Positions 1-64,000 of a stretch of DNA of 64,000 nucleotides are shown one piece after another. Below the pieces are notes generated by a model. That model did no database searches. It saw only the letters and a list, made by a program, of their open reading frames with translations, and was not told where the DNA came from. The DNA is from Candidatus Aenigmatarchaeota archaeon (GTDB taxonomy: Archaea; Aenigmatarchaeota; Aenigmatarchaeia; GW2011-AR5): positions 829 through 64,828 of the forward strand of contig JACPDL010000001.1 of assembly GCA_016184005.1 (NCBI GenBank), given 5' to 3'. Positions within the stretch are counted from its first letter, which is position 1, and each line of letters opens with the position of its first letter. The position numbers were made by a program, and so were the translations under genes.

Positions 1-191
1 AATTTAGTACCGAACTTTGTTAATTCATTGAATTCCTTCTTTGGATCCGGAATGGCGATCTTTTTCATTAACACAAGGTCGCCAAGTCTGCTTACCACAA
101 GCCTGCTGCCTTCCTCAATCCCAAGATCGTTTCTTATCTCCTGGGGTATGACAACCTGTCCCTTGGACGTTACTTTTGTTACTTCTGACAT
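1..191 (-). CDS. AbrB/SpoVT-family DNA-binding protein (antitoxin-like); 3' end runs off the window
   Basis: My own translation from the ATG at 191 gives MSEVTKVTSKGQVVIPQEIRNDLGIEEGSRLVV... The SKGQVxIPxxIR motif is typical of the AbrB/MazE fold. GAGGTGA lies just upstream of the ATG. It is absent from the ORF track because no stop codon falls inside the window. Confidence 0.6.
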   Translation of the reverse strand, partial: MSEVTKVTSKGQVVIPQEIRNDLGIEEGSRLVVSRLGDLVLMKKIAIPDPKKEFNELTKFGTK

Positions 192-381
192 GACATCACC
201 TCTCAGTAAGAATGTATTACTTTCCAACTTTATAAGGTTTACGGTAATCGGCTAGCAGGGAACGCGACAAAGAAACTGAAAAGGGCAGGCGACGTTCACC
301 ACGGCGCTGTCAGCGCCGGCGCCTTATAAACAGCCCAAACACCGCAATATTTAAATACTTTCCGGCTTTAACTATTAAACA

Positions 382-909
382 GTGATAATCATGCAGTACA
401 AATCAAGGTGGGCAAGAGGCCTTGTGGCTTCCCTCGGACTGATGGCAGCCGCGCACGCGCCCGCATACGCGCAGGGCGTTGCGGCAAAGGACAGCGGCAA
501 GGACGGGCCCGACGGCAGGCAGTACAGGGTCATCGCAATCCATGCCAACGGCAACGCCAACGGCTCGAAGCCGCTGATCGTCCTCGACAGGCTCGACGAC
601 GGCATAAGAATAGAGCCTTTCCTGTCCCCATGGCAGTACACGGAATCCACAGGCTCAGCAGCCGTGGACGCGGCAGGCTTCAAGGGCTACACAGCAGAGA
701 AGATCATGGACAGGGGCAGCGTAATAGGCTACGTGCTGGAGCCGCAGGACAGCCCGGGCGCAGGCAGGATACTCTACTCCTTCGACAACAGCAGGAACGG
801 CAAGGCCGTCATGCGAGTCTCCCAGGAAAGCCTGACCCAAGCCGGAGGAGCAGGTGGGGCTGGGGGAGATGGCGGAGCCGGAGGCGGCGGGGCTGGCGGC
901 GGGTATTAA
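382..909 (+). CDS. Secreted hypothetical protein with a Gly/Ala-rich C-terminal tail, in a GC-rich block
   Basis: It has a signal-peptide-like N-terminus (RGLVASLGLMAAAHAPAYAQG) and a tail GGAGGAGGDGGAGGGGAGGGY. An alternative start is at 391. GC content is far above the window average, and overlapping same-length ORFs in other frames are the expected GC artefacts. Confidence 0.5.
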   Translation: MIIMQYKSRWARGLVASLGLMAAAHAPAYAQGVAAKDSGKDGPDGRQYRVIAIHANGNANGSKPLIVLDRLDDGIRIEPFLSPWQYTESTGSAAVDAAGFKGYTAEKIMDRGSVIGYVLEPQDSPGAGRILYSFDNSRNGKAVMRVSQESLTQAGGAGGAGGDGGAGGGGAGGGY

Positions 910-918
910 CTTCTCATT

Positions 919-3726
919 CTAACAGCCAGTTGCTATAAATGAATTAGTTATTGATACACTATTCAAATTATTATCTGTGCCACTGAGTGTTTCTATAAAA
1001 TTTCTAGGTTGACAGTATGTCCAAAATGCGCCTGGGATTATTACATCACCACTCGCAGGAACAGATACTGAAATACTCAAGCAATCGGTTGTTTCTGGGA
1101 ATCCTCCACATGCTGCCCAATACCTACATTTGCTAGTTAATGTTACACCAACGTTGTTTGTTTCTTGTACTCTAGTTGAATAATAGTATGCTGTAGCACC
1201 TTCTGGTGGTGTGATAGGCGACCCGCCACAAACCGCTGAACAGCTTGGTCCGCACGCCAAGCTTGCAAGCAGCACAGCCATCTTCACGCAGGTGTCGCCC
1301 GTCTGGGCATAATTCGGCGGGCAGCCGCACACGCTGGCTTTGTCGATCAGCGCGCCGGCCTGGCAGAACTTCGGCTTGGTCAGGCTGCATGCGCCGCTGG
1401 CTGTGCCGTCGGGGCATGACGGCGAGCAGGGCGTGCTTGTTTCCGTATAGTATCCTGACGGGCAGGAGGGGCTTAAGGAGCATGAAACTGTCTGGGCGGG
1501 CTTCGCGTAGCAGTGGCAGTTCCACTTGTCCGGGATGAAGAAGAAGACCCAGTGGCAGGCGGAGCCTTCAACGCTCTTCACGTTCCCCGCGCCGTATACG
1601 GGGTCATACGCATTCTCGCAGTCGTCGTCGCAGCTGGAAACGCACATCGTCTCGATGTACTGCCAGTCATTGCTCCTGCATGTCAGCGCGTTCCATCCGG
1701 GGAGCACGCAGTTGTCTCCGCTCGCCGTGTAGCCCGCAGGGCAGCCGCAGGTGCCTGCCCTGCTTACAAGGCCGCCGCCCTCGCAGCGCAGGGGTTTCGT
1801 TGCGCTGCACGCGCCCTCAAGCGTGCCGTCCGAGCACACGACCACGCAGCTATCACCACTCACCGCATATCCCGAAGGGCATCCGCATATGCTGGCCCTG
1901 TTGACGAGGCTCCCGCTCAGGCAGTACTTGGGCTTCGTTATGCTGCATGAGCCGCTGGCTGTGCCGTCGGGGCATGTTGGCACTATGCAGCTGTCTCCGC
2001 TCGCGACGTATCCCGAAGGGCATCCGCACACGCTGGCTTTGTCAACAAGCGCCCCGTCCTGACAGTACTTAGGCTTCGTTGCGCTGCATGAACTGTATGC
2101 AGTGCCGTCGTTGCATGTCGGAACCACAGGGGTGCAGCTGTCTCCGTTCACTACATAGCCAAAGGGGCATCCGCATATGCTGGCCCTGTTGACGAGGCTC
2201 CCGCTCAGGCAGTACTTCGGCTTCGTCACGCTGCATGCACTGTACGGCGTGCCGTCAGCGCATGTCGGCAGAACGCAGCTGTCTCCGCTCGCGACGTATC
2301 CCGAAGGGCATCCGCACACGCTGGCTTTGTCAACAAGCGCGCCGGCATCGCAGTACTTGGGCTTGCTCGTGCTGCAGCTGCTGTACGCAGTCCCGTCAGC
2401 GCATGTTCCGGCGACGTTCACCACGGCGCTGTCAACGGCGACGCCTCCCGGCCCTGTGCACGTCAGCGTGTAGGTCTGTGTTGCGGTTATCGGCGGTGTA
2501 AGCTCTGATCCTGACAGGCTTTTCGCGCCGGACCACGAACCGGATGCAGAGCAGGAATCCGCGTTTGATGATGTCCACGAAAGCGTTGCCTGCGAGCCGT
2601 AGGCAATAGTCGGGCTCTCCATGCCGTTGGCCTTTATGTCGACAACCGGCAGGACGCACGGCCCGCAGTCGGCCGTGCACGTCGAGCAGGTTTCTCCAAG
2701 CTCGCATCCGTTGGCTCCGCACGTCGTGCAGGTGGCGTTGGCTATGACGTCACCGGAGCTGCATGTCGGCACCGATGCGCAGATGGTCTGGAAATCCTGC
2801 GTGCATGTAGTTTCGAATATTAGAGGAAATGTGGGAACGCATGATATTGTCGTGTAACCCGGCGGGCACGGCGGGCAGGTGAGAATCTGCGTCACGGTTG
2901 TCGTTTCCCTGCACGTGAGCCGGGTGGTTGTAGGCAGGCTAGCGATGGCCACAGTGACATTGTCGCTTGCCGTCCCGCCTATTCCTGTGCACGAAAGATA
3001 GAACGTTTTTTCCGATGTTACCGGCGGCGTAATCTCCGTGCCAGTGAGCGGCTTCGAGCCGGACCAGCCGCCGGATGCCGTGCATGTGCTTACGTTGGAA
3101 GACGTCCACGACAGCTCGACAGACAGGCCCGAGCGTATCACGAGGCTGTCGTTGCCGTCACCCTTCAGGTCCACAGCAGGCAGGGGGCACGTGCCGCAGT
3201 CAGCCGCGCAGGTAGCGCATGTTTCGCCGGCCGCAGCCTGGCAGAACATATCACCGCATACTACGGACCGGCAGCTTCCGTCTGCCGCGCAAACCTGCCC
3301 CAGCGGGCAGCTGCATGTGGTGCATTTATTGACAAGCGTGCCGGCCTGGCAGAACTTCGGCTTTGCCGCAGAGCACCTGTCATATGCAGTGCCGTCAGCG
3401 CACGCCGCCGCCACGCTGCCAAGGTCCGACAGGTAGACCCTGTTGTCGCCGGCCAGCAGATGTGAGACAAGCTCGACGTAGGGACTGGTGAGGCCCGCCA
3501 TCGGTATGCCGTATCCTGTGAAGTCGACATCCACATAAGGCTTGTTCACGGCCTGGATTACCTTCTCAGACGCCATCAGGGTTCTCGGCGAGTTGTAAAG
3601 GTTAACGGTTATAATAAACTGGTAAGGCACAGGCTGATCAAGCGGTATTTTTAGGCTGCCCACGATCTGCGCATGGCCAGTCGCAGCAGCAAGCAGAATA
3701 GCGACAATGAAAATTATTTTTTTCAT
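919..3726 (-). CDS. Large secreted cysteine-rich repeat protein (adhesin or surface-protein-like), with two Ig-like domains and at least 7 copies of a ~47-aa six-Cys module
   Basis: The ORF is 919..3750. I prefer the start MKKIIFIVAILLAAATGHAQ (ATG at 3726) because it gives a Sec-type signal. The repeat module is C-x-DGT-x4-CS-x2-KPK-[YF]-C-x2-G-x-L-[VI]-x3-[SGT]-x-CGCP-x-GY-x3-GD-x-C. Two SWTSSN...C.ASG.WSG domains are each preceded by GETC.TC.ADCG.C. Confidence 0.8.
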   Translation of the reverse strand: MKKIIFIVAILLAAATGHAQIVGSLKIPLDQPVPYQFIITVNLYNSPRTLMASEKVIQAVNKPYVDVDFTGYGIPMAGLTSPYVELVSHLLAGDNRVYLSDLGSVAAACADGTAYDRCSAAKPKFCQAGTLVNKCTTCSCPLGQVCAADGSCRSVVCGDMFCQAAAGETCATCAADCGTCPLPAVDLKGDGNDSLVIRSGLSVELSWTSSNVSTCTASGGWSGSKPLTGTEITPPVTSEKTFYLSCTGIGGTASDNVTVAIASLPTTTRLTCRETTTVTQILTCPPCPPGYTTISCVPTFPLIFETTCTQDFQTICASVPTCSSGDVIANATCTTCGANGCELGETCSTCTADCGPCVLPVVDIKANGMESPTIAYGSQATLSWTSSNADSCSASGSWSGAKSLSGSELTPPITATQTYTLTCTGPGGVAVDSAVVNVAGTCADGTAYSSCSTSKPKYCDAGALVDKASVCGCPSGYVASGDSCVLPTCADGTPYSACSVTKPKYCLSGSLVNRASICGCPFGYVVNGDSCTPVVPTCNDGTAYSSCSATKPKYCQDGALVDKASVCGCPSGYVASGDSCIVPTCPDGTASGSCSITKPKYCLSGSLVNRASICGCPSGYAVSGDSCVVVCSDGTLEGACSATKPLRCEGGGLVSRAGTCGCPAGYTASGDNCVLPGWNALTCRSNDWQYIETMCVSSCDDDCENAYDPVYGAGNVKSVEGSACHWVFFFIPDKWNCHCYAKPAQTVSCSLSPSCPSGYYTETSTPCSPSCPDGTASGACSLTKPKFCQAGALIDKASVCGCPPNYAQTGDTCVKMAVLLASLACGPSCSAVCGGSPITPPEGATAYYYSTRVQETNNVGVTLTSKCRYWAACGGFPETTDCLSISVSVPASGDVIIPGAFWTYCQPRNFIETLSGTDNNLNSVSITNSFIATGC
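1693..2403 (-). repeat. Tandem array of five Cys modules inside the large CDS, with an A-B-A-B structure of about 288-nt period
   Basis: The segments at about 1881-1940 and 2169-2228, and at about 1997-2050 and 2285-2338, are near-identical at the nucleotide level. Further diverged copies lie at 3262..3402 and 1282..1416. Confidence 0.85.
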
Positions 3727-3796
3727 GCTGAAAATAATTATTCCCGCCACCAGATAAAGATTTTTGGCTCATTAGAACCCGTCATTATATTTAATA

Positions 3797-4171
3797 TTAT
3801 TCTACCGAAGGCCTTATTCCTTCCCAGACCTGGTATCTGTCCGACTGCAGCAGAATAAGATCAAAAGTTACAGTCTTGCTGGTACAGTCATTAATTGTGT
3901 AAAAAACATCAACTGCGTAGCCAATCCTGCCTTTTGAAAGCTGGAAGAAATAAATGTAATCATTCAGGTTTTCCGAAAGTTCCTCGCAAGTGTTCCCCGA
4001 CAACTGGATTGTCCTTTGCAGCCCCTGCTTCAGGTTTGCAAAATGATAGTCTTCGTTATAGCTGGACGTGCCTGCCGTATCAACAGCATTGAAGCTGCGC
4101 AGGTTAGAGGAAACGGCAAAGACCGAGAATGCGATGAATATAGCAGATATTGCAAACCATTGCCCTTTCAT
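3797..4171 (-). CDS. Small type IV pilin-like protein (class III signal peptide candidate)
   Basis: The N-terminus MKG|QWFAISAIFIAFSVFAVSS has K-G followed by a hydrophobic helix, as in archaeal prepilins. The gene sits directly upstream of, and co-oriented with, the large Cys-rich protein. Confidence 0.45.
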   Translation of the reverse strand: MKGQWFAISAIFIAFSVFAVSSNLRSFNAVDTAGTSSYNEDYHFANLKQGLQRTIQLSGNTCEELSENLNDYIYFFQLSKGRIGYAVDVFYTINDCTSKTVTFDLILLQSDRYQVWEGIRPSVE

Positions 4172-4209
4172 GAGTTATTATTATTACTTCTCAATATATA
4201 ATAAATTAT

Positions 4210-5100
4210 ATGGAATGGGATTGTATACAATGCGGCAGGTGCTGCAAAAGGTGGAATATCAGCATAGATATGGAAGATATAGAAAATATAAAGAAATGCG
4301 GTTACGATGAAAGAGAATTTGTCGACAACAGAAAGGGGCAATTATTCCTAAAGCATCGCGGCCCAAATTGTGTCTTTCTGACCGAAGACAACAGATGCAG
4401 AATCCAGTCAGAACACGGCTATGAATTCAAGCCAAAAATATGCAGACAGTTCCCATTCGACAGAAACAATGTAAACACACTTGTCTGTGGAAATGTCATA
4501 CAAATAGGATTCAAAGAAAAAACACCATTTGTGGATAAAGGCAGGATATTTCAGTATGGAAGCAAAATAATATCACCAGAATTATTGTTGTACGCTATTA
4601 GCAAGGCAGACGCAGGGAATTGCGCAAATTCCTGGTATACAATTCTTAAGGGCATAAAGGCATCAAAAAACAGGATTATAGAAGAAAACGATATAGATGT
4701 GGCACTAAAGAATCCAAGTAAAATGTCCAGGCTGCAAAACCTCAGGCTGAAAATTATGTTGGCCGGATATTCCCGGTTCTTCTACCCGGAATTGGCACTA
4801 TTAATTTCAAGAAAATTCAAGATACCGCTAAAATTCGCCTGCGAAAAAACAGACATAAATTTCAAACACATTAAAGGTGTTGGAATTAAAAGCTCCGACA
4901 GGCAGAAATTTCTTAATCTGCTGAAAAAGGGTTACGGCATAATTTATAAGCCTGATTATCCCGACCATCTTCTGTTCTGCCTGTTCTTCTTGGATGATTT
5001 CTCAAAGCAGACAGCTTACAATAACAAAAAAGACAAGGCGGATATTCTGGATATTCTGAATGCGTTCAGTCTTCTGAATAGCACAATCAGGTTTAGCTGA
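4210..5100 (+). CDS. YkgJ-family Cys-cluster (putative Fe-S/Zn) protein
   Basis: N-terminal CIQCGRCCKRW, followed by NCVFL...NRCRI...KPKICRQFPF, matches the UPF0153/YkgJ pattern. Confidence 0.65.
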   Translation: MEWDCIQCGRCCKRWNISIDMEDIENIKKCGYDEREFVDNRKGQLFLKHRGPNCVFLTEDNRCRIQSEHGYEFKPKICRQFPFDRNNVNTLVCGNVIQIGFKEKTPFVDKGRIFQYGSKIISPELLLYAISKADAGNCANSWYTILKGIKASKNRIIEENDIDVALKNPSKMSRLQNLRLKIMLAGYSRFFYPELALLISRKFKIPLKFACEKTDINFKHIKGVGIKSSDRQKFLNLLKKGYGIIYKPDYPDHLLFCLFFLDDFSKQTAYNNKKDKADILDILNAFSLLNSTIRFS

Positions 5101-5141
5101 ACTACAATCTTTTCATGTGGGAAAAACGTGGGAACTGCAAA

Positions 5142-5441
5142 TCAAGCCACAGAGACAGCCTGCGCATGCGGAACGCCCTGGATGTAAAGAACGTTCTCTT
5201 TCTCTACCAGCTTTTTCCGGACCATGATCGAAATTATGCCTTTCCCTACTGCGTTGATTATGGTCGGCGACTTGATGAGGTCTGATGCCTCCTTCTCGGT
5301 GCATTCCTTGCCGCCGTAGAACTCTTTTGTTACAGAAATCTGGATGTCGCCTTCTTCGAATTTTTTGCCTATGATATCTGCATCGCATATTGCAAGCATT
5401 TGCTCGGTGCCGGAATTATAAAATTTGTACAAAAAGCGCAT
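5142..5441 (-). CDS. DUF424-like conserved archaeal protein
   Basis: The LAICDADIIGKKFEEG... pattern resembles DUF424. It lies downstream of aIF2-beta in the same orientation. The true start may be the internal MLAICD. Confidence 0.45.
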   Translation of the reverse strand: MRFLYKFYNSGTEQMLAICDADIIGKKFEEGDIQISVTKEFYGGKECTEKEASDLIKSPTIINAVGKGIISIMVRKKLVEKENVLYIQGVPHAQAVSVA

Positions 5442-5448
5442 TTTATCA

Positions 5449-5850
5449 CTATATTGCCCGCAAGGGCCTCCGGGCCCCGCACGCCTCGCACTTCAGTATT
5501 TCAATGCGCTCTGCTTTCTGGACTATTGTATCAGGCTTGGAACATTCATGGCACAAGACAAACTCCTTCACGTACTCGTCTATTTTTTTCCCGACGAGGC
5601 TGGAGGGGAATTTTCCCTGCAGATAAAGTTCGTTTCCGCGGATTTCTCCCGGCACCGCAAGCTCTTTGAACATGTATCTTGCAATATGTTTCGGTTCCCG
5701 GCGGAGCGCTTTGGCGAGTTCAAAAAGGTTCTTCAGCACCGTTTGCCTGCCTGCAAGTTGTGTGACAGCCTGGGGCACTTCAAACCGTTTTGTTTCTTTG
5801 GAAGAGATATTAGATCTCGCCCTTCTCAGCATCTCTAGGTAGTCGTCCAT
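5449..5850 (-). CDS. eif2b: Translation initiation factor aIF2 beta subunit
   Basis: It has the C-terminal zinc ribbon CHECSKPDT...KCEACG, and the length and sequence are typical of aIF2-beta. Confidence 0.9.
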   Translation of the reverse strand: MDDYLEMLRRARSNISSKETKRFEVPQAVTQLAGRQTVLKNLFELAKALRREPKHIARYMFKELAVPGEIRGNELYLQGKFPSSLVGKKIDEYVKEFVLCHECSKPDTIVQKAERIEILKCEACGARRPLRAI

Positions 5851-5854
5851 ATGG

Positions 5855-6244
5855 TCACTTTCCGTCAGATTTGCTGAAATCCCTGAGATCGCGGATTCCC
5901 AGGTACTTGTCTTTCGCGGATTTTATTGTCCCAGTCACTCCAAGCACGCGAACAACGGCTTTTGTCTCGCCGATTATCTGGATCATCATGAGCGAAGCCC
6001 TTGTATATTCCACGAAGTCATGCTGGCATTTAACTACGCCACGCTGCTGTTTATCGTCAAAAAGATTCTTAATGACCCAAATGCGCGCATCAGCAACGCC
6101 ATTTTCGCCGAGCAGATTCAGCAGCGAGGACCAAAAGGCTGTCATGAAGTCTCCGTACTCAACAGGTTTCTCGGAAATTATTTCAAAAACTACATACCTC
6201 TTGTGTGCCCGCATGCTTGGCGGCAAAAGTTTCGGTTCGGCCAT
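5855..6244 (-). CDS. rnp2: RNase P protein component 2 (Pop5)
   Basis: MAEPKLLPPSMRAHKRYVVFEI... is Pop5-like. I trimmed the track ORF (5855..6292) to the ATG at 6244 because the extension reads through a hairpin repeat. Confidence 0.8.
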   Translation of the reverse strand: MAEPKLLPPSMRAHKRYVVFEIISEKPVEYGDFMTAFWSSLLNLLGENGVADARIWVIKNLFDDKQQRGVVKCQHDFVEYTRASLMMIQIIGETKAVVRVLGVTGTIKSAKDKYLGIRDLRDFSKSDGK

Positions 6245-6246
6245 AA

Positions 6247-6296
6247 ACAAATCCCTTTCTTTTATGAAAAGAAAGGTCTTTGTAAACCCCAAAGAA
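6247..6296. repeat. Two-hairpin element filling the MazG-Pop5 spacer; same family as the tRNA-Pro(CGG) intron
   Basis: ACAAATCCCTTTCTTTTatgAAAAGAAAGGTCTTTGTAAACCCCAAAGAA shares identical blocks of 15, 15 and 12 nt with 52981..53026. Confidence 0.8.
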
Positions 6297-6301
6297 AAGA
6301 T

Positions 6302-6625
6302 TTACAGGACCTTATCTTCTTTTTTACCATTATATTTTTCAATTATTTTCTTATGCGTCAATTCAAAGGCCTCTTCGGCATCTACATCTAATTGATTTGC
6401 TAATCGGAGGATCCCGAAAAGCAAGTCCCCTACACCATCTTCAAATATCTCCTTCCTTTCTTCGAGCATCTTTTTCCTCTCGTTCAAGTTTTTATATCTC
6501 AGATACCTGCTCATTTCTATAAGCTCTTCATGAAGATGATCAAACTTATCCATATTGGGCTCATCTTTCCAGTCGTTCTTCTTCGCAAATTCCTTAACGA
6601 TTTCTTGAGCATCTTTGATTTTCAT
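6302..6625 (-). CDS. MazG-like nucleotide pyrophosphohydrolase
   Basis: It is a small all-helical protein with the EELIEM...ED..GDLL acidic motifs typical of MazG/NTP-PPase. Confidence 0.7.
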   Translation of the reverse strand: MKIKDAQEIVKEFAKKNDWKDEPNMDKFDHLHEELIEMSRYLRYKNLNERKKMLEERKEIFEDGVGDLLFGILRLANQLDVDAEEAFELTHKKIIEKYNGKKEDKVL

Positions 6626-6656
6626 TTTTTCACTTCAGTTCATTTTTCGTAATAGG

Positions 6657-6751
6657 CTTGAATAGGAGAGGAGGTTGATACGTGCAGAAAGCTTCGCTTT
6701 CTGACGTGCCAGAAAAGCTATGCTTCTCTGAGCAAGGATGTTCTCGACTTA
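6657..6751 (-). repeat. Family-2 composite hairpin element, long copy
   Basis: The minus strand reads AAGTCGAGAACATCCTT + 2 hairpins (CAGAGAAGC..GCTTtTCTG, CAGAAAGCgaaGCTTTCTG) + GTATCAACCTCCTCTCCTATTCAAG. It is near-identical to 38855..38943. Confidence 0.85.
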
Positions 6752-6764
6752 TCAATATTTTAAT

Positions 6765-6809
6765 TAGGAGAGGAGGTTGATAAGGATGAGAACCTAGGTT
6801 CTCGACTTA
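6765..6809 (-). repeat. Family-2 element, minimal copy, beginning with the Rpp30 stop codon
   Basis: The minus strand reads TAAGTCGAGAACCTAGGTTCTCATCCTTATCAACCTCCTCTCCTA. The TAA is the stop codon of the 6807..7517 CDS. Confidence 0.85.
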
Positions 6810-7517
6810 TTCATCAACTATTGTTACTCCTTCCCATCTTTTGCCTTCGAGCTTTTCCCTGTTTTGCTTGGCTATTCCTTCAGGGACGGCGGAAACAGAA
6901 TCTATTGCCTTCCCGAGATCCATGCCCAGTATATTCCCCAGTCCAGCCATGTCACGGGGAGACCGCATGTTCCATTTCGTAACAGCGCCCGAGGCTATCA
7001 CAACGCTTGCATTATAATTCTTGCACAGCATTACATTTTTTTTCATAGCTGCAATTATATGGACGCGCTGCTTCTTGTAGGACTCGAGGACTTCCCGGAA
7101 ATTCACCTCTATTGCAACGCTGTTTTCAGCTGCAGCTTTTGCGCATATATGGTCAAGCCCGGAATCTTTCCTGCCAAGCTCGGGATGGCAAAGTATATCG
7201 ACCAGCTGGTTTTCGCATGCGGCGCGGTTGACATCATAATCGCCACCATGAACCATCAGCACTTCCGCGCTATTTCTCACCTTCGTAGCAAGGATATTGA
7301 GCTCTTCCGGATTTTTCGGTTTAAGCATAACCGCATTAACAATGTCCATGCTTGCATCAGCTGTTTCCAGATCTTTCTTTGGCAAACGCGTGCCGTCGTA
7401 ATAACGAACCATGCCTATTCCATTAAGACCCAGCTTGGTTGCGAAGTCTATCGTCTCTTCGGGCGTTGATTCGCCTATGGATAGTGTTGTATGCACGTGC
7501 AGGTCGTAAAATGCCAT
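6807..7517 (-). CDS. rnp3: RNase P protein component 3 (Rpp30, PHP/TIM-like)
   Basis: It starts MAFYDLHVHTTLS..., a PHP-type motif. I trimmed the track ORF (to 7718) because its N-terminal 67 aa translate the hairpin array. Confidence 0.75.
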   Translation of the reverse strand: MAFYDLHVHTTLSIGESTPEETIDFATKLGLNGIGMVRYYDGTRLPKKDLETADASMDIVNAVMLKPKNPEELNILATKVRNSAEVLMVHGGDYDVNRAACENQLVDILCHPELGRKDSGLDHICAKAAAENSVAIEVNFREVLESYKKQRVHIIAAMKKNVMLCKNYNASVVIASGAVTKWNMRSPRDMAGLGNILGMDLGKAIDSVSAVPEGIAKQNREKLEGKRWEGVTIVDE

Positions 7518-7653
7518 GATAACCAATAAAATTTTGAGATGAAAGCTTAAAAGAGCCTTTTCTTTTAAGAAAAGAAAACCCTCGGGAAATCTGCAAAGAG
7601 CAAAGCTCTTTGGGATGCCAGAGAAGCTTTGCTTCTCTGAGCAAGAAAAACGA
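7518..7653. repeat. Array of three or more short hairpin modules between L15e and Rpp30
   Basis: The modules are CCTTTTCTTTTaagAAAAGAAAAcc, CTGCAAAGAGCaaaGCTCTTTGgGAT and CCAGAGAAGCtttGCTTCTCTGaGC. Confidence 0.8.
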
Positions 7654-8148
7654 TTACAACCCTCTGCTTTTTTTCCCGGCGCTGGTAAGTCCTCTAAAGG
7701 CACGCCGCCTGTGTGCAAGAACCCAGTTTATTGACCTGTCCTTTGCAACTGCAGGATGATGCGGATCAACAAGGATGACCTCAAAATAATGATTCTGCCC
7801 ATCACGGCCAACGGAATAAGAATTAATGACCTCAAGGTTCGGAAACTTTCGTGCGGCCCGCTTTTCTGCAATTGCCTGCTTGCTTTGCGCCGTGGTAAAG
7901 AAGCGGCCGTAGCTTCGCGGTTTTCTTCCTTTCCAGATTTTCGGCCTCTTCCTGCCGCCTTTTTTTATGCGTGTGCGAACAATAACAAAGCCCTGCTTGG
8001 ATTTGTAACCTAAACCGTGTGCCCTGTCAAGCCGCGTAGGCTTCTCAAGCCTTTCAACAACGTCCTGCTTCCTCCAAAGCCGCGCCCTCTCCTTGTATAT
8101 CGCTTTCGGTTTTTTCCACGCTTGGCGTATATGCTTATAGACTCCCAT
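7654..8148 (-). CDS. rpl15e: 50S ribosomal protein L15e
   Basis: [15 protein letters not shown]... is the canonical L15e N-terminus. I trimmed the start from 8190 to the ATG at 8148. Confidence 0.9.
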
Positions 8149-8168
8149 AAAAATCACATAATAAATCG

Positions 8169-8207
8169 GAACCCATAATATTAAATTCAATTAATCGGTT
8201 CCGATAC
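8169..8207 (-). promoter_or_regulatory. Family-1 box, copy a: probable promoter of the L15e operon
   Basis: The minus strand reads GTATCGGAACCGATTAATTGAATTTAATATTATGGGTTC. The A/T-rich TATA-like core lies about 35 nt upstream of the L15e ATG. The box is flanked by the 9-bp inverted repeat ATCGGAACC/GGTTCCGAT. Confidence 0.5.
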
Positions 8208-8260
8208 GAAGCGGAATCGAAGATTCCGCTTGTACACAAAAACCAATGTTTTTGTTGTAC
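8208..8260. repeat. Two mini-hairpin modules, each bounded by TAC, interrupting the family-1 box
   Basis: The sequence is ccgaTAC[gaaGCGGAATCgaaGATTCCGCttgTAC][aCAAAAACcaatGTTTTTGttgTAC]ctccg. Uninterrupted copies read ccgaTACctccg. Confidence 0.75.
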
Positions 8261-8272
8261 CTCCGAATATTA

Positions 8273-8312
8273 GAACCCATCATGTTATATTTAATTTAAC
8301 CGGTTCCAATAC
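8273..8312 (-). repeat. Family-1 box, copy b (tandem duplicate about 104 nt upstream of copy a)
   Basis: GAACCCATCATGTTATATTTAATTTAACCGGTTCCAATAC, followed by the same GAAGCGGAATCGAAGATTCC module. Confidence 0.7.
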
Positions 8313-8467
8313 GAAGCGGAATCGAAGATTCCATGTGCACGCACAAATCTTTGACTTGTACTGTACTTCCGAAGATTTCCAATATTTCCAGCAGAAGCAT
8401 TCTCATATTGTAAAGCTTATAAAGTTAAGCATGAATAAAATCTATTCAACAGATTGAGGTATGACTT

Positions 8468-8719
8468 ATGGTACATGCTGGGGTAAAACTTGTAATTGGT
8501 TTATTGATACTATTTGCCGGTATATACTGGTATGCGGCTGATTTTCTGAGGCTGCCAGGATTTTCAGTGCTCGGCACAGAAGCATGGATGGCACTCAAAA
8601 CAGTATTCATCGGCGTCTTCGGCCTGTTTCTTATTTTCGTTGGAGCAATAGTTGCCTGGATTGAATATGAAGACCTGAAATGGGAACGCAGGGAAAAATC
8701 TGAGAAGAAGAGGAAATAA
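8468..8719 (+). CDS. Small membrane protein (2-3 TM helices, K/E-rich tail)
   Basis: It has hydrophobic segments and a charged C-terminal tail. A TATA-like AAGCTTATAAAG lies about 50 nt upstream. Confidence 0.45.
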   Translation: MVHAGVKLVIGLLILFAGIYWYAADFLRLPGFSVLGTEAWMALKTVFIGVFGLFLIFVGAIVAWIEYEDLKWERREKSEKKRK

Positions 8720-8740
8720 ACCTTTGACGGAGGATTCTGA

Positions 8741-8968
8741 ATGGTAACGTTTGAAACATTAAAATCTGAGGAAATAAAGTTCGGGAACAACAATTTTCTG
8801 GAAATAGCAAGGAAAAAGGCAATTTCTGACGACGGAGAGAACGAGTTTATTTCTATAAGCCGGGGCTTCATAACACCGAACGGCGAAAAACGCTACAGGA
8901 AAAACTTTACATTGCCATTAAATTCTGAAGTCATTGATTTTGTTGTAGAGAACCTGAAGAAAGTATAA
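8741..8968 (+). CDS. Small hypothetical protein (weak resemblance to the PC4/YdbC-like ssDNA-binding fold)
   Basis: It is 75 aa. The pattern FGNNNFLEIARKK...GENEFISISRGF...GEKRYRKNFTLP loosely recalls YdbC/PC4. This is not verifiable without a profile search. Confidence 0.35.
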   Translation: MVTFETLKSEEIKFGNNNFLEIARKKAISDDGENEFISISRGFITPNGEKRYRKNFTLPLNSEVIDFVVENLKKV

Positions 8969-8978
8969 ACCAGCATCA

Positions 8979-9022
8979 GAACCCATAATATTAAATTCAA
9001 TTAATCGGTTCCGATACCTCCG
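8979..9022. repeat. Family-1 box, copy c
   Basis: GAACCCATAATATTAAATTCAATTAATCGGTTCCGATACCTCCG starts 10 nt after the stop codon of 8741..8968. Confidence 0.8.
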
Positions 9023-9045
9023 AATAATTCCTGATCTTTTTTCAG

Positions 9046-9321
9046 CTACCATTCGCCAAGATATCTTATTATTTCTGTCTGCAGTTGCGCAGCCCTTTCC
9101 CAGAGGGTGTCATCTTTATTCCCCTGCTGCCTGATTTCATCGTGTACCGCAGGGCAGGAAATAACGCGGAAAAGGTCAAGCTCGTTGGACGGGTATGTGG
9201 TTCTCCCTTCATCGGAAAGAAAGCGGGGATCGTCCATTATCCTTGTGTACGCTGTTCTGATCCTTTTGTACTCCATTTCTGCCTCTTCCGGCGTTAGCAT
9301 TGGATCGAAAGAGAGTTTCAT
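9046..9321 (-). CDS. Hypothetical protein
   Basis: A 91-aa ORF with no recognisable motif, lying downstream of the coiled-coil gene on the same strand. Confidence 0.4.
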   Translation of the reverse strand: MKLSFDPMLTPEEAEMEYKRIRTAYTRIMDDPRFLSDEGRTTYPSNELDLFRVISCPAVHDEIRQQGNKDDTLWERAAQLQTEIIRYLGEW

Positions 9322-9361
9322 CTTCCACCTTAATAATTCATGTTAACAAAATTTATAAGGT

Positions 9362-10702
9362 TCACTTCTTTTTCCTTCTCATCTGCCTGTCCATCTTATC
9401 CACCTTTTTGCTCATCCTCTTTATAAGTTTTAGCGTTTCTGCCTGTTTCTTGGATATTTTTGCAGCGTCCTTCTTCTGCTTGTCTATCGCTTTCTGGACT
9501 TTCTTGACCCTGCCGTCGACCTGATCGATGTCATCATACAGCACGTCTCTTAGGTTTTGCAAATCACCAACTTTCCTCATTGTTACATTCAGTATGTCAT
9601 CTGTTTTTTTGTCAACTTCTTCTGCAGTCTCCTTGAGCTTTATCGAACTGGTTTCAAGCAGTTGGATGTTTTTTTCCATCATTTCTTTGGAGACGCCTAT
9701 GTCAGAAAGCATTATGCTCAGGTACTGGTTCCTTTCAAACACATCGTTTCTCAGGTCCCTCAGGTTATCCTGCAATGTTCCAAGCAGAACTGCGCTCTGT
9801 TCTATAGCAGCCCGTGAGGCGCCATAGCTTTCAACCATATTGCCCAAGCCTGCAGATTTCTCTTCCAGCAGCGGTGCCAGCTGTGACAGCGTTTCCATGG
9901 CTGAGGCAAGCGTCATGTTCCTCTTCTCTATATCTTCAACGCTTTCCTTGAGCCTTATCGAAGATGATTCGAGGCGGCTTGCACTTATGTCTGTCATGTC
10001 GCGCGAGAGAGCAATCTCGGAAATAAGCAATTTCATATCATCGTTCTTTTGCAGGACATCAGAGGCGATCCTGTCGAGCTTTTCCTGCAAAGAAGCGAGT
10101 GAAGAGGAGCTTTTCCGGATATTCTCGTCGGCTTCTGCAATGCCTTCAGCAGCCGCGCCGAAATTTTTTGTGCGCTCTTCCATCATTTCTGCCAGTGAAG
10201 AGATGTCCTTTGCCATAGCAAGCATTATTTCATTTCTCTGCTCAGTAACCTTGGACACGTAGTTTATCCGCGGCATGAGTTCCTTTAGCTCGGTTTCGGT
10301 TTCCCTGAATGCAGAGGTTGCGTAATCAATTTCTGTTGTTTTCGCCCTGAAATTGTTAAGAGCGCCTTCAAGGCGGGAAATAGTAAGTGCCATGTCCTCT
10401 GAATGATTCTCAGCTTCCTTGAGCCTGTTTTCAAGAGCAGGCATGGAATCCAGCTTTTCCAGCCGCTGGTTCTGGAGCTCAAGTACATTCTTGATGTCTA
10501 CAAGGCTGTCCCTGACCGCACTAAGCATATCAAGCGTTGGCGAAGCCTCAGAAACCTTATCCTCAGAAAGCACTTTCTGAGATGTCAAAGAATCCAGGAT
10601 TCTTTGGGCATCCAGGAGCACGCGCACATATTCCTCCTCAACAGCTGTGATGTCAGAAGGCAGTTCTTCAGTCAAGCGCGGCCTTGTCGGCAATTCTTCC
10701 AT
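9362..10702 (-). CDS. Coiled-coil protein with an internal ~100-aa duplication and a K-rich tail
   Basis: It is heptad-rich throughout. The two repeats share ...L.LQ(E/D).L...(R).DV..(K/R)N....S(R/K)(D/E)M...LE(S/T)SSI(R/K)LKE(S/T).E(D/E).(E/D)K. Confidence 0.7.
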   Translation of the reverse strand: MEELPTRPRLTEELPSDITAVEEEYVRVLLDAQRILDSLTSQKVLSEDKVSEASPTLDMLSAVRDSLVDIKNVLELQNQRLEKLDSMPALENRLKEAENHSEDMALTISRLEGALNNFRAKTTEIDYATSAFRETETELKELMPRINYVSKVTEQRNEIMLAMAKDISSLAEMMEERTKNFGAAAEGIAEADENIRKSSSSLASLQEKLDRIASDVLQKNDDMKLLISEIALSRDMTDISASRLESSSIRLKESVEDIEKRNMTLASAMETLSQLAPLLEEKSAGLGNMVESYGASRAAIEQSAVLLGTLQDNLRDLRNDVFERNQYLSIMLSDIGVSKEMMEKNIQLLETSSIKLKETAEEVDKKTDDILNVTMRKVGDLQNLRDVLYDDIDQVDGRVKKVQKAIDKQKKDAAKISKKQAETLKLIKRMSKKVDKMDRQMRRKKK

Positions 10703-10824
10703 AAAGGTGATTCAGTTGCAATTATTTTAAACCTTTCAGCGATAAAATAAGAAGCACAGAACCATTACAATTGCATAGCGAACGGATATAAAACTTTTCA
10801 CCCATAAATAAGAATAGAGCGCCC

Positions 10825-11331
10825 ATGTTTTCTCCAAAAATCTACGAGTCCTGGAAGGATATACAGAGGCAGAAATATGAGAGCATTCTCAACATCCTGG
10901 GAAAGGATTTCCTGAAAGGGCTCTTTTCCGGGAAGCGCGTACTTGATCTTGGAATAGGATTCGGATATTTCGAGGGTTTTCTGGAAGAGAATAAAATAAA
11001 AGCAAGAATTATAGGGCTTGACAGGGACCAGGAAGCAGCCCAGAAATGCAAAGTACCCCTGATCATCGGCAACGCAAACAGGCTTCCATTCAAGAACGAG
11101 GCATTCGACATACTCTTATCCATTGATTCATTCCACTCAATAAAAAGCGGAGATTTCTCAAGGGTCGTGAAAAAGAAAGGTTTCGCACTGATAACAATGT
11201 TCTTCAACGACTATACTTACGAAAAGACACGCCAAGACCTGGAAGACAAGCTCGTGGGATTTGAGATTGTTTGCGCCTTTGAAATTCGCGGCAAGGAGAG
11301 CGAGTACGTGGTTTTAGCAAGGAAAAGGTAG
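10825..11331 (+). CDS. Class I SAM-dependent methyltransferase
   Basis: Motif I is VLDLGIGFGYF, and a later acidic or aromatic motif is FDILLSID. Confidence 0.7.
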   Translation: MFSPKIYESWKDIQRQKYESILNILGKDFLKGLFSGKRVLDLGIGFGYFEGFLEENKIKARIIGLDRDQEAAQKCKVPLIIGNANRLPFKNEAFDILLSIDSFHSIKSGDFSRVVKKKGFALITMFFNDYTYEKTRQDLEDKLVGFEIVCAFEIRGKESEYVVLARKR

Positions 11332-11344
11332 TTTCACTTAATTT

Positions 11345-11413
11345 CTTTTTCCAAGGTTTTTCTTCAAGCGACTAGACGCACAAAGTGCGTCATTTCCTTC
11401 GAGAAAAAGCTTT
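11345..11413 (-). terminator. 3' element after argS: AAAAAGCTTTTT palindrome, a GACGCACnnnGTGCGTC hairpin, and the shared motif GAAAAACCTTGGAAAAAGA
   Basis: It starts at the argS stop codon. The flanking motifs recur at 63140..63176 after the LamG gene stop, but without the inserted hairpin. Confidence 0.5.
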
Positions 11414-13087
11414 TTACATTCTTTCCAGGGGCTTCATGCCCAGGAGCCCCAGGCCCGTTCTCAGGACAATTGCCACGCACGAAACAAGGACGAGCAGTTC
11501 TTCTTCCCTCTCGGTACCGACAACACGCTTTGCATGATAGAATTCATTGAAAAGCGTCGCCAATTCGAACAGGTATTTTGCAAGATAGTTCGGCTTCATT
11601 TCATGGGCGCTTTTCTTGATGATCCACGGAAACCCTGAAATCTTCTTGATTATTGATATTTCATCGTTCTCAAAAATAATTTTCTTTGACGGCTTTTTCC
11701 TGCTTTTCTGCAGTATTGATCTGGCCCTTGCATATGTGTACTGCAGATAAGGACCTGTGTCGCCCTCGAAACTTATCGCCTGGGTTGCATCAAAAAGTAT
11801 GTCCTTAACAGGCTCAATCTTCAGCATGTAATATTTTGCAGCTGCAACTGCTATGGCTTCTGCAATATCGGATTTTGCCTTTTCATTATACTTTTGTTTG
11901 TTGAGATATTGCTCAAGCACTTCTTTTTTCAGCTCATCAAGAAGCCACTCGCCTTCAATTACTTTGCCCAGGCGTGATGACATCTTTCCTTCCTTAAGGC
12001 TGACCCAGCCGTAAACAAGATGGAACTGCTTGCCGCCAAATTTTTTAGGGTTAAGCTGTTCCTGCACTTTCAAGGTCCCCGCAAAGAAACTGGCCTGCTC
12101 GGGGCCTGCGACATGCACGCATTTGTCTATCTTTCCAAATTCTGAAAACTCCAGTTCTGCAAGCGCAAGTTCCTTCGCTTCGTAAGTGGGAAAACCCAGC
12201 TGGTTCACGAAAACCCTTTTGTCCAGGCCATGTTTTTCGCCGTCAAAAATCAGGGCGCCTTCGCTTTTTGTCAAGACTCCTTTCTTCAAAGCCTGTTTTG
12301 CTATTTTAAGCCCCGGCGCAGCAACTTCAGATTCGAAATACAGCCTGTCAAAGCTTGTATAGAGGCGTTTGTATATCCTGTCGAAATATTCAAGGCTCCA
12401 TTTCCTTGTTTCTTTCCACAATTTCATTATCTTCGGGTCTTTTTCGTAGAGTTTTTTGTTTATTTCAATAATCTCTTTTCTGGCGTTCTCGTCTTCTTCG
12501 TAAAGGCTGCTGCCTCTTGCATAAGCTCCTCCAAGAAATCTGATCTTCTCATCCAGCGACGAGAACTTTTTCATGCCCTTCAGCCTGATTCCATAAAGGC
12601 ATTTTGCAATATGCAGCCCCACGTCGCCCTGATAGTTGGCGCGTATAACCCTGCTCCCTGAGAATTCCAGTATCCTCGAGAGCGTTTCGCCTACAGTAAT
12701 ATTTCTAAGGTGGCCGATATGAAACAGCTTGTGGGTGTTTGGATGGGCGAATTCAACTATAATCTTTTCTTTGGCTTTTCCCCGGCCGTAGTTTTCCTTA
12801 TTCTTCAGAATATCCCTGACAATTTCATTTCCAATCGCGTTCCAGTCCGCATAGAAATTGACGTATGGCCCCGACGCCTGCACAGATTTTACCAGCCTGG
12901 ATCCATGCATTTTAGAAGAGATTTCTTTTGCAATGTCAGACGCAATCTTTACTGGATCCTTGTGCAAGGTTTTTGCCAGAGGAAAGCACGGCAAAGCAAT
13001 GTCTGCTTCCTGATTTCTTGGGACTTCCAGATGCACTGCACGAGTCCCGCACAGCTTCTCGACCTGCATGCGGAATTTGTTGAACAT
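11414..13087 (-). CDS. argS: Arginine--tRNA ligase
   Basis: It has the class I motifs HIGHLRN and GKMSSRLG, and the length is typical of ArgRS. Confidence 0.95.
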   Translation of the reverse strand: MFNKFRMQVEKLCGTRAVHLEVPRNQEADIALPCFPLAKTLHKDPVKIASDIAKEISSKMHGSRLVKSVQASGPYVNFYADWNAIGNEIVRDILKNKENYGRGKAKEKIIVEFAHPNTHKLFHIGHLRNITVGETLSRILEFSGSRVIRANYQGDVGLHIAKCLYGIRLKGMKKFSSLDEKIRFLGGAYARGSSLYEEDENARKEIIEINKKLYEKDPKIMKLWKETRKWSLEYFDRIYKRLYTSFDRLYFESEVAAPGLKIAKQALKKGVLTKSEGALIFDGEKHGLDKRVFVNQLGFPTYEAKELALAELEFSEFGKIDKCVHVAGPEQASFFAGTLKVQEQLNPKKFGGKQFHLVYGWVSLKEGKMSSRLGKVIEGEWLLDELKKEVLEQYLNKQKYNEKAKSDIAEAIAVAAAKYYMLKIEPVKDILFDATQAISFEGDTGPYLQYTYARARSILQKSRKKPSKKIIFENDEISIIKKISGFPWIIKKSAHEMKPNYLAKYLFELATLFNEFYHAKRVVGTEREEELLVLVSCVAIVLRTGLGLLGMKPLERM

Positions 13088-13211
13088 AAAACTCTAGTGC
13101 CGAGGGTCTTTTTAAGCATTGGCACTAAAATCCTTTCATGTATTGCAAGCTTATGACGCAGCCTTAAGGCATCTGCAGCATCATTAGCTATCTCTTTTTC
13201 CAGGTTTTGTC

Positions 13212-14189
13212 ATGAATCTAAAAAAAGCTAGAAAAAATATATTGAAAAAATCCGGCAGGATGGAAGGTTTACATATCAAAGGATATGATTTCTCTAAAAA
13301 CTTCAACATGGAGCAATTCCTTAATTCTTACAGAACTACAGGCTTCCAGGCAACGCAGCTGCGGCTGGCAATAGACATCATCAAGGAAATGAAAAAGGAA
13401 AAAGCAACGATATTCCTAGGATATACGTCAAATATGGTATCTTCCGGGCTTCGGGAGATAATAGCTTATTTGGCAAGGAAAAAGCTTGTTGATGTTCTTG
13501 TCACCACAGCCGGCGGCGTGGAGGAAGACGTGATAAAAACCTTGAAGCCGTTCTTGCTCGGCAGCTTTCACGCAGATGATAGGCAACTGCGCAGCCAAGG
13601 TGTAAATCGTATAGGCAACATCTTTGTGCCAAATGACAGATACATCGCATTCGAGAAACTAATGATGCCATTTTTTGAGAGACTCTACAAAAATCAGTCA
13701 AGCGGTCAAATTATTTCATCTTCTGAATTCACATGCGAACTTGGAAAGGAAGTACATGATGAAAACAGCATACTATACTGGGCTGCAAGAAATGAAATCC
13801 CCGTTTTTTGCCCGGCCCTGACTGACGGAAGCATAGGCGACATGCTTTACTTCTTCATGAATTCGCACCCGGATTTCAAGCTGGACATAGCTTCAGATAT
13901 CGTCAAAATAACAGAAATCGCGATGAACTCGAAGAAGACAGGCGCCATAATTCTCGGCGGTGGACTGGCAAAGCACCATGTGATGAACGCCAATCTGTTC
14001 AGAGGCGGCGCTGACTATGCTGTCTACATTTCCACAGGCAGCGAGTACGACGGATCAATGGCAGGCGCAAGGCCCAGCGAAGCCGTATCATGGGGCAAGA
14101 AGAACCTTTCAGGCCGCAGCGTCCACGTCGAAGGCGACGCGACGATTATATTTCCGCTGGTTGTTGCTGGAGTGCTGACAAATATTTAA
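13212..14189 (+). CDS. dys: Deoxyhypusine synthase
   Basis: GGGLAKHHVMNANL...GSEYDGSMAGARPSEAVSWGK is the characteristic DHS C-terminal region. Confidence 0.95.
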   Translation: MNLKKARKNILKKSGRMEGLHIKGYDFSKNFNMEQFLNSYRTTGFQATQLRLAIDIIKEMKKEKATIFLGYTSNMVSSGLREIIAYLARKKLVDVLVTTAGGVEEDVIKTLKPFLLGSFHADDRQLRSQGVNRIGNIFVPNDRYIAFEKLMMPFFERLYKNQSSGQIISSSEFTCELGKEVHDENSILYWAARNEIPVFCPALTDGSIGDMLYFFMNSHPDFKLDIASDIVKITEIAMNSKKTGAIILGGGLAKHHVMNANLFRGGADYAVYISTGSEYDGSMAGARPSEAVSWGKKNLSGRSVHVEGDATIIFPLVVAGVLTNI

Positions 14190-14212
14190 AGATTACAAGA
14201 AAATATTTTATT

Positions 14213-14428
14213 ATGAGAAAGAAAAGGAGAGCAGTCAGAGATTCTTTTGGGAATGTCAGTCATTATACGAATGCAAAAACTATAGGTCTAAGACACTTAT
14301 TGACAGGAAAAATAGTTAAACGAATAAACAAAAAAGAAGCCGCTAAAAGAGGGATTTATACTAGGACTTATACGATAAATGATACGATTCGGAAAAGAAA
14401 GAAGAGAGCCACCAACAATTTATTATAA
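14213..14428 (+). CDS. Possible small basic protein (71 aa)
   Basis: This is the in-frame ATG-started sub-ORF of track ORF 14090..14428. It is Lys/Arg rich with no motif, and may be non-coding. Confidence 0.2.
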   Translation: MRKKRRAVRDSFGNVSHYTNAKTIGLRHLLTGKIVKRINKKEAAKRGIYTRTYTINDTIRKRKKRATNNLL

Positions 14429-14436
14429 TTTCGTGA

Positions 14437-15597
14437 TCATCTCCCTGCCTTTATCGATATAATGTCGCCGTTTTTGAGTCTGTGGTCAGAAGCGATACTT
14501 TTCCTTGTCCTGGCATCTAAAGCCGAGATGAATTTCTTTCCGATGTCTTCATGAACTTTGTATGCAAGATCAAGCGCCGTGGAGCCGTTTCTTAGCAGCA
14601 AGGCGTCTGGCAGAACATCACCCTGCTTATTTGAAAGCTTGTGCTCGTTTTCGACCGGGTAGACGACTATCATATCAAGCAAGCCAAAAACAGTCTTGTT
14701 TATTGCTTCCTGCACGCCTGTGGAACCAAAAACAGAAAGGACATGTGTTGTAATGAATTCCAGGGCCTTCATCCGCTTTTCGTCTATATTCTGAACAATC
14801 TCAAAACTATTCTCTCCGGGCATGTAATTTATAGCGCCTATTTTAGCAGCTTTTCTCAGGGCCAGTTCAGCTTGCGCTGAACACGGGACGATATTGTATT
14901 TCTCCTTGAGGCTCTGATAAATTTCATTAGCGCCTTCGATATCTATCTTATTCCCGGCAATCAGCGCAGGTTTGGATTTTTCCATGAGCAATCTCAGGAA
15001 TCTTCTGAATTCTTCATCAGAAGAATCCGGCTTGAGGTTTACGCCTTTGATCAATTCTTCTATAAGCTGAAAATTCACTTTTAACCCGGATAACTGCTTC
15101 TGAACCATTGCTGTAAAATCTGCATGTTTGGTAAAACCGCGCTTTAATACATCAAGCAGCCACAACTCAATTTCTTCCTGAAAAAAAAGTATATCGCTTT
15201 CCGGGCTGTGCGTTCCAGGCGGCACCTGATTGCCATTAATGTCTGTCGAGCCGGAAATGTCTACAACATGAATGATTGCATCTGCTTCCATGATGTCGGA
15301 AAGAAACTGGTTTCCAAGGCCTTTGCCAAGATGTGCCCCAGGAACAAGTCCTGCTATATCAACAAGTTTGACAGGTATCAGCCTTGTGCTGTCTATGCAT
15401 TTAGAATTCTGCGGATTGCATTTCACTTTCAGTTCTTTGCAGGGGCAGACTGCTCTGACAAATGTCACGCCACGGTTCGGTTTTATTGTCGTGAACACAC
15501 GGTTGCTTATTTCTGCATCGACAAGCGTAGATGCGCTGAAGAAGCTTGTTTTCCCGACATTGGTCTTTCCGCAGACTGCTATTTCCATGATTACCAT
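14437..15597 (-). CDS. OBG/YchF-Drg family GTPase with a C-terminal TGS domain
   Basis: G1 is GKTNVGKTS, G3 is DIAGLV, G4 is GNKID, and the C-terminus DGDIISIKAGR is TGS-like. An alternative start is at 15588 (MEIAVCG). Confidence 0.85.
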   Translation of the reverse strand: MVIMEIAVCGKTNVGKTSFFSASTLVDAEISNRVFTTIKPNRGVTFVRAVCPCKELKVKCNPQNSKCIDSTRLIPVKLVDIAGLVPGAHLGKGLGNQFLSDIMEADAIIHVVDISGSTDINGNQVPPGTHSPESDILFFQEEIELWLLDVLKRGFTKHADFTAMVQKQLSGLKVNFQLIEELIKGVNLKPDSSDEEFRRFLRLLMEKSKPALIAGNKIDIEGANEIYQSLKEKYNIVPCSAQAELALRKAAKIGAINYMPGENSFEIVQNIDEKRMKALEFITTHVLSVFGSTGVQEAINKTVFGLLDMIVVYPVENEHKLSNKQGDVLPDALLLRNGSTALDLAYKVHEDIGKKFISALDARTRKSIASDHRLKNGDIISIKAGR

Positions 15598-15617
15598 CTT
15601 TTTGTAATATTCTTAAT

Positions 15618-15663
15618 AGGGAAAAGAGATTAGAAAGAGAAAAACCGTAGGTTTGTTCTCTTC
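15618..15663 (-). terminator. Family-4 hairpin with a T-rich tract, directly after the NUDIX stop codon
   Basis: The minus strand reads AAGAGAACAAACCTACGGTTTTTCTCTTTCTAATCTCTTTTCCCT. The same element is at 18909 and 20676. Confidence 0.65.
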
Positions 15664-16068
15664 TTACCATCCAAGAATATCTTTCAATATTTTCCTGTGA
15701 TCAGCGGCAAGTTTTGCTGGTAGTTTCTCCAACGGGAAGAATCTTGCATCTGTTGCATCGTCCATGCCTTTAATGCCTGCAGGATTTTTTGCCCTGGAGA
15801 TGAAAACAAGGGAAATGAGATGCCCTCTTGGATCGCGTTTAGGGTTGCCGTAGGCAAAAACATTCTTTTTGTCTTTCAGTGTTATGTTCAGGCCTGTTTC
15901 TTCCTTGGCTTCGCGTATTGCTGCCCTGTAAGGTTCCTCGCCGTATTCGATGAAACCGCCAGGAAGTGCCCACATGCCTTTGAACGGCTGTTTTTTTCTT
16001 TTTACCAGCGCTATGCTGTTTTCGTGCAGTATAATCACGTCTACTACCGGGAGTGGATTTTTATACAT
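15664..16068 (-). CDS. NUDIX hydrolase
   Basis: Nudix box GGFIEYGEEPYRAAIREAKEETGL. Confidence 0.85.
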   Translation of the reverse strand: MYKNPLPVVDVIILHENSIALVKRKKQPFKGMWALPGGFIEYGEEPYRAAIREAKEETGLNITLKDKKNVFAYGNPKRDPRGHLISLVFISRAKNPAGIKGMDDATDARFFPLEKLPAKLAADHRKILKDILGW

Positions 16069-16112
16069 GTAATTTCTATAATCTTCATGGTTTTAAATTT
16101 GGGGTTTAATCT

Positions 16113-16568
16113 ATGAAGCTCTGCTCTGTATGCCTTAACAGCGACATCCTTTGCAGCGGGTGCCAGAGAAAAATGGAGAATGGGCTCATAAGCAAAACGG
16201 ACGTAGAAGTAAGCAGGGCTCTGGAAAAAACTGTCAATGTGAAAACTGATTTTGTGCGTGCAACAGAACACAAAAGCCAGTTAATTATAGTTTGCGAAAA
16301 GAAAGATGCCAAGCTGATCATAGGCAGGGGCGGCAAAAACGTCAGGGAGATATCAAAACTTCTCGGAAAAGGCGTTAGAGTTATAGAGAATTCAGGCGAG
16401 AAAAAAATGCTAGAGGATATACTCGGCGCTCCTGTTGTTGGAATAAACATAGTTTATCCTGACGAGATCAGGAGAATAAGAATAGACAAGAGATTCAGGA
16501 AGCTGAGGGCAGACCCAGTCCTGCTGGAAAAGATAATGGGCAGCAAATATAATATAACATTTGAATAA
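16113..16568 (+). CDS. Zinc-ribbon plus KH-domain protein (archaeal NusA-like)
   Basis: CSVC...CSGC at the N-terminus, and the KH GxxG motif IGRGGKNV. Confidence 0.65.
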   Translation: MKLCSVCLNSDILCSGCQRKMENGLISKTDVEVSRALEKTVNVKTDFVRATEHKSQLIIVCEKKDAKLIIGRGGKNVREISKLLGKGVRVIENSGEKKMLEDILGAPVVGINIVYPDEIRRIRIDKRFRKLRADPVLLEKIMGSKYNITFE

Positions 16569-16672
16569 GTCGAGAACCTAGGTTCTCATCCTTATGCTCA
16601 AAGACATCGTAAATGTCTTTGGCATCTCAGAAAGCTTTGCTTTCTGAAGATCAACCTCCTCTCCTATTCAAG
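16566..16672 (+). repeat. Family-2 composite element beginning with the stop codon of 16113..16568
   Basis: TAAGTCGAGAACCTAGGTTCTCATCCTTAT + CAAAGACAtcgtaaaTGTCTTTG + CTCAGAAAGCtttGCTTTCTGAag + ATCAACCTCCTCTCCTATTCAAG. Confidence 0.85.
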
Positions 16673-16675
16673 AAT

Positions 16676-16864
16676 ATTATGATATGCTCTTAATACTCCA
16701 CGACTAAAGTCGTGGGTTTCTGAGAGCATGTCATCCCAACATTGTTTATGTAATATCTGCTGTCTAATCCTAAATCAAGCAAAGCTTGATTTGGATTTCT
16801 CAAAGGATTTTGAAGAAATCCTTTGCAGAAAAGACAGCAGTTTTAAGCAATGTTGCGGATAAAG
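16676..16864 (-). repeat. Family-3 double nested hairpin, expanded copy, following the stop codon of 16885..17286
   Basis: The minus strand reads TTTATCCGCAACATTGCTTAAAACTGCTGTCT[64-nt insert]TAGACAGCAG...ATAAACAATGTTGGGATGACATGCTCTCAGAAACCCACGACTTTAGTCGTGGAGTATTAAGAGCATATCAT. Confidence 0.85.
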
Positions 16865-16884
16865 AACAGAGAAGTCAGAGAACT

Positions 16885-17286
16885 CTAGTATCTTCTGGGG
16901 CCAAGCTTCATTTCCATGTTCTTCAGCCTTTCGTTTATGGTTTCCGTCTGGCTGCGTATCGCCGACAGCTGGGCCTCTATTATGTTCAGCCTGTCCAGAA
17001 TGTCGTAATTCCTTGATGATTCATCCTTATTTTCATACTGCTTACTTCCAAAGCCTTGATCGATAGTCAGGTCTTTCAGCTTATGCCTTTGGATTATCGG
17101 CTCTGAGAAATCAGGTTCCTGAGGCTGGTCGAAAGAAGATCTGGCCGGCAGGGGCTCAACAGGCTCGGGCATCCTTGGCTCATCCAGAGGATTGGGCTCG
17201 CCAAGAACATGGGACCTGAAATCGTATACGTCTTCATCGCTTTTCCTGTGCGCAATTTTATCCTTCAGCCTGCCAAATAAACCCAT
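16885..17286 (-). CDS. Hypothetical protein: MGLFGRLKDKI N-terminus, Pro/acidic linker and a C-terminal coiled coil
   Basis: It is a 133-aa ORF. The C-terminal LDRLNIIEAQLSAIRSQTETINERLKNMEMKL is heptad-like. No family could be assigned. Confidence 0.5.
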   Translation of the reverse strand: MGLFGRLKDKIAHRKSDEDVYDFRSHVLGEPNPLDEPRMPEPVEPLPARSSFDQPQEPDFSEPIIQRHKLKDLTIDQGFGSKQYENKDESSRNYDILDRLNIIEAQLSAIRSQTETINERLKNMEMKLGPRRY

Positions 17287-17449
17287 GAATAATCAATGGA
17301 TTTGCCGGTTTATATCTGTTGGTATCGCAGAATTATAGTGAAACCAGAAAAGATTTTGGACATGAATTTCTGATCTCACATATAGCTCACTGGGAATAAT
17401 ATCCAGATTCTTTACCAGTAGAGCTATAACAATAAAATCATCACGTTCT

Positions 17450-17953
17450 TCATGCCGGCGCTTCTCCCCTTGTTTCGCGCTCTATCTGCAGCGTGCGCAG
17501 CACGCGGTCGCGTATCCTGTGTATATCGTCTTTCGCGAAGTCTATGTATTTCCGCCTCTGGTGATAATAGAACGACCTGTTGTAAAACCACCAGAAACTT
17601 CTCTGAATGAAATTCGAGTATTCGTATGTTGTTATGACGGTGCCTTTCAGTTCAAGGTAGAGCCAGCCATGCTTGTCTTTCAGGCTCTGCGCGCCTTGCG
17701 CTATTGCCCGTATCGTAGTTCTTGACCAGTTATCGTCTGCGCGCTTGCAGAACCATGCGCCATAAAAGCCCCTTGGATCTTCAGTAGAATCCCAGCGCAC
17801 GTCTGTCTCAAATGTATCCTTGCCGGTGACTTTCATGGTGTCCCTTATGACACGGGGAAACATTGCAAAAGCAGAAAACGGATTCGGGCCGTTGTATCTT
17901 ATAATCAGCTTGTCAGTGGGGGCAAGTATGTCGTCAATTATCGAGATTTTCAT
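17450..17953 (-). CDS. Uncharacterised protein, paralogue B of an adjacent pair
   Basis: It shares I.Y.GP.P, W(D/E)...(D/E) and the C-terminal F(W)....FY...R.(Y)..FAK(D/E) with 17950..18468. The two genes overlap by 4 nt. Confidence 0.6.
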   Translation of the reverse strand: MKISIIDDILAPTDKLIIRYNGPNPFSAFAMFPRVIRDTMKVTGKDTFETDVRWDSTEDPRGFYGAWFCKRADDNWSRTTIRAIAQGAQSLKDKHGWLYLELKGTVITTYEYSNFIQRSFWWFYNRSFYYHQRRKYIDFAKDDIHRIRDRVLRTLQIERETRGEAPA

Positions 17954-18468
17954 GCCTGCCCGCCCTCCCTGAGGACTTCCCCGAAATGCTTGACGCTGCT
18001 TTCAAAACTTGTGACAAGTTCCTTTGCAAAGTTCAGGTATTCCATTCTTTTTTTGTGATAGAACATGTTGTGCCAGAATCTCCGTGTCATCTCATAAATT
18101 ATGTTCTGCTGCCACACCGTATCCTGCGGGTACTCTGTTATCAGGCGCGGCCTTATACGCATGTTGACTCTGCCCTCATTATTGACAGAGAAGCCGCTGA
18201 AGTCTATTTCAACGGTTATGTACGAAAACGTATCAAGAATCTTGTTGACTTCCCAGCCTACAGAGAATCGTTCGCCGTCTTTAGTCTTTTCCCAGCTGTA
18301 CTCCTTTTCCTGGACATACGCGTCTGGAACGTTGAAGACGACACGCACCAACTCGTTTATCTTCTTGTAGAATTTATCGGGAGCAGGGCCCGTGTAAGAT
18401 ATGTTTATCTCCTTTACCGGCTCGAAGACATAATCCCATATCAGAAGTTTTGTTCTTGCCCATACCAC
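17950..18468 (-). CDS. Uncharacterised protein, paralogue A of an adjacent pair
   Basis: See 17450..17953. It is divergently arranged with 18573..22455. Confidence 0.6.
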   Translation of the reverse strand: MVWARTKLLIWDYVFEPVKEINISYTGPAPDKFYKKINELVRVVFNVPDAYVQEKEYSWEKTKDGERFSVGWEVNKILDTFSYITVEIDFSGFSVNNEGRVNMRIRPRLITEYPQDTVWQQNIIYEMTRRFWHNMFYHKKRMEYLNFAKELVTSFESSVKHFGEVLREGGQA

Positions 18469-18572
18469 AGAAATGCACCTTATTGTTATATTTATGCCGG
18501 CCTTTATAAATTACCTTCTGCCCGATCTCCTTTTAGTGAAAAGCTTAATTATAAGGAATACAAATAACTAGC

Positions 18573-18908
18573 ATGGTATTCGAGATCATAGCTGCCGCTG
18601 TGCTTATAGCATTCGGCCTGCTTTCGATCTATTTCTCCGTGAGCGAAGGCGCAAGCGACGAGAAGATGCTTGCAATCCTTGCCATAGGCACTGCCGCACT
18701 GCTGCTTGGGTTATGGATACTTATAACAAAACTGACGCTTATGTTGCTGCTCCGGAAGCTTGGCGGGCTGCTGCTGACGATTGTAGGCGGCTTTTTGGTG
18801 TTTGGCTTTCCCGATATCGGCGACTACCAGAGGCCCGGGATGAGCAAGGCCGGCATATTCATAGGCTTGATAATCCTGATAATAGGCTTGTATTATCTAT
18901 TCTTCTGA
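18573..18908 (+). CDS. Small integral membrane protein (about 4 TM helices)
   Basis: It contains four hydrophobic stretches. It is the first gene of the plus-strand arm of the divergent cluster. Confidence 0.55.
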   Translation: MVFEIIAAAVLIAFGLLSIYFSVSEGASDEKMLAILAIGTAALLLGLWILITKLTLMLLLRKLGGLLLTIVGGFLVFGFPDIGDYQRPGMSKAGIFIGLIILIIGLYYLFF

Positions 18909-18957
18909 AGAAGAGAACAAACCTACGGTTTTTCTCTTTCTAATCTCTTTTCCCTTT
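18909..18957 (+). terminator. Family-4 hairpin with a T-rich tract
   Basis: AGAAGAGAACAAACCTACGGTTTTTCTCTTTCTAATCTCTTTTCCCTTTT begins 1 nt after the stop codon. Confidence 0.65.
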
Positions 18958-19019
18958 TGCCTAATAATGTAAAGCTTAATTAGAGACAGTCACATAAGAA
19001 AAATAAACGCGGTGAAACT

Positions 19020-20675
19020 ATGCCAGAGAAAAAGAAGTTCATACTAGAAGATTCTAATTTTGCCAGGGACAGGATAACGAGCGAAATAAAAGAGGGAAAA
19101 ATAAGGGACTTCAAAAAACAAATAGGCCATGTTATGATACTTCCGCCCTTTGAGGCCTATATAAGACTGGACGCAACGGGCCCGCCCGGTTTCACGTCTG
19201 GCATGCTGTATTCACTGTCATTCCAGGTGAGAAAATGGGAATACAACATCGTAAAAGCCGACGAATGGATCGAGGTCAACCCGGTACACGCGCAGTATTA
19301 CCAGCTTACGCACAGGCAGAAGGAAGAACTGGAAGGAAGGATAAAAAGCGGCCTTGCTTCAACTTCGCAATCTGTCGCAGACCTTGAGCTGCTCATGCAC
19401 GACGAGAGGAAATACAGGGAGTTCCTGCACTACTTCGGCTATCGCACTTTCAGAGAGATTGCTGAAGAAGCCAAGAAAAAGGATGATGCAGAGTCGCCTG
19501 ACTATGACTTTATCGATGTAAGCGAAGACCCGCAGAAGGCAAAGAAGCACGCTGATGAGCACTCCCTGAAGGCAGTGTTCATAGACCAGGTGGATGCCCA
19601 CACAGGCGAGGGCATAGCAATGAGGAACATAGTAGCCAGATGGCCCACGCTCATAACCGATTTCATGAAGATGAGCGACGAAGACATTGATGTCAACAAG
19701 GTAATGAAGAAGATGGATGTATCAAAGGCGGAAGCTGTAGTTCTGGTAACCAAAAACAAGCTGTATCAGGAATGGAAGAGGCTCTTCGGCGTGGAGATAA
19801 AATCACGGTACAACAGGATAAAGGAACTTGTGAAAAGCAGGAAAAAATCAGTAGAAGAGTACAGGAACTGGCTGAAGCCCACAATTGCAAGGCACAGGAT
19901 GGTGCAAGAAGGTCTTGCAAGCGAGGGGGGGCGGGCAGGATTAAGCACTGCTTTTATCAAGCATGAAAGCCAGGCACTTGCACTGTCAGAGATTGTAATG
20001 TGGATCTGGAAAGACACAGGACCCGCCACTGAATTCTACAAAGGCGGCACAGAGGAGCTGGCAAAACTGATGGCAGGCGTCGAGAGCGGCAAATCAAGAC
20101 TTTCACCATATGACAACTGGACAAAGAAAAACCTTATATTTCACCCGGAACAGGGGCTTGTGGTAAAATATCCCTGGATCACCGATGAGTGGGTTAAAAA
20201 ACAGCTGCCGACTTTCTATCCTCCTGTAAACCGGTGGATGTTTCCCCACAAGCCTTATTACGCCTTTTTCATCATAACCATGGAAAGGGCTAATATACGG
20301 ATGCCTACAGGGGCAGAGCTTGAGGACGGTACATTTGACGTAAATGCAGTATTCCTGAGCCAGAACGCGCTTTTCGTGAAGCTTCTTGAACTCAGGGCGA
20401 AGCAGGAAGAGATGAACAGGTATGTTGATGAGCTTATAGGCACAGGCCCCGCGAACGTTGAAGGCAAGGCCCTGAAGTTCGACGATAAAAACTACATTGA
20501 GCCTTTCAAAAAATTCTTCGAGTGGTTCAGCCTTGACTTTGCCTTCAGGAAGGGCGGGCCTTATGAAAGGGACTTCGAAGACAGGTACACGAAATATTAT
20601 GCCCCGGGCGTCATGGACAAATACAGGCAGATAACCGGTTTCATAAAGACCAAGATGGGCCTGGGCGTGGCCTAA
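19020..20675 (+). CDS. Uncharacterised 551-aa protein
   Basis: A long clean ORF in which I recognise no catalytic or binding motif. The central region is charged and helical. Confidence 0.7.
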   Translation: MPEKKKFILEDSNFARDRITSEIKEGKIRDFKKQIGHVMILPPFEAYIRLDATGPPGFTSGMLYSLSFQVRKWEYNIVKADEWIEVNPVHAQYYQLTHRQKEELEGRIKSGLASTSQSVADLELLMHDERKYREFLHYFGYRTFREIAEEAKKKDDAESPDYDFIDVSEDPQKAKKHADEHSLKAVFIDQVDAHTGEGIAMRNIVARWPTLITDFMKMSDEDIDVNKVMKKMDVSKAEAVVLVTKNKLYQEWKRLFGVEIKSRYNRIKELVKSRKKSVEEYRNWLKPTIARHRMVQEGLASEGGRAGLSTAFIKHESQALALSEIVMWIWKDTGPATEFYKGGTEELAKLMAGVESGKSRLSPYDNWTKKNLIFHPEQGLVVKYPWITDEWVKKQLPTFYPPVNRWMFPHKPYYAFFIITMERANIRMPTGAELEDGTFDVNAVFLSQNALFVKLLELRAKQEEMNRYVDELIGTGPANVEGKALKFDDKNYIEPFKKFFEWFSLDFAFRKGGPYERDFEDRYTKYYAPGVMDKYRQITGFIKTKMGLGVA

Positions 20676-20722
20676 GAGGAGAACAAACCTACGGTTTTTC
20701 TCCTTCTAACCTCTTTTCCCTC
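20676..20722 (+). terminator. Family-4 hairpin with a T-rich tract
   Basis: GAGGAGAACAAACCTACGGTTTTTCTCCTTCTAACCTCTTTTCCCTC begins immediately after the stop codon. Confidence 0.65.
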
Positions 20723-20763
20723 TAACAGAAAATTATATCTACAACCGAGACGAATTAGCTAGC

Positions 20764-22455
20764 ATGGCTTACAAAGTCGGCATTTCTTCAGGATGGTGGA
20801 ACATAGCCAAGGATCCCAATCTGCTGGGTTTGCCGCTAAAAGCCGGGTCGTTTGGCGCCACTACCGGCGTTCAGTTCAATCAGGTGGATATGGAAACCAT
20901 AACAGAGTTCGTTGAGCCGGATCTCAAGGACAGGTTCCGTCGCATCGTTGACAAGCTGGGCATTGAAGTCGGGCTGCACGGGGAAATAGGAAATATAGTT
21001 GCGCTTGAGTCCGCCGAGCGCCGCATATGGGAGCAGGCGCATGAAAGACTGTGCATTGCATTGAAGTGGGCAGCAGAGCTCAAGATGATTTACATTAACA
21101 TCCATTTATCACAGAATGTCATCGTCCAGCAGGAAGAACAGAGAATAAAACCATTTGGTTATCAGTATCAGGTTGTCACACCTTATGGTCAAGCCTTCTG
21201 GGAACTTGCCGAAAGATCAAAGGCTGTCAAGGACTTTATTCTAAGAAAATTAGATGCCCCACGAAACAGGGTTGCACCAGAAATCCAGTCAGAAGAACCT
21301 TTTTCAAAGGCATATTCAGCAGCCCAAGAAAATAGAAACAAGAAAATTAAAGAGAATATTGATAAATGGGTAAAAGAATTTCTCGAATCTCCAGAAGCCC
21401 AAAGAATGACACATGATCAAATAGAAAGACAAATAGCCAGAATACAAGCACAAGTTCAGCAAGAAGCTCAGAGAGAATTCACTGATATGGTTAGCAGCGG
21501 CGAATTTTTATATAACGCTTGGAAACGATCTCAATTTTCACAATATCTCGTTGACTCAGGTGAAATAGATGCTTACATAGCTGTTGGAAAATATCTACTA
21601 GAGAAAAACGATCCATTGTGGATGAACATAGTCGGCAACATGGACCCTGAAACGGCTTACAATGAAAAACCCCTTGAGTTCAACGCCGCTATATCCGCTG
21701 CATATCTTGAAGGGCACTTTAAAGTCAAGAATCATTCGAACAAAGATCATCTCCAAGGAATGAACATGGTCGAATGGTGCGAGAAGCACAAGATCAGATT
21801 GTGCATGGAAATGCCGCATGCGAATCAAGGACAGGAAGGATTGATGAGATTTTTTCATCCTCTACACTCGCAGTATCTTGTAAGAAAAATTGGATCAGAC
21901 TATGTCAAGCTTTGTATAGACTTTGAGCAAAGCATGGCGCAAAATATTGACATTGATGACATGCTGAAAAAGATGCCTGGAGATTTCGGCAAACTAATAT
22001 TCCTTCTCCATTTGGGCGAACCCATACCTTACTTCGGCACGGCGCACATACCGATAACAATCGGCGGGCAGGGACAGGAAATACTTTACAGATGGATATT
22101 CGGACTTCGCAAAAAAGGCTACAAGAGCGGTTACGTAATATTTGAGCGCGGAGGCGGGCGCGGAGGCGGAAGGGGCACGAACTACGATGTCTTCGAGGAA
22201 AGCGTCAAGGCCATACGCCAGATGGTGAAATATTTAGACCAGGATACAGAACCACAGCTGCTGCCTCCGGAATTCTTCGGCATCGGCTTCGAGAACCCTG
22301 ACGTGTGGGCAAGGCAGGTGGTTACCATGAAGGAACACGCATGGGATCCGCTGCAGGATGTTTTCATAATACCGGAAGAAAAGCACTTCTTCCTTGGGAG
22401 CTCGGCTGTCCAGAAAGGCAAGGCGCAGGAATGGGAAAGACGAAAGTTCAGGTAG
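20764..22455 (+). CDS. Uncharacterised 563-aa protein, possibly a xylose-isomerase-like TIM barrel split by a charged helical insert
   Basis: The N-terminal VGISSG...GIEVGLHGE...YINIHL and the C-terminal LCIDFEQ...FLLHLGEP...GTAHIP...GQG...KKGYKSGYVIFERGG resemble the AP-endonuclease-2/sugar-phosphate-isomerase TIM pattern. There is a GGGRGGGRG tract. Confidence 0.6.
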   Translation: MAYKVGISSGWWNIAKDPNLLGLPLKAGSFGATTGVQFNQVDMETITEFVEPDLKDRFRRIVDKLGIEVGLHGEIGNIVALESAERRIWEQAHERLCIALKWAAELKMIYINIHLSQNVIVQQEEQRIKPFGYQYQVVTPYGQAFWELAERSKAVKDFILRKLDAPRNRVAPEIQSEEPFSKAYSAAQENRNKKIKENIDKWVKEFLESPEAQRMTHDQIERQIARIQAQVQQEAQREFTDMVSSGEFLYNAWKRSQFSQYLVDSGEIDAYIAVGKYLLEKNDPLWMNIVGNMDPETAYNEKPLEFNAAISAAYLEGHFKVKNHSNKDHLQGMNMVEWCEKHKIRLCMEMPHANQGQEGLMRFFHPLHSQYLVRKIGSDYVKLCIDFEQSMAQNIDIDDMLKKMPGDFGKLIFLLHLGEPIPYFGTAHIPITIGGQGQEILYRWIFGLRKKGYKSGYVIFERGGGRGGGRGTNYDVFEESVKAIRQMVKYLDQDTEPQLLPPEFFGIGFENPDVWARQVVTMKEHAWDPLQDVFIIPEEKHFFLGSSAVQKGKAQEWERRKFR

Positions 22456-23182
22456 GCTTGACGAATTTAAGGTGAATGAAAGCAGGATAACCGTAAGCCA
22501 TTCCCCATCCTTCTGAAGTCAATTCCTTGGGAAAAGAGATTTCCTTAACTTCTGTTAAACGGAAGCCGGCCCGTATTGGCAAATTAACATATGCTGATAC
22601 AGGATGGCTATACACTGATGACGTAAAACAGTCTCCGTCTTTGTCGTAATAATCTTCCCTGAACATCTGGCTTTCAAAATAGGAGTATGGCTTATCTTCT
22701 AGAGGCCGGTGTTGAACCCAACATCTTTTCCCCGACCGTGACGGGCTTCCGGGCGCAAACAATACTGGATGGGTCACGCCAATAACCAGGGGAGACGAAG
22801 GCTTCAGCGTTCTGTAAGCTTCTTCCAGAAATTTCTTTATTTTGCCCTGCGAATTGTGTATCAAGACCCCTACGCAAAGAACCGCATCAAAGAACTGGTC
22901 TTCATAATCTGTCGATGTGATATCCTGCAATGAGTATCTAATTCCCAAGGCTTCTTCTTTTACAGCCAGAGCAAGCATTGATTCTTCCCTGTCGCAGCCA
23001 TAGACCAAAGCACCGTTCTTCGCCAGCAACCTAGCTACATATCCTGTGCCACATCCTACCTCCCAAACAGTCTTGCTTCTTATGTCCCCTAACAGCTCGA
23101 TAGCGTAAGGCCTGTTGAGCACATCACCTACTACCCTAGGCTGTTGCTTTTGCCAGAACTGCGGGTGGTCTTTATAACCCAT
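22448..23182 (-). CDS. Class I SAM-dependent methyltransferase
   Basis: Motif I is VWEVGCGTGYVARLL, and post-I is VYGCDREE. Confidence 0.8.
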   Translation of the reverse strand: MGYKDHPQFWQKQQPRVVGDVLNRPYAIELLGDIRSKTVWEVGCGTGYVARLLAKNGALVYGCDREESMLALAVKEEALGIRYSLQDITSTDYEDQFFDAVLCVGVLIHNSQGKIKKFLEEAYRTLKPSSPLVIGVTHPVLFAPGSPSRSGKRCWVQHRPLEDKPYSYFESQMFREDYYDKDGDCFTSSVYSHPVSAYVNLPIRAGFRLTEVKEISFPKELTSEGWGMAYGYPAFIHLKFVKPT

Positions 23183-23221
23183 ATCTTAAGAAAAAGCCTT
23201 AACGTTTTTATCCTTATGTAT

Positions 23222-23695
23222 CTAGCTAAATCTCTTCCTCAAAGCAAGCTCCACATTCTTTGGCACAAAGCCGCTGACATTCGCCTTGTTTCTTGCAAGC
23301 TCTTTTACAGTGGTTGAGCTGAGATAGAAATATTCCTTGTCTGTAAGGATGAATATGGTTTCTGTTTCAGGCTCAAGCTTCTTGTTTGCAATAGCCATCT
23401 GGAACTCATAATCGAAATCGGATACTGCGCGCAGGCCCCGCACAACAAGACTTGTTTTCTTCTTCCTCAGGTAATCCACAAGCAGGCCGGAGAACGGTTC
23501 AACTTCCACCCGCATGCCCTTCGTGGCACCTTTTATCATATCTGCGCGCTCCTTTGAAGAAAACAGGCATTCTTTATTCCCGTTTTCGAGCACAGCTATC
23601 ACAAGTTTGTCGAATATCTTCAGCGCCCGCTCTATCACGTCCAGATGGCCGTTGGTTATCGGGTCGAAGCTTCCCGGATAAACTGCTGTCTTCAT
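23222..23695 (-). CDS. coaD: Phosphopantetheine adenylyltransferase, bacterial CoaD type
   Basis: MKTAVYPGSFDPITNGHLDVIERA...VRGLRAVSDFDYE is the canonical bacterial PPAT sequence. The start is trimmed to the ATG at 23695. Confidence 0.9.
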   Translation of the reverse strand: MKTAVYPGSFDPITNGHLDVIERALKIFDKLVIAVLENGNKECLFSSKERADMIKGATKGMRVEVEPFSGLLVDYLRKKKTSLVVRGLRAVSDFDYEFQMAIANKKLEPETETIFILTDKEYFYLSSTTVKELARNKANVSGFVPKNVELALRKRFS

Positions 23696-23777
23696 AATGA
23701 TCACTGATTTTACAAATCCTTATAAAATGAACCGGCTATTGCTAAGAGATATTAAAATAAACAGGTAAATTAATAGC

Positions 23778-24143
23778 ATGACAAATCATCTTACCTTCGA
23801 TAACATAATAGAATTAAACCGAGTTCTTGTAAATCAATTTGGAGATGGCCCTGCCGGAGTTAAGGATGAAGGCACCCTGGATTTTATACTCGACAAGGCA
23901 TCTATGTCTGAGGATTTTAATAGAGAAGCTGCTGTTCTGCTCTATGAAATAAACACGAAGCATCCTTTCTGGGGTGCCAACAAAAGAACCGCCTTTGAGG
24001 CTTCCAAAATCTTTTTATTAGCGAACGGCATTAAATTAAAAGCAGGATTTGAAGAGGCTGTAGAGTTTGTCAATGATATGGCACAGGGTAAGGTAAATTA
24101 TCAGCAAACCCTAAGATGGCTCAAAGAACATGCGGTGAAATAA
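23778..24143 (+). CDS. doc: Doc (death-on-curing) family Fic-fold toxin
   Basis: The motif HPFWGANKRTA matches the Doc signature HxFx(D/N)(A/G)NKR, and the ~120-aa size is typical. Confidence 0.85.
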   Translation: MTNHLTFDNIIELNRVLVNQFGDGPAGVKDEGTLDFILDKASMSEDFNREAAVLLYEINTKHPFWGANKRTAFEASKIFLLANGIKLKAGFEEAVEFVNDMAQGKVNYQQTLRWLKEHAVK

Positions 24144-24230
24144 ATGACTGAGAAAAGATTTCATGAATTGATGAAAAAATCTATCAAGGAAGATGCGAAA
24201 CTCCTTAAAGCTCTTGCTGGGCAGAAGTAG
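24144..24230 (+). CDS. Possible 28-aa ORF abutting the doc stop codon
   Basis: The ATG starts 1 nt after the doc TAA. It encodes MTEKRFHELMKKSIKEDAKLLKALAGQK, a single amphipathic helix. It is too short to call with confidence. Confidence 0.2.
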   Translation: MTEKRFHELMKKSIKEDAKLLKALAGQK

Positions 24231-25601
24231 CTAGCGCTCCCAAGGTTCTTTCTTTTTCTTTCTATTTGTTTCATATAGCGATTCTGATTTGTAAGGCGTC
24301 TGCGAAGCGTAAGCGTGCTCGGAAGGCGCGGCGACAAAGGTTAGATTTCTATCGTCTTTGTAAGCCGGCTTTATCAGTTCCGGCCTCCATCCCGAGAAGA
24401 TCTTCTGGCTTTCTTTTATCTGATCAATCATCTTTAGCATGCTCTCAATAGGGGCAGGCTTTCCGGCGCCGGTAATGAATTTCCAAATGACCTTCCTGGT
24501 TTCCAGATCGATTGCATACATGTAAGTGTCCATTGAACCGAAATAAATGACGCCATTCTCTATGACAGGCCTGGAAATAACGACCCCGCCTGTCTGGTAT
24601 TTCCATGAAAGCTTTCCTTCCAGGGAGAAAGCGTAGAGGTTTCCGTCATACGACCCGAAATAAATATATCCTTCATGAATGAGCGGCTGCGTGTCTATGT
24701 TCCCTCCAGTCAGAATTTTCCAGTCTATAGCGCCGGATTCAGCATCCAGGCAGTACAGCTGCCCTGACCAGTCCCCGAAGTATATTTTACCGTCTTTTAC
24801 GGCAGGATTAGACCAGCTGATTATCCCGTCCATCCTTCTCATCCACTGCAAGCCGCCTGTTTCGCAGTCCAGGACATAGAAGTTTCTTGTGTACGCCCCG
24901 AAACAAACGGAAGCAGGGCCAATATAAGCCTTTTTTTCGCCAAACGCGCTCCATATTTCCCGGCCGGCAGAGAATACAGTCGGCGAGTTATCAACCCATT
25001 CGCCGACATAAAATTTCCAGACCAGTTCGCCTTTTGTGCTCAGGCAATAGAAATGCCTGTCGTAGCTGCCGAAGTAAAGGCTGTCGTTAGCAAAAGCAGG
25101 AGACATGAATATTGCATTGCCTGCCTTATACTTCCAGAGCAAATCGCCTTTCTCAGAAAAGCAGTGCATAAAGCCGTTTGACGATCCTATGTAAAAATTA
25201 CCCTTGTAAAACTGCCCCGAGATGGCATTCACCATGCCGCCTGTCTGGCATTTCCACGAAAGCTTTCCTGTTTCCGCATTGAGCGCATAGACAAAACCGT
25301 CTTGCGAGCCGAAAAAGGCGGTGTTGTTTTCCACAACCACAGAACCGGCTACAATATCGCCTGCCTTGAATTTCCAGACAAGCGAGCCCGTATTCTTGTC
25401 CACAGCATACACGTGGGTGTCAAGCGAGCTGAAAATAAGAAGGCTTCCAAGCACGACAGGGGATGACGTGGCCCCGCCGCCCTGCGGCCCCCGCCACATT
25501 TCCGGATCGCGCCAAGCCTCAGATCCCCGCGTTTTCTGGACGCCTTCGTCGCCGAGTTTGTACCCTTCGCCTGTCTTCACTTCTTGCCTGTAATCTTCCA
25601 T
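24231..25601 (-). CDS. PQQ-like beta-propeller repeat protein
   Basis: There are at least 8 repeats of the form G.L.WK(F/Y)..G......P.......Y(F)GS.D...Y(A/C). Confidence 0.8.
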   Translation of the reverse strand: MEDYRQEVKTGEGYKLGDEGVQKTRGSEAWRDPEMWRGPQGGGATSSPVVLGSLLIFSSLDTHVYAVDKNTGSLVWKFKAGDIVAGSVVVENNTAFFGSQDGFVYALNAETGKLSWKCQTGGMVNAISGQFYKGNFYIGSSNGFMHCFSEKGDLLWKYKAGNAIFMSPAFANDSLYFGSYDRHFYCLSTKGELVWKFYVGEWVDNSPTVFSAGREIWSAFGEKKAYIGPASVCFGAYTRNFYVLDCETGGLQWMRRMDGIISWSNPAVKDGKIYFGDWSGQLYCLDAESGAIDWKILTGGNIDTQPLIHEGYIYFGSYDGNLYAFSLEGKLSWKYQTGGVVISRPVIENGVIYFGSMDTYMYAIDLETRKVIWKFITGAGKPAPIESMLKMIDQIKESQKIFSGWRPELIKPAYKDDRNLTFVAAPSEHAYASQTPYKSESLYETNRKKKKEPWER

Positions 25602-26140
25602 AATTTCTCGACCTGCCTTTCCGTTTCCTTTCTTGCTCCCGAGTTGTCAATCACAAAATCAGCATATTTTCTCTTTTTCCTGTCACCCATCTGATGTTTT
25701 GTCCTTGCTGCAATTTCCCTTTCGCTGAAGCCTTTTTTAACCAATCTGCCTGTTCGCGTTTTGTTGTTGCAGACGACAAGTACAAGGCAATCTATAACAT
25801 CAAGGAACTTTGCTTCCACAAGCAACGGGGCGTCAATAATGACTATTTCTTTCCTTGTTTCTTTTATTATCCCCTTGATTTCCCTTTTGAGCGGCGGATG
25901 GATGATTTTATTCAGCCTTTCCAGCCTTTTTGCATCGCTGAAGACGATTGCAGCGAGTTTTTTCCTGCCGGCGGTGCCAAATTCCCGCAATATCTTCTTT
26001 TTAACGTGTTTGTTTTTCGCCGCGCGCCCTGCAAGCCTGTCAGCGTCTATAACAAGAATATTCCGCTTTTTTAGCATCTTAGCTACTGTTGTTTTTCCGC
26101 TGCCGAATGTGCCCGTGATACCTATAATAAGCTTTCGCAT
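25577..26140 (-). CDS. coaE: Dephospho-CoA kinase, bacterial/eukaryotic CoaE type
   Basis: It has MRKLIIGITGTFGSGKTT (P-loop) and a later DAPLLVE. I trimmed the start from 26380 to the ATG at 26140. Confidence 0.85.
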   Translation of the reverse strand: MRKLIIGITGTFGSGKTTVAKMLKKRNILVIDADRLAGRAAKNKHVKKKILREFGTAGRKKLAAIVFSDAKRLERLNKIIHPPLKREIKGIIKETRKEIVIIDAPLLVEAKFLDVIDCLVLVVCNNKTRTGRLVKKGFSEREIAARTKHQMGDRKKRKYADFVIDNSGARKETERQVEKLWKITGKK

Positions 26141-26178
26141 AGTATAAATTTTGTACTGTGGATTAAAAGGGTGATTTC

Positions 26179-27324
26179 GTGGAAAAGAAGAAAATGGACA
26201 AGAAAAGAGAGGCATTGAGAAAGAGGCAGCTGGACCTTGCGAACAAATACAAGGACGCTGTCCTGAAGAAGTACAAAAACCTGACCAAGAGCGTCGTGCT
26301 TTTCGGCTCCCTTGTGCGCGGAGATTTCCACGAGAAGAGCGACATAGACATACTTGTGGTAATAGACGACACGCTTTCACGGTTCACCCCGGAAATGAAA
26401 GACAGGTTTGATGACGAGCTTTACGATATTGCAAAAAGGATCAATGAAAGCATCACAGTGCAGCCGGCATGGACGCTTACCGAGTTCTGGGACATGGCGC
26501 GGATCGGCCACCCGCTGCTTTACACAATAGTCCGCGACGGCTGGGCGCTTTATGATACCGGCTTCTTCATTCCGGTAAGAAAACTGCTGGAACTGGGCAA
26601 GATACCAACCACACTGGAAGCCGTAGAGAAATTCATGGAAACCGCGCCGCAGAAGATAAACCGCGTGGAAACAGCAAAGATGTACATGGTTGCGGAAGAC
26701 CTATATTATGCTATGCTGAACAGTTCGCAGGCGGTGCTGATGTACATGGGACAGAACCCGCCTTCACCAAAGCACACGCCCGCCGAGGTTGATGAGCATC
26801 TTGTGAAAACCCAGCTGCTTGAAAGAAACTATCTTGAAGACCTGGCTGCTGTGATAGAGTTCAGAAAGAAGACAGAGCACAAGGAGATAAAGGACATATC
26901 AGGGGTTGAGCTGGACGAATTCATACAGAAATCAAAGCAGTTCGTCTCCAGGATGGAGCAGTTGCTTCTGCAGCTGCAGAAAAAGAAGAAGGAGACCATA
27001 GTGCAGAAAAACTATGAGGTCATGATAAAAGCGGCAGTCGCTGCGTTGAAAAAGATGGAGAAGCTGCCTGATGACCCGAAAGACCTTCCGCAGGCTGTAA
27101 AGGCATACCTGATCGACAAAGGCCACGTAGACCCGTACTTCAACGAGGTCTTCGGCAAGGTTGTCATGATGCGCAAGATGCTTGACGAAGACAAGACCGG
27201 GGAAATACCACAGAGGGACCTGGAGCTCACCCGCGAATACGTGCGCCGTTTCGTGCGCGACCTTGAGCCTTTACTGGAAGCGAAAACAGGCCCCCAGAAA
27301 GGCAAAAAGATGAAAAAGAAGTAG
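26179..27324 (+). CDS. Fused minimal nucleotidyltransferase (MNT) and HEPN-like domain protein with a K-rich tail
   Basis: The NTase motif is LFGSLVRGDFHEKSDIDILVVIDD, and a downstream Rx4H motif is FRKKTEH. The architecture is KNTase-like. Confidence 0.7.
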   Translation: MEKKKMDKKREALRKRQLDLANKYKDAVLKKYKNLTKSVVLFGSLVRGDFHEKSDIDILVVIDDTLSRFTPEMKDRFDDELYDIAKRINESITVQPAWTLTEFWDMARIGHPLLYTIVRDGWALYDTGFFIPVRKLLELGKIPTTLEAVEKFMETAPQKINRVETAKMYMVAEDLYYAMLNSSQAVLMYMGQNPPSPKHTPAEVDEHLVKTQLLERNYLEDLAAVIEFRKKTEHKEIKDISGVELDEFIQKSKQFVSRMEQLLLQLQKKKKETIVQKNYEVMIKAAVAALKKMEKLPDDPKDLPQAVKAYLIDKGHVDPYFNEVFGKVVMMRKMLDEDKTGEIPQRDLELTREYVRRFVRDLEPLLEAKTGPQKGKKMKKK

Positions 27325-27398
27325 CCAGCGTTGAACCCAGAACCCCATATAGAAAGGCTTTTAAAGTTTTCACTGAACAGTAATTAAAGGTTATAGAC

Positions 27399-27713
27399 AT
27401 GCACAGCTTTGCTGAAGAGAATTTCATGACAGCGGTCAAAATCGGCGGCAGGCGCTACGAATTTCCGTCTGATCTGGTAATTGGACAGTACGGGTTGACA
27501 GAGATGGTCGGTGCCTGTGAAGGTAATTTCAAATACCAGCTTGCTCTAATCAGCGGAGATGGGACGCAAGATATTTTGCCTGTCGGATTAAGAGAAAAGC
27601 CAACAGACGCAGAGATATGGAAAACGGTAACTTATGCAAATCGAGACCTTGAAAGAAGGCTGGCCAAATTGCCAAAAGCAAGGAAAGACCTTGTTGCGAG
27701 GGGAGCAGAATGA
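27399..27713 (+). CDS. Hypothetical protein
   Basis: A 104-aa ORF that overlaps the next ORF by 4 nt (ATGA). Confidence 0.4.
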   Translation: MHSFAEENFMTAVKIGGRRYEFPSDLVIGQYGLTEMVGACEGNFKYQLALISGDGTQDILPVGLREKPTDAEIWKTVTYANRDLERRLAKLPKARKDLVARGAE

Positions 27714-27931
27714 GATTCGACTTTTATGTTCACGGCCTGTGGATCATAGGCGCATTTTTCTTCTTCCTGGCAGCGCTGATTTCAGGCAACATAGAGTTTG
27801 TGGAAGGCACTACAGAGGTTAGTTTCGGGCTGGCGATACTTGTTGCGTTTGCCCTGTATCTTGTCGCGGGCATGCTGTGGATTTCTGCAGCAGTCAATGC
27901 AAGACAGGAAGAGCATCCGCACAACAAGTGA
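27710..27931 (+). CDS. Small membrane protein (2 TM helices)
   Basis: It has two hydrophobic helices and is translationally coupled to the upstream ORF. Confidence 0.4.
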   Translation: MRFDFYVHGLWIIGAFFFFLAALISGNIEFVEGTTEVSFGLAILVAFALYLVAGMLWISAAVNARQEEHPHNK

Positions 27932-28018
27932 ATTTCATCCGCAGATTGAAAAAGAACTAAAATAAGTTCTCTTTTTGGCTTCTAAAAAACATTTAAATTC
28001 TAGAAATCAATATAAATT

Positions 28019-28204
28019 ATGGCAGACAGGACAAGGCTCTCAAGCGACATATCCTTGGCTATATCGTTCCTGAGCGGCATGATATTCTCCAATGCCATCG
28101 GCGCAGCGCTGCAGGGCAACTATGTTGTAGCAGTGCTTTCTTTCGGGGCGATAGGCGTCGCGCTGATGATGAAGAAGTTTGTTGACTGGACAGTAAAAGA
28201 TTGA
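28019..28204 (+). CDS. Small membrane protein
   Basis: A 61-aa ORF with two hydrophobic segments. Confidence 0.35.
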   Translation: MADRTRLSSDISLAISFLSGMIFSNAIGAALQGNYVVAVLSFGAIGVALMMKKFVDWTVKD

Positions 28205-28208
28205 ATCA

Positions 28209-28254
28209 GAACCCAATCATATTACATTTAATTTAATCGGTTCCGATGCCTCCG
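28209..28254. repeat. Family-1 box, copy d
   Basis: GAACCCAATCATATTACATTTAATTTAATCGGTTCCGATGCCTCCG starts 4 nt after the stop codon of 28019..28204. Confidence 0.8.
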
Positions 28255-28262
28255 ATAAAATA

Positions 28263-28387
28263 TTTATCCGCAACATTGTTTAAAACTACCGACTTTAGTC
28301 GGTAGATACTACATAAACAATGTTGGGATCACATCGTTCAACAAACCCACAACTTTAGTTGTGGGTTATATCAAGAACGATATGATT
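28263..28387 (+). repeat. Family-3 double nested hairpin, minimal copy, between convergent genes
   Basis: TTTATCCG-CAACATTGTTTAaaa[CTACCGACtttaGTCGGTAG]atactacaTAAACAATGTTG-gg-ATCACATCGTTCaacaaa[CCCACAACtttaGTTGTGGG]ttatatcaaGAACGATATGAT. Confidence 0.85.
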
Positions 28388-28956
28388 TAGGTAGCTGCTT
28401 TTGCCTTCTTTTGCTGCTGGATCTCTGTCTTGCGAATTTCTATGTTTCCTGTAGGGTATATCTTGCTGCAGTCGCGGCGAATGTCTTTTTGCAGGTCTCC
28501 TTTCAGTATCATGCTTATGAAGTCTTCCGAATTGCTTTCTTTCGCTGCTTGGTCGATAATACCCTTCACTAAGTGCCTGGCGTCCTCCTTGATTGACGTG
28601 TTAACGCGCCGCACAAGGGCAAAGATTGTCTTGACCCTGATTTTGGTGCCGTCCTTGGTTTCCACATCCTGAACAACGTCTACCCTGCGCATATGGCGCT
28701 GGACCAGCCTATAGACGCGCTCGTACATAGTGTCGTGGCCGACGAATTTCGTGCGTGCCTTGGTGCCATCAACATCTGTTATCTGGAAAAGCATCTTTAT
28801 GTAGAACCTGGAAAAATCCCGTGAAATCTCCATAAAACTCACTTCTATAGTCCTGCCTATGAGTTGCTTCGGGTCAGACGCAGGCGTTTCACCTACAACC
28901 TTCTCCCCAAATTCCTTGGGTGAATACACTTCATACCATTGTTTTTTCACTGCCAT
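28387..28956 (-). CDS. rps3ae: 30S ribosomal protein S3Ae (eS1)
   Basis: MAVKKQWYEVYSPKEFG...; the length and sequence are typical of S3Ae. Confidence 0.9.
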   Translation of the reverse strand: MAVKKQWYEVYSPKEFGEKVVGETPASDPKQLIGRTIEVSFMEISRDFSRFYIKMLFQITDVDGTKARTKFVGHDTMYERVYRLVQRHMRRVDVVQDVETKDGTKIRVKTIFALVRRVNTSIKEDARHLVKGIIDQAAKESNSEDFISMILKGDLQKDIRRDCSKIYPTGNIEIRKTEIQQQKKAKAAT

Positions 28957-28961
28957 AATTA

Positions 28962-29006
28962 GAACCCATCATATTATATTTAATTTAATCGGTTCCGATA
29001 CCTCCG
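28962..29006 (-). promoter_or_regulatory. Family-1 box, copy e: probable promoter of rps3ae (leaderless or very short leader)
   Basis: The minus strand reads CGGAGGTATCGGAACCGATTAAATTAAATATAATATGATGGGTTC. The TATA-like TTAAATATAAT lies about 25 nt upstream of the ATG at 28956. Confidence 0.5.
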
Positions 29007-29095
29007 GAAACCAATCAAAACAATTGGCTGGAACTTTTATAAAGGTTTTTGAAAGCTTGCCCTACTTTTTAATCCTGATTTATTGAGTAATTATT

Positions 29096-30748
29096 ATGCG
29101 ATATTCAACCCTCGTTCAATTCTACCAAAGGCTGGAAAGTACGCCAAAAAAGCTGGAAAAGCGCGACATACTTGCGGAGCTCTATAGACAATGCAGCGAA
29201 GAAGAGCTACCGAAAGTCGTCTTGTTATCTATGGGAACTGTATTTCCTTCAGGGGCACTTGAATTAGGTATAGCCGGCGAAATGATGAAACGCGTCATTG
29301 CCCGCGTATCAGGCACAACAGACACGCAAATAACAAAAAAATACAAAGAGACAGGAGATTTAGGCCTGACTGCAGAACAATTCCTAAAAAACAGAAAGCA
29401 ATCAACTCTGGGAAAAAGAGAATTGAGTGTCGAAAAGGTATTTGAAAACCTGAGGAAGCTCCCTGAAATAGGCGGTGCAGGAAGCCAGGAAAAAAAGATT
29501 CTGCTTATTGCCGAGCTACTTTCATCGGCAGAAGCGGCAGAAGCAAAATATATTGTGCGCACAATATTGAGCGAAATGCGGATAGGAGTAGCTGCGGGAA
29601 TTGTACGTGATGCAATAGCTGCTGCTTTTGGAAAGGACGTGAAAGAAGTTGAACGTGTATTCGACTTTGTAGGCGATTATGGCCAAATAGCAGTGCTTGC
29701 AAAAAACGGCAGATTGAAGGGGGAGATACAAATTGGGAAACCTGTGCGTGTCATGCTTGCTGATCGTGCGCCTGACTTGAAGGAAGCAATGGAAGAATTT
29801 GAACAGTCGCTGCTAGAATGGAAATATGATGGCTTCAGGGTGCAAGTCCACAAATCTGGCAATGAAATAAAAATATTCTCGCGCCGGATGGAAGATGTGA
29901 CAAGGCAGTTCCCGGATATTGCCAATTTTTCAAAGGAGTGCATCAAAGCAAAAGAATGTATTGTAGAAGGCGAAGCGCTTGCTATTGATAAATCAGGAAA
30001 ACCTCGGCCTTTCCAGGAACTTTCACGAAGGATTCAAAGGAAGTATGATATAGAAAGGACGGTAAAAGAGATACCGGTTCAAGTAAATCTGTTCGACCTC
30101 ATCTACCTGAACGGCGAATCGTGGATGGACAAGCCACTCAGAGAAAGGTGGCAACAGCTTGCAAAGACTGTCAAAGAAACAAAGAATTTCCGGCTTGCGG
30201 ACCGCCTTGAAACGAAAAACTATGCTGAAGCAAAAAAATTCTACAAGCATGCACTAAAGATGGGACAGGAAGGCATAATCGTAAAAAATCTTGAAGCGCG
30301 CTACCAGCCGGGAAGGCGCGTTGGATACTGGCTGAAGGTAAAGGATATCCTAGAGCCATTAGACCTTGTTGTGGTTGGCGCAGAGTGGGGTGAAGGCAAG
30401 CGCGCCCGATGGCTCGGATCCCTCATACTCGCTGCAAAGAAAGGCGGGAAATTTGTAGAAGCGGGAAGAATGGCATCAGGATTGACAGAGGAGCAGATGG
30501 ACCAACTCACAAAACAACTCAAACCGCTTATAACCGGAGAAGAAGGAAAGACAGTAAGCCTGGAGCCGAGAATTGTAGTAGAAGTCGGCTATGAGGAGAT
30601 ACAAAGATCGCCAAAATACGAATCAGGCTACGCGTTGCGCTTTCCCCGGCTGCTCAGAATTCGTGACGCTGCTGACAAGGGGCCTGAAGACGTGAATACA
30701 GTAGCTGACATGGACAAGCTTTTCAAGATGCAGAAGAGAAGGAGATAA
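29096..30748 (+). CDS. lig: ATP-dependent DNA ligase
   Basis: The adenylation motif is EWKYDGFRVQVH, and the length of 550 aa fits. Confidence 0.95.
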   Translation: MRYSTLVQFYQRLESTPKKLEKRDILAELYRQCSEEELPKVVLLSMGTVFPSGALELGIAGEMMKRVIARVSGTTDTQITKKYKETGDLGLTAEQFLKNRKQSTLGKRELSVEKVFENLRKLPEIGGAGSQEKKILLIAELLSSAEAAEAKYIVRTILSEMRIGVAAGIVRDAIAAAFGKDVKEVERVFDFVGDYGQIAVLAKNGRLKGEIQIGKPVRVMLADRAPDLKEAMEEFEQSLLEWKYDGFRVQVHKSGNEIKIFSRRMEDVTRQFPDIANFSKECIKAKECIVEGEALAIDKSGKPRPFQELSRRIQRKYDIERTVKEIPVQVNLFDLIYLNGESWMDKPLRERWQQLAKTVKETKNFRLADRLETKNYAEAKKFYKHALKMGQEGIIVKNLEARYQPGRRVGYWLKVKDILEPLDLVVVGAEWGEGKRARWLGSLILAAKKGGKFVEAGRMASGLTEEQMDQLTKQLKPLITGEEGKTVSLEPRIVVEVGYEEIQRSPKYESGYALRFPRLLRIRDAADKGPEDVNTVADMDKLFKMQKRRR

Positions 30749-30960
30749 TTATCCGCAACATTGCTTAAAACTGCTGTCTTTAGACAGCAGATACAAGGAA
30801 GAACAGAGTTCTTCCTGTACAGGTGAAACTTGTTTCACCATGTATTACATAAACAATGTTGGGATGACATGCTCTCAGAAACCCACGACTTTTCTGCAAA
30901 GGACTTCAGAAAAGTCCTTTTCCTCGAATTAGTCGTGGGAGTATTAAGAGCATATCATGA
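30749..30960 (+). repeat. Family-3 double nested hairpin, expanded copy, starting right after the lig stop codon
   Basis: It has the same frame as 28263..28387 plus three extra hairpin modules: two TAC-bounded modules after GATAC, and one inside the CTTTAG loop of hairpin 2. Confidence 0.85.
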
Positions 30961-31109
30961 AAATAATAATTTTATCGCCATTAGCAAGAGTCAATCAATT
31001 CCTAATAAAATTCAGAAATATTTGCTTGGACCAACAAAAATATATATTAAAAATTCTCTGATGTAATTTTTGATCATCTTCATTTTACTCATTTTCATAA
31101 TATGCCCTT

Positions 31110-32828
31110 CTATAAAACCGTGACCGACTTGCTCAGATTCCTGGGCTTGTCTATCGGCAATCCTTTTTCTTTAGCGATATAGTATGCAAGCAACTGGCCG
31201 ACTATCGTTGCCAAAATTGCAAAGCCTGCATCGCTTTCTGCTGCAATCTTTATTTCTTCTTCGAATAGTTTTTCTTTCCTGTTTGTCAAGGCAATTATTC
31301 TTGCACCGCGCGCTTGAGCTTCCCTGACATTTGAAACTATAGATTCGTTATTGTCGATCAGAGCTATTACTGGAGTATCTTTTTCGATAAGCGCCAGTGT
31401 ACCATGCTTAAGCTCTCCGCCCATCATGCCTTCGGCGTGGATGTATGAAATCTCCTTTAATTTTAACGCTATTTCTCTGGAGACAGGATAAGACAAGCCT
31501 CTTCCAATGATGTAGATATCATGCTTATCTTTCAGGCCATGCGCAAGGGTTCTTATGCCGTTCTCCAGCGCAAAGACTGATTTTATTTCGCCTGCAATTT
31601 TTCGCAAATTAATCTTGTAGCCAAGCTCTTTTGCTATTGTTAGCAGCAGGATGATCTGGTTTGAGAAAGACTTTGTCGAGGCAACGCATATCTCCTGCCC
31701 CGCTTCTGTTTGCAAAGAGAGATCGCTCATTCTCTGTATGGTAGAATAAGGAACATTAACGAAGCTTGCTATTCTTGCACTTCCCTGCTTAGCATGCTTT
31801 AAAGCGTCTATAACATCCATAGTTTCCCCGCTTTGCGACAAAGCTATAACCAAAGCCTCGTTACAATTTGCATAGTCCTTGAATTCCGAGGCAATTATGG
31901 CCTGTGATTCAATTCCGGCTTTTTTAAGAAAGTAAACACCAAGCAAAGAAGCGTAGTAGCTTGTGCCGCTTGCCACAAAAATAGCCTTTTGAGAATTCTT
32001 TATTGCATCCGCTATTGCAAGCAGATTTTCTTTTTGTCGTGTCTCCAAAGACTCTAGCAGCTTTTCTGCAGATTCCGGCTGTTCGTGAATTTCTTTAAGC
32101 ATGAAGTGTTCGTATTTGCCCCTTGATTCTTCTTTTTGCAACTCTATTTTATTTTTTCCCCTGGAAAGTTCTTTGCCACTTTTATCGAAGATAGAAAACC
32201 TGGATTTTGTCAGCACAGCATATTCGTCATCTTCAAGAAAAACCACATCCTGTGTGAGCTGAGAAAAGGCATACGGATCGCTGGCTATGAAAAACCCCCT
32301 ATTTCCTATTCCTATCACAAGCGGCGAGTCTCTTTTGAAAGCGTACAGCCTGTCGCTGCCTTTTATGAAAAGCAATACAGAAAAAGTGCCTTTTGCCTCA
32401 TTGAAAAAATCAGATATTGTTTCCTCTACATTCTGTGCTTTGATTCCTTCCTCAAAGTAATGTGCTATAACTTCTGAATCTGTCTCGCTTTGGAATTTGT
32501 GGCCTAACGTTTGCAGGTTTTCTTTTATCTCCATGTAGTTTTCAATTATGCCATTGTGAACAATCAAGACATTTCCAGTGCAGTCGTGATGGGGATGTGC
32601 GTTTTCTTTTGTCACACCTCCGTGCGTGGCCCAGCGTGTCTGGCTGATTGCTATATTGCAATTGTTAGAACTTGTTAATTTTATTTCGCCTACATCTTTT
32701 TCGAAAAGTCCAGTGTCAGTTGCAATGCCGTAAGAATCATAACCGCGATATTCCAAATGTTTCAGCGACTTGAGCACATCACTAGAAGAAACCAATTCCT
32801 GGCTTATCAGCCCGAATATTCCGCACAT
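31110..32828 (-). CDS. glmS: Glutamine--fructose-6-phosphate aminotransferase
   Basis: It has the N-terminal nucleophile MCGIFG and two SIS domains. The start is trimmed to the ATG at 32828. Confidence 0.95.
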   Translation of the reverse strand: MCGIFGLISQELVSSSDVLKSLKHLEYRGYDSYGIATDTGLFEKDVGEIKLTSSNNCNIAISQTRWATHGGVTKENAHPHHDCTGNVLIVHNGIIENYMEIKENLQTLGHKFQSETDSEVIAHYFEEGIKAQNVEETISDFFNEAKGTFSVLLFIKGSDRLYAFKRDSPLVIGIGNRGFFIASDPYAFSQLTQDVVFLEDDEYAVLTKSRFSIFDKSGKELSRGKNKIELQKEESRGKYEHFMLKEIHEQPESAEKLLESLETRQKENLLAIADAIKNSQKAIFVASGTSYYASLLGVYFLKKAGIESQAIIASEFKDYANCNEALVIALSQSGETMDVIDALKHAKQGSARIASFVNVPYSTIQRMSDLSLQTEAGQEICVASTKSFSNQIILLLTIAKELGYKINLRKIAGEIKSVFALENGIRTLAHGLKDKHDIYIIGRGLSYPVSREIALKLKEISYIHAEGMMGGELKHGTLALIEKDTPVIALIDNNESIVSNVREAQARGARIIALTNRKEKLFEEEIKIAAESDAGFAILATIVGQLLAYYIAKEKGLPIDKPRNLSKSVTVL

Positions 32829-32833
32829 AATTA

Positions 32834-33535
32834 TCACTTGAAAATGCCAGGTTTCCTAAGAATTAACAGCCACTTTGGGTTATCGTTTTCTATCTGCTCG
32901 ATTAAATAGCTGGCAGCAAATTCAGACTCCATGAAATCTTCCCTTACGCGCTCAGGTTTAGGTCGGAAAAGATCTGTCTTTATACCACCAGGACAAAAAC
33001 ATAAAGCACGAAGATTTTCAGACTGCTTTCCTTTTAGTTCTTCATTCAGAGCACCAGTAAATCCAACTACCGCATGTTTTGACGCGCCATATGCCAAATG
33101 GCTTGATTTGAAATCAATTCCTGCTGTGGAACCAATATTTATTATCAAACCACGCCCTTGACTTGACATCTGCATAGCTTCGAATTTTGAGCAAAACATC
33201 ACTCCATAGAGATTCGTTTCTGTCATGTCTTTTATTTGTTGTTCAGTCATCTCATCAAATGATGCTATGTCCCATACGCCCGCATTGTTAATTGCGATAT
33301 CTATTTTTCCAAAATGCTTGACAGCTTCGTTGACAAAGTTCTCGCAATCTCCCCATTTTCTTACATCCATAACCACAGGTACTGCAGAAAGTTTTTTTGA
33401 GAACTCTAACAGTTTTTCTTTATTTCTACCGCCCAGAACAAGCCTGCAGCCTTTTACAGCAAACTGTTCTGCTAATGCTGCTCCAAGGCCTTTGTAAGCG
33501 CCCGTTATTGCAACAACTTTTCCTTCAAGATTCAT
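32834..33535 (-). CDS. Short-chain dehydrogenase/reductase
   Basis: TGAYKGLG (TGxxxGxG) and the YGASK catalytic motif. Confidence 0.85.
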   Translation of the reverse strand: MNLEGKVVAITGAYKGLGAALAEQFAVKGCRLVLGGRNKEKLLEFSKKLSAVPVVMDVRKWGDCENFVNEAVKHFGKIDIAINNAGVWDIASFDEMTEQQIKDMTETNLYGVMFCSKFEAMQMSSQGRGLIINIGSTAGIDFKSSHLAYGASKHAVVGFTGALNEELKGKQSENLRALCFCPGGIKTDLFRPKPERVREDFMESEFAASYLIEQIENDNPKWLLILRKPGIFK

Positions 33536-33537
33536 TT

Positions 33538-34692
33538 TTATTCGCCTTTCCAGTCCTTGAGATCGGGCTGTTCAGTGACGTCATTTTTTATCGCTGAACA
33601 TGGCGGGATCATCAGCCCCGGCCATATTTTCTTGCCGGGCATAACAGTTACGTTGACCCCGAACTTAACGTTGTCGCCGACAACGGCTCCAAGTTTCCTG
33701 TGCCCGCTATCTATGCGCTGGTTATTGACGTTGACTTTTATCGTCTTTTCGTCCAACCGGAGATTCGCAAATGTCACGCCAGCAGCTACATTGCAGTTCC
33801 TGCCAATGATTGAGTCGCCAACGTATGACAGGTGCGAAACAAAAGTGTTGTCCATGATTATCGAGTTCTTTATCTCAACTGCCTGGCCTACTTTGCAGTT
33901 TTTGCCTATAGATGAATGCTTGCGTATGAAGCAGTTAGGTCCGACGATTGATCCAGAGCCTATCGCAACCGGCTCCTCAATGACAGCGCCGGGACGGATT
34001 TCCACGTCTTTTGCTATCTGAGAGCCGTGTTCTTCCAAAACAAACCGGTTTGCATCAAGAAAGCCCCATGGGTATGATATAGTAATCCATTTGCTGACTT
34101 CGAAAATCTGCATTTCCTGTTCCTTAATGAGAAGGCGATAAACGTCGGTTATCTCTAATTCTCCCCTTACCGATGGTTTGACCTGATTTATCAGGGGAAA
34201 AATATTCTTGTCAAGCAATTCCATGCCGCAACGCACGAGATTTGATGCTGGGTTCTGCGGCTTTTCTACAATATTGCTTACTATATTGTTTTTTGCTTCA
34301 ACAACCCCAAAAAGCCCCGGATTGTTGACACGAAAAACGGCCGTTTTGCAGCCACCGCCTTTTGCAAAATTTTGTATGTCTGTTTTTGGAATGAACTCGT
34401 CAGCATTGATCAGAATGAATCTGCCGTTTATGAATTCTTCAGCTGCAGCAAGGGCATCAGCAGTGCCTTTCTGCTCTTCCTGATAGGCAAAGGTGCAATC
34501 CTTGAAATAAGAGGTTATATCGGTCTGACTTTTGTTCACGACAATAATTATCTCGTCAGCTACTTCTTCTAGAGATTTTATTGTCCATTCGAGCAGCGGC
34601 TTGTTTGCAACGGGCAGCATAGCCTTGGACTGCGTAAGTGTCAATGGGTGCATACGCGTGCCCGAGCCTGCCGCCAGTATTACTGCCTGCAT
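33538..34692 (-). CDS. Bifunctional sugar-1-phosphate nucleotidyltransferase / acetyltransferase (archaeal GlmU-like)
   Basis: It has MQAVILAAGSGTRMHPLT and C-terminal hexapeptide (left-handed beta-helix) repeats. The start is trimmed to the ATG at 34692. Confidence 0.85.
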   Translation of the reverse strand: MQAVILAAGSGTRMHPLTLTQSKAMLPVANKPLLEWTIKSLEEVADEIIIVVNKSQTDITSYFKDCTFAYQEEQKGTADALAAAEEFINGRFILINADEFIPKTDIQNFAKGGGCKTAVFRVNNPGLFGVVEAKNNIVSNIVEKPQNPASNLVRCGMELLDKNIFPLINQVKPSVRGELEITDVYRLLIKEQEMQIFEVSKWITISYPWGFLDANRFVLEEHGSQIAKDVEIRPGAVIEEPVAIGSGSIVGPNCFIRKHSSIGKNCKVGQAVEIKNSIIMDNTFVSHLSYVGDSIIGRNCNVAAGVTFANLRLDEKTIKVNVNNQRIDSGHRKLGAVVGDNVKFGVNVTVMPGKKIWPGLMIPPCSAIKNDVTEQPDLKDWKGE

Positions 34693-34871
34693 GGAGAAAT
34701 TAAGGGCATAAAGATTAAATAGAAAGCGACTTGAATAGGACAAAAATTGAAATTTGTAGTAGAAAGCGTTAAGCCTTTATTTTGCTGAAGAATTAATGCG
34801 TGAAGATTTCATAATTAAGAAACCAACCCATTACAGTCTACAGGTTTCATTGGATCCTGCCAGATCGCAAG

Positions 34872-34995
34872 AAATCATATCTTCTTAATATACCACCGAC
34901 TAAAGTCGGTGGTTTGTGAGAAGATGTGATCCCAGAGACATTGTGTTTCATCTGCTGTCTAAAGACAGCAGTTTTCAATGTTTCTGAGGATAAAG
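34872..34995 (-). repeat. Family-3 double nested hairpin, diverged copy
   Basis: The minus strand reads TTTATCCTCAGAAACATTGAAAA[CTGCTGTCtttaGACAGCAG]ATGAAACACAATGTCTCTGGG-ATCACATCTTCTcacaaa[CCACCGACtttaGTCGGTGG]tatattaAGAAGATATGAT. Confidence 0.8.
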
Positions 34996-35084
34996 AAACT
35001 AATAGAAGAGAAACTGGGATTTGGCGTCTAAAGATTAAATAAGAAATTGGGACAGAAATTGGGATATTCGCGTAAAACAAACGC

Positions 35085-35780
35085 TTATTCGGTTCTATAG
35101 AGCATGCCAAATAATACTGCGCCTACACTACCCGTTATCGAGACAGCTAAAAGAAAACTATTCAGTGCTTGCTTATTCTGTAAATCTGAGAAGCTTCCAC
35201 TATAAGCATTTTCCCTAAGTTCAATCTGCCTGATTGCGGTATCTACGCCCTCCAAGTGCTTTCTAAACATTGAATTATCAGGAGATTTCGCGCTTTCTTT
35301 CCGTTCATTCGGCAAAGATTCTTGAACAACTTTCAGTCCAGACTCGATACCGGTTTCTTTACCCAACCTGTTTAGCGCTTCGCCTATCAATTCCTTTGCT
35401 TTGGCGGGATCGGGAAATTTGTCAGGTTCGGGCATAGTAGCGTACACAGCAGGTCCTGGTAAACTATTGTCCTCACTAAATACGTAACCGACACCTATTC
35501 CGCTACCGCCAGTGCCTGTATAAAGACCAAGTCCAGGATTGCCGCCCGGGTTAATTCCTAGGCCAACACCCACACCGCCGCTCCCTTTTTCATAAGTAAG
35601 TTCTTCTTTGGCTTTTGATAAAATTCCTCTTGTTTCTCTTAAAGTCAGGTATCTGGCATAATCACTGTTCCGGGCAAGCTGTCTCTCTACGGAAGCTAAA
35701 TTCCCAACCGCAACTGTTCCCGTACCTAAAGAAGCTGCTAAAGCAAGAGCCGAAACAGTTATTTTTGTTTTTCTATTCAT
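35085..35780 (-). CDS. Secreted or anchored hypothetical protein with a Gly-rich segment and a C-terminal TM helix
   Basis: It has an N-terminal signal-like segment KITVSALALAASLG, a GSGGVGVGLGINPGGNPGLGLYTGTGGSGIGVG tract, and a C-terminal hydrophobic helix followed by YRTE. Confidence 0.5.
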   Translation of the reverse strand: MNRKTKITVSALALAASLGTGTVAVGNLASVERQLARNSDYARYLTLRETRGILSKAKEELTYEKGSGGVGVGLGINPGGNPGLGLYTGTGGSGIGVGYVFSEDNSLPGPAVYATMPEPDKFPDPAKAKELIGEALNRLGKETGIESGLKVVQESLPNERKESAKSPDNSMFRKHLEGVDTAIRQIELRENAYSGSFSDLQNKQALNSFLLAVSITGSVGAVLFGMLYRTE

Positions 35781-35801
35781 GAAGAATCATCATTTTATGG
35801 A

Positions 35802-36098
35802 TTACGAAGTTGTTTTAATTCCCAAGAAATCAAAAAGAGCCTGTCCACGCAAATAAGGCCTGCCGTATTTCATACCAATTTCTTCAAATTGCTGAGTCTC
35901 TTCAGAAATGTTACAACCATGATATGTATAACCTAGAAAAATAATCCCGCTCGGGTTTTTAGCATACCAACCGACACACTCTCCGTCCTTGTATGCAAGC
36001 CGGTACAGTCCTCTCCCCGCAAGCAAATTTTCCCAGTCCCATTGTATCTGAAAACCGCTTTTTCGCAGTTCTCTACCCATTCTTAAACTGGTGAACAT
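35802..36098 (-). CDS. Hypothetical protein
   Basis: A 98-aa ORF downstream of tfb on the same strand, with no recognisable motif. Confidence 0.4.
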   Translation of the reverse strand: MFTSLRMGRELRKSGFQIQWDWENLLAGRGLYRLAYKDGECVGWYAKNPSGIIFLGYTYHGCNISEETQQFEEIGMKYGRPYLRGQALFDFLGIKTTS

Positions 36099-36102
36099 TC
36101 TA

Positions 36103-37035
36103 TCACGCAGTGGCTTCCTGCTCTTCTTCCTTGCTCTTCTTCTCGACTTCTTCTTCTATGTCAAGGGCCTCGGCCATTTCCTTGTACCTGTTTCTTATCG
36201 TGACTTCTGTAACGCCGACAACGTCCGCTACATCGCGCTGGGTTTTTCTTTCACCCTCAAGAACAGAAGCTATGTAAATTGCCGCAGCGGCGCAGCCCGT
36301 AGGGCCTTTTCCGCTTATCACGTCCTTTTCCTTTGCTACTTTGAGTATCTTAATTGCACGCATCTGGACGCGGTCGCTGAGTTTGAGCATTGAGGAGAAT
36401 CTTGGTATGTAACTCTCGGCGCGCGCAGGAAGTATTCTTATGTCGAGCTTTCTTGAGATGTAACGATAAGTTCTTCCAAGTTCGCGCTTGCCGATGCCGG
36501 ATGCCTGAGAAATCTCTGTAAGCGTTCTCGGTGTCTCGTATTCTCTTGCCAATGAGTAAACAAGTGCAGCTATGATGGATTCAATGCTTCTTCCCCTGAC
36601 CAAACCTTTCTGCAATGCCTTTTCATAAAGCTTTGCGACCTCTTCATGCAGGGTTTTAGGGAGACCCAGGAAAGAAACCAGTCTCTGCAGCTCGCTTAAA
36701 GCGAAAGACATGTTTCTGTCCTTGCTTGTGAGCAGCCTTTTCTGCCATTTTCTGATTCTGAAGAACTGGGAACGCTTTTTAGCAGGAACCTTGAAGAGCT
36801 CTGTTGCCCCCTTGCCTATCTCGGTAGTCAGTCCTTTGTCGTGCCTCTTGTGCGTAAGCGGCGCGCCTGTACGGGCACGCTTCACTTTCTGGTCATGATC
36901 AAAAGCACGCCAATCCTGCCCGGTGTCAACCATGCTCTCTTCTATTACAAGCCCGCATTTTGCGCAGACCTTTTCCGCCTTTTCAGGATCTTCATAGAAG
37001 TGCTTTGCACCGCACTCAGGACATTTGAACGTCAT
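36103..37035 (-). CDS. tfb: Transcription initiation factor B (TFB)
   Basis: It has the N-terminal zinc ribbon CPECGA...CAKCG and two cyclin-like repeats. Confidence 0.95.
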   Translation of the reverse strand: MTFKCPECGAKHFYEDPEKAEKVCAKCGLVIEESMVDTGQDWRAFDHDQKVKRARTGAPLTHKRHDKGLTTEIGKGATELFKVPAKKRSQFFRIRKWQKRLLTSKDRNMSFALSELQRLVSFLGLPKTLHEEVAKLYEKALQKGLVRGRSIESIIAALVYSLAREYETPRTLTEISQASGIGKRELGRTYRYISRKLDIRILPARAESYIPRFSSMLKLSDRVQMRAIKILKVAKEKDVISGKGPTGCAAAAIYIASVLEGERKTQRDVADVVGVTEVTIRNRYKEMAEALDIEEEVEKKSKEEEQEATA

Positions 37036-37057
37036 TTATTCACCAAACCGTAATGCA

Positions 37058-37078
37058 TCTAATTATATACTAAATATG
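37058..37078 (-). promoter_or_regulatory. Candidate TATA box for tfb
   Basis: The minus strand reads CATATTTAGTATATAATTAGA, centred about 33 nt upstream of the tfb ATG. Confidence 0.35.
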
Positions 37079-37188
37079 CCGCTTTAACCCACACCCAAAG
37101 GACAACGTTTATACGTTTTTCACTCCTATATAGGAACATCTGACCTCTAACAATAAACTTTTACTTTAGGGCGTAAAGTATTTAAGGT

Positions 37189-38211
37189 TTGTGGTTTTTT
37201 GAGGGTTTAAATATAAAAAGAGGTTGGTTTGTGAGGGATATCGTGCAATACCTGGCTTTGATAGCTGGCCTAGTGCTCATTATAGCCGTGATGGGCTTTT
37301 TCGGCCTTTCTGAGATAGCTGCGGTACTCCTAAACGCAAACTATGGCTATATTCTGATTGCGGTTGGCATCGAGATTGCCTTCCTGCTGCTTCTTGCCCT
37401 GCGGCTGAAGATCATCTCCAGCAGATTCAAGGCTTTGCCCTTCAAGGATGCTTTCAGCACCAATACCACGGGCATCTTCGTAGGCTTCCTCTCCCCGCTG
37501 GCCCGCATAGGAGGGGAGCCGGTAAAGATCTACCTTCTGAAAGACAAGATAGGCGCGACAAAATCCTCGGCGATAGTGGCTATTGATACCCTGGTTGAGG
37601 TATTCTCCCTGTATATAACGATAGCAGTGGCTGTCTCTCTGCTTTCCGGCAATATACCGCAGCCGCTGTTTTCTTCGCTTTTTGTCTTCCTCTTCCTTTC
37701 CATCTACGCCAGCATAATCTTCCTGAAGATATGCTCAGATAAGCGGTGGCTGGAAGGAATCATCAGATGGCTGTCGCGCTTCCGTCGTTTTTCAAAACTG
37801 AAGGAAAAGGACTATGCAGGCATGTTCCACTCATCCTTCCGCCTGCTCCTGACTGACAAGAAGATGCTGGTTGCTTCCTTCTCGATATCGATACTCACGA
37901 AAATTCTCGAGTTTCTGAGGCTCTGGATAATACTGCTGGCGCTCGGACAGCATGTGCCGCTGGACCTCATAGTACTTTTCTGGGCTTTCCTGCTCATTCT
38001 TTCAGCAATACCGTTTCTCCCGGGCGGCCTTGGGCTCATAGAAGGCGGCGGGACGCTTGCATTGGTGTGGATTGGCATAGAAAAGTCCGTTGCAGCATCA
38101 GCCGTGCTAATCGACAGGCTGGTTTCTTACTGGCTCGTGCTGCTGATAGGCCTTATCATCATCTGGAGAAGCAAGTACACTTACAGGTTTTTGAAGAAAT
38201 TGAAGAAATAA
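37189..38211 (+). CDS. Flippase-like (UPF0104 / lysyl-PG synthase TM region) membrane protein
   Basis: It is polytopic, and the LPGGLGLIEGG motif is characteristic of this family. Confidence 0.7.
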   Translation: MWFFEGLNIKRGWFVRDIVQYLALIAGLVLIIAVMGFFGLSEIAAVLLNANYGYILIAVGIEIAFLLLLALRLKIISSRFKALPFKDAFSTNTTGIFVGFLSPLARIGGEPVKIYLLKDKIGATKSSAIVAIDTLVEVFSLYITIAVAVSLLSGNIPQPLFSSLFVFLFLSIYASIIFLKICSDKRWLEGIIRWLSRFRRFSKLKEKDYAGMFHSSFRLLLTDKKMLVASFSISILTKILEFLRLWIILLALGQHVPLDLIVLFWAFLLILSAIPFLPGGLGLIEGGGTLALVWIGIEKSVAASAVLIDRLVSYWLVLLIGLIIIWRSKYTYRFLKKLKK

Positions 38212-38252
38212 GTGCATCAGGCCTTTTAATTCATTGGTCTGTAATGTATTGC

Positions 38253-38453
38253 ATGCTTCCGCTGCTTCCTTTTGAGAGGCTTGCAAAGAAGGCAGGCGTG
38301 AAAAGGATCTCCAAGGACGCGCTAGAGGAGCTGCGCGATATAGTCACCGAAGACATGGTGGAGGCGGCGGAAAAAGCGGTGAAAATATCAAGGCACGCCA
38401 ACAGAAGGACTGTGCTTAAGGAAGACGTCGTTTTTGTGAGGAAAACATATTAG
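38253..38453 (+). CDS. Archaeal histone
   Basis: MLPLLPFERLAKKAGVKRISKDALEELRDIV...RRTVLKEDV is a histone fold of about 66 aa. It is a sub-ORF of track ORF 38067..38453. An alternative ATG is at 38244. Confidence 0.85.
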   Translation: MLPLLPFERLAKKAGVKRISKDALEELRDIVTEDMVEAAEKAVKISRHANRRTVLKEDVVFVRKTY

Positions 38454-38461
38454 GTGCTTTA

Positions 38462-38854
38462 ATGGAGAAAAGACAGACAGAGATCAAGCAACTGCGCGTG
38501 AACGGCTTCATGCTGATAGACGACGTGCCTTGCGTCGTTGAAGACATACAGATTTCCAAGGCCGGCAAGCACGGCACGGCAAAGGCGAGGCTTTCTGCAA
38601 AAGGCGTGTTCGACAACCAGCGCAGGATCATAGTCAAGCCGGCCGGCGCGAACGCCGATGTGCCTATAATAGAAAAAAGAAGCATGCAGGTCGTGGCACT
38701 GACTTCCGACAACGTGCAGCTCATGGACATGGGAGACTACTCGATGACAGAAACGCGCATACCCGAAGACTTCAAAGGCAAGCTAGTGGAAGGCGAAGAA
38801 GTCCTTGTCTGGAAATGGGGCACCAACTTACTGATAAAAGGGAAGAAAGGGTAA
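38462..38854 (+). CDS. eif5a: Translation initiation factor 5A (aIF5A)
   Basis: The hypusine loop is SKAGKHGTAKAR, and the length is 130 aa. Confidence 0.95.
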   Translation: MEKRQTEIKQLRVNGFMLIDDVPCVVEDIQISKAGKHGTAKARLSAKGVFDNQRRIIVKPAGANADVPIIEKRSMQVVALTSDNVQLMDMGDYSMTETRIPEDFKGKLVEGEEVLVWKWGTNLLIKGKKG

Positions 38855-38943
38855 TAAGTCGAGAACATCCTTGCTCAGAGAAGCATAGCTTCTCTGGCAC
38901 GTCAGAAAGCGAAGCTTTCTGCACGTATCAACCTTCTCTCCTA
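38855..38943 (+). repeat. Family-2 composite element directly after the eif5a stop codon
   Basis: TAAGTCGAGAACATCCTT + CAGAGAAGCataGCTTCTCTG + CAGAAAGCgaaGCTTTCTG + cacGTATCAACCTTCTCTCCTAA. Confidence 0.85.
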
Positions 38944-39056
38944 AATAAAAATATTACTTAAGAAAAGATTGCAAGAAGAAATGTAAAGAAACGGTCTTTG
39001 AATTTTCTTTTTGGACATACAAAGACTTTTTCTTTCCTAAAGAAAAAGGATTTGTT

Positions 39057-40097
39057 ATGAAGTTGATCGTCGGCATTGATCCGGGCATAACAGCCGCTGT
39101 TGCTTTTCTTGACGCTGAGACCGATTTCTACATAACTATTAGCAGGAGAAACTTCTCGTTCAGCGAAATATGCGAAACAATAGCCGAACGCGGCGATCCG
39201 ATAATCGTTGCTGCTGACACGCAGCACGAGCCGCAGATGCTGAGAAAGATATCCAGCACTTTCGGCTGCAGGCTGCACGTGCCAAAGAAGGACATGATGG
39301 TCGGGGAAAAGAAACTAATTACTGAAGGCTTTGGTTACCACAACGACCACGAAAGGGATGCACTTGCATCTGCGATACACGCCAAACAGGAATTCCGGCC
39401 CCTTTTTGACAAGATAGATTCCTACCTCGAAAAGAAGGGCATGAAAAGACTTTCGCCTGACGTAAAAGAACTGCTTGTGAAAGGCGAAGCTGCAAACATA
39501 GAACAGGCGGTGAAGATGCTGACAAGCGAGGAAAGAAAGGAGACAAGGGTTATTTCGAGGATAATAGAATCAAAGAAAGTGCTTGAACTCAGGCAAAAAA
39601 TACACCAGCTGGAAAAGGGAAAAAGCATACTTGAAGACTATGCGAAACACCTGGAAGGCGAAAACAAATTTCTGAAAAGATTAGAGCCAAAGAGATCATG
39701 GAACAAAGAACCAAAGATACGCATACTCGAAGAAGCTTTGTCTGGATTGAGAAAAGAGAGAGAACGCCTAAAAAACGAAATGGAAAGTTACAAAAACCTG
39801 ATCGGGAAAGACATTGAATTGGTGCATGTGTACGAGGAAGGCGGGGATTTTTCCGGAAAAATTGTCCTTGCAGAGAATAAGTTCAACCGGCGCGCGCTGG
39901 AGAAGCAGAATCCCAAAGCCATTATTTGTGACACGGCATTCCCGGCAGAAATTCCGATTATACCAAGGGATAAGGTTAAAATACACGCCATCGGCAATGT
40001 TTTAGTAGTGGACAAGCATGAGCTGGAGAAAGGCCTTCAGGAGTCTTTTATCGTCTGGCTCAAAGCCTACAAGGAAAGGCGGGCGGTACAGGAATAA
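39057..40097 (+). CDS. DUF460-like archaeal protein (RNase H-fold N-terminus plus a coiled coil)
   Basis: MKLIVGIDPGITAAVAFLD... and HERDALASA are RuvC/RNase H-like acidic motifs as seen in DUF460. Confidence 0.6.
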   Translation: MKLIVGIDPGITAAVAFLDAETDFYITISRRNFSFSEICETIAERGDPIIVAADTQHEPQMLRKISSTFGCRLHVPKKDMMVGEKKLITEGFGYHNDHERDALASAIHAKQEFRPLFDKIDSYLEKKGMKRLSPDVKELLVKGEAANIEQAVKMLTSEERKETRVISRIIESKKVLELRQKIHQLEKGKSILEDYAKHLEGENKFLKRLEPKRSWNKEPKIRILEEALSGLRKERERLKNEMESYKNLIGKDIELVHVYEEGGDFSGKIVLAENKFNRRALEKQNPKAIICDTAFPAEIPIIPRDKVKIHAIGNVLVVDKHELEKGLQESFIVWLKAYKERRAVQE

Positions 40098-40599
40098 TCC
40101 AAAAGAACTCAATGCAAGGCTCCTGGCAGTCCTGAAATTCCTTCTGAAATTCAACATTTTTGCAATACCCCTCTATCTCATTATATTGTCAGGCTACCAG
40201 GCGGAAGGCCTTATAACAGCCACGGCAGACATTGTCGAGCAGCTTCTTTCACTAACAGGCACAAGCTTTGAACGCACGGGGCTGATATTTTCCGTCCCTG
40301 TCGATAACGGAAACTGGGGGGCTGTTATAAACTGGGACTGCGTAGGCTGGAAGTCATTGCTTGCTATATTTGCACTGGTCATGGCAACAGATTACCCTAT
40401 GAGGAAAAAGCTGAAAGGACTGGCAGTCTTATTGCCGGCTGTCTATATAGCCAATATCCTCAGGATTGTATTCCTGATATGGTATGTTGCAGCATATGAC
40501 ATCGCTTATTTCTCGATCGTGCATGCTGTCTTATGGAGCTGGGGGCTTGCCTTGCTCATACTGGGTTCCTGGGTCTTGTGGCTCAAGAGTGTGAGATAA
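40018..40599 (+). CDS. Archaeosortase/exosortase-family membrane protein
   Basis: It is polytopic, and NWDCVGWKS carries the conserved Cys of the family. The start is uncertain because the ORF overlaps the upstream gene by 80 nt. Confidence 0.65.
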   Translation: MSWRKAFRSLLSSGSKPTRKGGRYRNNPKELNARLLAVLKFLLKFNIFAIPLYLIILSGYQAEGLITATADIVEQLLSLTGTSFERTGLIFSVPVDNGNWGAVINWDCVGWKSLLAIFALVMATDYPMRKKLKGLAVLLPAVYIANILRIVFLIWYVAAYDIAYFSIVHAVLWSWGLALLILGSWVLWLKSVR

Positions 40600-40610
40600 T
40601 CTTAATACAA

Positions 40611-40730
40611 GGAGAATACCACTGTTTTCAAACAGTGTTATTATAATGGTATTCTCCGGTATAAAAGAATCCACAAATAAGATACGTGGTATTTCTCCGA
40701 AATACCACCATTTTAGATGGTGGATTCTTT
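40611..40730 (+). repeat. Two adjacent nested hairpins after the archaeosortase stop codon
   Basis: GGAGAATACCA[CACTGTTTtcAAACAGTG]...TGGTATTCTCC, followed by AAAGAATCCAC...[GTGGTATTTctccgAAATACCAC]...GTGGATTCTTT. Confidence 0.75.
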
Positions 40731-40767
40731 TTATATACAGCCTGAAATAAGATAATTTAGTGGTACC

Positions 40768-41313
40768 ATGGCAGACGCCGAAAAGATAGACCAGCGGCTC
40801 AGCAAGCTCGAAGACCGGATAAAAGATAATTTTCTTGATATAGAAAAGAAGTTCCAGAAGATTGAAGGTTTCCTGGGAGAAAGAGAGACAGGGGACGTTG
40901 AGGTTGTTGAGGGGAAGGAAAAAATAACCAACATGAAGGAGCTTACAGACAGGATACAGGAACTCGAGGACCTGCTGCTTCTTATCGAGATGGAAAACAC
41001 CAAGATAAAGGAAAAGATAGTCGGGAGTGCCAACATAGAGACGCCTGTTGACGTATTGACAAGGATTCAGAAGCTTGAAGAAAAGGTGGCTGTTACAAGG
41101 GAAATAACCACAGAAGGGCTGGAAAAGAAGATAGGCGAGATTGATGAATACATCAGCAAGGAAATGGCAGAGTTTGACAAAAGGCTTGCAAGGATTGAAG
41201 ACAGTGCTCCTCATGAAATGCCAAGAACCGTAGGAATGATGGTTGAAAAGCCGCCTGAAGGTTATAAGCGAAGCAACCTTCTTGAAGAGGTCCAAAAGAT
41301 TCTGGAAGAATAA
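40768..41313 (+). CDS. Coiled-coil protein
   Basis: It contains repeated (I/L)xx(L/I)E(D/E)x(I/L/V) units such as LSKLEDRI, IQELEDLL and IQKLEEKV. Confidence 0.65.
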   Translation: MADAEKIDQRLSKLEDRIKDNFLDIEKKFQKIEGFLGERETGDVEVVEGKEKITNMKELTDRIQELEDLLLLIEMENTKIKEKIVGSANIETPVDVLTRIQKLEEKVAVTREITTEGLEKKIGEIDEYISKEMAEFDKRLARIEDSAPHEMPRTVGMMVEKPPEGYKRSNLLEEVQKILEE

Positions 41314-41315
41314 CT

Positions 41316-42830
41316 ATGACGCAGCCCAATGAAGTCGAGGAAGTTGTAAAAGCTATAGCTGTTCATGTAAAGACCGAGCTGAGAACGGCGAAGGACGAGA
41401 TAAACAGGGTAAATGAAAGGATAGAAAGGCGGTCAAAAGACATTGAAGACAAGATACAGCTCCTTGAAAACAAGATTCTCACTGACAAAACTGCTGCTCC
41501 GAAAGATATCGTCAGCAAAATATCTGAGTTAGAGAAGAAACTTGCAGCAACGCATACTGCTTCCGATACGGAAAGAATGCTGGACGAGAAGATCAGCAGA
41601 AAACTAAAAGAAATCGAAGATAGATCTTCTGCATCAAAATCCGATACTGATATTTCTGATGAGCTTGCAGATTTACGTAGCAGGATAGAATCTATGAAAA
41701 CTTCAACGGGCGTTAGCTTGTCTGCCCTAGAAAAAAAGATTTCTTCAGGAGGCAGCAAAAACGCGCAAAACATAGAAAGCAAGATAGAAACCCTGGAGGC
41801 GGCACTGAATAACCTGCAGAAATCTCAGCAGGAACTCAGGAAAGAATCTGCGGCGCTGGTTTCCATAAAGAAAAAACTGCAGGATATAAGCGGGAAGCAT
41901 GAAATTCCATCTGTTATTATTGACAAGCTGGCAGAATTTGAGAACAGGGTTTCCAGCGTCAGTGAAACAGTAAATGCAGATTTAGGTAAGATATCAGGGC
42001 TTGAAAGCAAAGTTATGTCAATTCCTGAGGAACTGGAAAGCAGACTTGACGAGAAACTGAATGAAAGATTAAGTGAAATTCGCAGTGAAATAAGCCAGAA
42101 ACCAAGCAATCAGGACCCTGACGGGCTTGCAGATATACGCAGCCAGATAGAGGATATAAAGAATTCAAATGATGAAAAGCTGGCGTCTTTCAAGAATTCA
42201 AATGATGAAAATCTGGCGTCTTTGGAGAGCAAACTAGCCAACGAAATGCAGAGACTTGAAGAGGACATGAAGCACCCCGCTGGCGTAGATGACAGAACGA
42301 ACGAAATGGTCAACAAGCTTGAAAAAATGCATACAGAACTCGAGAAGAGGCTGGCTGATAATGCAAAAACAGAATTACCCGATATGGGCAAACGGATTGA
42401 GTTTCTTGAAGGTGAAATGAAAAACTTGCAGAAATCAGAGAAGCGGACGGAAGAAGAAGATGTTATCATATCTTCTATCGACAAAAAGATGAGCGACCTG
42501 GAGATGTTCGCTAAGGATACACAGGCTAATATGGGGTATATAAAAAGCGTTGAAGGCAAGCTCGATAAGGCTATTGATGCGAAAGCCACGAGAATATTCA
42601 CAAAACAGCTTGAAGACCTGTCGCGCATTATGGACAAGAGATATCCGTCACTGGTTACACGCGATGATCTGCAAAAGTCTATTTCTGAAATCAAAAGGCA
42701 GCTTGAGGCAGTAGAATCTCCTAACATTGCAGCGCTTGCCGAACAGGTAGATTACCTTGAAAAGAAAGTGGAAGCAACATACAACATGCTGAAAAACATC
42801 TCCAACAGGATACCTGTGATAGTTGAGTAA
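41316..42830 (+). CDS. Long coiled-coil protein (504 aa), related in motif content to 40768..41313
   Basis: Its units include ISELEKKL, IETLEAAL, LAEFENRV and VDYLEKKV. It has an internal near-duplicate, IKNSNDEKLASFKNSNDENLASLESKL. Confidence 0.7.
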   Translation: MTQPNEVEEVVKAIAVHVKTELRTAKDEINRVNERIERRSKDIEDKIQLLENKILTDKTAAPKDIVSKISELEKKLAATHTASDTERMLDEKISRKLKEIEDRSSASKSDTDISDELADLRSRIESMKTSTGVSLSALEKKISSGGSKNAQNIESKIETLEAALNNLQKSQQELRKESAALVSIKKKLQDISGKHEIPSVIIDKLAEFENRVSSVSETVNADLGKISGLESKVMSIPEELESRLDEKLNERLSEIRSEISQKPSNQDPDGLADIRSQIEDIKNSNDEKLASFKNSNDENLASLESKLANEMQRLEEDMKHPAGVDDRTNEMVNKLEKMHTELEKRLADNAKTELPDMGKRIEFLEGEMKNLQKSEKRTEEEDVIISSIDKKMSDLEMFAKDTQANMGYIKSVEGKLDKAIDAKATRIFTKQLEDLSRIMDKRYPSLVTRDDLQKSISEIKRQLEAVESPNIAALAEQVDYLEKKVEATYNMLKNISNRIPVIVE

Positions 42831-42859
42831 TCTTATAAGGATTGGTTCTATCTCTTACT

Positions 42860-43156
42860 ATGGATTACCAGCAGCTAACCGAAGAAGCTCAAGCAAGAAT
42901 GGTTGTAGCGAGAGCTGCTTTCGATGGCGTTAAAGATCACTATAGGGGTTTAAGGAGATTTAAAAAAAATATTGGACAAGAAGATCTTGATGTGCTTAAT
43001 TCGTGTTCAGTGCTTCTCTTACCTCTGAGTGTCGCTGACGGCGACACGTCAATACGTTATGCTGCTGCAGACATGATAATGGAAATAGGAATTTATCAGG
43101 CCAGGTTTAGGAATACAGGGGTTAAAGCTTATAGAGTCCCTGCAGGCTGGGAATGA
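42860..43156 (+). CDS. Hypothetical protein
   Basis: This is the ATG-started sub-ORF of track ORF 42842..43156. No motif is recognisable. Confidence 0.4.
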   Translation: MDYQQLTEEAQARMVVARAAFDGVKDHYRGLRRFKKNIGQEDLDVLNSCSVLLLPLSVADGDTSIRYAAADMIMEIGIYQARFRNTGVKAYRVPAGWE

Positions 43157-43186
43157 TATAAAACCTTTCTTTTCTGAATATATTTC

Positions 43187-43933
43187 ATGACAGGCAAGAT
43201 TGAGAAGCAGCTGCTGAAGAAACTTTCAAAGCGAAAGCTGCACTTCTCTTTGATAGACCCGGATCCGCAGAAAGTTTCCCTGAAGTCAGTGGAAGAAACG
43301 GCAAGGGCACTTGAAAGATTCGGTACAGATGCCATACTCGTAGGCGGCTCGACCAGGGTGACGGAAGACGTACTTGACGAGGCCATAATAGCAATAAAAA
43401 AACACTGTTCGGCACCGGTTATACTCTTTCCGGGCAATGCAGACGGCCTGTCTAAGCACGCAGATGCAATATTGTTCATGTCTTTGATGAATTCACAAGA
43501 TGCATTGTGGATCAGCGGCCTGCAGGCGATGGGCGCGCCGCTTGTTAAGAAATTCAAGATAGAAACCCTGCCCACAGCTTACCTCATTGTTGAACCCGGG
43601 ATGAAGGCAGGCGAAGTTGGAAAAGCAAAACCACTGAAAAATAAAAACCCCGGGGAAGCGGCCGCATACGCGCTGGCGGCACAGTACTTTGGAATGCGGT
43701 TTGTTTACTTGGAAGCAGGCTCCGGAGCACCGCAGCATGTCAGCGAGAGCCTGATAAGTGCTGTGAAGAAAACCATAGATATCTCGCTGATTGTAGGCGG
43801 CGGCATAAGAAGCGCAGGAACAGCGAAGAAAGTGCTTAAAGCAGGAGCAGACATAATTGTGACGGGCACAGTGCTTGAGAAGAATATCGCCGCTGCCGAA
43901 GGCATAATCAGGACAGTACACAGTTTTAGGTGA
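43187..43933 (+). CDS. Geranylgeranylglyceryl phosphate synthase (PcrB/GGGPS family)
   Basis: It has the TIM-barrel pattern with YLEAGSGA and IVGGGIRS. Confidence 0.9.
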   Translation: MTGKIEKQLLKKLSKRKLHFSLIDPDPQKVSLKSVEETARALERFGTDAILVGGSTRVTEDVLDEAIIAIKKHCSAPVILFPGNADGLSKHADAILFMSLMNSQDALWISGLQAMGAPLVKKFKIETLPTAYLIVEPGMKAGEVGKAKPLKNKNPGEAAAYALAAQYFGMRFVYLEAGSGAPQHVSESLISAVKKTIDISLIVGGGIRSAGTAKKVLKAGADIIVTGTVLEKNIAAAEGIIRTVHSFR

Positions 43934-43937
43934 GTAT

Positions 43938-44354
43938 GTGAAGATAGATTATGATCTGCTTGTTAGAGAAGCAATAAAATCTTTGGGCTGTTTCTACGGT
44001 CCTGATACAAATTCAAGATATATTTATGGTTCTGCAGTATTGACAGATAAAGGAAACGTTTATTCTGCAAGCAACTATTCATCAGATACGGCTTCTTTGA
44101 CGCTGCATGCAGAACAGGCAGCCTTGTCACATGCAGCTTCCCATAATGATGCTAGAATTGTCGCTATAGCAATGGTAGGAAAAGAAGATCCAAAGGGAGA
44201 AAAATTATGCCATCCTTGCGGAATATGCAAACAGCTTATATGGGAAAATTCATTGAAATCCGGGATAAAAGTAAAGGTTGTAATGGCTAATCTAAAAGGG
44301 CGATATACTGTAAAAGACATAAAAAAACTTGTCCCGTATCCGTGGCCTGATTAA
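43938..44354 (+). CDS. cdd: Cytidine deaminase
   Basis: Zinc motifs HAEQAAL and CHPCGICKQ. It uses a GTG start. Confidence 0.85.
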   Translation: MKIDYDLLVREAIKSLGCFYGPDTNSRYIYGSAVLTDKGNVYSASNYSSDTASLTLHAEQAALSHAASHNDARIVAIAMVGKEDPKGEKLCHPCGICKQLIWENSLKSGIKVKVVMANLKGRYTVKDIKKLVPYPWPD

Positions 44355-45391
44355 ATTATTCCAACGGTTTCAAGGATTTTTCTGGATGCTTTTTCAGTCA
44401 GCTTGTATTTGTCCAGTATCGTGTACCTGTCCCTGACACCTCTTGAAGCCATCAGGGCTTCTACAACAAGATCAGCGCTTGCGCCAAGCTGCTTTGCCGT
44501 TGTCGGCAATCCAAACACCCTTATGGATTTTTTCACGCCTTTCCAGTCGCCTTTCTGCAAGTACATAGAAATTATTGTTCCCAGCGCAGCCTGCTCGCCG
44601 TGCATGGCCGGCTGCAAACCTTTTTCATGAAACAGCTTTTCCAACGCATGAGAGAAATTGTGTTCGCTGCCGGAGCAGGGGCGCGAAGAACCGTGAAGGT
44701 TCATTGCAAAGCCTGAACAAACGAGTCCCCAAAGCAGCGCCTCAATGCCGCCATAGCTTTTTGATTTTATTTCTTTAACATGTTCTATGCAGGCTTTTGC
44801 AGAGAGCAGGGACAGCTCTGCTATCAGAGTGCTGTATTTTTCCTTCTTTGCGCGCGAGGCTATTTTCCAGTCGTTGACGGCAGATATGTTTGAAATCAAA
44901 TCGCCGCAGCCTGAAGCCAGGAAACGATAAGGCGCGCCCTTTATTGTTTCCAGGTCGGCAATGATTGCTGCCGGCCCGCTTGCCTGTATCGATATCTTCA
45001 TTTTGTCGTTTTCTATGCTTGCGCGCGATGAGACAACACCGTCATGGCTGAGGATTGTCGGAAATGCAATCCAGGGCTTTCCTGCAAGGAACGACGAGTA
45101 CTTTGCTACATCTATAGTCCTTCCCCCTCCTATTGCAATTGAAAAGTCGCAGTGAGAGACAGTTTTTGCCAGGCTTTCGATGTAGTTCTTCTCGGCAGAT
45201 TCAGGCTTTATCATCCGCACTTCGAATTCGCCGGAAATGGCTTCTGCAACCCTGTCTGCAATTATCTTCTTCACGTTGTCATCGGCAAAGATAATGCATT
45301 TCTTCCCAAGATCCAGATTCAGGAGCATGCTGCTTATCTTGTCTTCCACTGTCTTTTCAACAAGGACGCTTAACGGGAAATTAAAGATCAT
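44351..45391 (-). CDS. egsA: sn-Glycerol-1-phosphate dehydrogenase
   Basis: It is Fe-ADH/DHQS-like with IAIGGGRTIDVAKY and GSEHNFSHAL. The start is trimmed to 45391 to avoid overlapping the NUDIX gene. Confidence 0.85.
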   Translation of the reverse strand: MIFNFPLSVLVEKTVEDKISSMLLNLDLGKKCIIFADDNVKKIIADRVAEAISGEFEVRMIKPESAEKNYIESLAKTVSHCDFSIAIGGGRTIDVAKYSSFLAGKPWIAFPTILSHDGVVSSRASIENDKMKISIQASGPAAIIADLETIKGAPYRFLASGCGDLISNISAVNDWKIASRAKKEKYSTLIAELSLLSAKACIEHVKEIKSKSYGGIEALLWGLVCSGFAMNLHGSSRPCSGSEHNFSHALEKLFHEKGLQPAMHGEQAALGTIISMYLQKGDWKGVKKSIRVFGLPTTAKQLGASADLVVEALMASRGVRDRYTILDKYKLTEKASRKILETVGII

Positions 45392-45410
45392 GCAATCACA
45401 AATTATACGT

Positions 45411-45842
45411 TTACCAACCGTGTTCGCTGTAAAATACTTTATTTTTGATACAATCAATTGCCTGTTTCACATATGGGATTGTGTTTTCCGGCAAGTCGTT
45501 TATGCCGAACCATCCCAGATCATCACATCTCTGAGGCTCCATATTGCGTAATTCTCCTTTCCAATTTTTTGCCTGTATAAAGAAATCTATCCGCTCATGA
45601 TCAGTTTTTCTGTGCATGACATGAACAACCTGAAGATCCTTTTCGTTTATTTCAATCCCAGCTTCTTCTTTTGCTTCTCTTATCATTGCTTGCAGAAAAG
45701 TTTCGTTTCCATCAAGATGACCGGCAACAACACTATAATTTCCGTCTCCCCATCCTGTATTGAATCTTCTAGAAAGCAGCACTTTGTCATCTTTCATTAG
45801 AATAAGGTGTGAAACAGCAACCAATTTGAATCTTTCTTTCAT
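45411..45842 (-). CDS. NUDIX hydrolase
   Basis: Nudix box GHLDGNETFLQAMIREAKEEAGI. Confidence 0.85.
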   Translation of the reverse strand: MKERFKLVAVSHLILMKDDKVLLSRRFNTGWGDGNYSVVAGHLDGNETFLQAMIREAKEEAGIEINEKDLQVVHVMHRKTDHERIDFFIQAKNWKGELRNMEPQRCDDLGWFGINDLPENTIPYVKQAIDCIKNKVFYSEHGW

Positions 45843-45853
45843 ATTCCACCAAC

Positions 45854-46639
45854 TTAAATGAAGACGAACAGGAGATTGCCAAAGGCCACTGTTACCAGGA
45901 GCGTCAGGGGAAATGCAGGCACAAAGCGAACGCCTTCCTTGATGACAACATACTTTTTCTTTTTCCTTATCTCGTTTATCTCAGGCTTAGTAATCCCGCG
46001 CCATATCATGCCCTCGACAACATCACCTTCTTTCAGCGCGCTTGAAGATATCCTTTTCCTGAAGACACGCGATTCTATTATTTTCCCGTAACGCCAGAAA
46101 GCAACCAGCAGCAGAAAGATTATCGAAAGCCTGAGGAAGGCATCAATTCCCTGGAAGGCATAAGTGAACAAAGAGACAATCAGGAAAAAAACAGGCAGTA
46201 TAAAAAATTTAGCATTGATCCTTATGTCCTTTATGAAGTAACTAAAGACGCCGGGGCGGAGGAGTCCCAGCCCGGCGGCGTAAATGACGGTGTACAGCGC
46301 CCCGACTATCAGGAAGTTCGACAGAAAGTTTGCCATGAATATTTCGCTGCCGAACAGGGGCACCATGTAGGCTATTGATGCAAGTATCCAAGCATCTGCG
46401 CCGCCCCATTGGCCTTTCTTATAAGCCAGAATACCCAGTGCAAGCAGCAAAGTTCCGACAGACATTGACACCGCAAGCGGGTAGAAATCGCCAAACGTAA
46501 GTGCGGATACGAACCAGTAGAACAAGCCAAAAGAGACCATGAGGGCGGGTATTTCCTCGGGGACCTCCGTAGTCTTCAGGTCATAAATGCCTGCAGCGGC
46601 AGAGGCGAGAAATGCAAGAAGTAACATCAATTCTGCCAT
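45854..46639 (-). CDS. A24-family prepilin/preflagellin peptidase (PibD/FlaK/EppA-like) with an extra C-terminal domain
   Basis: It is polytopic. The first Asp is in GIYDLKTTEVP and the second is in the GxGD-like QWGGADAWIL. Confidence 0.8.
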   Translation of the reverse strand: MAELMLLLAFLASAAAGIYDLKTTEVPEEIPALMVSFGLFYWFVSALTFGDFYPLAVSMSVGTLLLALGILAYKKGQWGGADAWILASIAYMVPLFGSEIFMANFLSNFLIVGALYTVIYAAGLGLLRPGVFSYFIKDIRINAKFFILPVFFLIVSLFTYAFQGIDAFLRLSIIFLLLVAFWRYGKIIESRVFRKRISSSALKEGDVVEGMIWRGITKPEINEIRKKKKYVVIKEGVRFVPAFPLTLLVTVAFGNLLFVFI

Positions 46640-46712
46640 ACCCTAACATTATTACAACACTTTAAAAGATTTGTTAATCATATTCTGTAAATTAGAAGAT
46701 CTTGTGATGTTC

Positions 46713-47429
46713 ATGAATTCTAGAGTACCGCTACATATAGGTGTTATCCTCGACGGAAACAGGCGTTTCGCAAAACAGCTGCTGCAAAAGCCGTGGATGG
46801 GGCACAAATGGGGGCTCCAAAAGGCACGTGAAGTGCTTGAATGGGCCTGTGAAGGCGGCATAAAGTATCTTACGGCTTATGTTCTTTCTCTGGAAAACCT
46901 GAAAACAAGGCCGAAAAGAGAACTTGAATTCATTTTCAATCATCTGGAAAAGGAAGCACAGAACATCCTCAATGAAAAAGACCACGTCATCCACCGTTTC
47001 AAAGTAAATGTAAGGTTCATAGGAAGGACCCATCTATTGCCTTCAAGGTTACAGAGAAAACTGATGGACGTGGAGCGCGCAACGAAAAATTACAAGAAGC
47101 ATTTCCTGAACGTAGCTGTTGCTTACGGAGGCCAGCAGGAAATAGTGGATGCAGTCAGAAAGCTTATGCTCAAGAGCATGAAAGGACTGCTGAAACCACA
47201 TCAGCTCGACGAAGCACTGCTCAAGAAGCATCTCTATACTGACGGCCAGCCATATCCAGACATGATTGTAAGAACAGGCGGCGACATAAGATTATCTAAC
47301 TTCCTCCCGTTCCAGTCCGTCTATTCCGAGCTGCTTTTCACTGAAAAGAAATGGCCCGAGATAACGAAGGAAGATTTCAACGGCTTCATAAAGGAATTCC
47401 AGAGCCGCAAAAGAAAATTCGGGCGCTAA
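46713..47429 (+). CDS. uppS: Undecaprenyl/di-trans,poly-cis-prenyl diphosphate synthase (cis-prenyltransferase)
   Basis: HIGVILDGNRRFA and the C-terminal RLSNFLPFQS...F motifs. The start is trimmed to the ATG at 46713. Confidence 0.9.
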   Translation: MNSRVPLHIGVILDGNRRFAKQLLQKPWMGHKWGLQKAREVLEWACEGGIKYLTAYVLSLENLKTRPKRELEFIFNHLEKEAQNILNEKDHVIHRFKVNVRFIGRTHLLPSRLQRKLMDVERATKNYKKHFLNVAVAYGGQQEIVDAVRKLMLKSMKGLLKPHQLDEALLKKHLYTDGQPYPDMIVRTGGDIRLSNFLPFQSVYSELLFTEKKWPEITKEDFNGFIKEFQSRKRKFGR

Positions 47430-47445
47430 CTTCATCTTGTTTATC

Positions 47446-47937
47446 TTATATCATTTGTAAATTTCCTTGCTTAGCATGTACGATGTACGCTAATACATCA
47501 AAATCAGGATGGAAGAATTCTATCATTTCATATTCTGGCCGTTCAATAAGGCGTAAATTCTGTGTATGTTTAGTAAGATAGCCTTTCTTGAAAGTTTTGT
47601 AATTCTCAACAACAAAATCATTGCAACCTACTTGCATTCTGTATGGGTCTGGTTTCCGAATGCGTAGAAAGAGTATAGAATGACCGCTCACATTTATTGG
47701 TTTCTTTAAACGGACACGAAGTCCATTATTTTCATTATAATAATCGCCCATTTTGGTTAATATTTTAATCAATTTTTCATACTCGTCATGGTAGTGCGAA
47801 AATACAGTAAGCGAGTTTATAGGTAATGTCTGACCTATTACATTGTTACAAAGTTTAGTTGTTTGAATGGCAATGTACTTCACGACTTTGATAAGCCGAT
47901 CCTGTGTTTTGATAGGACTAAATCTATATAGTCTCAT
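47446..47937 (-). CDS. Hypothetical protein
   Basis: A 163-aa ORF with no recognisable motif. Confidence 0.5.
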   Translation of the reverse strand: MRLYRFSPIKTQDRLIKVVKYIAIQTTKLCNNVIGQTLPINSLTVFSHYHDEYEKLIKILTKMGDYYNENNGLRVRLKKPINVSGHSILFLRIRKPDPYRMQVGCNDFVVENYKTFKKGYLTKHTQNLRLIERPEYEMIEFFHPDFDVLAYIVHAKQGNLQMI

Positions 47938-47976
47938 GACAATTTCTCCTTAACTTTCCCATAAATCTTGTTTATC

Positions 47977-48636
47977 TTATTCTAGCTGCGTGCCGTTTGA
48001 CTCATAGACTTCCAGAACTTCAGAAAGGTCTGAAATAATCTTGTCGGCGTTTACATAAGGCTTGTCGGACAGGAAAAAGGTTTTCGCACCAAGCCTCCTG
48101 CCAATTTCCATGTCTGTTTCCCTGTCGCCTGTCATTACGACCGAGCTGAATCTCCCTGCAGCAAATTCCTTGACTTTTCTGGCCTTGTACGCCACCGCTT
48201 TGCCGCCCTTATGTTCGATGATATACGGTATTCCAATGTAATGATCGATCAGGCCTTGTATGCTTATCATTTCGAGAAAATCAAGCAGCCTGTGCGGAGG
48301 CGTGGAAGAAACGACAACGTTCACGTCGCCTCTTTTCCTTATTTCGCCCAAGACAGCGTGAACGTTTTCCCTGGGCTTTATGTGCAACGGCGCAACCTCT
48401 TTGCTTAGTTTTTCAAAGAAGTTTGTCATTTCAACCACCTGTGCATGGTCTATAGCTGGCTGGAAATGCCTGAAGGAGTCACCCAAAGGCTTACCGAAAA
48501 GTCCCAGCACATCTTCATTAGAAACCTTTTTGTTTATGCCAAAAGATTCCAGCACATTGTCCAAGATAATCTTGAGCGCATCTTCAGCGCCTGTGCACAA
48601 AGTGCCGTGATAGTCCCAGACGAATAAGCGCCGCAT
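47977..48636 (-). CDS. HAD-superfamily hydrolase
   Basis: Motif I variant is FVWDYHGTL, and motif IV is MTGDRETDMEIG. Confidence 0.8.
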   Translation of the reverse strand: MRRLFVWDYHGTLCTGAEDALKIILDNVLESFGINKKVSNEDVLGLFGKPLGDSFRHFQPAIDHAQVVEMTNFFEKLSKEVAPLHIKPRENVHAVLGEIRKRGDVNVVVSSTPPHRLLDFLEMISIQGLIDHYIGIPYIIEHKGGKAVAYKARKVKEFAAGRFSSVVMTGDRETDMEIGRRLGAKTFFLSDKPYVNADKIISDLSEVLEVYESNGTQLE

Positions 48637-48686
48637 GATTTCTTACAATAGCCAATTCTTTTAAGGCTTGTTTCTAGAATAGTAGC

Positions 48687-49415
48687 ATGAAGATACTCCT
48701 GCTCAGCAAAGACGCTGTGTTCCTCGCAGATACAGCGCAGAAGAAATTCCAGACGCAGTACGGCGAGATCAACCTCGAGAAAGTGAAAATAGGCAAAAAG
48801 ATCAAGTCGACAAAGGGAAAGGAGTTTGTTGTCGCTCTGCCAACCCTGATGGACTTGCTGAAAAAAGCGAAACGCGGGCCGCAGATAATCACGCCCAAGG
48901 ATGCCGGCGCAATAGCAGCAATAACAGGCGTTACTAATGGTTGGAGATGCCTTGATGCAGGCTCGGGCTCGGGATTTCTGGCGCTATTTCTGGGGAATCT
49001 CGCAAGGCCTGATGGCAACGTTTACACATATGAAAAAAAGAAAGAGAACTACGAGATTGTGAAGAAGAACATCGTGCACTGCGGGCTTGAAGAGACTGTC
49101 ACAGTAAAAAATGCCGACGCACTCAAAGGCTTCAAGGAGAAGAACCTTGACCTGATAACCCTTGACATGCAGTTTGCAGAGAAATTAACGAAAAAAGCTT
49201 ACAATGCACTGAAACCCGGTGGCTGGCTTTGCGTCTACTCGCCGCACATCGAGCAGCAGATAAAGGCCGTGAAGGCGATGGAAAAAGAAGGCTTCGTTCA
49301 CATGAAGACAGTAGAAACCATACAGCGCGAATGGAAGATTTCCCACGGCTTTTCGCATCCAAGGCACTCGCAAGTAGTGCACACGGGCTTCATCACGGCA
49401 GGAAGGAAAGTTTGA
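48687..49415 (+). CDS. trmI: tRNA (adenine-N1)-methyltransferase (TrmI/Trm61 family)
   Basis: ITPKDAGAI..., the SAM motif LDAGSGSGFLALFL, and the C-terminal HTGFI. Confidence 0.8.
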   Translation: MKILLLSKDAVFLADTAQKKFQTQYGEINLEKVKIGKKIKSTKGKEFVVALPTLMDLLKKAKRGPQIITPKDAGAIAAITGVTNGWRCLDAGSGSGFLALFLGNLARPDGNVYTYEKKKENYEIVKKNIVHCGLEETVTVKNADALKGFKEKNLDLITLDMQFAEKLTKKAYNALKPGGWLCVYSPHIEQQIKAVKAMEKEGFVHMKTVETIQREWKISHGFSHPRHSQVVHTGFITAGRKV

Positions 49416-50167
49416 TGCCAAAGGAAAAAATTATAAGCCAGTGGAAAAAAGACCAGAGTGCTCCATTTTCTGGCTGGGATTTTTCTTATCTCAAAAACAG
49501 AATGGCTGAAGAAAAACCGTCCTGGAATTACTTATCTATAGCAAAAAGGCTTCTAAGGAAATCAAAATCTGTTCTAGATATGGGGACAGGCGGCGGCGAA
49601 ATATTTTCCTCTTTGGCACCATTCCCAGAACATGCTATTGCTACAGAAGGCTACAAACCTAATTATCTGATAGCAAAAAGAAAGCTCGAACCTTTGGGTG
49701 TCAGAGTTATAAAATGTGAAAATTCAGAAAAAACAGAAATGCCCTTCAGAAACAAAGAATTTGATCTAGTGCTGAATCGGCACGATGCCTTTAACATAAA
49801 AGAAGTCTTCAGAACATTGAAAGAAAAAGGCGCCTTTCTTACACAGCAAGTAGGCGGCGGAAATTTGGAAGACTTGATTAAAGAGTTTGGGGCTGTTTCT
49901 CATTATAAAAGCTTGACATTAAACACAATAAAAAAACAAGCCAAAGATGCAGGATTTGTTATACATGAAGCGAAGCAGTGGAAAGGAAAAATAGAATTCA
50001 AGGATGTTGGAGCCCTTGTCTACTATCTTAAAGCTATTCCATGGATTGTTGAAGATTTCAACGCAGATAGAAATCTAAGCCAATTAATGAAACTTCAGAA
50101 TAAACTCGATAAAGGTAAAAAGCTAGTTTTTACTGAAGTCAGATTCTTAATTCATGCTGTTAAATAG
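49415..50167 (+). CDS. Class I SAM-dependent methyltransferase
   Basis: VLDMGTGGGE. The start at 49415 overlaps the trmI stop codon (TGATG). The track ORF extension from 49229 lies inside trmI. Confidence 0.75.
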   Translation: MPKEKIISQWKKDQSAPFSGWDFSYLKNRMAEEKPSWNYLSIAKRLLRKSKSVLDMGTGGGEIFSSLAPFPEHAIATEGYKPNYLIAKRKLEPLGVRVIKCENSEKTEMPFRNKEFDLVLNRHDAFNIKEVFRTLKEKGAFLTQQVGGGNLEDLIKEFGAVSHYKSLTLNTIKKQAKDAGFVIHEAKQWKGKIEFKDVGALVYYLKAIPWIVEDFNADRNLSQLMKLQNKLDKGKKLVFTEVRFLIHAVK

Positions 50168-50176
50168 AGGAATTAT

Positions 50177-51064
50177 ATGCATCTAACACTTGGAGTTTTC
50201 GGGGACAATGAATTGCTGAAGAAGCTCGGCAAGCAGGGAACAGTCAATGACATAATGATTTACAACCATGCAAGCTCAGAAGGCGTATTTACTTTCGTGG
50301 CGCCTAATTCAGAGCGCGTGCAGCCGCTGCTGCAGGCAATAAGCATGACAGATGTGCCTGTGATTTCAGGTGAATTGACAAAGGAAGTTGCAGAGCAGAT
50401 TGTAGCCTTGGATGCCTTCGGCTTCGGGAAAGGATTTCTGGTTGGCGAGCACTTTCAAAAATTTGTCAAAGACACTTCTCTAGAAAACTTCGGGATTGTA
50501 AGCGATGAAAAGGAACTTCGAGAAAAAATAAAATCCCTTGAAGTGCCAGAGCTGACTAAGAATGTCTGGGCGCCTGTTGACAATTATTTCAACGTGAAAA
50601 GCGTCGGCACCGTTGTGCTCACTGTGCTGAAAGGCGGAGCAATAAAAAAATATGACAAGCTTCTTGTGCAGCCAATAGGAAAGGAAGCCGTCGTGAAAGG
50701 AATACAGTCGCAGGACAACGATATTGATGAGGCGCAGCACGGCATGAGGCTTGGGCTGAATTTGAAGGGCGTGGAAGCCGACGATCTAAAACGCGGCTAT
50801 GTTATCTGCAAGGAAGCAAACGTATCAAAGACGTTGAAGATCGAATTCAAAAAAAGCAGATTCGCTAAGGAAGGCATCGAAACCGGGAGCAATGTTCTAG
50901 TTTCTGTTGGCTTGCAGGTCATTGCAGGACGAGTAGATACAAATGGAAAAGGAATTGCACTAACGCTGGAGCATCCAGCTGCCTACTTCCCAGGCCAGAA
51001 ATGCATCCTAGCAAGCACAAAGCAAACGCTGCCGAGGATAATCGGCGGCGGAGCAATAATCTAA
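50177..51064 (+). CDS. EF-Tu/SelB-like protein with a degenerate G domain
   Basis: Its N-terminus GVFGDNELLKKLGKQGT occupies the position of the P-loop GHVDHGKT. The following VGTVVLTVLKGGAIKKYDKLLV...VKGIQSQD region is EF-Tu domain-II-like. Confidence 0.55.
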   Translation: MHLTLGVFGDNELLKKLGKQGTVNDIMIYNHASSEGVFTFVAPNSERVQPLLQAISMTDVPVISGELTKEVAEQIVALDAFGFGKGFLVGEHFQKFVKDTSLENFGIVSDEKELREKIKSLEVPELTKNVWAPVDNYFNVKSVGTVVLTVLKGGAIKKYDKLLVQPIGKEAVVKGIQSQDNDIDEAQHGMRLGLNLKGVEADDLKRGYVICKEANVSKTLKIEFKKSRFAKEGIETGSNVLVSVGLQVIAGRVDTNGKGIALTLEHPAAYFPGQKCILASTKQTLPRIIGGGAII

Positions 51065-51079
51065 TAATGGTGATTTCAG

Positions 51080-51370
51080 ATGATTGTTCATATAGCAATA
51101 TTCAAGTGGAAAGATGGAACTTCAAAAGATAGAATAAAAAAAGCCCTTGATGATGTTAAAAGCTTAAAGACCAAATGCAAGGGTGTTGCTGACATCATGT
51201 GCGGTGAGAATTTTTCCAAATGGTCTGAAGGATTCACACATGCTGCAGTTGTAATTGCTAAAGATAAGGAAGCTTTGGATGGATATAGAAACCATCCCAT
51301 GCATAAACTGGTTGCTCATGAGATCGAAGAAATGGAAGAACACGGGATTGGCATCGATTTTGAAGTATAA
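51080..51370 (+). CDS. Dabb (stress-responsive alpha/beta barrel) protein
   Basis: MIVHIAIFKWKDGTS...Y..HP.H is the typical Dabb pattern. Confidence 0.8.
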   Translation: MIVHIAIFKWKDGTSKDRIKKALDDVKSLKTKCKGVADIMCGENFSKWSEGFTHAAVVIAKDKEALDGYRNHPMHKLVAHEIEEMEEHGIGIDFEV

Positions 51371-51379
51371 CTATGAAGT

Positions 51380-51547
51380 GGGTCTGTAGTCTAGCTTGGT
51401 AAGAGCCCCTCTCAAAGGGAGAGGGTAGAGGGAGATACGTAGTTTCTCCTCTCCCGAAAGGACCCAGCCTTGGGGTGGCTGAAACCTGAGTTCAAAATCA
51501 GGACGGAGGTTGCGATACCTCCTCTGATGAATATCTCAGCGGACCCA
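51380..51547 (+). tRNA. tRNA-Pro(GGG) with two introns: one in the D-arm 3' strand (about 51405..51462, 58 nt) and one in the T-loop at 59/60 (about 51497..51533, 37 nt)
   Basis: Spliced by hand, it gives a 73-nt cloverleaf: GGGTCTG TA GTCT AGCTTGGTA AGAC C CAGCC TTGGGGT GGCTG AAAC CTGAG TTCAAAT CTCAG CGGACCC A. The D and T arms are identical to those of the second tRNA-Pro. Junctions are ambiguous by 1-2 nt. CCA is not encoded. Confidence 0.75.
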
Positions 51548-51565
51548 TTTATCAGGCTTGTAGCT

Positions 51566-51587
51566 GTGCTAGGCTGATGGTTTGGTT
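51566..51587 (+). repeat. Direct repeat DR1 (GTGCTAGGCTGATGGTTTGGTT)
   Basis: It matches 52867..52888 at 21 of 22 positions. Together the two copies bracket the Fic gene. Confidence 0.8.
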
Positions 51588-51658
51588 TCCCCGAAAACAA
51601 CCCTAGAACTACGTTTTTTGCAGAAATAAAGGCACCCGAACATAAACCACAGCAATGA

Positions 51659-52606
51659 TTAAGTTCCATGCAAGGCCAAAAACTCTTTAATCTGCCTGAA
51701 GAATTCCTTTAGCGTGAACTCTGCAAGTTTTTTTGGCGCGTCTTTCTCAACCGAGTCGATCAAAGATTGGAAATATCGCTCTTTTTTTGCTGAAATGTTA
51801 AGTAACGGAAATCCTTCTTCCAGCAAAGCCTTGTTTAATATCAGTCTGCATATTCGCTTGTTTCCATCAAGAAATGGATGAATTCTGTAAAGAGTATAAT
51901 GTGCTAAAGCCGCCTTTTCAATCGGATTCAGTCTTGTCGATTTATACCACTCCACAAACTCATCAATTAATTTGTTCAGTCTGTTATAATGCGGCGGTCT
52001 GTAAGCGATTTCTTTTCCAAGAGGATTTTTTGTATCCTGCATGTGCAAATAGACTTGTTGTTTCCTTATTCTGCCAGGAGTTTTTACTTCAAAGCTCGCC
52101 ATTATTGTCTTATGCAATTCGAGCAGATATTTTTTGTCAAGAATGCGGTTTTCTTTTATTGATCCGACCGCGGTAAGCATATTTTTGCTGATTTGTTCAC
52201 GCATGTTTAATTGTTTGTTTTTTTCAAAAGCGTTCTGGACGTCTCTAAGACCGACACTAACGTCTTCTGTCGTAAGCGTGGTCAGCGTAAAAAGAATTGT
52301 ACTGTCAACTTCATACTTTCGCTTCTGGGCTCTCGAAAGCAAAGAAAACACATTGTTAAAAGCCTCACGAAAAAGCAGTGCTTTTATCAGATCGTCTTGT
52401 GAAATTAATTTAGTGTCATAATGTTTTCTCGCTAATTTTGCTATTATTTCTGACTTGAACGAGTATTCGATCTTTTCTATATCAGCTCTCAATGGGTTTT
52501 TTGTACCGACATATTTACTGAATGTCTTTGACTTGGTCGAGACAAAATAGCTTACATCAAGGTAATAATATTTTTTCCCATTAATGATTTTTGTTCTCAA
52601 TCCCAT
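51659..52606 (-). CDS. Fic-family protein (AMPylase-type)
   Basis: Fic motif HPFLDGNKRICRLILN. Confidence 0.85.
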   Translation of the reverse strand: MGLRTKIINGKKYYYLDVSYFVSTKSKTFSKYVGTKNPLRADIEKIEYSFKSEIIAKLARKHYDTKLISQDDLIKALLFREAFNNVFSLLSRAQKRKYEVDSTILFTLTTLTTEDVSVGLRDVQNAFEKNKQLNMREQISKNMLTAVGSIKENRILDKKYLLELHKTIMASFEVKTPGRIRKQQVYLHMQDTKNPLGKEIAYRPPHYNRLNKLIDEFVEWYKSTRLNPIEKAALAHYTLYRIHPFLDGNKRICRLILNKALLEEGFPLLNISAKKERYFQSLIDSVEKDAPKKLAEFTLKEFFRQIKEFLALHGT

Positions 52607-52613
52607 ACTATAT

Positions 52614-52649
52614 TTAGGCTGATAGAAATATTTAAAACTATCAGCCTAA
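52614..52649. promoter_or_regulatory. Palindromic operator-like site overlapping a TATA-like core upstream of the Fic gene
   Basis: TTAGGCTGATAgaaatatttaaaacTATCAGCCTAA has 11-nt arms. A second, weaker palindrome GCTGATA..TATCAGC lies at 52666..52694. Confidence 0.45.
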
Positions 52650-52703
52650 TCTGTTCTGTTGGTTAGGCTGATAAAAGCTGCTAAAATTATCAGCATAAAT
52701 CTT

Positions 52704-52808
52704 GGGAGAAGCGAAGCTTCTCCGAGATCTTCGGAGAAACCCTGTCTCTCCGAGATTCCGAAATCCTTTGGATTTCGAGAATTCCAAAAAGCTACGCTTT
52801 TTGAGAAT
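52704..52808 (+). repeat. Family-6 array of four tandem hairpin modules
   Basis: GGAGAAGCgaaGCTTCTCC, TCGGAGAaaccctgtcTCTCCGA, CCGAAATCCtttGGATTTCG-AGAA and TTCCAAAAAGCtacGCTTTTTG-AGAAT. About 80 nt are shared with 58788..58867. Confidence 0.85.
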
Positions 52809-52866
52809 GTACTAATGTACCCACTGAATTACAACAATCAATGCATTCGGAAACGGGCCGGTGGAT

Positions 52867-52888
52867 GTGCTGGGCTGATGGTTTGGTT
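52867..52888 (+). repeat. Direct repeat DR2 (GTGCTGGGCTGATGGTTTGGTT)
   Basis: See DR1 at 51566..51587. Confidence 0.8.
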
Positions 52889-52941
52889 CGGTGTCAGCCA
52901 GACAATATCTTTATAATTGATGATAATAGAGGAAAATTGTA

Positions 52942-53066
52942 GGGCTTGTAGTCTAGCTTGGTAGGACTCCGGCTTCGGGAACAAATCCCTTTCTTGTAAG
53001 AAAGGTCTTTGTGAACCCCAAAGAACGAATTAGTCGGGAACCTGAGTTCAAATCTCAGCGAGCCCA
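52942..53066 (+). tRNA. tRNA-Pro(CGG) with a canonical 52-nt intron at 37/38 (about 52980..53031)
   Basis: Spliced: GGGCTTG TA GTCT AGCTTGGTA GGAC T CCGGC TTCGGGA GTCGG GAAC CTGAG TTCAAAT CTCAG CGAGCCC A. All stems pair, with one G-U in the acceptor stem. Position 37 is G, as expected for Pro. Confidence 0.85.
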
Positions 53067-53067
53067 T

Positions 53068-53475
53068 TTACATAACTTTTATTATGTATCTTGGATCAAC
53101 TTTGCCTTTTGCAGTGCCGTAATCGAAAGCTTTTTTCCAGAGCTTCAAATCTTTTGATCTGGCTTTGAATTCAACTGCGCCAAATTCTTTTTCTTTAATG
53201 ACTTTTTCCAATTCTATCAGAAAGCGCTTGCCTCTAAAAATAATCAATAGCTTTTTGTAATCTGTAAAATGAACATAGTATCCAAATTTCATAAGTTTTT
53301 CTAGCTTACTTGCAATTTTACCTATCTGTTTATCATCAACTTCTACCGTATTCAGGTGCCAAATTTGTACTTCGTCGCCTTCTATGTTTCGTTCAACTGC
53401 TGAATTTATAATTTTCAACTCTGATAGAATAGAATTATTTTCTAAACTCTCTTTAATTAACCAACCTTTCCACAT
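53068..53475 (-). CDS. Hypothetical protein downstream of hel308
   Basis: A 135-aa ORF that starts 2 nt after the hel308 stop codon. No motif is recognisable. Confidence 0.5.
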   Translation of the reverse strand: MWKGWLIKESLENNSILSELKIINSAVERNIEGDEVQIWHLNTVEVDDKQIGKIASKLEKLMKFGYYVHFTDYKKLLIIFRGKRFLIELEKVIKEKEFGAVEFKARSKDLKLWKKAFDYGTAKGKVDPRYIIKVM

Positions 53476-53477
53476 AG

Positions 53478-55637
53478 TTATTCTCCGAGCTGATCTATGA
53501 TCTGTTTTGCGACGCCTTTGCCTAGGATCTTTTCCAGCTTTTCAGTGGAGTTGCGGATGTCTGCAGCGCCTTTTATGCCGTTCTTGAAGAGCAGGCGTGC
53601 GCGCACGCGGCCGATGCCTTTCAGCTTCACTAACCGCAGCAGTTCTTCCTTCACGCCGTGTTTAATCCGCATCCTCAGCTTGTTCAGGTGATTTGCTATA
53701 GGCCGTTTTTCGAGCAGCAGCGCCAGCTCGCGGGCGGAGTACAGCAGCCATTCTGCATTGGTCACCCTGTTGTGGAGCTCGCCGGGTGCGACGCCATAAG
53801 TATCCATGAGCCTGCCTTCAGGAAACTCATTCATCCAGCCCCTGACGACAATGGAAGTCTTGAACAGGTCTATGAAATCCTCGTAGTCAATGTTCCAGAC
53901 ATCAGGCGTGTTCAGGCCGCATCTTTCCAGTTCGCCTTCGATCTGGTCGTATTCTTTGCTCTTCGCGCGGATCATCGGAAGCATTTCTAGGCATCTGCTG
54001 ATGGTCATTATGTATTCAAGGTCCGTCATGGGCTTGAGATTGGTTATCATCATGTTTGCGGACCATGGATCAACATAGAGTTCGCTCACGCGCCTGCCGA
54101 TTTTTGTGGCCGTGAGCTTCACATCTTTTGCCAGCGAGAAGGCAGGCACGAAGTCTGGAAGGATGAAATCTTCCTTTTCGATCTCGATAAAACTGTAGCT
54201 TTCGAGTTCTGCAAGGATCTTCTCGACCTTCTTCATTACCTGCCCTATGTCGCCGTACTGGTGCGCGAAAAACGTCTTCGAGAAGAATTTCTGGATATCT
54301 TTTTTTGTCTTTGCGGTACCTGAAGCAATCAATGCAAGCAGATGCATCCTGAGAATGGGTTCCGAAGAAAGTTTTGAGTATATAGCCTCCGGCTCACCAA
54401 AGATGTATTTTTCCTTGAGCTCCTCTTTTTCCCTTTCTGATTTAGCGACAAGTATTGCTTCGCCTTCGGTGTCGTAGGCAGGCCGCCCTGCACGGCCGCA
54501 CATCTGCTGCACTTCCAATGCCGGCAAGTAATCAGAGCCGTAGCCTGAGAATCTTTTCATGTCCCTGACAACAACGCGCCAGGCAGGCATGTTTAACCCA
54601 TACGCTAAAGTTGGCGTTGACGCAAGTATCTTTATCAGGCCGTAGCGGAAATTATCTTCGATGATCTTGCGCTGCTTTGCAACAAGCCCTGCGTGATGGA
54701 ATGCAGCGCCCCTGGCAACGATGCCCGCCAGCCTTTTGCACTGCACTGTAGGGGCGGGCAGCGCAGAAGCTATTTCTTTGGAAACTATTTTTAACTTTTC
54801 CTTTTCCTCTTTCGTGAGATTCTTTTCCACGGTAAAGGAAACCTTTTCAGCTGCTGCCTCGCTATTCCTGCGCGTTGAGAGGAAGAGCAGCGCCTGCTTG
54901 CCCCTCTTTACAGTGTCTTCTGTCATTGCAATTTCCGGTTCGAACTTCGAATGTATTTTCAAATCATCCTTGCCATGGTATTCTACTGCCCAGCTGTCTT
55001 TCGCCGGATAGCAGACGCCGGGATAGAGCTTAACGGGCCGAAAATCGCTTCGTACTAATTTTGCATCGAGCCATTTTGCAATCTCATCTGCATTGCTTAT
55101 TGTCGCAGACAGCGCCAAGACCTGGGCATTTGCAAGTTCCTTGAGGCGCGTCAGGACTATTTCCAGCGTCGGCCCCCTGCCCGGATCATTGAGAACGTGT
55201 ATTTCATCGCAGATTATGAGCGATGCGCTGCTTATCCATTTTGCTTCATGGCGCAGCAAGGAATCCATTTTCTCGTTGCTCGCAATTATCAGGTCGTAAT
55301 TTCCAAGCCATTCGCTTTCCTTATCCATGTCGCCGACAGAGAGCGCTATTTTCATGCCGATGCCTGTGTAACGCCTCTTGAACTCCTCGTATTTTTCGCT
55401 GCCCAAAGCGCGCAGCGGCACCAAGTAAACAGTCTTCCCGTGGTTCAGGAAATTCTTCAGGAAAGCCATTTCAGCGATCAGTGTCTTGCCGCTTGCTGTC
55501 GGGGAGGCAATAACAAGATTCTTTCCTTCCAGCAGCCCATTCTCAAGCGCAAGCTTTTGTGGCGGGTTCAGGTTTTCCGCGCCTTTCCTGAGTATATCAA
55601 TGATAGGCCTCGGGAACATGAGGTCTTCGATGCGCAT
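53478..55637 (-). CDS. hel308: Ski2-like (Hel308/Hjm) DNA helicase
   Basis: Walker A is ASPTASGKTLIAE, the DEIH box is ICDEIHVL, the C-terminus has a winged-helix/ratchet region, and the length is 719 aa. Confidence 0.9.
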   Translation of the reverse strand: MRIEDLMFPRPIIDILRKGAENLNPPQKLALENGLLEGKNLVIASPTASGKTLIAEMAFLKNFLNHGKTVYLVPLRALGSEKYEEFKRRYTGIGMKIALSVGDMDKESEWLGNYDLIIASNEKMDSLLRHEAKWISSASLIICDEIHVLNDPGRGPTLEIVLTRLKELANAQVLALSATISNADEIAKWLDAKLVRSDFRPVKLYPGVCYPAKDSWAVEYHGKDDLKIHSKFEPEIAMTEDTVKRGKQALLFLSTRRNSEAAAEKVSFTVEKNLTKEEKEKLKIVSKEIASALPAPTVQCKRLAGIVARGAAFHHAGLVAKQRKIIEDNFRYGLIKILASTPTLAYGLNMPAWRVVVRDMKRFSGYGSDYLPALEVQQMCGRAGRPAYDTEGEAILVAKSEREKEELKEKYIFGEPEAIYSKLSSEPILRMHLLALIASGTAKTKKDIQKFFSKTFFAHQYGDIGQVMKKVEKILAELESYSFIEIEKEDFILPDFVPAFSLAKDVKLTATKIGRRVSELYVDPWSANMMITNLKPMTDLEYIMTISRCLEMLPMIRAKSKEYDQIEGELERCGLNTPDVWNIDYEDFIDLFKTSIVVRGWMNEFPEGRLMDTYGVAPGELHNRVTNAEWLLYSARELALLLEKRPIANHLNKLRMRIKHGVKEELLRLVKLKGIGRVRARLLFKNGIKGAADIRNSTEKLEKILGKGVAKQIIDQLGE

Positions 55638-55668
55638 GGCATAGTTTCCCCCTTAATGCAGAAAAAGC

Positions 55669-56646
55669 TTACTTTTTCCTCTTTACGAGGTAATCGGCGA
55701 AGAAGTACAGGATTTCTTTGAGATTTCGAGGCATTGTGTCAGCTATCTTTTTCGCCTGTGCCGCAAAGCTTTCGGCCTTGTTTCTTGCATACTCAATGGA
55801 TTTGTATTTCTCGAACAATTTCTTTGCAAATGCAACGTCAGCACTTGAGGTTTTCTCAGGGCTTTTGTTGAGTATTTCTATGATTTTTTTCCTTTCTTCC
55901 TTGGTGCATTTTGAAAGGCAGTGAATGACCAGGATGCTTCTTTTTCCTTCCTTTATGTCGCGTCCTATCTCTCCGCGACCCTTGCCTTCTGTCAAATCAA
56001 GGACGTCGTCTGTTATCTGGAATGCGGGGCCGATAAATTTCCCGAATTCTATCATTTTGTTTATCATGTCTTGCTTTGAGCCTGCAGCAACCGCAGCCCC
56101 TACCATTGGTAATGTCAAGTAATGGGCTGTCTTACCCGTGATCATTCTCATATAATCATTCTCAGTTGGCGAGTTGTTATCGCGAAGATTGATGTCCATA
56201 GCCTGACCTTCCGCTGTTTTTATTGCTGCAGTCATTGTAGCTTCTGTTAGCTTCAGGATAGTCTTTTCATCAAAATCTGACTTGAGAATAAGCTCGAAAA
56301 CCTTGTGAGCCATCAGATCTCCTACGTTGATGCCATGTGCGATGCCGTATTTTACCCAGACGGTAGGTTTTTCCCTTCTCATCTTGTCTCCGTCTTCTAT
56401 GTCATCGTGCACGAGTATCCAGTTATGTAACACTTCACATGCAGCTGCGAAAGGAGCAATATTTCTTGGCTCTTTCCCCAGTGCTTCATAAGTCAAAATG
56501 GCAAGTATTGGCCTTATCCTTTTCCCGCCTGTATCAATATGGTATTTAATGGCGTCGTATAAGTTTGGTATGTTTCCTTTGAAAACGTCATTCATAGCGT
56601 CGTCAATCAACTGACCCTTTGAATTAGTTATTTCTTCAATATCCAT
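55669..56646 (-). CDS. idsA: Geranylgeranyl diphosphate synthase (trans-polyprenyl synthetase)
   Basis: The first DDxxD motif is LVHDDIEDGD, and the second is FQITDDVLD. Confidence 0.9.
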   Translation of the reverse strand: MDIEEITNSKGQLIDDAMNDVFKGNIPNLYDAIKYHIDTGGKRIRPILAILTYEALGKEPRNIAPFAAACEVLHNWILVHDDIEDGDKMRREKPTVWVKYGIAHGINVGDLMAHKVFELILKSDFDEKTILKLTEATMTAAIKTAEGQAMDINLRDNNSPTENDYMRMITGKTAHYLTLPMVGAAVAAGSKQDMINKMIEFGKFIGPAFQITDDVLDLTEGKGRGEIGRDIKEGKRSILVIHCLSKCTKEERKKIIEILNKSPEKTSSADVAFAKKLFEKYKSIEYARNKAESFAAQAKKIADTMPRNLKEILYFFADYLVKRKK

Positions 56647-56736
56647 ACAATCCTTCCTGATAACCTAAGTTGACATCAAAGCTTAAAAATAGGGGTTTTT
56701 ATATACGGCCTGAGCTAAATGATATTGGTGAAGTAA

Positions 56737-57012
56737 ATGTCAGCTCCCTATAGACGCGGCTACTCGCATACAAAATCCAAGGGCCATGAATCTACAGTTA
56801 CCTGCAGTTACTGCGGGAAGAGCGTGCCGCGATGGAAAACGTTCACGACGTACAAGGGGTTCCGGATAACAGACCCTGTGCTGAGGAAGCAGATTGATCC
56901 AAGGTTCACGAGCACGTTCAGCAGGAAATTCTACGCATGCCCAAGCTGCGCCAGGTACAGGGGCATTGTCCAGGCCGGCAGGTCGAGAAAAACCAGAAGG
57001 GGGACAGAATGA
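56737..57012 (+). CDS. rps26e: 30S ribosomal protein S26e
   Basis: G(H)...V.C..CGK.VPR.K ... Y.CPSCA is the S26e zinc-binding pattern. Confidence 0.7.
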   Translation: MSAPYRRGYSHTKSKGHESTVTCSYCGKSVPRWKTFTTYKGFRITDPVLRKQIDPRFTSTFSRKFYACPSCARYRGIVQAGRSRKTRRGTE

Positions 57013-58772
57013 AGCTGAAAAGACTATTCGGCAAAAAGAAGCAGAAATCGGATGAAACAAGCGCTGAGGAGCAGAATGAGGAACAGAAGGCAGAGGAGAA
57101 AAAGCTCAAGGAGAAAGAGATCAAGGATAAAAAGCCCCCCCTCAGAGGCTGGCTCTACAGGAAATTTACAAAACAGGACGAAAAACCGAAAACCCGCGCC
57201 GGGCAGCTTCTCCAGACCGTGAAGAACAGGATGCCCAGATACCCGCGTTTCGCTTATTCAGCTCCGCATTCATTTATCTCATTGCCAAAGATAGATGACG
57301 TCAGGTTCAAGTCCGTTATTTATCCGCTAATCAAGCCGTTTGCTTACGCCACAATCCGCTGGGATGAAACAGAGAACACCCTGGTCTACAAAGTCATAGA
57401 GCCCAAGCTCACCGAGAAAGAGGAGATGGTACTGAATAAACTCAAGGAAGGCCTTATCCAGGTCATCAACGTGACACTTGAAGACATAAAGCACGAGGAT
57501 AAAACAATAGAATTCCTTGAAGAGCATGTCAGATTTCTTCTTGGCGAGTACAATTACAAGCTTGGCGAGCAGGAATACATAAAGATCATGTACTTCATAT
57601 TCAGGGATTTTATCGGCCTTAACCAGATAGAACCCCTGCTGAGGGACCCTTACATAGAGGATATAGGCGCCGACGGATTCAAGGTGCCTGTATATGTTGT
57701 GCACCAGCGCTATGGCCCAATTAGAACAAACATTGTATTTAATGACGAGCAAAAACTCAGGGGATTCGTAACTAAACTTGCGGAAAGGTGCGACAGATAC
57801 ATAAGCTATGCAGAACCATTGCTGGACGGCAGCTTGCCAGACGGCTCAAGAATTCAGGCGTCGCTTGCAGGAGACGTCACGACAAGAGGGCCCACATTCT
57901 CGATAAGAAAATTCAGGGAAGTGCCTTTCACTCCTGTTGACATGATCAGGCTCAATACAGTCTCGCCTGAGATGCTGGCTTACCTCTGGTTTATTGTAGA
58001 GCACGGGGCAAACATACTCATTACAGGCGGCGTTGCTACAGGCAAGACATCTATGCTCAACACGCTGTCGCTCTTCATACCGTCTGAGCTGAAGATCGTA
58101 AGCATAGAAGACACAAGAGAACTTGCGCTGCCGCATGAGAACTGGATTCCGGGGGTTGTAAGAACAGGCTTCTCTTCCAGCGGCGTTGGGCAAATAACAA
58201 TGTTCGATCTGCTGAAAGCATCTTTCAGGCAGAATCCAGATTATCTTATCGTTGGTGAAATCCGCGGGAAAGAAGCTTACGTCATGTTCCAATCAATGGC
58301 GTCAGGCCATCCGAGCCTGTCAACCATGCACGCAGGCAGCGTTGAAGATGTCATCAAGAGATTGCAGACCAAACCAATAGACTTGTCACCAAGCCTGATA
58401 GGCAGCCTTGATGTTGTACTGGTAATGGTTCATGCGCGCGAAAAAGGCAAATCTGCGCGCAGGGCAAAAGAAATAGTCGAAATAGAAAACGTGGACTCTG
58501 AAACAGGAAACGCCAGGACACTGAAAATATTTGTATGGCTTCCTGCAGCAGATATTTTTGAATACAGGGGCAACTCATGGCTTCTAAATAAGATATCGTC
58601 AGAGAAAGGCATAACGATGGACAGGATAATGAAGGACATAACGAGGCGCAAAAGGCTGCTTATGTGGATGGTAGAAAACAATGTAACGAACATACAGGAT
58701 GCCAGCAAATACCTTTCGCTCTGCAGAAAAGACCCCGAGAAAATAGAAAGCCTTATTTCCCAGAACAGATAA
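57009..58772 (+). CDS. Type IV pilus/archaellum-type assembly ATPase (FlaI/ArlI/TadA-like, GspE superfamily) with a K/E-rich N-terminal extension
   Basis: Walker A is ITGGVATGKTS, followed by IEDTRELALPH and VGEIRGKEA. Its start overlaps the rps26e stop codon (ATGA). The track ORF extension from 56937 lies inside rps26e. Confidence 0.9.
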   Translation: MKLKRLFGKKKQKSDETSAEEQNEEQKAEEKKLKEKEIKDKKPPLRGWLYRKFTKQDEKPKTRAGQLLQTVKNRMPRYPRFAYSAPHSFISLPKIDDVRFKSVIYPLIKPFAYATIRWDETENTLVYKVIEPKLTEKEEMVLNKLKEGLIQVINVTLEDIKHEDKTIEFLEEHVRFLLGEYNYKLGEQEYIKIMYFIFRDFIGLNQIEPLLRDPYIEDIGADGFKVPVYVVHQRYGPIRTNIVFNDEQKLRGFVTKLAERCDRYISYAEPLLDGSLPDGSRIQASLAGDVTTRGPTFSIRKFREVPFTPVDMIRLNTVSPEMLAYLWFIVEHGANILITGGVATGKTSMLNTLSLFIPSELKIVSIEDTRELALPHENWIPGVVRTGFSSSGVGQITMFDLLKASFRQNPDYLIVGEIRGKEAYVMFQSMASGHPSLSTMHAGSVEDVIKRLQTKPIDLSPSLIGSLDVVLVMVHAREKGKSARRAKEIVEIENVDSETGNARTLKIFVWLPAADIFEYRGNSWLLNKISSEKGITMDRIMKDITRRKRLLMWMVENNVTNIQDASKYLSLCRKDPEKIESLISQNR

Positions 58773-58787
58773 TAGACACCTATTCAT

Positions 58788-58867
58788 CTTCGGAGAAACG
58801 AAGTCTCTCCGAGATTCCGAAATCCTTTGGATTTCGAGAATTCCAGAAAGCTGCGCTTTTTGAGAAT
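58788..58867 (+). repeat. Family-6 array of three hairpin modules after the ATPase stop codon
   Basis: CTTCGGAGAAACGAAGTCTCTCCGAGATTCCGAAATCCTTTGGATTTCGAGAATTCCAGAAAGCTGCGCTTTTTGAGAAT. Confidence 0.85.
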
Positions 58868-58921
58868 ACTGGATTAATTTAGCAGGTTTCTATGAATTCC
58901 ATATAAAACTTTTTTAACGGG

Positions 58922-59605
58922 ATGCAGATGAAAAGAATTACTACCGGCATAGATGGCCTGGATAATTTACTTGAAGGAGGAATCCCTGAAAGAAGCCTCA
59001 TTCTTCTGAGCGGCACAAGCGGCACCGGCAAAACAGTTTTCAGCCTGCAGTTTCTGTATAATGTTGCGAAATACGAGCCCGGCATATTCGTGAGCTTTGA
59101 GGAGGACATATCAAAGATAAAAGAAATGGCCGAAGTCTTCGGCTGGGATATTGAAAGGTATGAAAACGAAAACAAGCTCAGGTTCCTGCGGTACGATCCA
59201 TTCAGGATCGAGGATATACTTGAAGTCATTGAGAACAACATAAGGGAAATAGGCGCAAAGAGGGTTGTCATAGACTCGATATCAGCCATAGGTTTGTACA
59301 TGCGCGACCCGCCGGAAATAAGAAGAATGATACTTCAAATAAGCAACACCCTCAGGAAAAACAACTGCACTGCAGTTCTCACATGCGACATTCTTGCAGG
59401 AAAAGAATCCCTTTCAAGATTCGGCGTCGAGGAATTCGTCGTTGACGGCCTTGTGCTGCTTCACAACTCCCTTGATAAAGAAGAGTACAAGAGATCAATA
59501 AACATATGGAAGATGCCTTCTACAAACCATTCACGAAAAATTCATCCTTACAGCATCACAAAAGAAGGCTTTATAGTCCATTCGAAAGAAGTTGTGAGGA
59601 AATAG
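58922..59605 (+). CDS. KaiC/RecA-like ATPase (ArlH/FlaH-like)
   Basis: TGIDGLDNLLEGGIP...LLSGTSGTGKT (Walker A). Confidence 0.8.
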   Translation: MQMKRITTGIDGLDNLLEGGIPERSLILLSGTSGTGKTVFSLQFLYNVAKYEPGIFVSFEEDISKIKEMAEVFGWDIERYENENKLRFLRYDPFRIEDILEVIENNIREIGAKRVVIDSISAIGLYMRDPPEIRRMILQISNTLRKNNCTAVLTCDILAGKESLSRFGVEEFVVDGLVLLHNSLDKEEYKRSINIWKMPSTNHSRKIHPYSITKEGFIVHSKEVVRK

Positions 59606-59609
59606 TGCC

Positions 59610-60476
59610 ATGTACAAGACATCGGTAAGGGCTCTTGGTAACTTTGGTGCACGCTACTTTTCTAATTATTTCGGCTCACTAAAGGAAGAAATTATCAAGT
59701 CAAACCTCTCGATACTCTACGAGATATACATAGGAAAGATGCTTCTCCTGACAATTGCGTCTTTCTTTGCTTCTCTGTTCGGGATAACGTTTGTTTTCAT
59801 ATACTTTGTCCAGCTGCCGTTGTTATTTGCAGTTGCAAGCGGATTCGTCGGCGCTGCCGCGGCAAGCGCCACCACCCTGTCCCTTTTCTACTCCTATCCC
59901 TTCCACCAGCTGACCACGAAAAAAACAAGCATCGAATCAAACATGCCCTTTGCAATAAACCACATGTCAGCAATAGCTTCGAGCGGAGTGGCGCCTTTCG
60001 TGGTATTCAAGCTGCTGATGAACATAAAGGAGTACGGAGAAATAACCCATGAATTCCAGCGCATAGTAAGGAACACAGAACTCTTCGGCATGGATATACT
60101 GACGTCGATAAAAAACGTGGCCGACAGGACCCCTTCGCCCCAATTCAAGCAATTCCTTTACGGCATAGTCTCTACCATAACAAGCGGCGGCGACATGAAG
60201 GTGTTCCTTGACAATTCGGGCAAGGAAGCGCTCTTTGACTACCGGCTGAAGAGAGAAAAATACCTCCAGACACTCTCTACATACGCGGACTTCTACACGG
60301 CAGTTCTAATAGCGGCGCCGCTTTTCTTTGTGTCAATACTCTCAATAATGTCGCTTATTGGGGGAAATATACTCGGGCTGAGCATACCAACGGCAATGCG
60401 CCTCGGCATTTATATATTGATACCTGCGATGAACATGATATTCCTCCTGTTCGTGCATTATACGCAACCCAGGTGA
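59610..60476 (+). CDS. Type II secretion system F-domain membrane platform protein, half 1 (TadB/FlaJ-like)
   Basis: It is polytopic with a single T2SSF-like cytoplasmic domain (MPFAINHMSAIASSG...). Confidence 0.75.
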   Translation: MYKTSVRALGNFGARYFSNYFGSLKEEIIKSNLSILYEIYIGKMLLLTIASFFASLFGITFVFIYFVQLPLLFAVASGFVGAAAASATTLSLFYSYPFHQLTTKKTSIESNMPFAINHMSAIASSGVAPFVVFKLLMNIKEYGEITHEFQRIVRNTELFGMDILTSIKNVADRTPSPQFKQFLYGIVSTITSGGDMKVFLDNSGKEALFDYRLKREKYLQTLSTYADFYTAVLIAAPLFFVSILSIMSLIGGNILGLSIPTAMRLGIYILIPAMNMIFLLFVHYTQPR

Positions 60477-61333
60477 TTGTTCTGGCCATAATAAAACAAA
60501 AAAAGAAGAAAGAAGAAAAGAAGTTTGCTGTCCAGAAAAAGAGAGACCTGAAGCAGATAAGCCTGATCACCATAGTCATAGGACTGATAATAACATACGT
60601 AAACTTGCAGGTCTTTGTCTCGATCCCGCAAATATTCTCCATTGTCAACCTTATTGCTGTCGTAGTGGTACTTGGAGTGCCGTTGCTCGTAAAATACTCT
60701 GATTATTCGCAAATCAAGAAACTCGAGAACTATTTCCCGAAGCTGATGCGGGATATCACCGAGAACATACGGACAGGAATGACCCTGCCGCAGGCAATAC
60801 GCGCCGCAAGTTCGAACAACTACGACGTTCTATCAGCGTATGTCAAGGAATTGAACGCAAAGATTTCGTGGGGCATCCCGTTTGATACGGCGCTTATGGA
60901 TTTTGCAGACAAAACACGGAGCGATTCGATAAGAAGAACCGTGCAGACAGTGATAGAAGCCCACAGGTCCGGCGGCACGATAGAGACAGTCATGGAAGCC
61001 GTGGTGGAGTCACTCCGGGAGCTCGAGAAGATAAAGAAAGAGCGTTCTGCAAGCGTATATTCCCAGATGATAAACGGCTACCTGATCTACATAGTCTTCC
61101 TTGGAGTCATGGTAGGCATGTCGGCATTCCTGATACCGACGTTCCAGTTCGAGAACGCGCAGAGCGACTTGCGCACAATCTTCAGCGAACTTTTCAGGAA
61201 CCTCATAATCATACAGGGCTTCTTTGCAGGCATAGCAATCGGCAAAATGGCTGAAGGGAACGTATCAGCCGGCATAAAGCACTCAATGGTGCTGGTTATA
61301 TTCGGCTATACTGTGTTCTTGTTTTTTGGATAA
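60473..61333 (+). CDS. Type II secretion system F-domain membrane platform protein, half 2 (TadC/FlaJ-like)
   Basis: Its GTG start overlaps the upstream stop codon (GTGA). The pattern FPKLMRDITENIRTGMTLPQAI...SGG is T2SSF-like. Confidence 0.75.
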   Translation: MIVLAIIKQKKKKEEKKFAVQKKRDLKQISLITIVIGLIITYVNLQVFVSIPQIFSIVNLIAVVVVLGVPLLVKYSDYSQIKKLENYFPKLMRDITENIRTGMTLPQAIRAASSNNYDVLSAYVKELNAKISWGIPFDTALMDFADKTRSDSIRRTVQTVIEAHRSGGTIETVMEAVVESLRELEKIKKERSASVYSQMINGYLIYIVFLGVMVGMSAFLIPTFQFENAQSDLRTIFSELFRNLIIIQGFFAGIAIGKMAEGNVSAGIKHSMVLVIFGYTVFLFFG

Positions 61334-61401
61334 ATAGAGAGTAAAATCCTAGACGTTGAAGATATTTAGTTTTTAAGCCATATAAGAGTAAAATAAACCT
61401 T

Positions 61402-61887
61402 ATGAAACCAAAGACTCTAAAAAGAATCTTAAAAAGATTTCAAAAACTGCCTTTGCATCATATTGACACTGATATTTTTGTAGAAGCCATTAGAGAAACG
61501 AAATTAGGAAATATTTGTACAGACTATATCAACAGGATTGGTTACAAATATAGAGGGACTGTATCTTTATCAGTTCTGGGCGAATTTTTGCTCATAACAA
61601 TAAGAGATACAAAAAACCCCGAAGACAGAGAGCTTGCTTTTAGGATATTTGACCGTATACTGAAGAAACAGAAAATAGGCTTCATAACACCAGAAATAGA
61701 AGCATACGAAACAGCGCTGAAAATTATCCGCGTAGATTCAAGAATTGAGCAAACAGATGCTCTGCATTATGCATTAGCAGTTCAAGAGAAAGCAGACACG
61801 TTTGTTACATTTGACCAAAAAATGGTAGGGAATATACGTTTAGAGAAAGAATTTGGAGTGAAAATTATTCATCCAGAAAACTTATAA
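61402..61887 (+). CDS. PIN-domain nuclease (VapC-like)
   Basis: The acidic residues sit in the contexts HIDTDIF, LGEF, EQTDALH and VTFDQK. Confidence 0.75.
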   Translation: MKPKTLKRILKRFQKLPLHHIDTDIFVEAIRETKLGNICTDYINRIGYKYRGTVSLSVLGEFLLITIRDTKNPEDRELAFRIFDRILKKQKIGFITPEIEAYETALKIIRVDSRIEQTDALHYALAVQEKADTFVTFDQKMVGNIRLEKEFGVKIIHPENL

Positions 61888-62019
61888 TTTGACTTTATCA
61901 AAAATATGCCTGCGTCTAGCCTCTTTCACTAATTTATCTAGCTCTGGATCGTCAAAAAGTTTTCTTTTTGGCTGCATAACTCCTATAAGCAACTTAGAGT
62001 TTAAAAGCTTGTTCCAGCT

Positions 62020-62589
62020 TTATAATGTGCAGCCTGTCAGCTGCGTGTACAAGCTCACGGGCTGTATGCCATAGTAGACCTGGTTTCCGTAAGCTGTTGC
62101 AGGCACGCTTGTTATGTTAAGGTTTACGCATGTCTGCAGGCTCCTGCTGCAGTCGAAGAATACCCTGCCTGAGAAGCTGCCTAATGCCCGCAGCTGCTGC
62201 AGCGTATTCACATCGGTGTTGCTTCCAAAGACTACAATGCCCCGCGACAGCAGGCACTGGGAAAAGTTATCCTCCCTGAGAATGCGCGACGTGTAGGCAT
62301 CGAGCCTTTCGACATTGCCCAGAAGAAGGCTGCCGTCTTTCGTCACATATATTTCCTGCAACGTTGTCGTGTTGGCAGCCCTCAGCAGCACGCGATAGAT
62401 TCCGCTCTCCTCCTTGGCGCTGAGAACCTCAATGCTCGCCCCGAGCACAGTATAAGCTTCCTGTATCTTTTTCACTGCTGTCTCGCTGGAAGGCTGCTGG
62501 AACTGGCTGGAAAAGACAGCTATCCCGGAGACAATAATTATTACAGCAACACCCAGCACCATCACGTGCAGGTTCTTGGGAGCTTTCAT
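62020..62589 (-). CDS. Membrane-anchored hypothetical protein, possibly with a thioredoxin-like fold lacking CxxC
   Basis: It has an N-terminal TM anchor. The C-terminal ...IVVFGS...LNITSVPATAYGNQVYYG pattern is thioredoxin-like. Support for this is weak. Confidence 0.4.
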   Translation of the reverse strand: MKAPKNLHVMVLGVAVIIIVSGIAVFSSQFQQPSSETAVKKIQEAYTVLGASIEVLSAKEESGIYRVLLRAANTTTLQEIYVTKDGSLLLGNVERLDAYTSRILREDNFSQCLLSRGIVVFGSNTDVNTLQQLRALGSFSGRVFFDCSRSLQTCVNLNITSVPATAYGNQVYYGIQPVSLYTQLTGCTL

Positions 62590-62680
62590 CGAAAATACTA
62601 GCCATCTAATCTTCTAAAGCCTTTCCTCCGGAGAAATTGTAATGTTTGCGTGATTAATTGGATTGTGTAAAACAAATTTC

Positions 62681-62986
62681 CTAGTCGTAAAGCCCGCCGC
62701 GGGCAACATCGTAGATTATCAGCAGCAGGCCGAGAAACAGGATCAGGTTACCGTATAAATCATAGGGCTTCGGGAATGTCTGCGTAAGCGCTGTTGCTTT
62801 CAGCAACGCCCCAAGCACTGCAGCGACGACGCCTGCAGCAGCTATAGGGTATTTCTGTTTCTTCTTCTTTGCCCAGCCAAAGCACCGCTTGCATTTCACG
62901 ACAACTTTGCCAAATCCAATCTCAAGCGTGCCGTCGTCTTTGCTTTTGCCCCGCTTTTTTCTTGCAGGCATTATAGAAATTGTCAA
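62681..62986 (-). CDS. Small membrane protein
   Basis: A 101-aa ORF with a basic N-terminus, a CKRC pair and two TM helices. Confidence 0.4.
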   Translation of the reverse strand: MTISIMPARKKRGKSKDDGTLEIGFGKVVVKCKRCFGWAKKKKQKYPIAAAGVVAAVLGALLKATALTQTFPKPYDLYGNLILFLGLLLIIYDVARGGLYD

Positions 62987-63089
62987 AAGCGGGATATAAA
63001 GTTATTCCGGCAGACAAGTAACTAGTATTTGATTATGTTTTCTTTTGCCAATATTCCAGATTTTTCCCATGTTTTCTGAGTAAATTTCT

Positions 63090-63150
63090 TTCCAGATTTT
63101 CTTAGCAGATTCTTTTTCCAGATTCTCTTAGCAGATTCTTTTTCCAAGGT
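63090..63150. repeat. Tandem direct repeat of about 26 nt, roughly 2.5 copies
   Basis: TTCCAGATTTTCTTAGCAGATTCTTT / TTCCAGATTCTCTTAGCAGATTCTTT / TTCCAAGG...; it lies downstream of the LamG gene stop codon. Confidence 0.8.
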
Positions 63151-63173
63151 TTTTCTTTTAAAGAAAAAGCTTT

Positions 63174-64000
63174 TTAGCACGCGTTCCCCCAGTTCACGAA
63201 CGCCTCTATGGCGAGTGTTATCAACGAGCCTGCATTCGGCTGTATCCTGCAGTCCGTGGCTGTCACGTTGCTGTTCCTGAAGATGACCGTCCCTGAACTG
63301 CCCTGTATGAATATGTTTGTCACCTGTATGCTCTTCCCGTCTATGACGCAGTTGTCTGAAGCCTCTATCGTCCAGTTCACCGGGTTCCCTTGGTTGAGAG
63401 GAGGGGGATTGCAGGTCAGGGCTTCCCCGCCCCCCACTGAAATGAACGTGCTCGGCACATACTGGTTATTGTACTCCGTCTTTATCTGGTCGGGGTTCAG
63501 CGTGCCGTTGTAAATCCTGACTTCTGTCATCTTGCCGTCGAATGTTCTGGCAAGCGAACTTCCCGGAGCATCAGAGTTGCCGATTACCAGATTGAAGGCT
63601 GCGTCACTTACATAAGCTCCAGATGGCAGCACTCCATCCCTGAATGTCGCTATCAGGCTGCCGTTCCTGTAAAACGTTGCGTTTGTCGTGGCAGCCGCAG
63701 AAACGTTGTAAGTAACTACTGTGTGCTGCCATGAATTTGTTCTCATCGTGTTGTTCGCGGCATTGTAGAATCCATCGTTTGTCGCAAAGTCTATGTTCAT
63801 TCTCGTGGTTTGCTTTGTCGTTGAATTGGTATTGCCCACGAAGAGAAGCCAGCTCTGCTTGTCCATTATCCTGCCGAAGCTGCTTTCCCCGTATGTGTCG
63901 GCGTTGACCCATGCGACCAATGAAAACTGTTTGAGATTGTTTATCACGGCGTTCTGTGTGACGTTGATGCCGTCATCTGCGCCATCAAAGTTATTTGCGC
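63174..64000 (-). CDS. LamG/concanavalin-like domain secreted protein; 5' end lies outside the window
   Basis: ...FDGADDGINV...FSLVAWV...FDGKMTEVRIYNGTL is the Laminin_G_3 pattern. The reading frame stays open upstream of the track start (GTG at 63947) to the window edge. Confidence 0.75.
   Translation of the reverse strand, partial: ANNFDGADDGINVTQNAVINNLKQFSLVAWVNADTYGESSFGRIMDKQSWLLFVGNTNSTTKQTTRMNIDFATNDGFYNAANNTMRTNSWQHTVVTYNVSAAATTNATFYRNGSLIATFRDGVLPSGAYVSDAAFNLVIGNSDAPGSSLARTFDGKMTEVRIYNGTLNPDQIKTEYNNQYVPSTFISVGGGEALTCNPPPLNQGNPVNWTIEASDNCVIDGKSIQVTNIFIQGSSGTVIFRNSNVTATDCRIQPNAGSLITLAIEAFVNWGNAC

Follow-up and report, generated by a model that had tools for sequence, protein, structure and literature searches.

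Within the window analysed here, a stretch of 64,000 nucleotides from an Aenigmatarchaeota contig, the intron of a tRNA-Pro(CGG) gene and the spacer adjoining the gene of the RNase P protein subunit Pop5 are nearly identical in sequence, which raises the question of how a single sequence came to occupy both a tRNA intron and a protein-gene leader, and whether it is handled in the same way at both sites.

The tRNA gene was matched by the Rfam tRNA model (52942-53066, 45 bits) with 56 nt left unaligned in the anticodon loop, and both of its exons are identical to those of an Aenigmatarchaeota MAG locus (L002). After in silico removal of 52 nt at position 37/38, ARAGORN reported a tRNA-Pro(cgg), and the scan for bulge-helix-bulge (BHB) motifs agreed on the boundaries, which upheld the intron exactly as it had been placed in the initial annotation. 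The motif consists of two 3-nt bulges, a 4-bp central helix, in which UUCG (tRNA positions 32-35) pairs with CGAA, and the 6-bp anticodon stem as the outer helix (Table 1). The inner helix beside the 5' bulge has a length of 0 in the scan, so that the motif is relaxed rather than strict hBHBh', and cleavage would therefore depend on a broad-specificity endonuclease. Neither a C box (RUGAUGA) nor a D box (CUGA) of a C/D box sRNA, of the type that euryarchaeal tRNA-Trp introns encode, was found in the 52 nt.

Alignment of 52980-53031 with 6247-6298 disclosed identical blocks of 16, 15 and 12 nt (AACAAATCCCTTTCTT, AAGAAAGGTCTTTGT and AACCCCAAAGAA), and the single length difference is a symmetric TT...AA lengthening of the first stem; both points had been proposed from the sequence beforehand, with blocks of 15, 15 and 12 nt, and proved real. 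The surroundings of the spacer had to be redrawn. It had been described as a plus-strand spacer at 6247..6296 between the stop codon of a MazG-like gene and the Pop5 start codon, while the actual spacer spans 6245-6301, both genes lie on the minus strand, and the supposed MazG-like ORF, whose place in locus L065 is taken by a 107-aa gene, has no Pfam match at E<=1e-3. As the intron match lies on the plus DNA strand, what appears in the mRNA is the intron's reverse complement. The ATG of Pop5, whose homologues carry Aenigmatarchaeota names, stands 2 nt from the 5' end of the copy, and at the opposite end GATTT (6299-6303) represents a closing-strand remnant overlapping the stop codon of the upstream ORF. 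The two repeats, 46.7 kb apart, were also considered as att sites at the ends of an element integrated at a tRNA gene; this reading was ruled out by the core genes (L15e, Rpp30) between them, by the position of the repeat in the intron and not in the exon, and by the existence of dozens more copies.

Table 1. Features of the window that bear on the repeat; arrows mark exon-intron boundaries.
Feature	Position	Strand	Details
Pop5 (RNase P protein subunit)	5855..6244	-	Pfam PF01900, E=1.8e-18
Spacer copy	6247..6303	+ DNA strand, antisense to flanking genes	fills the gap from stop codon 6302-6304 to Pop5 ATG 6244-6242; hairpin ACAAA (6247-51), CCTTTCTTTT (6254-63), loop ATG, AAAAGAAAGG (6267-76), TTTGT (6279-83); linker AAACCCC; third tract AAAGAAAA (6291-98)
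107-aa ORF upstream of Pop5	6302..6625	-	ORF list
Sister-family hairpin	7553..7580	+	antisense to the spacer between L15e (7654-8148) and Rpp30 (6807-7517); CCTTTTCTTTT-aag-AAAAGAAAA, then CCCTCGGG
Third, diverged copy	39003..39056	element sense minus	nhmmer E=8e-7; + strand: TTTTCTTTTT-GG-ACAT-ACAAA-GA-CTTTTTCTTT-cct-AAAGAAAAAG-GA-TTTGT-T, then ATG of DUF460 gene
DUF460 gene	39057-40097		ATG at 39057, 1 nt from third copy; Pfam DUF460
tRNA-Pro(CGG) gene	52942..53066	+	5' exon 52942-52979, intron 52980-53031, 3' exon 53032-53066
Relaxed BHB	52974..53032	+	BHB scan; central helix UUCG (52974-52977)/CGAA (53026-53029); bulges GG↓A (52978-52980), UU↓A (53030-53032); tccggc UUCG (GG↓A) ... CGAA (UU↓A) gucggg
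Element core in intron	52981..53025	+	nhmmer E=3e-14, structure counts; outer stem ACAAA (52981-85)/TTTGT (53008-12); internal loop TC/TC; inner stem CCTTTCTT (52988-95)/AAGAAAGG (52998-53005); linker GAACCCC; third tract AAAGAA (53020-25)

The window holds one further member, which is absent from the initial annotation and adjoins the start codon of a DUF460 gene; L069, L070 and L071 each have this copy at their orthologous site, and the DUF460 homologues carry Aenigmatarchaeota names. The hairpin at 7556..7580, once regarded as a looser relative of the intron repeat, belongs instead to a sister family. Its third tract is absent in the window, the full three-tract form is found in the orthologous L065 spacer, and D-loop tRNA introns of L004 are built alike. 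The window was also examined for an empty counterpart of the L019 site, but a different hairpin occupies that place.

A genome scan returned four archaeal matches, named Aenigmatarchaeota or 'uncultured archaeon' and each in a different context, a metagenome scan gave 57 loci, and a profile search gave 82 non-redundant copies. The family amounts to about 80 copies, spread over about 60 Aenigmatarchaeota contigs, with up to 4 copies per 9 kb, and its diversity is under-sampled in these numbers because each of the two collection patterns prescribed a part of the element. By context class, an approximate assignment based on the flanking sequence, about 18 copies lie in the T loop, about 15 in the D loop and 6 in the anticodon loop of tRNAs, about 7 in tRNA 3' trailers, about 5 upstream of tRNAs, and one in a 5S rRNA (an Rfam 5S match with a 92-nt insertion). 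The copies within stable-RNA transcripts are in the sense orientation throughout (about 50 of about 50). At protein genes, at least 12 copies are antisense, a gap of 0-2 nt separating the element 5' end from the start codon, and three are sense, just 3' of a stop codon; the start codons so adjoined include those of uS2, eS6, uL18, aEF-1beta and Pop5. The earlier proposal of one family in both tRNA introns and intergenic sites was thus borne out by all three scans, on a scale far wider than foreseen. Searched against Rfam 15, only the tRNA reached a gathering score and nothing meaningful appeared at E<=1 over 6150-7700; no description of this element was met in a literature search. Judged by sequence, the intron and the Pop5 spacer are two members of a widespread structured repeat, about 50-110 nt long, of the Aenigmatarchaeota (DPANN archaea).

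Highly similar introns at T-, D- and anticodon-loop positions across several tRNA species, the pattern known from Thermoproteales, belong to the family. The strict hBHBh' motif, with boundaries at the element 5' end, was found in 8 of 18 T-loop and 2 of 15 D-loop copies, as in gcgcg UUCG (AA↓A) ... gggauuugc CGAA (AC↓U) cgcgc; the scan tolerates a single mismatch where the inner helix begins, as some true cases show one there. The UUCG/CGAA central helix of the tRNA-Pro intron is also present in T-loop introns of the family (for example L015 and L036), and the CGAA adaptor can be common to both since the anticodon loop of Pro(CGG) also reads UUCG. The tRNA-Pro(CGG) intron would accordingly be a short member retaining the core and the CGAA adaptor, and on account of this common adaptor it most likely originated from a T-loop intron.

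The conserved core of about 45-55 nt is composed of a long hairpin, a linker (7 nt in most copies), and a purine tract mirroring the purine arm of the hairpin. In the hairpin, a 2x2 internal loop separates the outer stem ACAAA/UUUGU from an inner stem of a pyrimidine tract and a purine tract; full-length copies (70-120 nt) also carry an AT-rich hairpin and, on the 3' side, a strand GGGAUUUG pairing with the 5' end CAAAUCCC. The ends of full-length copies, CAAAUCCC...GGGAUUUG, are candidate terminal inverted repeats, of which the 3' one is missing from shorter copies, the window intron among them. Of the two hairpins originally ascribed to the element, the first stood and was widened by ACAAA/UUUGU to 15-17 bp with the conserved 2x2 loop: 98.5% of its cells are paired and compensatory changes occur in 10 of 15 pairs, a level reached by 0 of 500 shuffles. 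The second, UCUUUG/CAAAGA, did not stand, as its pairing of 90.3% equals the 90.2% of column shuffles, it gains no covariation support, and it is disrupted whenever the outer stem changes. The A-run lengths a and b of the mirror tract track the hairpin in 71/74 and 57/74 copies, and among asymmetric hairpins the mirror image of the purine arm lies downstream in 70/81, a direct copy in 17. Parallel columns agree in 97.4% of cases versus 92.6% after shuffling (0/500 reach it), with 11 double changes, and the third strand follows the purine strand with the polarity of a triple helix through both A-run changes. The hairpin and mirror purine tract are hence a case of triplex-type, three-strand covariation, and the triple helix is putative. 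Wobble pairs in the outer stem number five G.U versus no A.C, and repeated U.G pairs occur in the closing helix, including that of the gene-adjacent copy L053; beyond structure, the primary sequence of the family is conserved too.

The preferred explanation, to which a probability of roughly 65% is assigned, is that a lineage-specific, non-coding structured repeat has multiplied in the Aenigmatarchaeota and would persist at sites that tolerate it or from which host RNA processing cuts it away. In stable-RNA genes it is always sense and lies where host enzymes would remove it. The terminal helix of an intron copy would act as the inner helix of a BHB, a short copy-specific 3' adaptor would pair with the local exon to give a 4-bp central helix, and the tRNA splicing endonuclease is expected from this motif to excise the copy, just as 5' leader and 3' trailer copies would be discarded by RNase P and RNase Z. 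The copies between protein genes are mostly antisense, so that the mRNA includes them as the reverse complement. A DNA-level process of spread is favoured, and reverse splicing into those mRNAs appears unlikely because the gene-adjacent copies are antisense.

The distribution of the repeat varies between relatives: a copy occupies the Pop5 spacer in the window and L065 and is absent from the orthologous sites of L066 and L068, and the DUF460 leader carries one in four genomes and none in L072. Other repeats are nested within element loops, such insertions being confined to the loop and linker, and L059 contains a partial tandem copy. No gene for a transposase, a recombinase or another mobility function was found linked to the element, most copies show no flanking duplication and none of a regular length recurs, and no tetra- or pentanucleotide target of the IS200/IS605 type precedes the left end, where CAT, CATA, CAGT, CAAC, GAAA, CCTA, CCA and other flanks occur. 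In L010/L013, L044 and L051, 10-19 nt of a tRNA 5' end are duplicated irregularly. The label 'mobile' would consequently describe only how the copies are distributed. The orientation bias, the housekeeping start codons and the coordinated three-strand changes at orthologous sites suggest that gene-adjacent copies are more than tolerated and either have a function where they stand or undergo gene conversion.

In the strongest competing explanation, a possible one that is nonetheless held only tentatively, gene-adjacent copies are cis-acting RNA structures in the mRNA sense, and the copies in tRNAs represent the family's selfish or neutral side. Read in mRNA order, a U-tract, a linker, a pyrimidine arm, a loop and a purine arm would build a hairpin with tandem G.A pairs and a U.A-U / C+.G-C major-groove triple helix directly before the AUG, which could determine how stable the mRNA is, how its 5' end is protected or how translation of the downstream gene is initiated. 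The excess of antisense copies at verified start codons over sense copies after stop codons argues in its favour, as does the third strand, whose course in the mRNA sense is parallel to the purine arm, the polarity demanded by the pyrimidine triplex motif. For 68/76 copies, the predicted stability of the long hairpin is greater in that sense (mean -14.2 vs -11.9 kcal/mol), and the three tracts change together in orthologues, with a=3 in the window and a=4 in L065 at Pop5, and at DUF460 a=5 in the window vs a=3 in L070 together with an outer stem altered from ACAAA/UUUGU to AUAAA/UUUAU. Nested insertions spare all but loop and linker, and the sister family follows the identical orientation rule. 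However, the wobble statistics favour the element (plus) sense as the paired strand, 12 different genes are targeted with no single conserved regulon, and the element is missing in the relatives L066, L068 and L072.

Other readings of the start-codon copies were examined. A promoter role was rejected as the main explanation: the canonical TTTAWA boxes of the organism lie about 23-32 nt upstream of many ATGs, and no such box stands at a fixed distance in the element because its stem and loop lengths vary. A cut by RNase Z at the foot of the hairpin, yielding leaderless mRNAs, was likewise rejected, as the 0-2-nt spacing would often destroy the AUG. As a supplier of Shine-Dalgarno sequences the element is weak, the local motifs being GGTGA/GTGAT and the element offering only GGGAU.

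It is unlikely that released intron RNAs act in trans as antisense RNAs on the start-codon copies, coupling tRNA transcription and processing to the expression of translation and RNase P genes. Sense copies in tRNA transcripts together with antisense copies at start codons are what complementarity requires, conservation extends to the primary sequence, and the targets would be Pop5, uS2, eS6, uL18 and aEF-1beta, with Rpp30 for the sister family. The duplex of the tRNA-Pro intron with the Pop5 leader is predicted at -66.9 kcal/mol and ends 2 nt before the AUG, compared with a sum of -36 for the separate folds. In yeast, excised free tRNA introns (fitRNAs) with long mRNA complementarity, a likeness to the element, lower the levels of complementary mRNAs (bioRxiv 10.1101/2025.11.19.689297); that complementarity lies within ORFs of a eukaryote, whereas that of the element reaches over the leader to the start codon, derives from a repeat, and is purely hypothetical. 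Against such action, copies from a single contig, such as the four of L063, vary in the length of their stems and in their outer stem, so that partners would often be imperfect, both RNAs are tightly folded, and three gene-adjacent copies are in sense.

Quite unlikely, too, is the view that the element acts as DNA, in the form of a single-stranded hairpin or triplex or an H-DNA-type structure, with the RNA structure incidental; the fold would be recognised by a recombinase or transposase, or would affect replication or transcription. Mirror-repeat purine/pyrimidine tracts are the classical requirement of intramolecular DNA triplexes, and a triplex of intron-sense RNA would be of the purine motif, which RNA tolerates poorly. 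The covariation fits folded single-stranded DNA equally well. Yet no associated enzyme gene and no conserved IS200/IS605-type target tetranucleotide were found, a scan of viral contigs for the element gave zero matches, and the strict orientation with respect to transcription units points to an RNA-level constraint.

That the tRNA splicing endonuclease accepts the spacer copies and excises them, thereby processing operon mRNA, is highly improbable. The near-identity of the spacer to a genuine intron speaks for it, and archaeal EndA does cut BHBs outside tRNAs, among them rRNA processing stems, the Cbf5 mRNA intron and a 5' UTR BHB of Haloferax HVO_1309 (PMC7714728). In contrast with these substrates, the spacer copies of the window are antisense to the mRNA and devoid of a BHB. 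Pop5 and the 107-aa ORF are encoded on the opposite strand, and in the reverse complement of a BHB the bulges would lie 5' and not 3' of the central helix, a geometry that is no longer a BHB; moreover, the CGAA that pairs with UUCG of the anticodon loop in the intron has become AAAG in the spacer copy. None of the 12 gene-adjacent copies displays a BHB in the element sense, and the reverse-sense matches (4/12) share no common architecture and equal the background, taken as the match rate on the meaningless strand of tRNA copies (5/18, 6/15). Around 6247-6303, 39003-39056 and the other gene-adjacent copies, only low-complexity candidates with outer pairs of 2-3 bp were obtained on either strand. 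These copies appear to be solo elements with no splicing motif that would stay unspliced in the mRNA; their splicing is not supported, and the endonuclease-dependent operon processing envisaged for the spacer falls with the antisense orientation, the lost adaptor and the missing BHB.

A chance similarity among low-complexity sequence, to which the T/C-rich and A/G-rich tracts of the stems might lend some colour, can practically be dismissed, given that at <=3 mismatches the element 28-mer matches only the 52980-53031 and 6247-6298 sites with 0.00 expected in 100 shuffles, and that about 80 further copies share the non-repetitive ACAAATC, GGTCTTTGT and CCCCAAAGAA, none of which was fixed by the search patterns.

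The proliferating repeat that is preferred here resembles several known systems. The transposed BHB tRNA introns of Thermoproteales also have BHBs at their junctions and recur as similar introns in different tRNAs and positions, and in the account of Fujishima et al. 2010 relayed by PMC4090602 their spread is thought to proceed at the DNA level by an unknown mechanism. The present element differs by its occurrence in DPANN Aenigmatarchaeota, by its additional copies in tRNA leaders and trailers, 5S rRNA and protein-gene spacers, and by its three-strand-covarying core and mRNA orientation rule; in the papers searched there was no mention of non-intron copies, a three-strand core or an orientation rule. 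Bacterial REP/BIME and MITE-like palindromes are similarly short, imperfectly palindromic and multi-copy, populate operon spacers, often 3' of the stop codon, vary in presence between relatives, and may be nested. Unlike them, the element is archaeal, shows no regular target-site duplication and no link to a RAYT or transposase, doubles as a predicted spliceable intron in stable-RNA genes, and possesses a third, mirror-image tract. Three covarying strands are also the mark of major-groove RNA triple helices (ENE-type elements, telomerase and riboswitch pseudoknots; a review is PMC13541005), and in the mRNA sense the U-rich strand of the element could likewise lie alongside the purine strand of an A-U-rich helix in parallel orientation (U.A-U, one C+.G-C). 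The element, however, is a 5' third strand plus a hairpin with neither a U-rich internal-loop clamp nor a poly(A) partner, it is archaeal and multi-copy, and its triplex is a prediction from sequence that may apply to either strand.

Earlier evidence on the origin and movement of archaeal tRNA introns consisted of likeness among introns only. The element has now been seen in introns at three tRNA positions, in 5S rRNA, in tRNA flanks and in protein-gene spacers, with presence varying between related genomes; its ends, adaptors and insertion sites are therefore directly comparable, and the mechanism is testable. Three-strand covariation is a rare triple-helix signature obtainable from sequences, and a new structured motif is thereby added for a poorly known archaeal phylum, while the orientation rule, together with the siting of copies at the start codons of translation genes, hints that intron-derived sequence may be in regulatory use. 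It is doubtful that one family links stable-RNA processing to gene expression, whether by released sense copies acting in trans or by leaders serving as triplex cis regulators. Large amounts of sense copies would be set free from tRNA and 5S precursors, as their introns, leaders and trailers, and antisense triple-helix hairpins would stand exactly at the start codons of genes for ribosomal proteins, an elongation factor and RNase P subunits; if true, a regulatory role other than that of guide RNAs would be seen for the first time in archaeal tRNA-intron sequences, and the element would be the first natural triplex element built in this way.

Such introns would also explain many tRNA genes missed by standard tRNA finders in this lineage. 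On the intact window ARAGORN found zero tRNAs, because the intron is not recognised by that program. In silico splicing of single introns followed by ARAGORN recovered tRNAs for about 25 copies, a number limited by the many tRNAs that hold several introns, and the identities so obtained, some of them noisier calls, include Pro, Cys and Trp.

The sequence common to the tRNA-Pro(CGG) intron and the Pop5 spacer belongs to a lineage-specific, multi-copy, structured element, the family of which includes genuine bulge-helix-bulge (BHB) introns. Alignment of the intron with the plus strand of the spacer gave identical runs of 16, 15 and 12 bases, the sole length difference being a symmetric extension of the first stem, while a 28-mer allowing up to three mismatches matched at these two places only in the window (0.00 expected by chance), which bears out the similarity reported in the initial annotation. 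The intron boundaries proposed there were also exact, since ARAGORN, which called no tRNA on the unspliced window, called tRNA-Pro(CGG) once the intron was removed, the cut falling after position 37. The stop-to-start gap between Pop5 and the 107-aa ORF is wholly occupied by the element as had been described, but both genes lie on the minus strand, which had been overlooked, so their mRNA holds the element's reverse complement; the label 'MazG-like' for the ORF was unconfirmed.

The BHB scan of the intron returned tccggc UUCG [GG|A] ... CGAA [UU|A] gucggg, in which the anticodon stem serves as outer helix, U32-G35 pair with the final intron bases in a 4-bp central helix, and 3-nt bulges lie on both sides with no directly adjoining inner helix, corresponding to a relaxed motif. 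The intron carries CGAA, the adaptor of the T-loop introns, because the Pro(CGG) anticodon loop, too, reads UUCG, and we reasonably infer that it derived from a T-loop intron.

A scan of the genome collection, in which 19 bases of the element's second half were fixed, yielded three bacterial chance matches and four archaeal matches, titled Aenigmatarchaeota or 'uncultured archaeon', which occupy four different settings (L002 to L005 in the table; L handles denote loci from genome and metagenome collections). A metagenome scan in which the inner stem and GGTCTTTGT were the sole fixed parts recovered 57 loci, and a profile search of all collected sequence gave 82 non-redundant copies, diverged ones included, with up to four within 9 kb; the similarity is thus recovered widely in other genomes. 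Homologues of the window Pop5 and DUF460 proteins bear the name Candidatus Aenigmatarchaeota, no Rfam family matched the element, the viral contigs scanned held no copy, and literature searches found no description of it.

Full-length introns (70-120 nt) open with (A)CAAAUCCC and the inner stem, continue through UC, UUUGU, a linker of 7 nt and CCC-AAAGAA to an AT-rich hairpin, and close with GGGAUUUG and a 4-nt adaptor. In the strict form (hBHBh': outer helix, bulge, central helix, bulge, inner helix), the inner helix is the terminal pairing CAAAUCCC/GGGAUUUG and the adaptor base-pairs with the exon, as in locus L036 (gcgcg UUCG [AA|A] ... CGAA [AC|U] cgcgc), the corresponding pairs being GUUC/GAAC or UUCA/UGAA in other copies. 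Strict motifs bounded at the element 5' end were found in 8 of 18 copies from T-loops and 2 of 15 from D-loops.

In the 48-copy alignment, the long hairpin (outer stem, 2x2 loop, inner stem) showed 98.5% of cells paired, a level reached by none of 500 shuffles and falling to about 60% in slid registers, with compensatory changes at 10 of 15 pairs; the outer-stem variants include ACAAA/UUUGU, UCCAA/UUGGA, GCCAA/UUGGC, ACCAA/UUGGU, AUGAG/CUCAU, AUCCA/UGGAU and GUAAA/UUUAC. Of the two hairpins originally claimed, this first one was therefore supported, whereas the second, UCUUUG/CAAAGA, stayed at shuffle level (90.3% against a mean of 90.2%, reached by 254/500), had one compensatory change and breaks whenever the outer stem changes. 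The parallel columns formed by the inner 5' arm and the downstream tract were 97.4% matched (shuffle mean 92.6%, 0/500) with 11 double changes.

This tract, CCC-A(a)-G-A(b), mirrors the hairpin purine arm A(b)-G-A(a), where a and b are A-run lengths; it neither copies that arm nor complements the pyrimidine arm. Run length ranges over 2-5 for a and 1-6 for b, and the tract matches a in 71/74 and b in 57/74 copies, with a fixed spacing of 14 nt in most of them; asymmetric pyrimidine-tract hairpins are followed by the mirror image in 70/81 cases and by a direct copy in 17/81. At the level of sequence, three-strand covariation is evident. Base triples demand mirror symmetry of such polarity. The element would form a purine-motif triplex in the intron sense; in the reverse sense the triplex would be of the classical U.A-U / C+.G-C kind, and the internal loop would form tandem G.A. 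Predicted hairpin stability is higher in the reverse sense for 68/76 copies, and wobble pairs favour the intron sense, the outer stem having 5 G.U and no A.C and the closing helix repeated U.G; the folded molecule may be either RNA or single-stranded DNA. The linker between hairpin and mirror tract accepts 50-60-nt insertions at five loci, and an identical insert is common to three of them (L017, L022 and L032), so that composite elements form sub-lineages.

Contexts were assigned by inspecting flanking sequence and ORFs and by splicing in silico, and the counts are approximate. Sense copies occur as tRNA introns in the T-loop after GGUUCRA (~18), the D-loop or D-arm (~15) and the anticodon loop (6; Pro, Cys, Met-like and others), within 5S rRNA (1), 2-3 nt 3' of a tRNA discriminator base (~7), upstream of tRNAs (~5) and immediately after stop codons (3), while at least 12 antisense copies adjoin opposite-strand protein genes, with 0-2 nt separating the start codon from the element 5' end. 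All of the ~50 copies in stable-RNA transcripts are thus in sense and the start-codon copies antisense, solo copies at gene boundaries being mostly antisense and devoid of BHB. The genes behind the start-codon copies are genuine housekeeping genes whose N-termini are plausible: within the window Pop5 and DUF460, and outside it, where names were taken from translations rather than Pfam searches, uS2, eS6, uL18, aEF-1beta, an aminotransferase and an M42 peptidase.

Coordinates of the element, its relatives and neighbouring features
Feature	Location	Strand	Remark
tRNA-Pro(CGG) gene	window 52942-53066	+	Rfam, 45 bits; 56 unaligned bases in anticodon loop
tRNA-Pro(CGG) intron	window 52980-53031	+	
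Pop5 spacer copy	window 6247-6298	+	
Pop5	window 5855-6244	minus	PF01900
107-aa ORF upstream of Pop5	window 6302-6625	minus	ORF list; no Pfam match
Third window copy	window 39003-39056		profile search
Orthologous tRNA-Pro(CGG) intron	L002		genome-collection scan
Copy adjoining start codon of opposite-strand gene	L003		genome-collection scan
Copy immediately 3' of a tRNA end	L004		genome-collection scan
5S rRNA gene containing a copy	L005:3472-3678		genome-collection scan; gene Rfam 45 bits; copy starts 92-nt loop C insertion, GGGATTTG at its end
Copies upstream of complete tRNA with 5'-end duplicate	L010:6400-6512; L013:150-300; L044; L051:10640-10800	L013 reverse	
Truncated 5' piece ACAAATCCCTTTCTTT, then full copy	L059:~1322-1400	reverse	adjoins M42 peptidase ATG
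Linker insertions	L017, L022, L032:10596-10780; L034; L060:554-700		
Copy 3' of stop codon, and window site	L019:5951-6010; window 20676-20725		
Sister-family copy	window 7556-7580		third tract lost
Second small-hairpin family	window 7586-7645; 38870-38925; L069:1355-1400, 1430-1480; L071	38870-38925 reverse complement	
Pyrimidine/purine hairpin	window 63144-63178		
935-aa ORF	window 919-3726	minus	no Pfam family at E<=1e-3

No strict BHB was found at the borders of the 5S rRNA insertion; to our knowledge, archaeal 5S rRNA introns have not been described. In four of the ~5 tRNA-upstream copies, an irregular 10-19-nt duplicate of the tRNA 5' end lies beyond the far side of the element, which could be an insertion or recombination footprint or an intermediate in intron gain or loss. 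The arrangement at L059 is a partial tandem duplication.

Endonuclease-dependent processing of the operon had been envisaged, but the BHB scan found no motif bracketing the window spacer copies or other gene-adjacent copies, and the CGAA adaptor of the intron is replaced by AAAG in the Pop5 spacer. In the element sense, BHB matches were 0/12 at gene-adjacent copies; reverse-sense matches (4/12) have no architecture in common and occur at the background rate of the tRNA copies.

Orthologous loci display both turnover and persistence, with presence/absence polymorphism between related genomes. A copy precedes Pop5 in L065 (Pop5 79% identical), with each of the three tracts one residue longer and the outer stem altered; none is present at the Pop5 sites of L066 (80%), which has a 30-nt spacer with GAGGGG before ATG, and L068. 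The DUF460 site carries the copy in L069 (94%), L070 (83%) and L071 (78%) and lacks it in L072 (57%). In L070 all three tracts have three residues instead of five, with AUAAA/UUUAU as outer stem, and in L069 and L071 the hairpin loop and the linker are the exact insertion points of other small hairpin repeats. These changes amount to structure-preserving evolution beside protein genes, which could reflect in-place function or gene conversion among copies. Just 3' of the stop codon of the upstream member of an adjacent ~550-565-aa gene pair, L019 has the element in sense and the window a different, purine-arm-first hairpin, AGGAGAA...TTCTCCT; similar hairpins occur in L067.

EndA (the archaeal tRNA splicing endonuclease), RNase P and RNase Z would remove the element from stable-RNA precursors, and its spread would occur at the DNA level. 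The start-codon copies may be targets of released intron RNA: the predicted intron/Pop5-leader duplex reaches -66.9 kcal/mol, compared with -36 kcal/mol when the two fold separately, and stops 2 nt short of the AUG. The start-codon copies may also be cis-acting triplex hairpins, or may simply be the sole insertions that compact genomes tolerate. In yeast, complementary mRNAs are regulated by free tRNA introns (bioRxiv 10.1101/2025.11.19.689297), and in Haloferax a BHB in an mRNA leader can be processed by EndA (PMC7714728). DPANN show raised tRNA gene disruption, in a study whose tRNA gene predictions covered DPANN genomes other than Aenigmatarchaeota (PMC5829648). Similar introns occur at several tRNA positions in Thermoproteales, their mechanism of spread being left unexplained in the source (PMC4090602); the present element, in contrast, belongs to a different lineage. 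What is new is the occurrence of one element also in 5S rRNA, tRNA flanks and protein-gene spacers, together with the orientation rule and the predicted triplex-type core.

A presumed looser relative of the element in the window proved related in architecture yet belongs to a sister family, ordered as pyrimidine arm, loop, purine arm, CCCUCGGG and mirror tract. The orientation rule holds here too, with sense copies in D-loop tRNA introns of L004 and an antisense copy in the L15e-Rpp30 spacer of L065. Throughout L004 (reverse strand), two tRNA genes each carry several sister-family introns, in the D-loop and elsewhere; both score below the Rfam gathering score, and standard tools are likely to under-call the tRNA genes of this lineage severely. 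A second small-hairpin family, CAAAGAGC-nnn-GCTCTTTG and CCAGAGAAGC-nnn-GCTTCTCTGAGCAAG, occupies intergenic spacers and is nested in the main element's loop and linker at the relatives' DUF460 locus. A perfect hairpin at a gene end, TTTTTCTTT-t-AAAGAAAAA followed by GCTTTTT and without mirror tract, looks like a terminator-type hairpin.

Window positions 1-4000 have 56% G+C, against ~44% elsewhere, and are occupied by the 935-aa ORF. Among upstream regions of ~60 ORFs, many show a TTTAWA box ~23-32 nt before ATG, a spacing that suggests leaderless transcripts, and others carry GGTGA/GTGAT 5-10 nt before ATG, a GGUGAU-type Shine-Dalgarno motif.
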